A DNA stretch of 32,000 nucleotides from Caldivirga maquilingensis IC-167. Its GTDB lineage: Archaea > Thermoproteota > Thermoprotei > Thermoproteales > Thermocladiaceae. Under the pieces are notes generated by a model. The model was not told where the DNA came from. It ran no database searches and saw nothing but the letters and a program-made list of their open reading frames with translations. Positions 1 through 32,000 of this stretch are shown here, one piece after another. Position 1 is the stretch's first letter; each line of letters opens with the position of its first letter. Made by a program: the position numbers and the translations under genes. The stretch is from positions 990,001-1,022,000 of the forward strand of contig NC_009954.1 in NCBI RefSeq assembly GCF_000018305.1, read 5' to 3'.

Positions 1-135
1 GTGAAATACAGTGTAGATAATGCCTACTATAATATGCTGCAATGTATTGAGTTATGCGTAATTCATATCATACTTTATGATAATAGGTATAATGAGGTTC
101 GTTTTTTAAACCGTAGGTAGCCAGATTTATTCCAT

Positions 136-1134
136 ATGCTGAGTATATTTGCAAGGCTACTGATATTCGTGGAAATACTTGTGGCAAGTATATTAGCTGG
201 CTTATTGGGGTCATTAACAGGATTAGGGGGTGGTACAGTCCTAGTTCCTGTATTAACGCTCTTCCTAGGTATACCGATAGCCTACGCAGCTGGTGCAGCC
301 TTAATATCAACAATATCAACATCCAGTGGTGCAGCTAGTGCATACATAAAGGATAAGATAACTAATATTAGAATTGGTATGGGTCTTGAAATAGCCACAA
401 CCACTGGTTCAATAGTTGGGTCATTAACGGTCGCCTACATTTACTCACATAACTTAGAGTGGATAGTGTACGTTGTCTTCGGTATAGTTATATTAATGTC
501 AATAATACCAACCGCCCAGAGGAGTAAGTATGAGATCCCTGACCCTAAGCCGCCTGATTGGACAACTAAGGTGTTTAAGCTATATGGTAGTTACTATGAT
601 GATGCCTTGAAGATGGAGGTTAAGTATTGGGGTGTTCGTTGGTGGTTGGGTGAGTTGATTATGTTTTTTGCTGGTTTTATTAGTGGTTTGCTTGGTATTG
701 GTAGTGGTGCTTTGAAGGTTCTCGGTATGGATTGGGCAATGAACCTACCAATGAAGGTAAGCACAACAACAAGCAACTTCATGATAGGAGTAACAGCAGC
801 CACAGGGAGTAGTATATACTGGTACCTGGGCTATATTCAACCATTCATAGCTGCAGCCACCGCTATCGGAGTGCTAATAGGTGCAATGGCTGGTACAAGG
901 ATACTAGTTAGAATAACTAATAAGCAGGTTAGGTGGGTGTTCTTAGCTATATTAGCCTTCTTAGGTATGGAGATGCTGCTTAGGGGCTTATATTTGAATC
1001 ACCTACTAGTTATACCAGTGGCGTTACAGTACGCGTTAAGCCTAGCATTCACAGTGGTGGTGATGGTTACATTATTCTATAAGTATGGATTAAGGACTAA
1101 GGTTATTGAACGTAAGGGTGAGATGCATGGTTAA
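136..1134 (+). CDS. TauE/SafE (DUF81, TSUP family) anion/sulfite-exporter-like permease
   Basis: 332-aa polytopic membrane ORF. Two Gly-rich helix motifs typical of the family (LGSLTGLGGGTVLVP near the N-terminus, ISGLLGIGSGALKV in the second half). Confidence 0.85.
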   Translation: MLSIFARLLIFVEILVASILAGLLGSLTGLGGGTVLVPVLTLFLGIPIAYAAGAALISTISTSSGAASAYIKDKITNIRIGMGLEIATTTGSIVGSLTVAYIYSHNLEWIVYVVFGIVILMSIIPTAQRSKYEIPDPKPPDWTTKVFKLYGSYYDDALKMEVKYWGVRWWLGELIMFFAGFISGLLGIGSGALKVLGMDWAMNLPMKVSTTTSNFMIGVTAATGSSIYWYLGYIQPFIAAATAIGVLIGAMAGTRILVRITNKQVRWVFLAILAFLGMEMLLRGLYLNHLLVIPVALQYALSLAFTVVVMVTLFYKYGLRTKVIERKGEMHG

Positions 1135-1519
1135 GTGGGATATGGATTATGTAATAGGGTTGGCGCTTAGAATTGGTGTAATAATAAGTGTAGTCTTAAT
1201 ATTAATTGGGGTAACGCTACTGGTTATTGAGGGTAAGGGTTTAGGTTATAGTGATTCCCAAATAATGAGTGTTAGATCCCGCGTTAACACAACATTATTA
1301 CCACCATCAGTGGCATTAACAGGCTTAAGTCATGCAGATGGCTTATCCTTCATAGTCCTCGGATTAATGTTACTGATATTAACACCTGTGATTAGGGTGG
1401 CTTTAGGTATAGTGTCCTTCACCATGGAGAAGGACTGGATTTACGTGGTGATAACTATTATCGTTTTCATTAATCTAATGTTAGCAATATTCGTGATCCC
1501 GGCATTACTTCATATTTAA
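1127..1519 (+). CDS. Small membrane protein, DUF1634-like partner of the DUF81 permease
   Basis: 2-3 TM helices. In-frame ATG at 1127 overlaps the permease stop (1132-1134), with GGTGA 6 nt upstream. The track start at 1106 is a TTG and is less likely. The DUF81/DUF1634 pairing is recalled from memory. Confidence 0.6.
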   Translation: MVKWDMDYVIGLALRIGVIISVVLILIGVTLLVIEGKGLGYSDSQIMSVRSRVNTTLLPPSVALTGLSHADGLSFIVLGLMLLILTPVIRVALGIVSFTMEKDWIYVVITIIVFINLMLAIFVIPALLHI

Positions 1520-1527
1520 ACTCAGAA

Positions 1528-2774
1528 TTAAGGCACTTCAACCTTAAAGTTGAAGCCTAATCTACTTAATTCCTCAATAACCCTATCTACAGCTCCCTCC
1601 TCAGGTGGTGTTTCAACTATTACATCTACCTCAGTGTAATTGGGTCTTATTAATGGGTTATACCTCTCATGCCTAATTTCAACAATATTAACCCCCAGCC
1701 TACCTAGAACACCAGTTACCTGGGCAAGCATACCTGGCCTATCTGGTATAAGTCCCTTAAGCATAATTAATCTCCCTGTTTGAACAAGTCCCTTGTAAAG
1801 GACCTTGGCAAGCATCGTGACATCAATATTACCTCCACTAACAACAGCCACCACATTACCCTTAACGTTAATTTTACCGCTCAGTAACGCAGCTACAGCA
1901 GCTGCTCCAGCCCCCTCAGCTATAACCTTGGCTGACTCGGCCAATATTAGTATGGCGTTAACTATTTCCTGGTCACTGACTAAAACCACATCATCAAGCG
2001 TATTCCGCATTATATCGAAGGTTAAGTCCCCAATCTTCTTAACAGCTATACCATCAGCGATAGTGTCCGTGTTCTCTACCGTAATGATCTTACCTTGCTT
2101 AAGGGATAAGTATGCTGAGGGAGTTATCTCGCTCTGCACCCCAATCACCCTAGTGTTTGGGCTAATAGTCTTAATAACTGAGGCGATACCTGATATTAAT
2201 CCCCCACCGCCCACTGGGACTATTACGTAGTCAATATTCTTAAGATCCTCAATAATTTCCCACCCTATTGTTCCCTGTCCAGCAATAACGAATGGATCAT
2301 CATATGCATGGATCATTTTTGCCTTAAGCTCCTTAGTTAACTCTATAGCATACTTCTCAGCCTCATAGTAAGATTGACCCTCAAGTATGACTTCTGCACC
2401 ATACTTCCTGGTATTGCTTATTTTAATCCACGGCGTGTACTTAGGCATCACTATCGTAGACTTCAAGCCATATATCTTAGCGACGTATGCAACGCCTTGA
2501 GCATGATTACCAGCTGATGCAGTGACAACATGCTTAACGTCATCATTAATATAGTGTGTTACAGCGTTGTAGGCGCCTCTAACCTTGAATGACCCAGTTT
2601 TTTGAAGTGCCTCAAGTTTAAGGTAAACATCGGCATTGGTTAATGAACTTAATGTATCGGATCTATAGAGGGGTGTTCTATGTATTATACCCTTGGCTTG
2701 AGCATCCTTAATGAGGGTTAAAGCCTCCCTACTGAGTTCGTAGACCTCATTAACCCTTGTGATATATAATTCAC
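1528..2774 (-). CDS. ilvA: Threonine ammonia-lyase (threonine dehydratase), PLP-dependent, with C-terminal ACT-like domain; 5' end unresolved or frameshifted
   Basis: PLP-lysine motif TGSFKVRGA (Lys codon 2584-2586) and the PVGGGGLISG loop. ACT-like tail RLIMLKGLIPDRPGMLAQVTGVLGRLGVNIVEI. The reading frame is open from 2847 to 1528, but the first in-frame ATG/GTG/TTG is the TTG at 2466, downstream of the PLP lysine. The end given (2774) is the TATA-positioned GTG, which lies in another frame (see finding). Confidence 0.8.
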
Positions 2775-2796
2775 CAGATAGAATAAAGAACCCTAG

Positions 2797-2805
2797 TTTA
2801 TATTT
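2797..2805 (-). promoter_or_regulatory. TATA box (AAATATAAA on the minus strand) of the threonine dehydratase transcript
   Basis: Centre at about 2801, which is 27 nt upstream of the GTG at 2774. This is the same geometry seen at other genes in the window. It lies inside the last codons of the uL29 gene. Confidence 0.45.
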
Positions 2806-3151
2806 ATTGCTGGGTAGGTTTAGTAGAGGTACTGGGTTTCGTGACCCTCAGTATCCTTCTTAAGGTTGATTTTTTAATACCCAATTGCATTGAAACCTTA
2901 TCATACGATACCCCCTTCTTAACCAATTCATTTATCCTATTTCTTAAATCATTCAACTCAGTCTCATGCTCAATTGTAAGTATTCTAGCTATTAGTCTCC
3001 TAACGTACCTCATTCTCCCTGGATTATCAACAACACCCCTACCTCTTTGGGTCTCTAGCCTTATTAATTCGCTCCTAAGCTCATTAAGTAGCCTTAACCT
3101 ATCCTCTCTACTCATGTTCTTAAGATCCCTCAACTTAACCTTCTCCGGCAT
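2804..3151 (-). CDS. rpl29: Ribosomal protein uL29 (L29p/L35e) with a 53-aa C-terminal HTH-like extension
   Basis: The N-terminal 62 aa (LRDLKNMSREDRLRLLNELRSELIRLETQ...NPGRMRYVRRLIARILTI) match the uL29 helical hairpin. The tail contains GVSYDKVSMQLGIKKSTLRRIL. Confidence 0.75.
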   Translation of the reverse strand: MPEKVKLRDLKNMSREDRLRLLNELRSELIRLETQRGRGVVDNPGRMRYVRRLIARILTIEHETELNDLRNRINELVKKGVSYDKVSMQLGIKKSTLRRILRVTKPSTSTKPTQQ

Positions 3152-3249
3152 TAGGGGGTTACGGGGTTAAGTGTTTTTAAGCTTAGTCTAGGGAAGAATC
3201 CTAGGAATTACCTCTTATCCTACTTCCTCTTACCTAGATTCAAGTTAAT

Positions 3250-3287
3250 GCATCATCATAACCTAATAGTAGGTTAATAAATGATGC
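3250..3287. other. Two-tier inverted repeat (possible bidirectional terminator hairpin)
   Basis: GCATCAT(3250-3256)/ATGATGC(3281-3287) outer stem and AACCTA(3260-3265)/TAGGTT(3270-3275) inner stem, followed by CTTTTATT. Sits between the end of the oxidoreductase operon and the uL29 promoter. Confidence 0.25.
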
Positions 3288-3322
3288 AGGAGCTTTTATT
3301 AATCAATAGCTTCCCTAGCCAA

Positions 3323-4297
3323 TTACTGAGTGATGATTACCTTACTGTGCGTTAATGCTGATTTATATGCGGCATCAACAATCTGTTGAACATGATAACC
3401 ATCCTCCTCATTAATTATTGGCTTCTCATTATTTTCAATGCATCTTACGAAATGCTTAACCTCATCAATATATGCATGCATTATTGACTCCTCGAAATCA
3501 CCCTTCTCAATCACATTACCATTAAGGTCAGAAATCACGTAATTCCCTGTAACGTAACCCTCAACAGTAACCCTACCCCTCTCAGCGGTTAACCCCCACT
3601 TCCTCCAACTATGCCCCCCACTCCAGCTTAGGTGGAATATTGAGGAGGCCCCGTTATCATGCTTCATGAATACGGTCACGTTATCCTCAACAGTTATTCC
3701 ACTGGTCACTGTTACTGCATCAGCATAAACCTCCCTAACCCTTCCAGCGTACCAGTAGTATTGGTAGAGGACGTGAACTCCATGCTCATTAAGAATACCC
3801 CCACTCACGCTCTTATCCTTAAGCCAGCCAGTGGTGGGCATTGTACCTAGGGCTATATGCCACATGGTCACTGGTTTACCTAACCTGGAGTCAAGAGCTT
3901 CCTTAACCATTATGTAGAGTTTATGGAACCTAAGAGTGAAACCAATCATTAACCTACCCCTACCCTTAGCCTCGTTGTATATTAGCCTAGCCTCCTCAAG
4001 GTCATTAGCCATGGGTTTCTCAAGAAACACGTAGTAACCCTTCTTAAGTGCGTAGACTGCTTGCTCCGCATGCAGGCTTGGTGGTGTTGCTATTATGACG
4101 CCATCGAATCCACCTTCATCAAGCATCTTAGCGTAATCCCTATAGGTTCTAATACCCATTTTAGAGTATTCCATTAGCCTCGCTTCATCAATATCGGAAA
4201 CTGCAGTAACCTTAACTCCAAGTTCATTAACTAACTTAAAGTGGGTACTCCCCATTCCTCCAATTCCTATTATGCCCAGGCTAACCAATTTAATCAC
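3323..4297 (-). CDS. Gfo/Idh/MocA-family NAD(P)-dependent oxidoreductase
   Basis: N-terminal Rossmann motif GIIGIGGMGSTH and the family EKP motif (FLEKPMA). GTG start overlaps the stop of the upstream gene (GTGA), indicating an operon. Confidence 0.85.
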   Translation of the reverse strand: MIKLVSLGIIGIGGMGSTHFKLVNELGVKVTAVSDIDEARLMEYSKMGIRTYRDYAKMLDEGGFDGVIIATPPSLHAEQAVYALKKGYYVFLEKPMANDLEEARLIYNEAKGRGRLMIGFTLRFHKLYIMVKEALDSRLGKPVTMWHIALGTMPTTGWLKDKSVSGGILNEHGVHVLYQYYWYAGRVREVYADAVTVTSGITVEDNVTVFMKHDNGASSIFHLSWSGGHSWRKWGLTAERGRVTVEGYVTGNYVISDLNGNVIEKGDFEESIMHAYIDEVKHFVRCIENNEKPIINEEDGYHVQQIVDAAYKSALTHSKVIITQ

Positions 4298-5112
4298 CCA
4301 AAAATCCTCCTAAGTGATGATGCGGCATCCTCAGCAGCCTTTAATGGGTCACCGGGATATGGTGGTATTTCAGCGGTTAATGGCCCCCCGTACCCTATTT
4401 CACTGAGTAGTTTCTTAACATTACCCCAATTAACGCTACCTGTTAATGGTATACCGAAAGTACACCTATTGGGTTCAGCTAGAAAATCCTTAGCATGCAT
4501 GGCAACTATCCTATCCTTAAGCGTCATTATCCAATGCTCTGGTAAACTATGAGGTAAAGTATTACCGACGTCTAAGTATGCCCCAATGATTTTAGGGTCA
4601 AGCCCATCGAGGAGCCTCCTCATATCCAATGGGCTGGCGAATATCCTGTTCCAGACATTCTCAACACCAATAACTACACCGTGATCCTCAGCTATTTTAG
4701 CTAACCTAGATAACGCCATCCTGGCCCTTTCAATATGCTCCTCATAACTTAATTCAGTAACTGCAACACCTGGAACCACAAGAAGCACCTTAGCTTCAAT
4801 CAAGCTAGCAGCCTTAGCCTCAGCCTCAAGGACCCTTGAAACCTTCTCAAACTGATCCTCAAGAATCATGTTAAACCTCCAGTAGAGGCCAGTGGCAATA
4901 GTGTATATGCCTATTCCAACACCCTCAGCCGTCTCCTTAATACTACTCCACTTCCTTGAAAAATCAGGCGAGTTTAAGGAATCTAAATCAGTTTCATCAA
5001 TAACAGGTTCAAACAACTCAAACCCAGCCTTTTTAGCATGCCTAAGGGCATCATGTACATTGAGTGTTGGAGGGTAACTCCAGGCATTTACCCCTATCTT
5101 CACAGACACCAT
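4294..5112 (-). CDS. Sugar phosphate isomerase/epimerase (xylose isomerase-like TIM barrel)
   Basis: 272 aa with the alternating beta/alpha pattern of this TIM-barrel family (VIGVENV, HAKD, DVGN segments). Translationally coupled to the oxidoreductase. Confidence 0.75.
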   Translation of the reverse strand: MVSVKIGVNAWSYPPTLNVHDALRHAKKAGFELFEPVIDETDLDSLNSPDFSRKWSSIKETAEGVGIGIYTIATGLYWRFNMILEDQFEKVSRVLEAEAKAASLIEAKVLLVVPGVAVTELSYEEHIERARMALSRLAKIAEDHGVVIGVENVWNRIFASPLDMRRLLDGLDPKIIGAYLDVGNTLPHSLPEHWIMTLKDRIVAMHAKDFLAEPNRCTFGIPLTGSVNWGNVKKLLSEIGYGGPLTAEIPPYPGDPLKAAEDAASSLRRIFG

Positions 5113-5250
5113 ATTTAATTAAAGCTCCTAGTTATTAATAAGCATTATTTCATAGGATTTGAGCTAAACACTATTTAAGCAGGCGTAAATTTAGTTAAAG
5201 TACTATAGTAACTGATAGTTTTAAATTAATGAGTAAGGTTAGTGTAAATG

Positions 5251-5302
5251 ACCCCTGCATGCATCCACACCAGGGTGAGGGCTAATTAGCCCTCACCCTT
5301 TT
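5251..5302 (+). ncRNA. Candidate ~50-nt small RNA (module A): 21-nt 5' tail plus a perfect 10-bp hairpin plus T4
   Basis: GC island in an AT-rich spacer. Hairpin 5273-5282/5289-5298 with loop TAATTA, followed by TTTT at 5299-5302. TATA-like TTTTAAATTAA at 5219-5229 is centred about 26 nt upstream. Alternative reading: a leaderless 13-codon micro-ORF at 5248-5289. Confidence 0.3.
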
Positions 5303-5390
5303 AATGTTATTAAATCATGTTAAGGATTAGTAATCTACTAGTATTTTAATTTTAAATAAAAATAAGTTATATAAAGTAAAACATAGTAGC

Positions 5391-5493
5391 ACAGTTAAGG
5401 AGCCCAAACCTACACGCGTTCATACCATTGAAAGCCGGGGAAACCCGGTAAGTAAATGGTGTGGGTGCGTGCAGGGGGTTAATCCCTTACTGT
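5391..5493 (+). ncRNA. Candidate ~100-nt rod-like structured RNA (module B), family unknown
   Basis: Core helix 5409-5429/5455-5475 has 16 Watson-Crick pairs, 4 G-U pairs and 1 mismatch. Internal loop GAAA/AAGUA. CCGGG/CCCGG stem capped by a GAAA tetraloop (5440-5443). Outer helices 5401-5405/5476-5480 and 5391-5400/5485-5493. All wobble pairs are G-U only on the + strand. TATA-like TTATATAAA at 5367-5375. Confidence 0.4.
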
Positions 5494-5580
5494 TGCCTAA
5501 TTCTTAATGCTACTGTATTTAACTGGTTCTTGGTTAAGAATTATGAATATTTTTAACAGGGTTTACATCATTAATGCGCT

Positions 5581-7878
5581 TTATGGGAATAAGCCTTGAA
5601 GGAGCCAAATCATGTAGAGCGGTATGAAGACTAATGATATTGTGTTAAGTAATTTAATAACAATGTGTAGTGATGGTCCAGCAGTATCTTTTAATGGGTC
5701 ACCAACAGTGTCACCTATGACTGCGGCAGCATGGGTTGATGATCCCTTTCCCCCAAGATGCCCTGCCTCAATATACTTCTTAGCGTTATCCCAAGCCGCA
5801 CCACCCCACATCATGGTTATAGCTAATACAATACCGCTTGCGGTTGCCCCTATTACTAAAGCACCCACTGCCGGTCCACCGAACAGTAATCCTATTATTA
5901 GGGGTGTTAGTATTACTGATAATGTTGGCGTTATCATGTTTCTTAACGCGAATTGCGTACTTATGTCCACTGCCCTATAATAATCAGGTTTCTCAATACC
6001 CCTCAGTATCCCGGGTTTTTCCCTGAACTGCCTCCTAACCTCCTCAACCATGCTCCATGCAGCCTTAGTTACGGCTCTTAAGGCTAAGGAACTGAAAAGG
6101 AAGGGTAACATTGCGCCTATTAGGACGCTTACCAGTATGTCAGCCCTCATTAACATTAGGTGGTTAAGGAGGTAATCCATGACACTTATGAAGCTTCCCA
6201 AGTTGAGTGACACATCAGTGGCTGCGGCCTGTATTACGGTTGGGTTCCTAGCGACATAATCCTGTATGAAGGCTTGAAACAGTAGTAGCGCTGCTAACGC
6301 CGCTGAACCCATGGCGTAACCCTTAGTGAGAGCCTTGGTAACATTACCTATTGAATCCAGTGGATCAAGCCTACCCCTAACCTCTGGGCTTAATTCACTC
6401 ATCTCAGCTATGCCACTGGCGTTGTCTGTTATTGGACCTGCCCCATCAAGGGTCATTATTATTCCAGCTAAGGATAACATACCTAGGGTTGCTGCTGCTG
6501 TACCGTATATGCCGTAGATGAATTTAGCGATGGGAATACTACCTATGGTGTAGTTACTCATCACCACAGGTAATGGTGCGGTCATGCCTAGTGCAAACGA
6601 TGCCAGTAGGGTTATTGCAATAACTATTATTGGCATGAAGGTTGCATTCATGCCTGTTGTTAAACCTTGAAGTATTGTTAACGCTGGGCTAACCCTAGAT
6701 ACCTCAGCAATCTCAATCACGGGCTTAGCCTCCCTGCCCGTGTAGTGGTTAGTCACTAGTACTATTATTATTGCAGCTATTATTCCAGTTAATGATGCTG
6801 TGAAGAAGTAAACCCAAATCTTCGGCATTAGGAGGTAGTATATTAGGAAGAATCCAGCAATAGCGGTTACGGCTGATGCTATCACGCCGTTCCTCAACGG
6901 CTCCATGGGATCCTTAAACTCACCTTGATAAGCCGATACCAAGACCCCTGGGACAGTTGCAATAACCCTAACCGCCCCTGTTAAGAATGGTAGGAATACA
7001 AAGCTCAAGGCCTCAGTAATGGGGTAACCTGCCTCAATTAGGAAGAAGTATACTGTCCAACCAACTATCATTGTTCCAAGCAACTCAGCTGTAACGGATT
7101 CAAAGATATCAGCACCCCTCCCAGCGCAGTCACCGACATTATCACCAACCTGATCAGCTATTACAGCTGGGTTCCTTGGATCATCCTCAGGGATCCCAGC
7201 CTCAACCTTACCCACGAGGTCAGCACCAACATCCGCTGCCTTAGTGTATATTCCACCGCCTATTTGGGCGAATAATGCCGATAAACTAGCCCCAAACGCG
7301 AAGCCCGCTAGGCCATCTAAGATAACCCTTAGGTTAAATGGTGTGGTTGCTCCCTCTACAATAATTGAGTAAACTATGAAGAGTAGAGCCAATGCAAATA
7401 CGCTAACCGATGGTACGGAGAACCCAAGCACACTACCACCAAGTACAGCAACCCTCAGGGCATGTCTCACACCCCTCTTGGCGGCTTCGGTGGTCCTCAC
7501 GTTAGCCTTAGTGGAGGCATCCATGCTTAGAAACGCTGTGGTTAATGATGCTACACTACCTAGTAGCACGGATACTCCAATTAACGTGGATTCAAGAGTA
7601 ACCTCACTCCTTAGCTCAGGGTGCATGGGTAGAACCTTAATACTATAGCCAGCGTAAACACTAAGGGCTACTACCACTGATATCACTGCTGAGAAGAGCA
7701 ATATAGTCCTTATTTGTCTCCTCATGTATGCTTTAGCACCCTCTCTTATTGCATTCCACACGTTAACCATGTTCTCGTCACCAAGCGGCTGTCTCTGGAT
7801 CCATAGGTAAATGAAGATGGAGATAAGTATACCCACCAAGCCTGTTAATAATCCAACCAATACCAGGGGGTTAATCAT
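5581..7878 (-). CDS. hppA: Membrane-bound proton-translocating inorganic pyrophosphatase (V-type H+-PPase)
   Basis: 765-aa polytopic protein with signature motifs GDNVGDCAGRGADIFES and GDTVGDPLKDTAGPSL. Confidence 0.95.
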   Translation of the reverse strand: MINPLVLVGLLTGLVGILISIFIYLWIQRQPLGDENMVNVWNAIREGAKAYMRRQIRTILLFSAVISVVVALSVYAGYSIKVLPMHPELRSEVTLESTLIGVSVLLGSVASLTTAFLSMDASTKANVRTTEAAKRGVRHALRVAVLGGSVLGFSVPSVSVFALALLFIVYSIIVEGATTPFNLRVILDGLAGFAFGASLSALFAQIGGGIYTKAADVGADLVGKVEAGIPEDDPRNPAVIADQVGDNVGDCAGRGADIFESVTAELLGTMIVGWTVYFFLIEAGYPITEALSFVFLPFLTGAVRVIATVPGVLVSAYQGEFKDPMEPLRNGVIASAVTAIAGFFLIYYLLMPKIWVYFFTASLTGIIAAIIIVLVTNHYTGREAKPVIEIAEVSRVSPALTILQGLTTGMNATFMPIIVIAITLLASFALGMTAPLPVVMSNYTIGSIPIAKFIYGIYGTAAATLGMLSLAGIIMTLDGAGPITDNASGIAEMSELSPEVRGRLDPLDSIGNVTKALTKGYAMGSAALAALLLFQAFIQDYVARNPTVIQAAATDVSLNLGSFISVMDYLLNHLMLMRADILVSVLIGAMLPFLFSSLALRAVTKAAWSMVEEVRRQFREKPGILRGIEKPDYYRAVDISTQFALRNMITPTLSVILTPLIIGLLFGGPAVGALVIGATASGIVLAITMMWGGAAWDNAKKYIEAGHLGGKGSSTHAAAVIGDTVGDPLKDTAGPSLHIVIKLLNTISLVFIPLYMIWLLQGLFP

Positions 7879-8230
7879 ATGTGGTCAGGTATTAGTGTAG
7901 GTGTGTTTTTTATCTCAGCATGGTGTAATTAGTGGAAATAAACATAATGGATAGGGGTGAGTTGTATTCTATAATTATAATTATTTAGATTTCACCAATA
8001 TATATTTAGTTTATGTAGAAAGGTAAAATATATTATTAACTATTAATTTATAGCAATAAATATAATTTCATTTTTTACAATTATTAGCAATTAAGGTCGC
8101 TTTATAATAAAGGAATAATTAATATTTGTACATAACTTACAATAATTGCAGATGATGAAAATAATTGAAATAAAGTAATCTAGGTGATTAACTATTTTAA
8201 CAAATATACGCAACCTAATATTGAGTGAAT

Positions 8231-8239
8231 AATTATAAA
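8231..8239 (+). promoter_or_regulatory. TATA box of the M42 peptidase gene
   Basis: AATTATAAA centred 26 nt upstream of the ATG at 8261. Supports 8261 rather than the GTG at 8225 as the start. Confidence 0.45.
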
Positions 8240-8260
8240 GCTAAGTTAAGTGTAGTCATT

Positions 8261-9379
8261 ATGAGTAATGAGGAATTCATAAACCTACTCAAGGAACTCT
8301 CCGAGGCGTTCGGTCCCTCTGGCTTTGAGGATGAGGTTAGGGAATTAGTGATTAAGGAAATGGAACCTTACGTGGATGAATTGGAGGTGGATAAATGGGG
8401 TAATGTTATTGGTGTTAGGTACGGTAGTAGGAGGGATCTTAAGGTAATGATTGCAGCCCATATGGATGAGATAGGTTTACTTATTGATAGTATTGATAAG
8501 AATGGTTTCCTAAGGTTTAGGGGTATTGGGGGATGGAATGAGGTAACTTTAGTTGGTCAAAGAGTAATCATTAAGACTCAGGATGGTGGAAAAATAAAAG
8601 GTGTAGTGGGTAGTAGGCCTCCGCATGTGACGCCTCCAGGAAAGGAGAGGGAGGCTCCGGAGATGAAGGAATTATTCATTGATATTGGGGCAAGTGATTC
8701 AAGTGAGGTTGAGAAACTTGGGGTGAGGGTTGGTTCAGTGGCGGTATTGGATAGGTCCTTTGAGGTCCTTAATAATGATACTGTAACCGGTAAGGCATTT
8801 GATGACAGGGTTGGGTTAGCTGTAATGCTGTGGATGCTTAGGCAATTAAAGAACCATGAGGTAACAGTGTACACTGTAGCCACTGTTCAAGAGGAGGTTG
8901 GGTTAAAGGGTGCGCAGGTTGCCGCTGACAGGGTTTACCCAGACTTCGCAATAGCCTTAGATACAACCATAGCTGCTGACGTACCTGGTGTATCTGAGCG
9001 TGAATACGTGTCTAGGCTTGGTGCAGGTCCAGCATTAAAAATAATGGATGGTGGAAGGGGCGGCTTATTCATAGCCCACCCAGGCTTAACTAACTACATT
9101 ATTAATATAGCTAAGGCTAATAATGTGCCGTATCAATTAGAGGTATTGATTGGAGGCACCACTGATGCTGCTGGTATAGCCTTAAGGAGGGATGGAATAC
9201 CTGCAGCAACAATCTCAATACCCACCAGGTACGTTCACTCACCTGTGGAGGTGCTTAAGGTAAGTGATGCAGTTAATGCATCAAGACTACTCACGCTAGT
9301 GGTTCAAGGGGCTAATGAAGGGTTAATAAGCAGTCTTAGGAGTAGGGTGATTAAGGGTGTTGGGTTTAAGGTGACTTGA
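8261..9379 (+). CDS. M42-family metallo-aminopeptidase (TET/FrvX-type)
   Basis: N-terminus LLKELSEAFGPSGFEDEVR, metal-ligand contexts AHMDEIG, FDDRVG and QEEVGLKGA, and C-terminal RYVHSP. All are typical of M42. Confidence 0.85.
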   Translation: MSNEEFINLLKELSEAFGPSGFEDEVRELVIKEMEPYVDELEVDKWGNVIGVRYGSRRDLKVMIAAHMDEIGLLIDSIDKNGFLRFRGIGGWNEVTLVGQRVIIKTQDGGKIKGVVGSRPPHVTPPGKEREAPEMKELFIDIGASDSSEVEKLGVRVGSVAVLDRSFEVLNNDTVTGKAFDDRVGLAVMLWMLRQLKNHEVTVYTVATVQEEVGLKGAQVAADRVYPDFAIALDTTIAADVPGVSEREYVSRLGAGPALKIMDGGRGGLFIAHPGLTNYIINIAKANNVPYQLEVLIGGTTDAAGIALRRDGIPAATISIPTRYVHSPVEVLKVSDAVNASRLLTLVVQGANEGLISSLRSRVIKGVGFKVT

Positions 9380-9411
9380 AAACTTAATAACTCATGTGTT
9401 AGCTTACATTA

Positions 9412-10392
9412 ATGTACCCGGTAATTGACTTACATGAGGACATAGCGTATCACTTAATGTTTGGTTCCAGGGTTCAGGACTTCAATATTGATGCTGAGGG
9501 TAGGCAGTCTGATATCCCCAAGCTTAAGCGTGCTAATGTTAAGGTAATCTTCGCCTCAGTATTCCCCATATTAACTACCTATAGTCCTAGCCAGGATGAG
9601 GCAAGGGTGCGTTCCTCATTACCCTACTCAACTAAGGGTGTTGCCCTTGAAATGGTTAAAACCTATTATAGACTCATTGATAGGTTTAATGACTCATTAT
9701 CCTTAATTAATAATGTTGAGGATATTAATAATATCTTTAACACCAGTAAGATAGGTCTCCTAATATCAATGGAGGGTGCTGACGCCTTAGAGGATCCATA
9801 TGACTTAGTTATCTTCCATAGACTCGGCGTTAATTCCATAGGAATTACGTGGAATTTTGATAATAAGTATGGGGCAACGTGCTTCACTAAGAAGGATTAC
9901 GGATTAACAAATTATGGAGAGGAATTAGTTAAGTTAGCTAATAGGATTGGGGTTATTGTTGACCTAGCCCACGCGAGTAGGAGAACAATGATTGATGCAT
10001 TATCAATCTCCAGGAAGCCTGTGGTGATAAGTCATAGTAACTCTAAGGCAGTTAATAATCACCCAAGGAATACTGATGATGAGGTACTTGAGTTACTTAA
10101 AAGTAATGGCGGGGTAATAGGTGTAACCATGATTCCTGAAACGATAGGACCCAAGCCGGCTGTTGATTCATTAATACAGCATATCAAGCATATACGTGAC
10201 ACGTTTGGAGCTGAGGTATTGGCATTAGGCACAGATTACTTAGGCATTAGCAGTACACCTCAGGGGCTTGATAATATAGCGGATATTAGTAGGCTTGTTA
10301 ATGGGTTATTAAATGCTGGATTCAGTGAAAGGGAGGTGAGTGGTTTACTTTATGATAATGCATTGAGGGTAATTAAGGCAAATTTAACTTAA
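9412..10392 (+). CDS. Membrane-dipeptidase-family (M19) metallopeptidase
   Basis: IDLHEDIAYH at the N-terminus (HxD metal site), ISMEGADAL, VDLAHAS, and VISHSNSKAVNNHPRNTDDEVL (the family SHS..HPRN motif). Confidence 0.85.
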   Translation: MYPVIDLHEDIAYHLMFGSRVQDFNIDAEGRQSDIPKLKRANVKVIFASVFPILTTYSPSQDEARVRSSLPYSTKGVALEMVKTYYRLIDRFNDSLSLINNVEDINNIFNTSKIGLLISMEGADALEDPYDLVIFHRLGVNSIGITWNFDNKYGATCFTKKDYGLTNYGEELVKLANRIGVIVDLAHASRRTMIDALSISRKPVVISHSNSKAVNNHPRNTDDEVLELLKSNGGVIGVTMIPETIGPKPAVDSLIQHIKHIRDTFGAEVLALGTDYLGISSTPQGLDNIADISRLVNGLLNAGFSEREVSGLLYDNALRVIKANLT

Positions 10393-10509
10393 GCCACAGT
10401 CATTAAACTCATGGGTAATGAGGCCTTTAAATAATTAAATTAAGTAGTATAGGGCACCAGTTATACTGCCTCACTTACCGCAGGGGAATTAAGTCCTTTA
10501 ATGTGAAGG

Positions 10510-10977
10510 TTACTTCTTCTCCTCAATGACTCTAATGGATTTAATGGGTAAGGTTACAGGTATGTTGGTTGCAGTATCGAATAGTAGTAGTTTAACCGTG
10601 TTGTTCTTCTCATCAACATCAACAACCTTAGCCTTAAATCCCCTGAATGGTTCCGTTATTATCTCCACGACATCATTGATTTGAACCTTAATCTCCCTCT
10701 TAATCATCTTCATTAATTCAGTTAAGGGAACCTTACCCATCATTAATCCCCTATACTGTTTTATGCCGGTTGATAGGTCAATGGCCACGTAGGAATGAGG
10801 GGTCTCTAGGTAAACCTGTCCCTGCACATTAGGTGGGACAACTATTGATGGTACATTATAGTACTTCCTCTTATCCTTCTCCATTAACTCAAGCCTAGTC
10901 CTAATAATGGCTGCAACATTATACTCCTGACCAGCAATAACTCTTACACCAATGAAGACGCACTTATCCTCCTGCAT
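10510..10977 (-). CDS. spt5: Transcription elongation factor Spt5 (archaeal NusG)
   Basis: NGN domain (VFIGVRVIAGQEYNVAAII) plus a C-terminal KOW motif (DVVEIITEPFRGFKAKVVDVDEKNNTVKLLL). 155 aa. Confidence 0.9.
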   Translation of the reverse strand: MQEDKCVFIGVRVIAGQEYNVAAIIRTRLELMEKDKRKYYNVPSIVVPPNVQGQVYLETPHSYVAIDLSTGIKQYRGLMMGKVPLTELMKMIKREIKVQINDVVEIITEPFRGFKAKVVDVDEKNNTVKLLLFDTATNIPVTLPIKSIRVIEEKK

Positions 10978-11099
10978 GAATTAAGAGTATTCAATAATTG
11001 TTAATAAGGTTTTCTAAACATTAATAATCATGGGTGAAATACACGTCTCGAGTCAAGGATCATTACCTAACGCAGCATCATGCATGTAATCACTGCAAC

Positions 11100-11834
11100 T
11101 TAATTTAATAAACCCAGGGACCTGAGGATTAGGTTAAATGAATCATGACTTGGCTTAACCTTATATAATCTAAGTAATTTAATTAACGCATTAGTGTCCT
11201 GTAGGTTAAGGGCATTCCTAACCTTAGCCTGTAATGCTCCTTTACTGAGAATGAGTGCACTTACCAGTTGAGTAACATTGGTTATTGATTTAGTGAACAC
11301 GCTTGCACTTTCGAAATCAATTATGTAAACTCTATTACTGATAATTACGTGTTCCCGAATCCTACTTAGTTCACTGTGGATTAACCCTATTGAATCAAGC
11401 CTAAAACCCTGCATTAATAGATCCTTAACCACAGCCTTAATTGAATCATGGTTAGCTTGATTAAGGTAAACCCCTAATGGCACCCCATTAATGTACTCCA
11501 TTACTATAACATCATTAGTGTGATTAATTAGAAGAGGACCTACGTTAACTTCATTAGCTAGCTTAAGGTTACGTGCCTCATTAATAAGGCTGGGCCTTGG
11601 GGAATCAGGTCTCCTTATTTTGCATGCGTAATAGCCCTCAAGATTACTCACCCTGCACTTTAAAACAAAACTATTCTGTCCCTTACCAAGTAACTTAAGG
11701 CCACCTATGAATTCAATAGATCCCTCATTAATTAACTCAGTAATGTTCAAGCTTCTTAACTGCTTAAGTACATTATCAACATAGTTACTTGAGTAACCAA
11801 TGCTACTGCATAATTTAATGAATAACTCATACAC
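11100..11834 (-). CDS. Atypical (RIO/Bud32-like) serine/threonine protein kinase
   Basis: Gly-loop LGKGQNSFVLKC, the ACKIRR lysine, hinge VIVMEYINGVPL, catalytic region HSELSRIREHVII...IIDFESA. N-terminal wHTH-like segment. Confidence 0.6.
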   Translation of the reverse strand: MYELFIKLCSSIGYSSNYVDNVLKQLRSLNITELINEGSIEFIGGLKLLGKGQNSFVLKCRVSNLEGYYACKIRRPDSPRPSLINEARNLKLANEVNVGPLLINHTNDVIVMEYINGVPLGVYLNQANHDSIKAVVKDLLMQGFRLDSIGLIHSELSRIREHVIISNRVYIIDFESASVFTKSITNVTQLVSALILSKGALQAKVRNALNLQDTNALIKLLRLYKVKPSHDSFNLILRSLGLLN

Positions 11835-11993
11835 GGTGACTTTTACCTAAACTGTGGTTTTAAAGCCGTATCTCCATCATTACTGTAGCCTCCAATTACT
11901 AAACGTACCCTATTTTACGCCGTGGTAATTAAGCACTTAACACTGGGTTTTCGGGAATAGTTATTAAGTTAGTTTAAAGGCCGATTAACAAGT

Positions 11994-13199
11994 ATGAGCA
12001 TAATTGAGGATGCTAGGAAGGCATTATTGAAGTATCCATTATGTGACCACTGTTTAGGTAGGTTATTCGCATCAAGAGGCCTCATGATTAGTAATGAGGA
12101 GCGTGGTAGATCTATAAAGAATGTACTCTTCATGGAGTCTTTAAACTCCTCAACAGGCACGTATAATGAGGATACCTTGGTGGCGTTGGCTAAAAGTGGG
12201 CATAGGGAAAGCTTACTATTCCTGAGAAGAATGGGTAAGGTCATTGAGCAGCAGCCATGCTTCATCTGCGGTAATCTATTTGATAAAATTAATATTAATG
12301 ATATTGTTAGTAAGGTTGAGGAGGAAATTAATAGACAGGGTATTGAGTTTAATAGTTTTCAAGTAGGTTCAACAGTCAATAAGGGGGTAATTGAGAATGA
12401 GGTTAAGGTATCGACGGAATTAGGCATAACAAGCAGTGAATCAATTAAGAGGGAATTAAATAGGTTGATTGGTAAGGTATTAGCAGATAAGCTGGGTAAA
12501 AGATACAGTAGGCTAAACCCAGATGTAGTGATTAAGGTGAATACTAGTGATGGTTCAGTAAGCGTTGAGGTTATGCCAATCTACATTGAGGCCAGGTATA
12601 GGAAGCTAATTAGGGGAATACCACAGGTTGGGGACTCCTCAGTGGCAAGTGTAGCTAGGGAGGTGGTGAGTGAGTTAAGGCCATTAAACGTGGTGCTTCA
12701 CTTCGCCGGTATTGAGGGGCCTGAGGTGAGGGTGCTTGGGTTAGGGAGACCAATGATTATTGAGGCCACTAGACCCCTAAGGAGAAGCCTACCTGGGGGC
12801 ATTATTACTAGGCATGGGGTTCAGTTACTTAACCTTAAGGCCGCTGGTAAGGTTCAGGTTAGGGAAATTAAGTCTAAGGCAGGTGAATTAAGGAGGGTTT
12901 TCAGGATTCTAGTTAAGTTACATGGTAGTGTTACTGATGAGCAGTTAAGGAGCCTTGAGGATTACTTCAGTAATAGGCAGATTAGGCAAAGCATGGGTAA
13001 GGGTAGGAGGGTTAAGTTGATTTACGGCTTGAAGGTGGTGCCGGTGCACGGTAGTATCCTTGAATTAATAGTGAATACGCAGGGCGGCTTCAGTGTAAGG
13101 AGATTCATTACCGGTGAGGGTACGGAACCATCAGTATCAGGAACATTAGGCATTAAGGTTACCCCCATTGAGATTGATATACTTAATATCTGGCACTAA
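11994..13199 (+). CDS. pus10: tRNA pseudouridine(54/55) synthase Pus10
   Basis: N-terminal Zn-ribbon cysteines (CDHCLGRLF ... CFICGNLF), a THUMP-like middle region, and a C-terminal catalytic domain with the FAGIEGPEVRVLG segment. Size is typical of archaeal Pus10. Confidence 0.9.
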   Translation: MSIIEDARKALLKYPLCDHCLGRLFASRGLMISNEERGRSIKNVLFMESLNSSTGTYNEDTLVALAKSGHRESLLFLRRMGKVIEQQPCFICGNLFDKININDIVSKVEEEINRQGIEFNSFQVGSTVNKGVIENEVKVSTELGITSSESIKRELNRLIGKVLADKLGKRYSRLNPDVVIKVNTSDGSVSVEVMPIYIEARYRKLIRGIPQVGDSSVASVAREVVSELRPLNVVLHFAGIEGPEVRVLGLGRPMIIEATRPLRRSLPGGIITRHGVQLLNLKAAGKVQVREIKSKAGELRRVFRILVKLHGSVTDEQLRSLEDYFSNRQIRQSMGKGRRVKLIYGLKVVPVHGSILELIVNTQGGFSVRRFITGEGTEPSVSGTLGIKVTPIEIDILNIWH

Positions 13200-13207
13200 A
13201 ACCCCCA

Positions 13208-13957
13208 CTAGCCCACCCTCCTGGCTAGTAAACCATACTCATTCTCACTAATTATGGTGAAGCCCGCTCTCCTTAACCTCTCAATAACACCACGCTTAAC
13301 ACTACGTCCCCTATACTTAATCCCAGTCATTGGTACATAATGGTACAGTAAACCACCCCTCTTCAATAACCTACTGTAAATCCTGTAAAGCTCCTCGGAG
13401 TATAGGGTTGTGAATCTTTTAGTGGGCCTGGGTGGGTCATGGATTATGAGGTCGAATACTGAATCCCTAATCCACTCAGCGGCTTCATAAATATCCCCAA
13501 GCACCAAATCAACCCTAGGGTCCATTAAGTGGCTGCTCCAGGGATTATACCTAGCTAGTTCAATTACATTATCATCAGCCTCCACGGTCACAACCCTCCT
13601 AGCACCCTTCCTAAGCGCCACCAGTGTGGTGTAGCCTAATCCAGTGCAGCAGTCTAAGACAATCCCCCTCACCCTCACTCCCCTTAACTTAACGTAACTG
13701 TAGCTTAATGGGTCACTCATCATAGTGTGCATCACTATCCCATCAATAACCAATGTTGGCGCCCACCCCTTATTTGAGGAGCATAACTTGTAACTATGCC
13801 CATTTGACTCAATGTACAGTCTAATTAGTGACTCCCCACTCCTAGTGAAGAGAGGCTTACACTGCTCCTGCCTATACTTCATTACTAATGACTCCTCATT
13901 AATATCCCAGTAAGTGTATGTGGTTTCTGATTTAGGCTTGAAGCTAATGATCCTCAA
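13208..13957 (-). CDS. Class I SAM-dependent methyltransferase (predicted archaeal RNA/amino-group methyltransferase)
   Basis: Motif I VLDCCTGLGYTT and motif IV IHDPPR. TTG start. Confidence 0.7.
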   Translation of the reverse strand: MRIISFKPKSETTYTYWDINEESLVMKYRQEQCKPLFTRSGESLIRLYIESNGHSYKLCSSNKGWAPTLVIDGIVMHTMMSDPLSYSYVKLRGVRVRGIVLDCCTGLGYTTLVALRKGARRVVTVEADDNVIELARYNPWSSHLMDPRVDLVLGDIYEAAEWIRDSVFDLIIHDPPRPTKRFTTLYSEELYRIYSRLLKRGGLLYHYVPMTGIKYRGRSVKRGVIERLRRAGFTIISENEYGLLARRVG

Positions 13958-14027
13958 GGCTTAACCCTGGGTATTTTAGAAAAACGGTTTTAAAGCTCAC
14001 GTGTATTGGTTAGCTTAAGCACCAGTA

Positions 14028-14939
14028 ATGAGGGAGCTTAAGTTAAAGGTTAGGAGACTAGTGGAGAAGATGGTTATGGTTGATGATGTTCCTGAGGATG
14101 TTGTTAATGATGTCGTAAGTGAGTTGGGCTACTACGTGAAGAGTGGTTACTCTGATGAATTAGCTGAACGCCTAGTATTATCATATAGGGAGAGGATAAT
14201 GAGTAGGCTTATGAGTAATATAAAACAGCACATGCCTGGAAGAGGAGGCATAGAGAAGGTTTTACCATTCCTGCTTAGGGAGTCCCTTGAGGAAATGGGC
14301 TTATCAGGCTACGTTTCACCAATGCTTTACGGGCAGCCGGTGGATTTAACGATAAGCATGGGTGCATTCCATGCACCGGTGATTATAATTGGGTATAAGG
14401 CAAGTAGAAAGGACTTGTACAGGATTAGTAGGCTTAGAAGCATGGGTATTAACCCAATGGTTGTGTCCCTTGATAATAACTTTAAGGATGCGGTTAAGTT
14501 TAAGGTTGATTACTTAAATGAACCAAAGTACTATAGGGTTATTATTGCTGGTGAATCGTTAAAGAGACTATTAGGTTCAGTAAGCCTAATCAGCGGTAGA
14601 TCACTAAGACCCAGTAGGAGCATGGAGATTACTTACATGCTTTGGAGCGGGTTAAGGAGAATGGGTTACCTGGTTGTTCCAGGTAAGAGAATAAGTGACC
14701 TTGAGGTTTACGGCTTCGGCAGGTACTTAATTAGGATTCAGGGTAAACCCACAATGTGGGACCCATACTATAGGAAATTCAACACAGTGTTAATAATAAC
14801 AGGTAGCAATGGGATTAGGGTGAAGGACTCAGTGATTATAATGGGTTTTAATTACCTTGAGAAGCTGGTTAATGAGTCAGGGCTAAGGATGAGTAGCCTA
14901 AGGAGGCTGGTATCCAGAGAAGGAGACCACATTGAATAA
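14028..14939 (+). CDS. Hypothetical protein (303 aa), no family recognised
   Basis: Long ORF with protein-like composition and the window's codon bias. No motif I can name. Confidence 0.5.
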   Translation: MRELKLKVRRLVEKMVMVDDVPEDVVNDVVSELGYYVKSGYSDELAERLVLSYRERIMSRLMSNIKQHMPGRGGIEKVLPFLLRESLEEMGLSGYVSPMLYGQPVDLTISMGAFHAPVIIIGYKASRKDLYRISRLRSMGINPMVVSLDNNFKDAVKFKVDYLNEPKYYRVIIAGESLKRLLGSVSLISGRSLRPSRSMEITYMLWSGLRRMGYLVVPGKRISDLEVYGFGRYLIRIQGKPTMWDPYYRKFNTVLIITGSNGIRVKDSVIIMGFNYLEKLVNESGLRMSSLRRLVSREGDHIE

Positions 14940-15236
14940 TCTTAGAATACCCACATACCACTTCGCAATACCCCTAGCTACAACATCAACGTAATCCACG
15001 TTCACGTTCCCCAAGTAATTCCTCACAACCTGCTCAGCAACCTCACCATTAATCCTAGGCTTAACGTATTGAATAAGTGCATCAAGAAGCTCGGCGTAAC
15101 TTCTCCTAGTCTCAGCATACTCCCTACCTATCTTAAAAACATCATCACTCGGTATTATTAAGTCAACATACTGCCTTAACCCCCTCTTCATTAACTCATT
15201 AATATACTCAACCACTATCGGGTCAGTGGGTTGCAT
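14898..15236 (-). CDS. Hypothetical protein (112 aa)
   Basis: Helical-looking ORF with a TATA-like CTTTAATAAAAC upstream on the minus strand. Its 3' end overlaps the convergent gene by 42 nt. Confidence 0.4.
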   Translation of the reverse strand: MQPTDPIVVEYINELMKRGLRQYVDLIIPSDDVFKIGREYAETRRSYAELLDALIQYVKPRINGEVAEQVVRNYLGNVNVDYVDVVARGIAKWYVGILRLFNVVSFSGYQPP

Positions 15237-15494
15237 TACTTAATGCGTGGAGTCGATGCTTATTAGTTTTATTAAAGCGTGATTTACGTCCGCATTACTA
15301 ATGTTGCTGTTAAGTTAATTACAATACTGGGTATTCATAACTTACCATCAATCCCATTACAACACCCCTGCGGCCTCGCCTTTTCAGGGTGCGGATATTG
15401 AAGCGTAAATAAAATCTTAAAGGTGGGTGGCTTAGCGGTCTTACAGTTAATAGGTTGAACTAATGCTTAAATAATTAACCATAATGGACGCCGT

Positions 15495-16379
15495 GTGGCA
15501 AGTAAGGTAACCGGTGTCGTTAAGTTAGGTAGGATGGAGCACGGTTTATTAGCCGCAATAACCGTGGTGGCCTCCTATTACGTTTCCGGTGGACGTAATG
15601 GTTACGTGTCCTTAATATTGTTTGCATCAACATTCTTCGCTGAGGTATTCCTCTTCGTAACAAATGATATTCACAATATTAATGAGGATAGGATTAACAG
15701 GCCAAACGCACCCTTAGTGATGGGGGTGGTTACATTTAGGGAGGCCCTCTGGTTAGGGTTAGTATCCTTAGTACTATCCTTTATTCAAGTAATACCTGTA
15801 GTCATGGATTGGGCTAATTCACTCTCATTAATAGTACTGGCAACAGCATTAGTGCTTGGTTACCTGTATAATTCAAGGCTTAAGCGGGTAATGATTATTA
15901 ACAATGTGGTGGTTGCGTTGGTTACATCATTAACATACCTTTACGGCTTAGCCTCAGTAAAGGTGATTAAGCCTCAGCCATCATTATTCATAACCCTACT
16001 CTTCCTAACCACAGTGGTTGCCACATTAGGTAGGGAAATAGTGAAGGGTTCACTTGATTATGAGGGGGACTTAAAGGTGGGTGTACGTACGATAGCTACT
16101 ACGTATGGGAGGGATACCGCTAATAAGGCTGGTTCAATAGTGATGATGATTGCAGTCGCATTATCTATTCCATTAATAATCGTATCATCAGCTGTCCTAG
16201 GTAGGTTTAGCTCATTATTCATAATCTTCATAATCCTAACCGACTCCTTAATCCTAACCCTCTCAATAAGGGTAATTAAAGGTAATTTAAGGTTGTTCAG
16301 GGAATTAAGCCTACTGGCAATGGGATTAACCCTAATTGGTCTAATGCTTTGCTCTCTGCTTATCTTCATCTACACTTAG
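15495..16379 (+). CDS. UbiA-family prenyltransferase, DGGGP-synthase-like
   Basis: About 8-9 TM helices. First Asp-rich motif NDIHNINEDRINRPNAPL and second region GREIVKGSLDYEGD. GTG start 25 nt downstream of a TATA (CTTAAATAATT). Confidence 0.8.
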   Translation: MASKVTGVVKLGRMEHGLLAAITVVASYYVSGGRNGYVSLILFASTFFAEVFLFVTNDIHNINEDRINRPNAPLVMGVVTFREALWLGLVSLVLSFIQVIPVVMDWANSLSLIVLATALVLGYLYNSRLKRVMIINNVVVALVTSLTYLYGLASVKVIKPQPSLFITLLFLTTVVATLGREIVKGSLDYEGDLKVGVRTIATTYGRDTANKAGSIVMMIAVALSIPLIIVSSAVLGRFSSLFIIFIILTDSLILTLSIRVIKGNLRLFRELSLLAMGLTLIGLMLCSLLIFIYT

Positions 16380-16751
16380 CTCTAATTCACTAGCCATAAT
16401 TCTATGAGCTATTATATGGCAGGGCACATCAATATTGCATGATGCGCCATCACCCATATTCCTCACCTTCTCAGCTGCATCAAGGCACTTCCCCATACTC
16501 CTTAATAATTCAATGATTAACCCTAAGCCTTTCCTAACGTATGGATCATTTAACGCCCTTAATATATCTCCAAGTCCATTAATAGGCTTAATCTCATGCT
16601 TAACATTAGATGATACACCATATAACGAACACATAATGCATTGAGTAGCTTCCCTAAGCGTAACATTTAACTCCTCCTTACTCATCTGTTGTAGGGCACT
16701 AAGCACTGCTTGAGTAACATCATTTATATTGACATCACTCATAATAAGCAT
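16341..16751 (-). CDS. DUF1641-like small protein
   Basis: Core GLGDILRALNDPYVRKGLGLIIELLRSMGK resembles the DUF1641 signature as I recall it. Overlaps the convergent UbiA gene by 39 nt. Confidence 0.5.
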   Translation of the reverse strand: MLIMSDVNINDVTQAVLSALQQMSKEELNVTLREATQCIMCSLYGVSSNVKHEIKPINGLGDILRALNDPYVRKGLGLIIELLRSMGKCLDAAEKVRNMGDGASCNIDVPCHIIAHRIMASELELSVDEDKQRAKH

Positions 16752-16820
16752 CTCAAAGCATTGTGTATAAACGTTTCTAGGTGGTTATTGCTTTAATATG
16801 AATTCATGATCTATGTATAA

Positions 16821-17075
16821 ATGTTATGGCTAGTTTATAAGGGAGTAGGGATTAAGCAAGATTACTTCACCTCCAAGAGAGGATTACCGAGGTTCCATTC
16901 CCTTGTTGATATAGTTAAAATAATTAGCGTGTTCAATGCATACAATAAAGCTAGAGGGGAAACTAAGAGATTGTATGAGAAGTTGTACCGTAGGCTTCTT
17001 CACTTGTATAGGAATTCAGCTTCTCTCTTCATGAGGGCGCTATATGATGATGCTTCGATTGTAATTATTGGTTAA
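16821..17075 (+). CDS. Hypothetical small basic protein (84 aa)
   Basis: ORF starts about 25 nt downstream of TTTAATAT (16793-16800). No recognisable family, so coding status is uncertain. Confidence 0.3.
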   Translation: MLWLVYKGVGIKQDYFTSKRGLPRFHSLVDIVKIISVFNAYNKARGETKRLYEKLYRRLLHLYRNSASLFMRALYDDASIVIIG

Positions 17076-17143
17076 TTAACCGTGAGCATGTGATAATGTG
17101 CCAAACATTTTAAAGTCTTATTGTTAAAGGCGCAGAATACGGT

Positions 17144-17257
17144 ATGAAGATTATGAAGATTGTTAAATATTTTCACTATCCTAAATACTGCGCTTATCAT
17201 GAGGTGGAAGTGAAGAGAAGGCTTAAGAGAGTAGTAACCTGTGGAAAAAAGACGTAG
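17144..17257 (+). CDS. Mini-ORF 1 (37 aa, MKIMKIVKYFHYPKYCAYHEVEVKRRLKRVVTCGKKT)
   Basis: ATG about 30 nt downstream of ATTTTAAAG (17108-17116). Ends just after an A6 tract. Confidence 0.2.
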   Translation: MKIMKIVKYFHYPKYCAYHEVEVKRRLKRVVTCGKKT

Positions 17258-17357
17258 GCTTAATTCGGACCTTAACGGTGCACTCAGCATCATGAAGAAG
17301 ACAATATGGGAAGTGATCACTAATGCTAAGACAGAATGTTTAATAGCCTTAACTTAA
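17241..17357 (+). CDS. Mini-ORF 2 (38 aa, GTG start), +1 frame, overlapping mini-ORF 1
   Basis: GTG at 17241 overlaps the A6 tract. The ORF ends 12 nt before the PurM-like gene. Confidence 0.2.
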   Translation: MEKRRRLNSDLNGALSIMKKTIWEVITNAKTECLIALT

Positions 17358-17369
17358 ACTAAGCATCAT

Positions 17370-18383
17370 ATGGTTAAGTTCAGTAATGCTTTCATTGAAA
17401 GAGAGGTGTTTAAGATGTTAGGCGTGCGTGATAATAGTGTTACCTTAGGTCCAGGTATTGGTGAGGATGCCGCGGTTATTAGAATTAATAACTCATACAT
17501 GGCTGTTCACACTGATCCAGTTACTGGTTCAAGTAACCTACTGGGTTGGTTGGCTGTGCATGTGGCTGCTAACGATATTGCAACAAGAGGTATTAGGCCT
17601 AGGTGGTTCCTAGTAACGCTGATACTTCCGGTTGATTACGGTGAGAATGATGTGGTTAATATAATGAGGCAGATTAATGATGCATTAATTGAAATTAACG
17701 CATCCCTAGTGGGTGGTCATACTGAGAAGTCTGATGCAGTAACTAGGCCTATTGCAGTAACAACAGCTATTGGTATTGGTAGTAGATTCATAAGAACAGG
17801 GGGCTTAAGGACTGGTGATGTTATTGTCATGACTAAGTACGCAGCCCTAGAGGCTACCGCAGTCTTAGTCAGTGACTTTAGAGGTAGATTAATGAACGTG
17901 TTAAGTGAGGGGGAGTTTAAGGAGGCTACCAGTCTCTATAGGATGGTGTCAGTGGTTAATGATGCCCTTGCTGCAGCTGAGTATGCTACATCAATGCATG
18001 ATCCAACTGAGGGTGGTGTTTTACAGGGTTTACTTGAAATGGCGTATTCCTCAGGGAAACTAATAATTATTAATGAGGATAATATTCCAGTGCTGCCGGT
18101 AACAAGAAGGGTGCTTAATGCCTTTAACCTCAATCCATTAACAGTGCTCTCCTCAGGGTCATTATTAATAGGGGTTGGGGAAAATGATGCCGCTAAGTTA
18201 ATTGGGAAATTAAGGGATATGGGGATTAATGCATCAATTATTGGTAAAGTTACTGATGGTGAACCAGGCGTTGTGGTTAAGGGTCGTAGTGGTGAGCAAT
18301 TCTTCAGAGGTGACTTAACAATACCGGATGGGGTGATTGAAATGTGGTTAAGCGGTAATACTAGTGAAGGTTCTAAGGCCTAG
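17370..18383 (+). CDS. AIR-synthase-related (PurM/HypE/ThiL superfamily) protein
   Basis: N-domain GIGEDAAVIRI...AVHTDP...HVAANDIATRG, GGHTE, and C-domain MHDPTEGGVLQGLLEMA. Confidence 0.8.
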   Translation: MVKFSNAFIEREVFKMLGVRDNSVTLGPGIGEDAAVIRINNSYMAVHTDPVTGSSNLLGWLAVHVAANDIATRGIRPRWFLVTLILPVDYGENDVVNIMRQINDALIEINASLVGGHTEKSDAVTRPIAVTTAIGIGSRFIRTGGLRTGDVIVMTKYAALEATAVLVSDFRGRLMNVLSEGEFKEATSLYRMVSVVNDALAAAEYATSMHDPTEGGVLQGLLEMAYSSGKLIIINEDNIPVLPVTRRVLNAFNLNPLTVLSSGSLLIGVGENDAAKLIGKLRDMGINASIIGKVTDGEPGVVVKGRSGEQFFRGDLTIPDGVIEMWLSGNTSEGSKA

Positions 18384-18398
18384 GCTATGCTTACTGAG

Positions 18399-19343
18399 TC
18401 ATTCTGTTTCAACTAATATGGAGCACTCTGGTTTAATATTTTCATTAAATTCATTTATTATTGATGATATTACGCATTTAGGCGTATATGATTCCACATC
18501 CTTAAGCCACTTCTCTGGGAATCTGGTTAATGAAGCCATGTAGGCTAAGGCTACATTAATTATCTTACCGGTTGATTTAAGGTCATTAACAGCCTTTACC
18601 ACTTCACCAGGGGGCTTAGCGCCCCTTGCCTCCCTAGAACCTTTTGATAATACTTCTATGCCAGCCTCCCTAAGTGCCGCTGCCTCACTTCTTAACATGT
18701 CTTTATCGAAATTGAAGACGAATATTGGCTTAATCTCATTATTAATCTTCCTTGAAATTGTTTGAGTCATCCTAATAGTCCTCTTAATATCAGTTAAAGT
18801 AGGTCTCAGCGGTACGACTGCCTTATTAACCTTAGCTAAATCAGTCATAGCCAGCGCTATTGAGGTATATCTTTTATCAAAGAATGGGGCGGTATCTATA
18901 ATTATGTAATTGAAGCGGCTTAATGCGCCTGATTTACTAAGAATAGTGAATAATGCATCACCCCTACCGTACTCACCCAGCCACAGTGTCACTAGGTTAC
19001 TGAGGTCACCTTCATCATCTTCACCAGGTGGTAATACTTTCACATTCTGGAGTGTGTTTGCATCAATATTACCGTTAGGTGGATTTACGTAATCATCAAT
19101 ATCAATATTTTTGCCCTTATCATAATCCTTAAACATATGATATAGTGTCCTCCTAAGTTGATTAATCCTATCGTAATCATCCCCATATATTTTAAGCGAT
19201 AAACCAGCAGTTGGATCCGTGTCAATTATGAGTATTTTCCCTGGATCTTCCCCATATTCAACGAGATAATGGGCTATTAATAGCGTTATGGTTGTCTTAC
19301 CTACACCACCGGACGCTGACACTACAGGTATTATTACGGGCAT
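18399..19343 (-). CDS. ParA/MinD-superfamily P-loop ATPase with a ~90-aa C-terminal extension
   Basis: Deviant Walker A VSASGGVGKTTITL, IIDTDPTAG (switch I/A' region), and Walker B YIIIDTAP. Confidence 0.8.
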   Translation of the reverse strand: MPVIIPVVSASGGVGKTTITLLIAHYLVEYGEDPGKILIIDTDPTAGLSLKIYGDDYDRINQLRRTLYHMFKDYDKGKNIDIDDYVNPPNGNIDANTLQNVKVLPPGEDDEGDLSNLVTLWLGEYGRGDALFTILSKSGALSRFNYIIIDTAPFFDKRYTSIALAMTDLAKVNKAVVPLRPTLTDIKRTIRMTQTISRKINNEIKPIFVFNFDKDMLRSEAAALREAGIEVLSKGSREARGAKPPGEVVKAVNDLKSTGKIINVALAYMASLTRFPEKWLKDVESYTPKCVISSIINEFNENIKPECSILVETE

Positions 19344-19702
19344 ATTTTCTCACTAAGGCCAAGTCTTTTATCTATTACTTCAATACAGAATGGTAAATTA
19401 AGTCTCCTGAATAATTCAACATAATTCTTAAATAACCTCGAGTACTTATCTAAGACATGTATTAACCATGTTTTATACCCTATGGTTAAGTATATTAATG
19501 CTTGCCCAATCCCATCGTATGGTTGCGCATCGTACTTAACCTCAAAGGCCTCATCATTAGCAACTACATCAATTAGGAACCTTAAACCATTAACCTCAAT
19601 AGGTACCTCCCTCCTACCTCTAGTAAGTATAGCCAATTGACCTTTAATACAATCCTCATCCTCACAATACCTAATGTAATTGACCAAAGAACGTGCAGCC
19701 AC
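19334..19702 (-). CDS. Hypothetical 122-aa protein, possible PD-(D/E)xK (Hjc/restriction-endonuclease-like) fold
   Basis: GTG start 27 nt downstream of a TATA (GTATTTATAAATAAAG on the minus strand). Motif spacing LIDVV(x7)FEVKY fits D...ExK. Overlaps the ATPase gene by 10 nt, indicating an operon. The fold call is inference only. Confidence 0.45.
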   Translation of the reverse strand: MAARSLVNYIRYCEDEDCIKGQLAILTRGRREVPIEVNGLRFLIDVVANDEAFEVKYDAQPYDGIGQALIYLTIGYKTWLIHVLDKYSRLFKNYVELFRRLNLPFCIEVIDKRLGLSEKICP

Positions 19703-20191
19703 TTAATTTTCACCATTACTTTATTTATAAATACTACGAGTAAGCATTAGGTTACATTATTACTTAATAGTGATATAAGTGTTCTTAATTATTGCAACAT
19801 TATCGAGCTTTAGTGAGATTACTTAACTTTAATGCTGCTTCAAGCCTCATGGATTATGATGATTAGAGAATATTTTTCATGCGTTAAATATGTTAATAAT
19901 GTGGATTATGTTAGAATCATTGTGAGTGACTTAGGCTCATACCAAGGATGGTATATTAAAGATGATGCGGCACTGCTAGTCCTCTTAATCTCCATGCAGT
20001 AATTAGGACTTAGTGATGAGGGGTATAGGGAATTATGTTAGGTGGAGAACCAGTTACAGAATGCTTCCACTAAGTTCTCACATTATTAAATAATTAATTG
20101 CATGTTAGTCGGCTTCACTAATAGGATATGGAAGAATGGCATTTATGAGTTTCCCGATGTATTTTAGTTTTTGAACGTATTTTGAAAAATA

Positions 20192-20199
20192 TTTATATA
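20192..20199 (+). promoter_or_regulatory. TATA box of the surface Lon-like protease gene
   Basis: TTTATATA centred about 26 nt upstream of the ATG at 20222. Confidence 0.45.
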
Positions 20200-20221
20200 G
20201 ACTCTCCTTATTGACAACTTA

Positions 20222-22144
20222 ATGAGGATTAGTAGGCTACTTCCAATATTGGCGTTAGCCATAGCGGTATCGGTGCTGGCTTATTCATGGAGCATTGGAT
20301 CAATATCCACAAATAGTATAACTATCCATGCGTTAGCCGTCTCAGGTTCAAACCAGGGTGCTGTAATAAACATAACGATAACTGCGGTTAAGGGTTTACC
20401 AAGTTATCTAGGTGGTAATGTTTACGTATCCGCTATGCCATTACCCATAGGGGAGGGTGGTACCTTCATTTCATCAAGTCAAATAGCCGCCTTTGTGGCT
20501 ACAACAATTGCTGGTCAATCGTTAACAAGCTACAACTTCCTTATTAACGTTAACTCCAGTACAATAGAGATAGGTGGTCCATCAGCCAGTGGTTACATGA
20601 CCGTTGGCATGTACTCCCTCATAACTAACAGTAGCCTAAATCCAAGTGTGGTTATGACTGGTATGATTATGCCTGATGGAACAATAGGCCCAGTGGGTGG
20701 GATACCTGATAAGATTAGGGCTGCAGCCCAATTAGGTTACTCAACGGTACTGATACCCTACGGCCAGCAGAACTACGTATCCTCAAGTGGCCAGGTAATT
20801 AACCTTATAGAGTTAGGTAAGCAGCTTGGGGTTAATGTTATCCCAGTGGCCACGGTGTACCAGGCGATACAGTACTTCACAGGCCGTAGCTTTAACCTAT
20901 CCCTTCAAGTAACACCCCAGGTGAGTGGTAATATTTCAGCCATTAGTGCCTACCTCTATAAGACGCTTTACGTTAATTATGGTAATGAATCAGCATTAGG
21001 TAGTCAGGCTGATTATGAGGCTGCAGTGAGCAATGCCAATAACGGCGACTACTATACTGCAGCAAGCTTACTCTACGATGCCCTAATAAACTACTACACT
21101 AACTTATTCAGGAACGCGACGTTGGCTTACGCTAAGGCTCTTGTGGCGAATGTAACTGCTCAATTGAATCAAATGACTAATGAAATTAATAGCATTCAAC
21201 CCACTACAGCCAACTTGGACATAATGGTGGGAATCTATGATAGGATATACACTGCTCAATCATTGTTGAATACCACTATTAGTGATATTCAGGCTGATAA
21301 TACAGCTAACATACCCGGTGATTTAGCTCAATTATACGTTAGGGTTATTACGCTGAAGTATTGGTTTAATGTGCTTAACGCCATTAATGGCGGTAACCCA
21401 ATACCCATCTCTTATTTAAGTAAGTTAAGTGGATTATACACATCATACGCCTATACAACGGTAACTTACTTATACTCACTAGCCAGCGCTGAGGGGTTGA
21501 CTACAAGCTTAGGGGTCATTAATACGATTAACCAGCTCATTAATCAAACTAATGAGGCACAGTCCTACTACCAGAATGGCCTTTACCTGGAGGCTTTAGC
21601 TGTGAGCCTTGATACAATAGCCTCAGCTAGCGCCATAATTCACACAATGTTCCTGATTGGGGGGAGTAATGCATCATTATACTTACTCAACGTTGTTAGG
21701 AACGTTGCAACGTATAATGAGGCCCTAGTATCCCAGTGTAATGGTTTACCAGTTCTATCCAGTGCCTATGTGCAATTCGGCAATTATTGGTTCAGTCAAT
21801 ATAATAGTAGTCTTGCTGGTAACCCATCGTCAACGTCAAGTCAAAGTTACTTTGAGGAGTCTTTATCGCTATACGAGGAGTCAATAGCGTATTCATTATT
21901 CCTGAGGCAACTTTACTATGAGTTAGGAGCATGCCCAATAGCCAGCTACACCATTAACTACACGGCACTTCAGTACGTGCCAGCACCAAGTGCTCCACAT
22001 GTAACTCAAGGCCAATCCACGGGCGCATCATTTTCAATAATTAACCTGGCTGGAGTCAACGTAACGTACCTAGCCATTGGGGTAGTGTTAGTGGCAATGA
22101 GCATAGTGGTTCTAGTGCTTAAGGTTGTTAAAGTAAGTAGATAA
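20222..22144 (+). CDS. Surface-anchored ATPase-less Lon-protease-domain (S16) protein fused to a ~420-aa Asn/Tyr/Ser/Thr-rich domain
   Basis: N-terminal signal/anchor (LLPILALAIAVSVLAY). Lon catalytic Ser context IGGPSASGYM (Ser121, nt 20582-20584). Lys context MTGMIMPDGTIGPVGGIPDKIRAAAQLGYSTVLIP (Lys164, nt 20711-20713). Many N-x-S/T sequons. C-terminal TM plus basic tail (LAIGVVLVAMSIVVLVLKVVKVSR). Confidence 0.75.
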   Translation: MRISRLLPILALAIAVSVLAYSWSIGSISTNSITIHALAVSGSNQGAVINITITAVKGLPSYLGGNVYVSAMPLPIGEGGTFISSSQIAAFVATTIAGQSLTSYNFLINVNSSTIEIGGPSASGYMTVGMYSLITNSSLNPSVVMTGMIMPDGTIGPVGGIPDKIRAAAQLGYSTVLIPYGQQNYVSSSGQVINLIELGKQLGVNVIPVATVYQAIQYFTGRSFNLSLQVTPQVSGNISAISAYLYKTLYVNYGNESALGSQADYEAAVSNANNGDYYTAASLLYDALINYYTNLFRNATLAYAKALVANVTAQLNQMTNEINSIQPTTANLDIMVGIYDRIYTAQSLLNTTISDIQADNTANIPGDLAQLYVRVITLKYWFNVLNAINGGNPIPISYLSKLSGLYTSYAYTTVTYLYSLASAEGLTTSLGVINTINQLINQTNEAQSYYQNGLYLEALAVSLDTIASASAIIHTMFLIGGSNASLYLLNVVRNVATYNEALVSQCNGLPVLSSAYVQFGNYWFSQYNSSLAGNPSSTSSQSYFEESLSLYEESIAYSLFLRQLYYELGACPIASYTINYTALQYVPAPSAPHVTQGQSTGASFSIINLAGVNVTYLAIGVVLVAMSIVVLVLKVVKVSR

Positions 22145-22315
22145 TAAATGTTACTTAATTATATCTAAAATTAGCAATATATATATTAATTAAATTTGTG
22201 GTATATTACATAAAAATATAATGTATAATAATTATGATGATTAATCAATTCAATAAGTATGCAGCTAATTAATGGGTAAGGTTTATAAAAGCATACATTA
22301 CGTGGATTAACTAAG

Positions 22316-23707
22316 ATGGTTACTACGGGAAGTTCAAGTAATGCTGATAAGCAGTATAGTAGCAGTAATGGACTGAGGAGGGTATTAGGCTTTAAGGAGT
22401 TATTCTTCGCGTCCCTGGGTGGGCAGTCCCCATTCCTAAGTATAACAACATACGGTACAGCTATAATACTCTACGCGGGTTTATTAGCACCATTAGCCGC
22501 ATTAGTGGGTACATTAATTGTGTTGGTTAATGGTCTTGTGGTTTACCAGTTATCGCGACGATTAACGAAGACCGGTGGCTACTATGCGTATGCTAATCAA
22601 TTCATAAGCCATAGAGTAGGTATTGAGACCGGGTTCATATACTTATTCTACTCAATACTCTATGGAAGCGCATATGCAATAGGTTCAGCAGGCATAATGT
22701 GGTTCTTATTCCACATAAACTTCATGTACACTTTAACAGCAATATTAATTATTCAAGCCGTGTTGGCTATATTAGGCATAAAGCCATCAGCCAAATACGC
22801 AGTATTCGCTGGTTCATTGGAGCTGGGTATATTAATAGTGATAGGCGTAGTGCTGCTCTACCTATCTGGCTTCAGGATAAGCTTAAGTTTAACCGCTAGC
22901 CAAGGTATTTCATTAACCCAATTCGGGTATGCTGCACTCTTCGCCGCAGCAATACCCACCGGGTACGGTACCATAACCCCCCTCTCTGGTGAAACTAGGA
23001 TGGCCAGTAAGACTGTGCCCAAGGCCATTGTTGCAGTAATATTGACGGGTGGCTTGCTTGCAATGTTTGATCTTCTTGCCTTTAATTCAGCTGGGTTAGC
23101 TTTATTTGAATCCTATGGGCGTTTCGAATCCCTCATTAAGTCTATGATCGGTATGAGTACCTTTAACTCACCTATACTTTACCTTCTTCACAAGTACTTT
23201 GGCATATTCATTGATATACCGGTACTAGTGGCTCTTATTAATGATGGTGTATTAGGCGTATTGGCGTATAATCTAGCGTCATCAAGGGTACTCTTCGCAA
23301 TGTCTATGGATGGATGGGCGCCTAAACCCTTAAGTTACATTAACGTGAACACTAATAACCCAATGTTAGCTGCATTAGTATCATCCATCGGGATAATTGC
23401 CGTTAGCCTAGCTACGGTAGACTTATTGTCACCATTAATGGCTTTCCTGGTTCTAGGAGGCTTATCAACCATGGCTGGGTTACTTGTTCACGTAATATCG
23501 GATGTATCTTTAATGAGACTTAGCATTAGGAGGATTAAGAAGTATACCAGTCAAATAATACTGGCGTCATCAGCCTTAATACTTGCCGCCTACTCAATAA
23601 CATCAGCCTTAGTATCAACTAGACCCATGTTCGTGGAGTTGTTCCTAGGGTGGTTAATAATAGGCTTCATTTACGCTGAGGCATCATCAATAGCCAAGGG
23701 TAGGTAA
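22316..23707 (+). CDS. APC-superfamily amino acid/polyamine permease
   Basis: 463 aa with about 12 TM helices. N-terminal LGFKELFFASLGGQSPF motif region typical of APC transporters. Confidence 0.8.
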   Translation: MVTTGSSSNADKQYSSSNGLRRVLGFKELFFASLGGQSPFLSITTYGTAIILYAGLLAPLAALVGTLIVLVNGLVVYQLSRRLTKTGGYYAYANQFISHRVGIETGFIYLFYSILYGSAYAIGSAGIMWFLFHINFMYTLTAILIIQAVLAILGIKPSAKYAVFAGSLELGILIVIGVVLLYLSGFRISLSLTASQGISLTQFGYAALFAAAIPTGYGTITPLSGETRMASKTVPKAIVAVILTGGLLAMFDLLAFNSAGLALFESYGRFESLIKSMIGMSTFNSPILYLLHKYFGIFIDIPVLVALINDGVLGVLAYNLASSRVLFAMSMDGWAPKPLSYINVNTNNPMLAALVSSIGIIAVSLATVDLLSPLMAFLVLGGLSTMAGLLVHVISDVSLMRLSIRRIKKYTSQIILASSALILAAYSITSALVSTRPMFVELFLGWLIIGFIYAEASSIAKGR

Positions 23708-23721
23708 CCAGGCTCCTAATG

Positions 23722-23740
23722 TTAATGCCTAAAGCATTAA
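23722..23740 (+). terminator. Hairpin downstream of the permease gene
   Basis: TTAATGC / CTAAA / GCATTAA, a 7-bp stem, 15 nt after the stop codon. Confidence 0.25.
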
Positions 23741-23766
23741 TAAGCTAAACCCACTTTACTGAAACC

Positions 23767-24249
23767 GTGTCTAACGATTTAGGGGACATTAAGGGTTCAG
23801 TTAAGAGACTTAGGGAGAGGGTGTCCAGTGGAACATTCATTAAGGCTGTGGGTAAGGGTACTGTGAGGGATATAGAAACACTAATAGAGTACTATGAGTT
23901 AACTAAATCATGCGTAATGTTAACTCAGGATGAGGCCAAGAGCCTCTATAACTTATACGTTGCCAGTGAGGGAAGAATTAAGAAGCTTCTTGAGGGTTTC
24001 CTGGAAACCATGATTACCATTAAGTCAAGGGACTTCGCCGCAATATACCCATTCATGCCCAGTGACGTTAAGGAATTACTTAAGCCATTACTAAGCAGTA
24101 ACACTGATGAGGGCATTAAGGAAGTGTTGGGTAATGTTTTAAGTAACCTTAATCTACTTGGCTCAGTGCTACTTAATATAGCTAAGAGGGAGCCAGGTGA
24201 TGTTAATGGGTGCGTTAAAGGTAACTGCCACAGCACCGGGAGTTGTTAA
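23767..24249 (+). CDS. Hypothetical protein (160 aa) upstream of and overlapping mevalonate kinase
   Basis: GTG start about 26 nt downstream of CATTAATAAGC. Helical composition and a Cys-rich tail (GCVKGNCHSTGSC). No family recognised. Confidence 0.45.
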   Translation: MSNDLGDIKGSVKRLRERVSSGTFIKAVGKGTVRDIETLIEYYELTKSCVMLTQDEAKSLYNLYVASEGRIKKLLEGFLETMITIKSRDFAAIYPFMPSDVKELLKPLLSSNTDEGIKEVLGNVLSNLNLLGSVLLNIAKREPGDVNGCVKGNCHSTGSC

Positions 24250-25210
24250 ACTGTTTGGGGAGCATGCTGTTGTTTATGGGAGGCCGGCAATAGCCATGGC
24301 CATAAACAAGGGCATTAAGGTTACTGTGGAGGAGGGTGGGGGTGATTCATTAACAATCCTTGCAAAGGACCTCGCAGTTAAGGGGGTTGCCATAAGGGTT
24401 ACTGGTAATTCAATTGAAGGTAGTGTGATTGATGATAGTCAATTAAGTAGGCTAGCCTCATATGCCTTAACAGCGTTAAGGATTATGACGGAGAAGTATG
24501 GTGGTGACTTAAGGGGTATTAGAGTGATTATTGAGAGTCAACTACCCATTGGGGCTGGTTTAGCAACATCAGCTGCAGTATCAGTGGCGGCTGCGGCTGC
24601 TTACGCAAGGTTAATTAACGTTAAATTAAGTAAAGAGGATATCGCCAAGATTGGGCATTCAGTGGAGTTAACTGTTCAAGGGGCGGCAAGCCCCATGGAT
24701 ACTGCAACATCAAGCATGGGTGGTGTAATGTATATTAAACCTGGGGTTGAATTAAGGAAACTAAGTACCTCACTTAAAATGCCGTTGGTGGTTGGTTACG
24801 TTGAAAGAGAATTAACCACAGGTGAATTAGTTAAGAGGGTTAAGGCGCTTTACAATAAACACCCCAGGGTTGTTGAAGGTATAATAGATTCCATAGGGGC
24901 TATTGTGGATGAGGCGGTTACAGCCTTAAGCGGGGGTGATTACGTAGCCTTAGGTGAATTAATGAACATTAATCAAGGTTTACTTGAGGCATTGGGTGTA
25001 TCCAATCATAGGTTATCTAACATAATATACATGGCCAGGAAGGCTGGTGCCCTTGGAGCCAAGTTAAGCGGTGGAGGTGGTGGTGGAGCAATGATAGCTT
25101 TAGCACCTGGAGTTGAGGATAAGGTTGCTGTGGCCGTTGAGTTAGCTGGTGGTGAGGTGATTCTAATTGATGTTAATTATGAGGGTGTACACGTTGAGGA
25201 TTATAGTTGA
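24206..25210 (+). CDS. mvk: Mevalonate kinase (GHMP kinase)
   Basis: N-terminal APGVVKLFGEHAVVYG, GHMP motif II LPIGAGLATSAAVSVA, and motif III KLSGGGGGGAMIAL. The ATG at 24206 is preceded by GGTGA (24196-24200). In-frame alternatives are at 24197 and 24200. Confidence 0.9.
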   Translation: MGALKVTATAPGVVKLFGEHAVVYGRPAIAMAINKGIKVTVEEGGGDSLTILAKDLAVKGVAIRVTGNSIEGSVIDDSQLSRLASYALTALRIMTEKYGGDLRGIRVIIESQLPIGAGLATSAAVSVAAAAAYARLINVKLSKEDIAKIGHSVELTVQGAASPMDTATSSMGGVMYIKPGVELRKLSTSLKMPLVVGYVERELTTGELVKRVKALYNKHPRVVEGIIDSIGAIVDEAVTALSGGDYVALGELMNINQGLLEALGVSNHRLSNIIYMARKAGALGAKLSGGGGGGAMIALAPGVEDKVAVAVELAGGEVILIDVNYEGVHVEDYS

Positions 25211-25282
25211 TTTAACTGTATTTTTATAGTAAACGGTTATTTTATCTGATTATCTTATAAATATGGTTATTTGATAACTCAT

Positions 25283-27295
25283 ATGTCATTTAGAGGGAAG
25301 TTACTTGGAGTAGTGGCGATAGTGATAGCGGGTTTAATACTATACGGTACGGCTATTTACCTAGCCACTGCAACCCAGCAGGCAACCCCGACTCAAAACC
25401 AAGCAGTATCAATCACCCTACCCTACTATGCTGAGGTTCAGTACATTGATGTGATTAACCAGACTGTTCAATTATCAATACCTGCAGGAGGCACCTACAC
25501 GGTCACTGCACCATTACCCCCGGGTCCAGGCTATAGTTTAGAGTACCTTGAGGTTTACTTCCCCACACCTCTTCCATCAATAGGTGTTTCAGGTAATATA
25601 CTGAAGAGTGTTAATGAGTACGGCTTCATAACCTCAGTTTACTCACCATCAGGCTCAATAGTATTGGTTAATTCAGGTCAGAACACTGTTAACGGTACAA
25701 TAGTTGTTTCATCAGTCTTCGTTAAAACAATCTACGTACCCTTAACTAACCAGTCATCAATAAACATAACTGCACCGGACTACACCTACCAGTACGTTAC
25801 TGACCAGTACGTGGAGTTAACAATACCAAATAACGCGCCCTTCAGTGTGAAGGATGTTGTGCTACCCAACGGTAGTGCCTTCAGTCAATTAGTTGAGAAG
25901 TGGAGTGGTAATGTTACTGCTATTCAATTAGACTACAAGCATATTAAGCTTGATATGGCTTACTTACCCTCAGGTAACTATAGTGTTGAATTACTTCAAG
26001 GCTCACAGTACGAGATGCCCTTCGCAATGCTGGTTAAGGGTACTCAATTCTACAACACCACTGTTGATGCCCATAGTCAAGTCATAATAACCACTAATAA
26101 TTTCGGAATACCCTCAGGCTGGTCAATAATGGGTTACGTGGTAACGGTCTACACGGTTCAGCCACTGGTGGTTGGTGAAACAGGTGGTACATTCATTGTG
26201 GAGGCTAATAGGGTTTCACCAGTATACACGCTGAGTCAGCTTATTGTGGTTCATGGTGTTAGCTACATACTACCACCCTTCATAAGATTCATGCCAATCA
26301 TTGGGATTTACGTAATATACGATACTCAATTCAAGGTAGTTAACCCACTGAACGTGCCAGTCATTGTTGAATACATGCCGATAATCTATAAGCCTGTTGG
26401 TCAATGGAGTAATGGTAACCTGCAGGTTCAGGTTTACCAGAGTGATGTGGCTCAAGGTATGTGGACGTCACTAGTTGTTCAACTACCTGAGACCGCAACA
26501 ATAACCAGTATAGTTACCCCAAGCGGCACCACTTACAGTGGTTACACCTCATCAGAGTTGCCGTGGGGTAGTGAGTTCAGGTTGATATCAATATCACCGG
26601 ATGGTCATGAAGCTTACATTGCAGTAAGCACACTGGGTGTATCTCAGCCAGGCCTCTACACGGTTAACGTGCATTGGGATCCATTAATAGTTAGTGTTCA
26701 TAACACCTATGGTTCACCAGTGAGTGCTGTGGTTGCTGCGTCACAGAATGGGCAGGTTTACGGCACCTTCAACACTAATGCAAGCGGCATAGCTCTAGTG
26801 AGTGTAAGCAACCCGTACCCGGTTTCATTATCAATATACTATGAGGGTGTTGATGCATATAACATTGGAGTCACGACACTAATTAAGAGGCCAATAGATG
26901 TGACTCTAGGAGTCTACAATGTAACAGCCATAGTTGTCGGTTTCTTCAACCAGGCAATTAGTAAGGCTAACGTAACCATGTATAGGATTGGTACTGGGCC
27001 GGTTTACTCACAGTTAACTGGGCCAAACGGTGCCACTCAATTAAACGGAGTCTTAACAGGTGTCTACCAGTTAACCGCCTCATATGGTCATGCCAAGTAC
27101 AGTAAATTCCTAACTGTTGATTCTGATGAGGTGGCTTTAATTAAGACCAATATATTAACCATAATAAATGGCTTCCCAATAACGACCGGTGATGCAATAA
27201 TTGGGGCCGTTGGTATACCTGCCATTGCTGGGGTTGCATACGCAATTAAGAGTCTAGTGGATAGGAGGAGGCCTTATCACGTTGAGACCACGTAA
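25283..27295 (+). CDS. Large sequon-rich surface protein with N-terminal anchor and C-terminal TM (S-layer-associated or adhesin-like)
   Basis: TM helix at aa ~10-30 and C-terminal IIGAVGIPAIAGVAYAI followed by RRRP. Beta-rich with many N-x-S/T sequons. C-terminal repeats resemble carboxypeptidase-regulatory-like beta-sandwiches (GATQLNGVLTGVYQLTASYGHAKYS). The ATG at 25283 lies about 25 nt downstream of TTATAAAT. Confidence 0.7.
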   Translation: MSFRGKLLGVVAIVIAGLILYGTAIYLATATQQATPTQNQAVSITLPYYAEVQYIDVINQTVQLSIPAGGTYTVTAPLPPGPGYSLEYLEVYFPTPLPSIGVSGNILKSVNEYGFITSVYSPSGSIVLVNSGQNTVNGTIVVSSVFVKTIYVPLTNQSSINITAPDYTYQYVTDQYVELTIPNNAPFSVKDVVLPNGSAFSQLVEKWSGNVTAIQLDYKHIKLDMAYLPSGNYSVELLQGSQYEMPFAMLVKGTQFYNTTVDAHSQVIITTNNFGIPSGWSIMGYVVTVYTVQPLVVGETGGTFIVEANRVSPVYTLSQLIVVHGVSYILPPFIRFMPIIGIYVIYDTQFKVVNPLNVPVIVEYMPIIYKPVGQWSNGNLQVQVYQSDVAQGMWTSLVVQLPETATITSIVTPSGTTYSGYTSSELPWGSEFRLISISPDGHEAYIAVSTLGVSQPGLYTVNVHWDPLIVSVHNTYGSPVSAVVAASQNGQVYGTFNTNASGIALVSVSNPYPVSLSIYYEGVDAYNIGVTTLIKRPIDVTLGVYNVTAIVVGFFNQAISKANVTMYRIGTGPVYSQLTGPNGATQLNGVLTGVYQLTASYGHAKYSKFLTVDSDEVALIKTNILTIINGFPITTGDAIIGAVGIPAIAGVAYAIKSLVDRRRPYHVETT

Positions 27296-27394
27296 GTGAG
27301 TTAAAAACACACTCATTAAAATTAAATAATCAATATCTAAATCCTCATTATCCATGAGCAGGGATACTTTTTTTAACCCAATACGTGCTTAGTT

Positions 27395-27456
27395 AGGATT
27401 AGTGATGAAGCAGCTCGATTATGAGTGGTGAATTAGCCTTTGATTACTGACTTCCT
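27395..27456 (+). ncRNA. C/D-box sRNA candidate (2'-O-methylation guide)
   Basis: C GTGATGA (27402-27408), 12 nt, D' ATGA (27421-27424), GTG, C' GTGAATT (27428-27434), 12 nt, D CTGA (27447-27450). AGGA/TCCT terminal stem. TATA-like T7AA at 27368-27376. Confidence 0.55.
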
Positions 27457-27960
27457 CGTTAACTCAATCCTACAGGGTAACGGTAACTTAGCCCTAGCCC
27501 TATTCAACGCCTCCTTAGCGTGGGTAATATTCCTATCCTCAACCTCAACAATCATTAAAACCTCCCCAGGCTCAATCTGAATAGCCCTACCAGTGGGTAC
27601 ACCGAAGGCAAGCCTCATACCTTCCTGTAAACGGTCGGCACCAGCCATAGCTAACATCTTATTCTCCCTAATAACATGGTGGGGGTACTTAATTATCTTC
27701 AGGTAGAAGTTTTGATCCGTTAGGACTTTAGATAAGTACTTATAGGCCATCTGCCTAGCAGCCTCAAGGGCATTAACCCTAATTTGACCACCCTCAAGAA
27801 CCCTAAGCACTGCAACTGAAGTAAACCTCTCCCTGTCCTTAGCCTTAGTGGCCCCCATCTCAAACCTAGGTATCTGGACGTAGGGGGCGCCGTGAATATA
27901 CTTCAGCCTAGTGTACGGTCTCTTGATCCTTTTATAACACCTAGCAGGCCTTAATGGCAT
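27433..27960 (-). CDS. rpl10e: Ribosomal protein uL16 (L10e)
   Basis: MPLRPARCYKRIKRPYTRLKYIHGAPYVQIPRFEMG is the classic L10e N-terminus. ATG at 27960; the track's 27966 is an upstream TTG. Confidence 0.95.
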   Translation of the reverse strand: MPLRPARCYKRIKRPYTRLKYIHGAPYVQIPRFEMGATKAKDRERFTSVAVLRVLEGGQIRVNALEAARQMAYKYLSKVLTDQNFYLKIIKYPHHVIRENKMLAMAGADRLQEGMRLAFGVPTGRAIQIEPGEVLMIVEVEDRNITHAKEALNRARAKLPLPCRIELTRKSVIKG

Positions 27961-28044
27961 AAGCAACCACTGCCCAGTACCCCTTTAAAACTATACTCAA
28001 TAATCCCAGTAATCCAATAACATAACTGTAATATCCTTTAATTT

Positions 28045-29949
28045 TCAACCACCATAGTAATCGATTAATGGTACCCAAACAGTCATGGGCCCTGGGTCTC
28101 TATTGGCCCATGCGTAATACGGTATAGCCCTAAACTTAATGGACCTTAAACTAAGCCTAATGTCATTAAGTGACTTATACAATTCACCTTGACTTCTCAA
28201 CTCATAGGCCTCACCCTCAATCACAACTACACCATTAAGCAAATTCTCAACGTACTTAGCCTCAAGACGGCAGGTGCGTTTAAGGACAATATCCCATACA
28301 TCAACACCCGGGTTATCAACTTGCTCAAGGCAATACACCAATGGGCCCCTCTTAATAGCAACCCTAGCCGTATTAGCTAATACGTGTGGATGGGAGGCAA
28401 TAAGCTCAATGGACATAGGTATCCTTAGGATAACTTCATCCCCACTCCTCCAAGTCCTCTTAACCCCTAAGTACGTTGATGGCTTTAATTCAACACCTTG
28501 CTCGACACCATTGATAAGTAACTTACCTCCACGGCTCCAGCCAGGTATCCTTAAGTATATTGTGAATTCATCCTCCTTACTTGGGTTAACGGTAACCTTA
28601 ACTTCCCCATCCCATGGGTAATCTGTATTAACCTTAAGCTCCACAATACCACCGTTAAGGTTAACCTTGGCCTCTGAAGCTATGTAGAGGTGAATCCATA
28701 CACCGTCACTGGATGTTGAGTATATGTAGCCTGGTAGTGATGCGATTAGCCTTGCAATATTAGGTGGGCAGCATGCTACATCAAACCAAGGCTGCCTCCT
28801 ATGCCAACCCCTGTTTGCCAATGGATTAACGTAGAAGTATGATTTACCATCCAGTGATATTCCTGCTAACGCAGCATTATATAGGGCTAACTCCATAATA
28901 TCCGCGTACTTAGCATCACCAGTGGCCAGCAGCATCCTGTAATTCCACATTACATTAGCCACTGCGGCGCATGTTTCTGAGTAAGCCCTATCATTAGGTA
29001 ACTCATATGGTTCACCTATTGCCTCACCCTCATGCCTAGAACCAACACCACCGGTAACGTACATTCTAGTGCCTGTTAAGTCAACCCAAAGGTTACTTAA
29101 AGCCTCCCACAGTGCCTTATCCCCAGTCTCCATGACGACGTCGGTTGCACCAGACATGAGGTATAGGAACCTAACCGCATGAACACCAGTTGGTACTTCA
29201 CGTAAATCCTTAAGCGGTTTATGGTCTATGAAGTACTCATCACCTGCATCCCATGACCCAGGCATTCTAAAATTCCTCAAAACACCCCTCCCCCTACTCT
29301 CTATCTGAAAAACAGCCTCCTCCAGGAACCTCTTATCCCCCGACTCCCTGTATAACTCAACCATGGCCATTTCGACCTCTGGATGACCATCAACCGCCAA
29401 TAGGCCACTGGGGTTAATGACATCAACAATGTGGTTGCCTAATCTCAACGCCACATTATACAACCTTACACATACGCCACTCCTCCTACAGGCAACTGCC
29501 GCTTGAATTAAGTGACCTGCGCAGTATAGTTCATGGGATTGCCTAAGGTACCTATACCTCTCCCCTAACCTATGGTAGAAGTAGGTGTTAATGTAGCCGT
29601 CAGGCAATTGAGCCTCCGCAACAATATCAACGACATCATTAAGCACCTTAATTAATTGATCATTACGCCTATTAACCAAGGCCCATGCAGTGGCTTCAAT
29701 CCACTTATAGACGTCAGAATCATTGAAGAGTATGCCCCTAAAACCACCCTTAACCCTGCCGGAAACTACCCTGAAATTATCAATCCGCCCAGTTTCCTCA
29801 AGAAGATTATACATTGTAGGTAATGTTACATTAACTAATTTATCCAACCTAGGTGACCAGAAGCCATCAGTGAGCTTAACATCACTCATCGAGACTGGTC
29901 TTAACTTGGCATAGGGGCTTCTAGAGGTATCAACAATAAAGACACCCAT
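28045..29949 (-). CDS. Glycoside hydrolase family 127 (DUF1680, beta-L-arabinofuranosidase-like)
   Basis: Family hallmarks YVTGGVGS...GEAIG, AYSETCAA and the Cys cluster FDVACCPPNIARL. Confidence 0.85.
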   Translation of the reverse strand: MGVFIVDTSRSPYAKLRPVSMSDVKLTDGFWSPRLDKLVNVTLPTMYNLLEETGRIDNFRVVSGRVKGGFRGILFNDSDVYKWIEATAWALVNRRNDQLIKVLNDVVDIVAEAQLPDGYINTYFYHRLGERYRYLRQSHELYCAGHLIQAAVACRRSGVCVRLYNVALRLGNHIVDVINPSGLLAVDGHPEVEMAMVELYRESGDKRFLEEAVFQIESRGRGVLRNFRMPGSWDAGDEYFIDHKPLKDLREVPTGVHAVRFLYLMSGATDVVMETGDKALWEALSNLWVDLTGTRMYVTGGVGSRHEGEAIGEPYELPNDRAYSETCAAVANVMWNYRMLLATGDAKYADIMELALYNAALAGISLDGKSYFYVNPLANRGWHRRQPWFDVACCPPNIARLIASLPGYIYSTSSDGVWIHLYIASEAKVNLNGGIVELKVNTDYPWDGEVKVTVNPSKEDEFTIYLRIPGWSRGGKLLINGVEQGVELKPSTYLGVKRTWRSGDEVILRIPMSIELIASHPHVLANTARVAIKRGPLVYCLEQVDNPGVDVWDIVLKRTCRLEAKYVENLLNGVVVIEGEAYELRSQGELYKSLNDIRLSLRSIKFRAIPYYAWANRDPGPMTVWVPLIDYYGG

Positions 29950-30060
29950 TATAATACATGTTACTTAAGGTATTAAAGTATTGTGGGTGGGTGTTTATTA
30001 GTATACAAAATTAAAATATGTAATGTTAATCTTTAATATAGGGGATTCCATGTATTAAGC

Positions 30061-30747
30061 ATGGTTAAGTGGATGAAGCTTACGGTAATTAATGATAATG
30101 AACCTAATCCACCATTGCTTAATGATTGGGGATGGAGTATACTTATTGAGACTGATAAATGGGTTCTACTGTATGATGCTGACACTGAACCGGGAATCAT
30201 GGAGAATAACATTAATGCCCTGGGTATTGACCTCAGGGGAGTGAATGCCGCATTTCTAAGTCACTATCATGCAGACCACTATGGGGGATTTAGATACATT
30301 GGTGAGGTTAAGAGGGGTCTTGTGGTTTATGTGCCTGAGGAGGATAAGATCTTGGCCAAGTGGGGTCTTAGGCCAGTTACAGTTAATTCACCTAGTGGGA
30401 TTCTTGAGGATGCGGTAACTACAGGTGTTATGAGGGGTATGGGTGTTAATGAGCATTCCCTAATTGTTAAACTAGATGGCTATGGCCCAGTGATTATTGT
30501 GGGTTGTTCTCATCCTGGTATTGATAATATTGTTAAGAGAGTTTATGAAATGTTTAATAGTGTTTATCTAGTGATTGGAGGATTCCATGAACCATTAAGG
30601 CATCAACTTAATACTGTCGTGGAGTACTCAAGATACGTATGTCCAGCCCACTGTTCAGGTGATGATGCTAGGAGTTATGTGAAGAACAATTACCCAGAAA
30701 AATACTGTGGGATTAAGACTGGAGTTAGGCTTAGGTTACCGATGTAA
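30061..30747 (+). CDS. MBL-fold metallo-hydrolase (COG1237-type)
   Basis: HxHxDH motif SHYHADHYGG and later GCSHPG and GGFH metal-ligand contexts. Confidence 0.8.
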   Translation: MVKWMKLTVINDNEPNPPLLNDWGWSILIETDKWVLLYDADTEPGIMENNINALGIDLRGVNAAFLSHYHADHYGGFRYIGEVKRGLVVYVPEEDKILAKWGLRPVTVNSPSGILEDAVTTGVMRGMGVNEHSLIVKLDGYGPVIIVGCSHPGIDNIVKRVYEMFNSVYLVIGGFHEPLRHQLNTVVEYSRYVCPAHCSGDDARSYVKNNYPEKYCGIKTGVRLRLPM

Positions 30748-30910
30748 ATACACTTAGAAATATTACTCCAAGTATATAATTTAGGTAGGTTTGAATTAAA
30801 AGCATTACCTTAAACCTAGGTTATGCAGTAAGGCTCATTTAATTATTGGTGAAGGTACATGAACTGTATGAGGGAATAACATTTAAGTCCCTAAACTAGG
30901 AAATACAATG

Positions 30911-30962
30911 CAGTGATTAAAGACTAACTGCTGAGGGGTGATGAACTGGCGACAGTATGAGG
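30911..30962 (+). ncRNA. C/D-box sRNA candidate with degenerate terminal boxes
   Basis: C GTGATTA (30913-30919), 11 nt, D' CTGA (30931-30934), GGG, C' GTGATGA (30938-30944), 12 nt, D ATGA (30957-30960). TATA-like ACATTTAAG at 30879-30887. Confidence 0.4.
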
Positions 30963-31008
30963 TAACTTAATGGTGAAAGCTAAATTAAGTTGAGTAAATT
31001 ATCCCAGT

Positions 31009-31392
31009 GTGGGTGTTTTAAGGAGGTTCCTAGTATATGTAACAAAGGACCTAGGTGGTGAGGCTAAGTACGTTGATGCCGTTACGTTCTGTAACCAAGG
31101 TGAATCAGTGATTAGGGTTAAGGTGGTTTACCAGGGGGCGTTCACTAGGACTGGTCTTGAGAAGTACGTTAAGGGCATTAGGCTTATATTTAATGACGGG
31201 GTAATTGTTGGTGAGGGTAATGAATCAACACCCATCCTAAGCCTAAGTAGTGGGCAGTGTATTAAGGGTACATTAATGTATTATATTGATCCTGAAATAA
31301 CCACTCAACTTAACCCTGTTAGGGTTAATTTAATTAAGAAGGGTTTAATGTTCATTGCTGGTTACCAATTTGATGTAGTTACCGTGGATTAA
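31009..31392 (+). CDS. Hypothetical protein (127 aa), beta-rich
   Basis: GTG-initiated ORF with normal composition. No family recognised. Confidence 0.4.
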   Translation: MGVLRRFLVYVTKDLGGEAKYVDAVTFCNQGESVIRVKVVYQGAFTRTGLEKYVKGIRLIFNDGVIVGEGNESTPILSLSSGQCIKGTLMYYIDPEITTQLNPVRVNLIKKGLMFIAGYQFDVVTVD

Positions 31393-31438
31393 TTCAAAGT
31401 TAAGTTAAATTAATAAGTCTACTTACGCATTAACCCAT

Positions 31439-32000
31439 ATGCAGTACTTTAAGTTACCTGACAGGATAAGCACTATTGATGAGCTTGAGGATTTATTATC
31501 AACACCGTATCCTGAAACCATAAGTGACTTAAAGGAAGTTGACGGTGATATAATGATACTGGGTGCTGGCGGTAAGATAGGCCCGTCATTAAGCATTATG
31601 GCGGCTAGGGCTGTTAAGGCCAGTGACCTTAGGAGAAGAGTGATTGCGGTTTCCAGGTTCAGTAGAGGTGACTTACCCAGTAGGCTTAAGGAAATGGGTG
31701 TTGAAGTTATAAGTGCTGATTTAAGTAATGAGGATGATGTCGCCAAGCTACCTGACGCTGAGAACATAATATTCATGGTTGGTAGGAAATTCGGGACAAG
31801 TAGTGAACCTGAATTAACCTGGATAACAAACACCTACGTACCCGCACTGGTGGCAAGGAGATTCCCTAAGTCCAGGTTCATAGTTTTCTCAACAGGCAAT
31901 GTTTACCCACTTGTCCCATTACACTCAGGCGGCGCCACTGAGTCAACTAAGACTGGGCCAATTGGTGAATACGCATGGGCGGCGTTAGCCAGGGAGAGGA
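31439..32000 (+). CDS. NAD-dependent epimerase/dehydratase-family protein (5' partial, runs off the window)
   Basis: Not in the supplied track because it has no stop in the window. The ATG at 31439 opens a frame to 32000 that encodes the Rossmann motif IMILGAGGKIGPSL, then FSTGNVYP and GEYAWAALARE. The listed minus ORF 31423-31833 is its shadow. Confidence 0.75.
   Translation, partial: MQYFKLPDRISTIDELEDLLSTPYPETISDLKEVDGDIMILGAGGKIGPSLSIMAARAVKASDLRRRVIAVSRFSRGDLPSRLKEMGVEVISADLSNEDDVAKLPDAENIIFMVGRKFGTSSEPELTWITNTYVPALVARRFPKSRFIVFSTGNVYPLVPLHSGGATESTKTGPIGEYAWAALARER

Follow-up and report, generated by a model that had tools for sequence, protein, structure and literature searches.

Adjacent predicted small RNA genes in Caldivirga with a conserved bulge-helix-bulge motif and mutual complementarity

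Results

We analyzed a window of 32,000 nucleotides from the hot-spring archaeon Caldivirga maquilingensis IC-167 (NC_009954.1, positions 990,001 to 1,022,000), in which two minus-strand genes, V-PPase and AP_endonuc_2, are separated by a spacer of 468 bp. A first-pass annotation of this window had drawn attention to two GC-rich islands in the spacer that are separated by AT-rich DNA, and the composition is as described, with a GC content of 0.53-0.58 in the islands versus 0.075-0.2 between them. It further proposed that the islands encode two structured RNAs, here called A and B, and both the folds and the conservation in four lineages agree with this proposal. On the basis of sequence analysis, A and B are predicted to be adjacent, conserved, and unannotated small RNA genes on the plus strand. 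Table 1 gives the positions of their features within the window.

Table 1. Features of the A and B locus, in window coordinates
Feature	Position	Strand	Details
Conserved block upstream of RNA A	5209..5231	+	TAACTGATAG, then TATA-like box TTTTAAATTAA at 5219-5229
RNA A (predicted, ~53 nt)	5250..5302	+	5' tail, hairpin, TTTT; from fold
A tail	5252..5272	+	21 nt complementary to B 3' arm 5457-5477
A hairpin	5272..5299	+	12 bp, 5272-5283 with 5288-5299, loop AATT
AT-rich conserved block, probable B promoter	5335..5384	+	TATA-like boxes 5350-5358 and 5367-5376
RNA B precursor (predicted)	5389..5497	+	Rod of ~45 bp; 5' end ~5381-5397, 3' end near 5500
BHB 5' strand	5397..5411	+	Outer helix 5397-5401, central helix G5402-C5405, bulge A5406-A5408, inner helix C5409-U5411; predicted cut A5407/A5408
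Predicted excised RNA, probably circular	5408..5481	+	74 nt here, 77-78 nt in one lineage; inferred from BHB
B 5' arm	5413..5429	+	17 bp with 5455-5471
Loop-E-like internal loop and apex hairpin	5430..5454	+	GAAA 5430-5433 / AAGUA 5450-5454 enclosing apex 5434-5449
B 3' arm segment	5457..5477	+	Pairs with B 5' strand or A tail; overlaps inner helix and half of central helix of BHB
BHB 3' strand	5473..5487	+	Inner helix A5473-G5475, central helix G5476-U5479, bulge U5480-A5482, outer helix 5483-5487; predicted cut A5481/A5482

The two modules occupy a block of ~300 bp that is single-copy and whose site is unchanged in four Caldivirga lineages; the spacer around this block is unalignable between lineages. 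Compared with other lineages, the flanking genes are 86-92% (V-PPase, in two lineages) and 76-88% (AP_endonuc_2) identical. Scanning metagenomes with a core pattern returned 6 loci, all of them in the orthologous V-PPase / AP_endonuc_2 spacer, and a covariance model found one matching site per locus. At loci of more distant relatives (L086, L089-L091, L098, L099, and L101), the B model had no match within ~4 kb, and the neighbors there differ (V-PPase homologues at 70-74% and AP_endonuc_2 homologues at 70-71% identity). Conservation and pair counts below refer to 10 sequences representing 4 closely related lineages of the single genus Caldivirga. The many dispersed copies that the first-pass annotation had flagged as a sign of mobile DNA did not appear: we rejected a MITE or IS remnant because the locus is single-copy in both the Caldivirga metagenome contigs and the window. 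Searching phages and plasmids with blastn gave chance matches to the AT-rich spacer only, and pattern scans of viral contigs gave no match.

Neither RNA could be placed in a known family, as had been stated from the outset. At gathering thresholds, Rfam gave 0 hits anywhere in the window, including for the models of SRP RNA, RNase P (A, M, and T), C/D and H/ACA RNAs, and 5S rRNA. When the locus and two orthologous loci were searched in E-value mode, only low scores well below the gathering thresholds were obtained. ARAGORN was negative for tRNAs both in the window and at 19 related loci. We also rejected a tRNA or split-tRNA fragment, as there is no conserved T-loop or D-loop, a GTTCATA-like string becomes GCTCACA, and the duplex between A and B is free of bulges. 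A C/D-box, H/ACA, or K-turn RNA was set aside on inspection, with no conserved boxes and with bulges that are followed by C-G pairs rather than tandem G-A pairs. Literature on Caldivirga small RNAs or transcriptomes yielded nothing on this locus.

A TATA-like box had been assigned to each module with the spacing seen at protein genes. This spacing (~32 to 20 nt upstream) stood, but the single box did not, for B has two candidates. Ahead of A, the box lies ~32 to 20 nt before 5250, the same geometry as in the window's leaderless protein genes, and both TAACTGATAG and TTAAAT are invariant in the 10 sequences from 4 lineages. With two possible boxes, the predicted 5' end of B could fall anywhere between ~5381 and ~5397. 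The AT-rich block holding them is 84-92% identical to other lineages, which is above the identity of B itself. T-runs on both strands of this block could be the ends of A and of the minus-strand V-PPase transcript. Between the V-PPase stop codon and B there is no strong T-run. Separately, we observed that an AT-rich stretch with a GC content of 0.075 is conserved and bracketed by inverted 21-mers.

The plus strand of B folds at -56.3 kcal/mol (z = -6.45, with no shuffle folding as well), and its minus strand at -48.9 kcal/mol (z = -4.6). The covariance model of B scored 98-139 bits on the plus strand versus 18-34 bits on the minus strand; search scores alone, and not pair counts, are affected by one mis-assigned pair in the structure string of model R1 (column 29 with 94, where 95 was intended). 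Pairing within B is kept in 98.9% of cells, and 0 of 500 shuffles attained the observed score, a shuffle-based statistic inflated by relatedness because it draws on only four close lineages of one genus. Pairing is complete (100%) over the inner 20 bp in the 10 sequences, and at the seven positions that vary, the change is confined to one side and leaves a standard plus-strand pair. All substitutions in the arms are G-U compatible on that strand only: every lineage has 8-9 G-U and 0-2 A-C oppositions, and the helix between A and B has 1-2 G-U and no A-C. These counts point to the plus strand as the structured one, in keeping with the original choice.

Within the rod, the AAA bulge at 5406-5408, the GAAA / AAGUA internal loop, and the GAAA-capped apex are all positioned in the window as first reported. 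GAAAG (5430-5434) and AGUA (5451-5454) are invariant in the 10 sequences, and the arrangement of 5'-AGUA-3' opposite 5'-GAA-3' inside a helix is that of the loop-E / sarcin-ricin motif at the level of sequence. A K-turn was rejected for this internal loop, whose pattern is that of loop-E instead. The loop-E-type internal loop is likely a protein-binding site. Beyond it, compensatory changes occur at two pairs of the apex stem, one from C-G to U-A and one from G-C to A-U. The apical loop is variable, with UUC(C) or UUU in one lineage, and the GNRA cap is not shared by all lineages.

The first-pass annotation overlooked that the AAA bulge is one half of a motif of the bulge-helix-bulge (BHB) type, visible in the RNAalifold consensus. 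We used the published definition of the BHB and of its polarity in pre-tRNAs (PMC4090602). In 10 of 10 sequences, the central helix is exactly 4 bp, GCCC:GGGU (three G-C pairs and one G-U), and each of the two opposing strands has a 3-nt bulge located 3' of its part of the helix, which is the pre-tRNA polarity. The bases of the bulges change (AAA or AGA on the 5' side; UAA, CAA, or AAA on the 3' side) while their length stays at 3 nt in alignment register. Helices flank both sides: the outer one has 3-10 contiguous bp depending on the lineage, and the inner one has 3 bp, an A-C mismatch, and then 17 bp. The motif falls on the invariant blocks GGAGCCCA.ACCUACA and GCAGGGGGU.AAUCC, the most conserved parts of B. 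Because its four central pairs never vary, the BHB is without covariation of its own, and the case for it is built on geometry and conservation.

In the type strain, to which the window belongs, the outer helix in strict register has just 3 bp before an A-C mismatch, and the minimum-energy fold has a 5-bp central helix and a 4-nt bulge, that is, a relaxed BHB. Bare BHB-like geometries are frequent by chance, with 219-267 per strand in the window and ~170 in shuffles. B is the sole BHB in the window whose inner helix is long (20 of 21 pairs), besides one chance-level match at 30040/30164 that we rejected, as it is AT-rich and spans the start of a coding region. Cleavage at the predicted positions would release an RNA containing both arms, the loop-E motif, the apex hairpin, and the entire target of A. 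The excised circle by itself has a predicted energy of just -1.2 kcal/mol at 85 C, an approximate value, as are all energies at this temperature, that was extrapolated from ViennaRNA parameters.

RNA A was described as a 21-nt tail, a 10-bp hairpin, and TTTT. The tail and hairpin hold up, the latter with 12 bp rather than 10 (-24.4 kcal/mol, z = -4.3), and TTTT is present at 5299-5302; this T-run is missing in one lineage, which makes the 3' end of A uncertain there. Since MAFFT misaligns hairpin A between lineages, it was judged by folding each sequence separately. Every lineage has a hairpin of 10-13 bp that starts right after the tail, with a sequence identity of just 52-65%. The stems thus differ by lineage with the helix kept: GGGUGAGGGC, GGGUGGAGACCCC, GGGUGGGGGU, and GGGAUGGGGG. 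We also considered the 13-codon micro-ORF at 5248-5289, which had been named as a possible sole product of the locus. Its ATG start becomes AAC in one lineage and its frame is not conserved, and this alternative was rejected.

The tail of A and the 3' arm of B form an inverted repeat (5252-5272 / 5457-5477) that matches at 19 of 21 positions, or as RNA 19 Watson-Crick and 2 G-U pairs, exactly as initially claimed. By chance, the window would be expected to contain ~0.01 matches of this quality. Across the 10 sequences, 97.1% of cells in this helix are paired, compared with 31-63% in slid controls. Its changes comprise one G-C to A-U double substitution and five one-sided substitutions, four of which produce G-U wobbles and one of which turns G-U into A-U. 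This extended complementarity, kept by change in both partners, is what is expected of an antisense pair at the level of sequence. Compensatory and wobble-only changes occur in B, hairpin A, and the A:B helix, and the covariation that the first-pass annotation had suggested looking for in relatives is present.

The A:B duplex has a predicted energy of -45.4 kcal/mol versus -25.6 kcal/mol for the next best site in the window. When A and B were cofolded, the dimer was favored over the two monomers at 37 C (-85.4 versus -80.5 kcal/mol, or 4.9 better) and, with the approximate parameters, at 85 C (-28.2 versus -17.7 kcal/mol, or 10.5 better). A heteroduplex of this kind had been anticipated.

Discussion

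Few non-tRNA substrates of the archaeal splicing endonuclease are recognized, namely rRNA precursors, a handful of mRNAs, and the SRP RNA of Thermoproteus. C. maquilingensis itself is noted for having the most fragmented tRNA genes. The conserved BHB places B beside the substrates of this endonuclease and likely changes what its mature product is. Our tentative reading of the sequence evidence, which we regard as slightly short of an even call, is that A and B form a conserved pair in which the B precursor is processed at the BHB into a probably circular rod of ~74 nt and A is its antisense partner.

Under this reading, A and B would be transcribed independently, both from the plus strand, with B made as a precursor bearing leader and trailer flanks. 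The broad-specificity splicing endonuclease of Crenarchaeota would cut the bulges at A5407|A5408 and A5481|A5482, and the RtcB ligase would then join the ends of the released 74-nt core to give a small circle. The circular core would be a dumbbell composed of a 3-bp helix, a 17-bp helix, the loop-E-type internal loop, and the variable apex hairpin. RNA A, with its 5'-terminal 21-nt tail followed by a stabilizing hairpin, would serve as the dedicated antisense partner. The first four C residues of A would pair with G5474-G5477 of B, which are predicted to be locked in the BHB in the precursor. In the excised RNA, G5476 and G5477 would lie in the small closing loop and G5474 and G5475 in the adjoining 3-bp helix, making a possible toehold.

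Full pairing of A would displace the 5' arm of B, dissolve the loop-E motif, and be incompatible with the BHB. This pairing is also predicted to be far more stable at 85 C than the rod. Since pairing with A excludes both the BHB and the rod, A would either block the processing of B or switch the mature rod off. Protein binding by B and the direction of regulation are to be read as features of this model. A more elaborate version, possible if on the unlikely side, is a two-RNA device that works by toehold-mediated strand displacement: a circular loop-E rod would be made from its own gene via the tRNA-splicing machinery, and a linear "opener" RNA would thread its 5' end onto the circle, controlling either the maturation of the circle or its protein-binding state.

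Much of the evidence fits equally well with an ordinary linear pair of small RNAs. Here, A, with its 5' seed, hairpin, and U-tail, would act in trans as an antisense RNA, and B would be a structured target, decoy, or sponge, or the roles may be reversed; the BHB-like geometry would be a protein-binding irregularity or a coincidence that is never cut. Structure, covariation, and cofolding do not discriminate between this arrangement and a processed B, and the lack of covariation in the central BHB helix, the relaxed motif in the type strain, and the frequency of bare BHB geometries by chance all speak for it. What makes it doubtful, in our view, is the form of the motif: 3-nt bulges exactly 4 bp apart and of the right polarity, whose length is kept while their bases change in four lineages, in the most conserved part of B. 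Moreover, the order to which the host belongs has an endonuclease that cuts such motifs outside of tRNA (PMC4731332).

The same geometry would also be expected if B were a free-standing archaeal intron in a short non-coding host transcript, an element of the BHB-flanked type that has spread through tRNA genes in Thermoproteales. Its product would then be a ligated exon hairpin with the 7-nt loop GCCCAAA, or nothing, and A would be a functionless partial duplicate of the 5' half of B (arm and hairpin). Archaeal tRNA introns span 11-129 nt, which takes in the predicted 74-78 nt, and introns are known to have transposed in Thermoproteales (PMC4090602). In register, 14 of the 21 tail positions of A are also identical to the 5' arm of B. 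However, neither a decaying duplicate nor a junk intron would be expected to show the clear purifying and pair-preserving selection seen in the inner rod, loop-E motif, and A tail. The absence of further copies in the Caldivirga metagenome contigs or the window, together with exons lacking tRNA features, adds to making this explanation improbable.

We judged very improbable any role of the block on the minus strand or at the DNA level, whether as the 3'-UTR or terminator of the V-PPase mRNA, the 5'-UTR or promoter of the AP_endonuc_2 operon, an inverted repeat resembling a replication origin, or the decayed end of a transposon. Its position between two minus-strand genes, the conserved AT-rich stretch (GC 0.075) with flanking inverted 21-mers, the appreciable fold of the minus strand (-48.9 kcal/mol, z = -4.6), and the lack of a strong T-run between the V-PPase stop codon and B would all suit such a role. 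Nevertheless, the substitutions in the arms and in the A:B helix all keep pairing on the plus strand only (8-9 G-U versus 0-2 A-C), and the minus-strand model score is 65-110 bits lower. Helix sequences vary while pairing stays, unlike protein-binding DNA sites, the locus is single-copy, and no conserved consensus resembling an origin recognition box was apparent on reading the alignment.

Finally, it is hardly credible that A and B are pieces of a split gene that are trans-spliced with the A:B helix as their leader-trailer duplex: although C. maquilingensis has ten split tRNA transcripts that anneal via complementary leaders (PMC4033280) and the A tail sits, leader-like, at the extreme 5' end of its predicted transcript, neither a tRNA nor half of one was detected by ARAGORN, no T-loop or D-loop motif is conserved, the complementary segment sits inside B's own helix rather than in a free trailer, and neither end has a BHB in trans because the duplex runs bulge-free into hairpin A.

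If the reading of B as a processed, probably circular RNA with A as its antisense partner is correct, the list of non-tRNA endonuclease substrates would extend to a dedicated regulatory RNA, in which a stand-alone gene makes a small excised and probably circular product. It would also be the first archaeal regulatory circular RNA with a cognate antisense regulator. The adjacent partner, kept complementary by co-evolution, makes the locus a candidate for a rare archaeal RNA-RNA switch that is open to direct test, with both genes, the cuts predicted in B, the sequence across the junction, and the alternative helices all placed at nucleotide resolution. Even if the prediction of processing fails, A and B would represent a well-supported new family of paired structured small RNAs in a hyperthermophile.

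Comparison with known systems

A close precedent for a processed B is the permuted circular SRP RNA of Thermoproteus tenax and T. uzoniensis (Plagens et al. 2015, PMC4731332), which is likewise not a tRNA and comes from the order that includes Caldivirga. In its precursor, a 23-nt leader and the trailer form a BHB that the heterotetrameric endonuclease cuts in vitro, and the RNA, made stable and circular by ligation, is a circle in vivo; a TATA box lies ~26 nt upstream (PMC4731332). B is predicted to resemble it in its short leader and trailer in a BHB and in its upstream TATA box. In contrast, the SRP RNA is ~300 nt, permuted, and has known protein partners, whereas the predicted excised rod of B is 74 nt, unpermuted, and without an Rfam match. 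B also differs in having a dedicated antisense partner and in that its processing is a prediction.

Archaeal tRNA and rRNA introns, which are excised by EndA and circularized by RtcB, share with B an identical BHB geometry and polarity and a length in the range of tRNA introns. Their likeness extends to a stable, rod-like excised core and to a lineage in which such introns have multiplied. Unlike in these introns, the "exons" of B are flanks of ~20 nt with their own predicted promoter rather than parts of a tRNA, rRNA, or mRNA, and it is the excised part, not the flanks, that has the strongest pair-preserving conservation.

The split and tri-split tRNA genes of C. maquilingensis and Nanoarchaeum equitans similarly involve separate small RNAs that anneal via a GC-rich segment at a 5' end, in the former case in the same organism. 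However, A and B have no tRNA sequence or BHB in trans, their complementary segment competes with an intramolecular helix, and their genes are 140 bp apart rather than dispersed. In its anatomy of seed, hairpin, and U-tail, A recalls the base-pairing small RNAs of bacteria and their sponges or decoys, with B as one near-perfect, conserved, predicted binding site, and pairing would likewise proceed by a toehold and strand displacement. The pair differs from these in being archaeal with no known chaperone, in its 21-bp pairing as opposed to a short seed, and in a partner that is a structured and probably circular RNA rather than an mRNA. Lastly, the internal loop of B can be compared at the sequence level with the loop-E / sarcin-ricin (bulged-G) motif of 5S rRNA, 23S rRNA, and viroids. 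Its orientation relative to the hairpin loop is reversed from that in loop-E of 5S rRNA and the sarcin-ricin loop, but it shares with the motif a 5'-GAA-3' opposite a 5'-AGUA-3' in a helix, invariant in all lineages.

A conserved RNA pair in one Caldivirga spacer

RNA A (a predicted ~53-nt hairpin RNA) and RNA B (a predicted rod) are two new structured small RNAs whose complementarity to each other is conserved; among the flanking-gene homologues examined, the pair is restricted to the genus. Both lie inside the 468-bp spacer that runs from the V-PPase stop codon to the start of the AP_endonuc_2/GFO_IDH operon. The window belongs to Caldivirga maquilingensis IC-167, and the V-PPase and Spt5 proteins it encodes exactly match ABW01781.1 and ABW01784.1, respectively. 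As the first-pass annotation had observed, A and B form GC-rich islands (0.53-0.58, versus down to 0.075 in the intervening DNA), and their predicted 5' ends have TATA-like boxes 32-20 nt upstream, an arrangement shared with the window's leaderless protein genes. Because B has two candidate boxes, its 5' end is predicted only to within ~5381-5397.

Features of the A/B locus (window positions)
Feature	Position	Strand	Remark
V-PPase gene	5581-7878	minus	stop codon bounds the A/B spacer
AP_endonuc_2/GFO_IDH operon	start at 5112	minus	other boundary of the spacer
RNA A (predicted)	5250-5302	plus	
A tail	5252-5272	plus	
RNA B (predicted)	~5389-5497	plus	
A target	5457-5477	plus	in B 3' arm
BHB outer helix	5397-5401 with 5483-5487	plus	
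BHB central helix	G5402-C5405 : G5476-U5479	plus	4 bp
BHB 5'-strand bulge	A5406-A5408	plus	3 nt, directly after central helix
BHB 3'-strand bulge	U5480-A5482	plus	3 nt, directly after its half of central helix
BHB inner helix	C5409-U5411 : A5473-G5475	plus	runs on into 17-bp stem

Orthologous loci were located by way of homologues of both flanking proteins. The A/B block occupies the same place in four Caldivirga lineages: the type strain, source of the window (lineage 1), and those represented by loci L082/L094/L102-104 (lineage 2), L106/L107 (lineage 3), and L083/L085/L092-L097 (lineage 4). Between lineages, the promoter regions and RNAs are 62-92% identical; the remaining spacer is unalignable or 47-65% identical and gap-rich. 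Where the flanking genes are more distantly related (70-74% identity), their neighbours differ and no match to the B model occurs within ~4 kb.

The first-pass annotation could place neither RNA in a known family, and a scan of the 32-kb window at Rfam gathering thresholds gave no match. Rfam in E-value mode, applied to the A/B locus and two orthologous loci, returned only low-scoring matches far below threshold, ARAGORN found no tRNA, and phage, plasmid, and viral collections gave nothing or chance matches to AT-rich spacer. Dispersed copies, raised at the outset as a sign of repeats or MITEs, did not emerge. A pattern of the conserved core of B hit six loci in 241 million metagenome records, all at the orthologous spacer, and a covariance model of B found exactly one site per locus and no paralogue in the window and 17 related loci. 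The 13-codon micro-ORF, also named by the first-pass annotation, fails as an alternative since it is not conserved between lineages. A weak Rfam match to a group II intron domain-5 model in L082 (3271-3320, minus; 25.6 bits, gathering threshold 61), within the AP_endonuc_2 coding region, is almost certainly chance.

In lineage 2, a HEPN/nucleotidyltransferase (toxin-antitoxin-like) gene pair lies downstream of the L29 gene (L082, 5469-5825; L102, 6309-7065); no such pair is called there in L001, a match to the type strain. The L29 gene itself (2804-3151, minus) encodes 115 aa in the type-strain lineage, with a C-terminal extension weakly matching Pfam HTH_SB, versus 112 aa in another lineage. 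Among the matches listed, the named proteins nearest to the V-PPase outside Caldivirga come from Fervidicoccus (67-69% identity) and, next, from Thaumarchaeota and Aigarchaeota (57-59%); none comes from another member of the Thermoproteales. This distribution hints that the gene was laterally transferred.

Folding and strand

The first-pass annotation described A as a hairpin and B as a rod, and both folds are stronger than expected. The A hairpin has 12 bp immediately 3' of the tail (-24.4 kcal/mol, z -4.3) and is followed by TTTT; its stem sequence differs in each lineage, while 10-13 bp directly after the tail always form. On the plus strand, the fold of 5389-5497 is a rod (-56.3 kcal/mol, z -6.45); the minus strand folds more weakly (-48.9 kcal/mol, z -4.6). 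In an alignment of 10 sequences (A5), 98.9% of rod cells are paired versus 37-51% in slid controls, although such pairing statistics come from four related lineages and are suggestive, not rigorous. None of 500 column shuffles reached the rod score. The inner 20 bp are paired throughout the 10 sequences, with one-sided changes at 7 positions (C-G/U-G, G-C/G-U, U-A/U-G, G-U/A-U) that each keep a standard pair, and two apex-stem pairs are fully compensatory (C-G to U-A; G-C to A-U).

Plus-strand oppositions in B include 8-9 G-U and 0-2 A-C, and on the minus strand these would become mismatches. Under the covariance model, plus-strand scores are 98-139 bits and minus-strand scores 18-34 bits. Together with the pair-keeping changes, these asymmetries settle that the selected structures are plus-strand RNA, as originally proposed, and count against UTR, DNA-site, and origin readings.

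An additional inverted repeat (5375-5391/5508-5524, 82% complementary) would lengthen the type-strain rod by ~15 bp. Its equivalent in L082 is a perfect 9 bp (AAGUAAAAC/GUUUUACUU), and the L083 lineage has none, with a T-run directly after B. Upstream of B, the AT-rich block 5335-5384 is 84-92% identical between lineages versus 74-88% for B itself and exceeds the length needed for a BRE/TATA promoter. Since two TATA-like boxes lie within it, with T-runs in each strand, it may combine the B promoter with terminators for A and for the V-PPase mRNA of the minus strand; it may also include a regulator binding site. The predicted promoters of A (5209-5229) and B (5337-5358) have in common a TAGT(W)TTTAA(W)TT-like string, and the A tail matches the B 5' arm in register at 14/21 positions. 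The 5' half of B, partially duplicated in tandem, may therefore have given rise to A.

Pairing between A and B

The mismatch-free complementarity noted between the A tail and the B 3' arm was confirmed: 19/21 positions are complementary and the remaining 2 are G-U as RNA, a match with a chance expectation of ~0.01 within the window. In the four lineages together, 97.1% of cells are paired (31-63% in slid controls), figures that, from four related lineages, are suggestive and not rigorous. One double change converts G-C to A-U (B 3' arm C to U, A tail G to A). At this position the B 5' arm still has G, pairing as G-U; thus, the same B nucleotide can still pair with either partner. At four other tail positions, opposite G or U, the lineages differ only by C/U or A/G, and a fifth position, at the tail 3' end, changes from G-U to A-U. 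The duplex site is unique in the window (-45.4 kcal/mol versus -25.6 for the next best). Cofolding, a check called for earlier, favored the heterodimer over two monomers at 37 C (-85.4 versus -80.5 kcal/mol) and, with extrapolated parameters, at 85 C (-28.2 versus -17.7 kcal/mol). C. maquilingensis lives near 85 C. Folds, four-lineage conservation, and kept pairing all support the initial interpretation of a complementary RNA pair.

A splicing-endonuclease motif in B

[quoted passage not shown] The archaeal splicing endonuclease recognises a 4-bp helix between two 3-nt bulges, and in pre-tRNA the exon-side helix strand precedes the bulge with the 5' splice site (PMC4090602). The motif in B has this polarity. 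Bulge bases vary (AAA/AGA; UAA/CAA/AAA) at constant bulge lengths and 4-bp spacing, and the two longest invariant blocks of B coincide with the motif; both observations strengthen the case. As a caveat, the four central pairs are invariant in all lineages and thus show no covariation. The type-strain outer helix, taken in strict register, is only 3 bp, followed by a mismatch, so the minimum-energy fold is a relaxed variant. Crenarchaeal heterotetrameric endonucleases are reported to accept relaxed motifs (PMC4090602, PMC5829648, PMC4731332).

Bare BHB geometries often arise by chance. B alone in the window joins one to a long inner helix (20/21 pairs), bar a single chance-level match at a coding start. 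That other strict geometry (30040-30170, 16/21 pairs) spans the AT-rich start of ORF 30061-30747 at a level seen in shuffles and is probably chance.

Predicted processing and regulation

Because the motif is conserved, a small excised, probably circular RNA is the most likely mature form of B. By analogy with Thermoproteus SRP RNA, the endonuclease would cut at A5407|A5408 and A5481|A5482, freeing a 74-nt RNA (77-78 nt in one lineage) for RtcB to circularise. This RNA would form a closed rod: a 7-nt closing loop (GGGUUAA), helices of 3 bp and 17 bp, a loop-E-type loop, and the apex hairpin. The GAAA/AGUA loop-E-type internal loop is invariant and the apex hairpin variable.

The A target lies wholly within the predicted excised RNA. 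Its last two G belong to the central BHB helix in the precursor and to the closing loop in the product; the preceding two G belong to the inner helix. Two consequences would follow from this location. A bound to the precursor would preclude the BHB. On the processed RNA, A could nucleate via its 5'-terminal CCCC and then displace the B 5' arm, removing the helix that closes the loop-E motif. Whether precursor block or rod opening occurs in the cell, what the product does, and what any loop-E-binding protein might be are points on which we can only infer.

The main rival is a linear sRNA and its decoy, with a coincidental BHB. It fits all covariation data, and we regard it as possible but rather unlikely given the conserved motif. 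It is improbable that B is an intron-like relic and A a non-functional duplicate, which is hard to square with pair-preserving selection on the rod and A tail. A role on the minus strand or at the DNA level fails on the strand asymmetry and is very improbable. Least credible is a split gene joined in trans, as A and B form no BHB with each other and tRNA features are lacking.

For B as an excised RNA, the closest precedent is the SRP RNA of Thermoproteus, which belongs to the same archaeal order as Caldivirga. In its precursor, a 23-nt leader pairs with a trailer into a BHB that the endonuclease cuts in vitro; in vivo this SRP RNA is a circle (PMC4731332).
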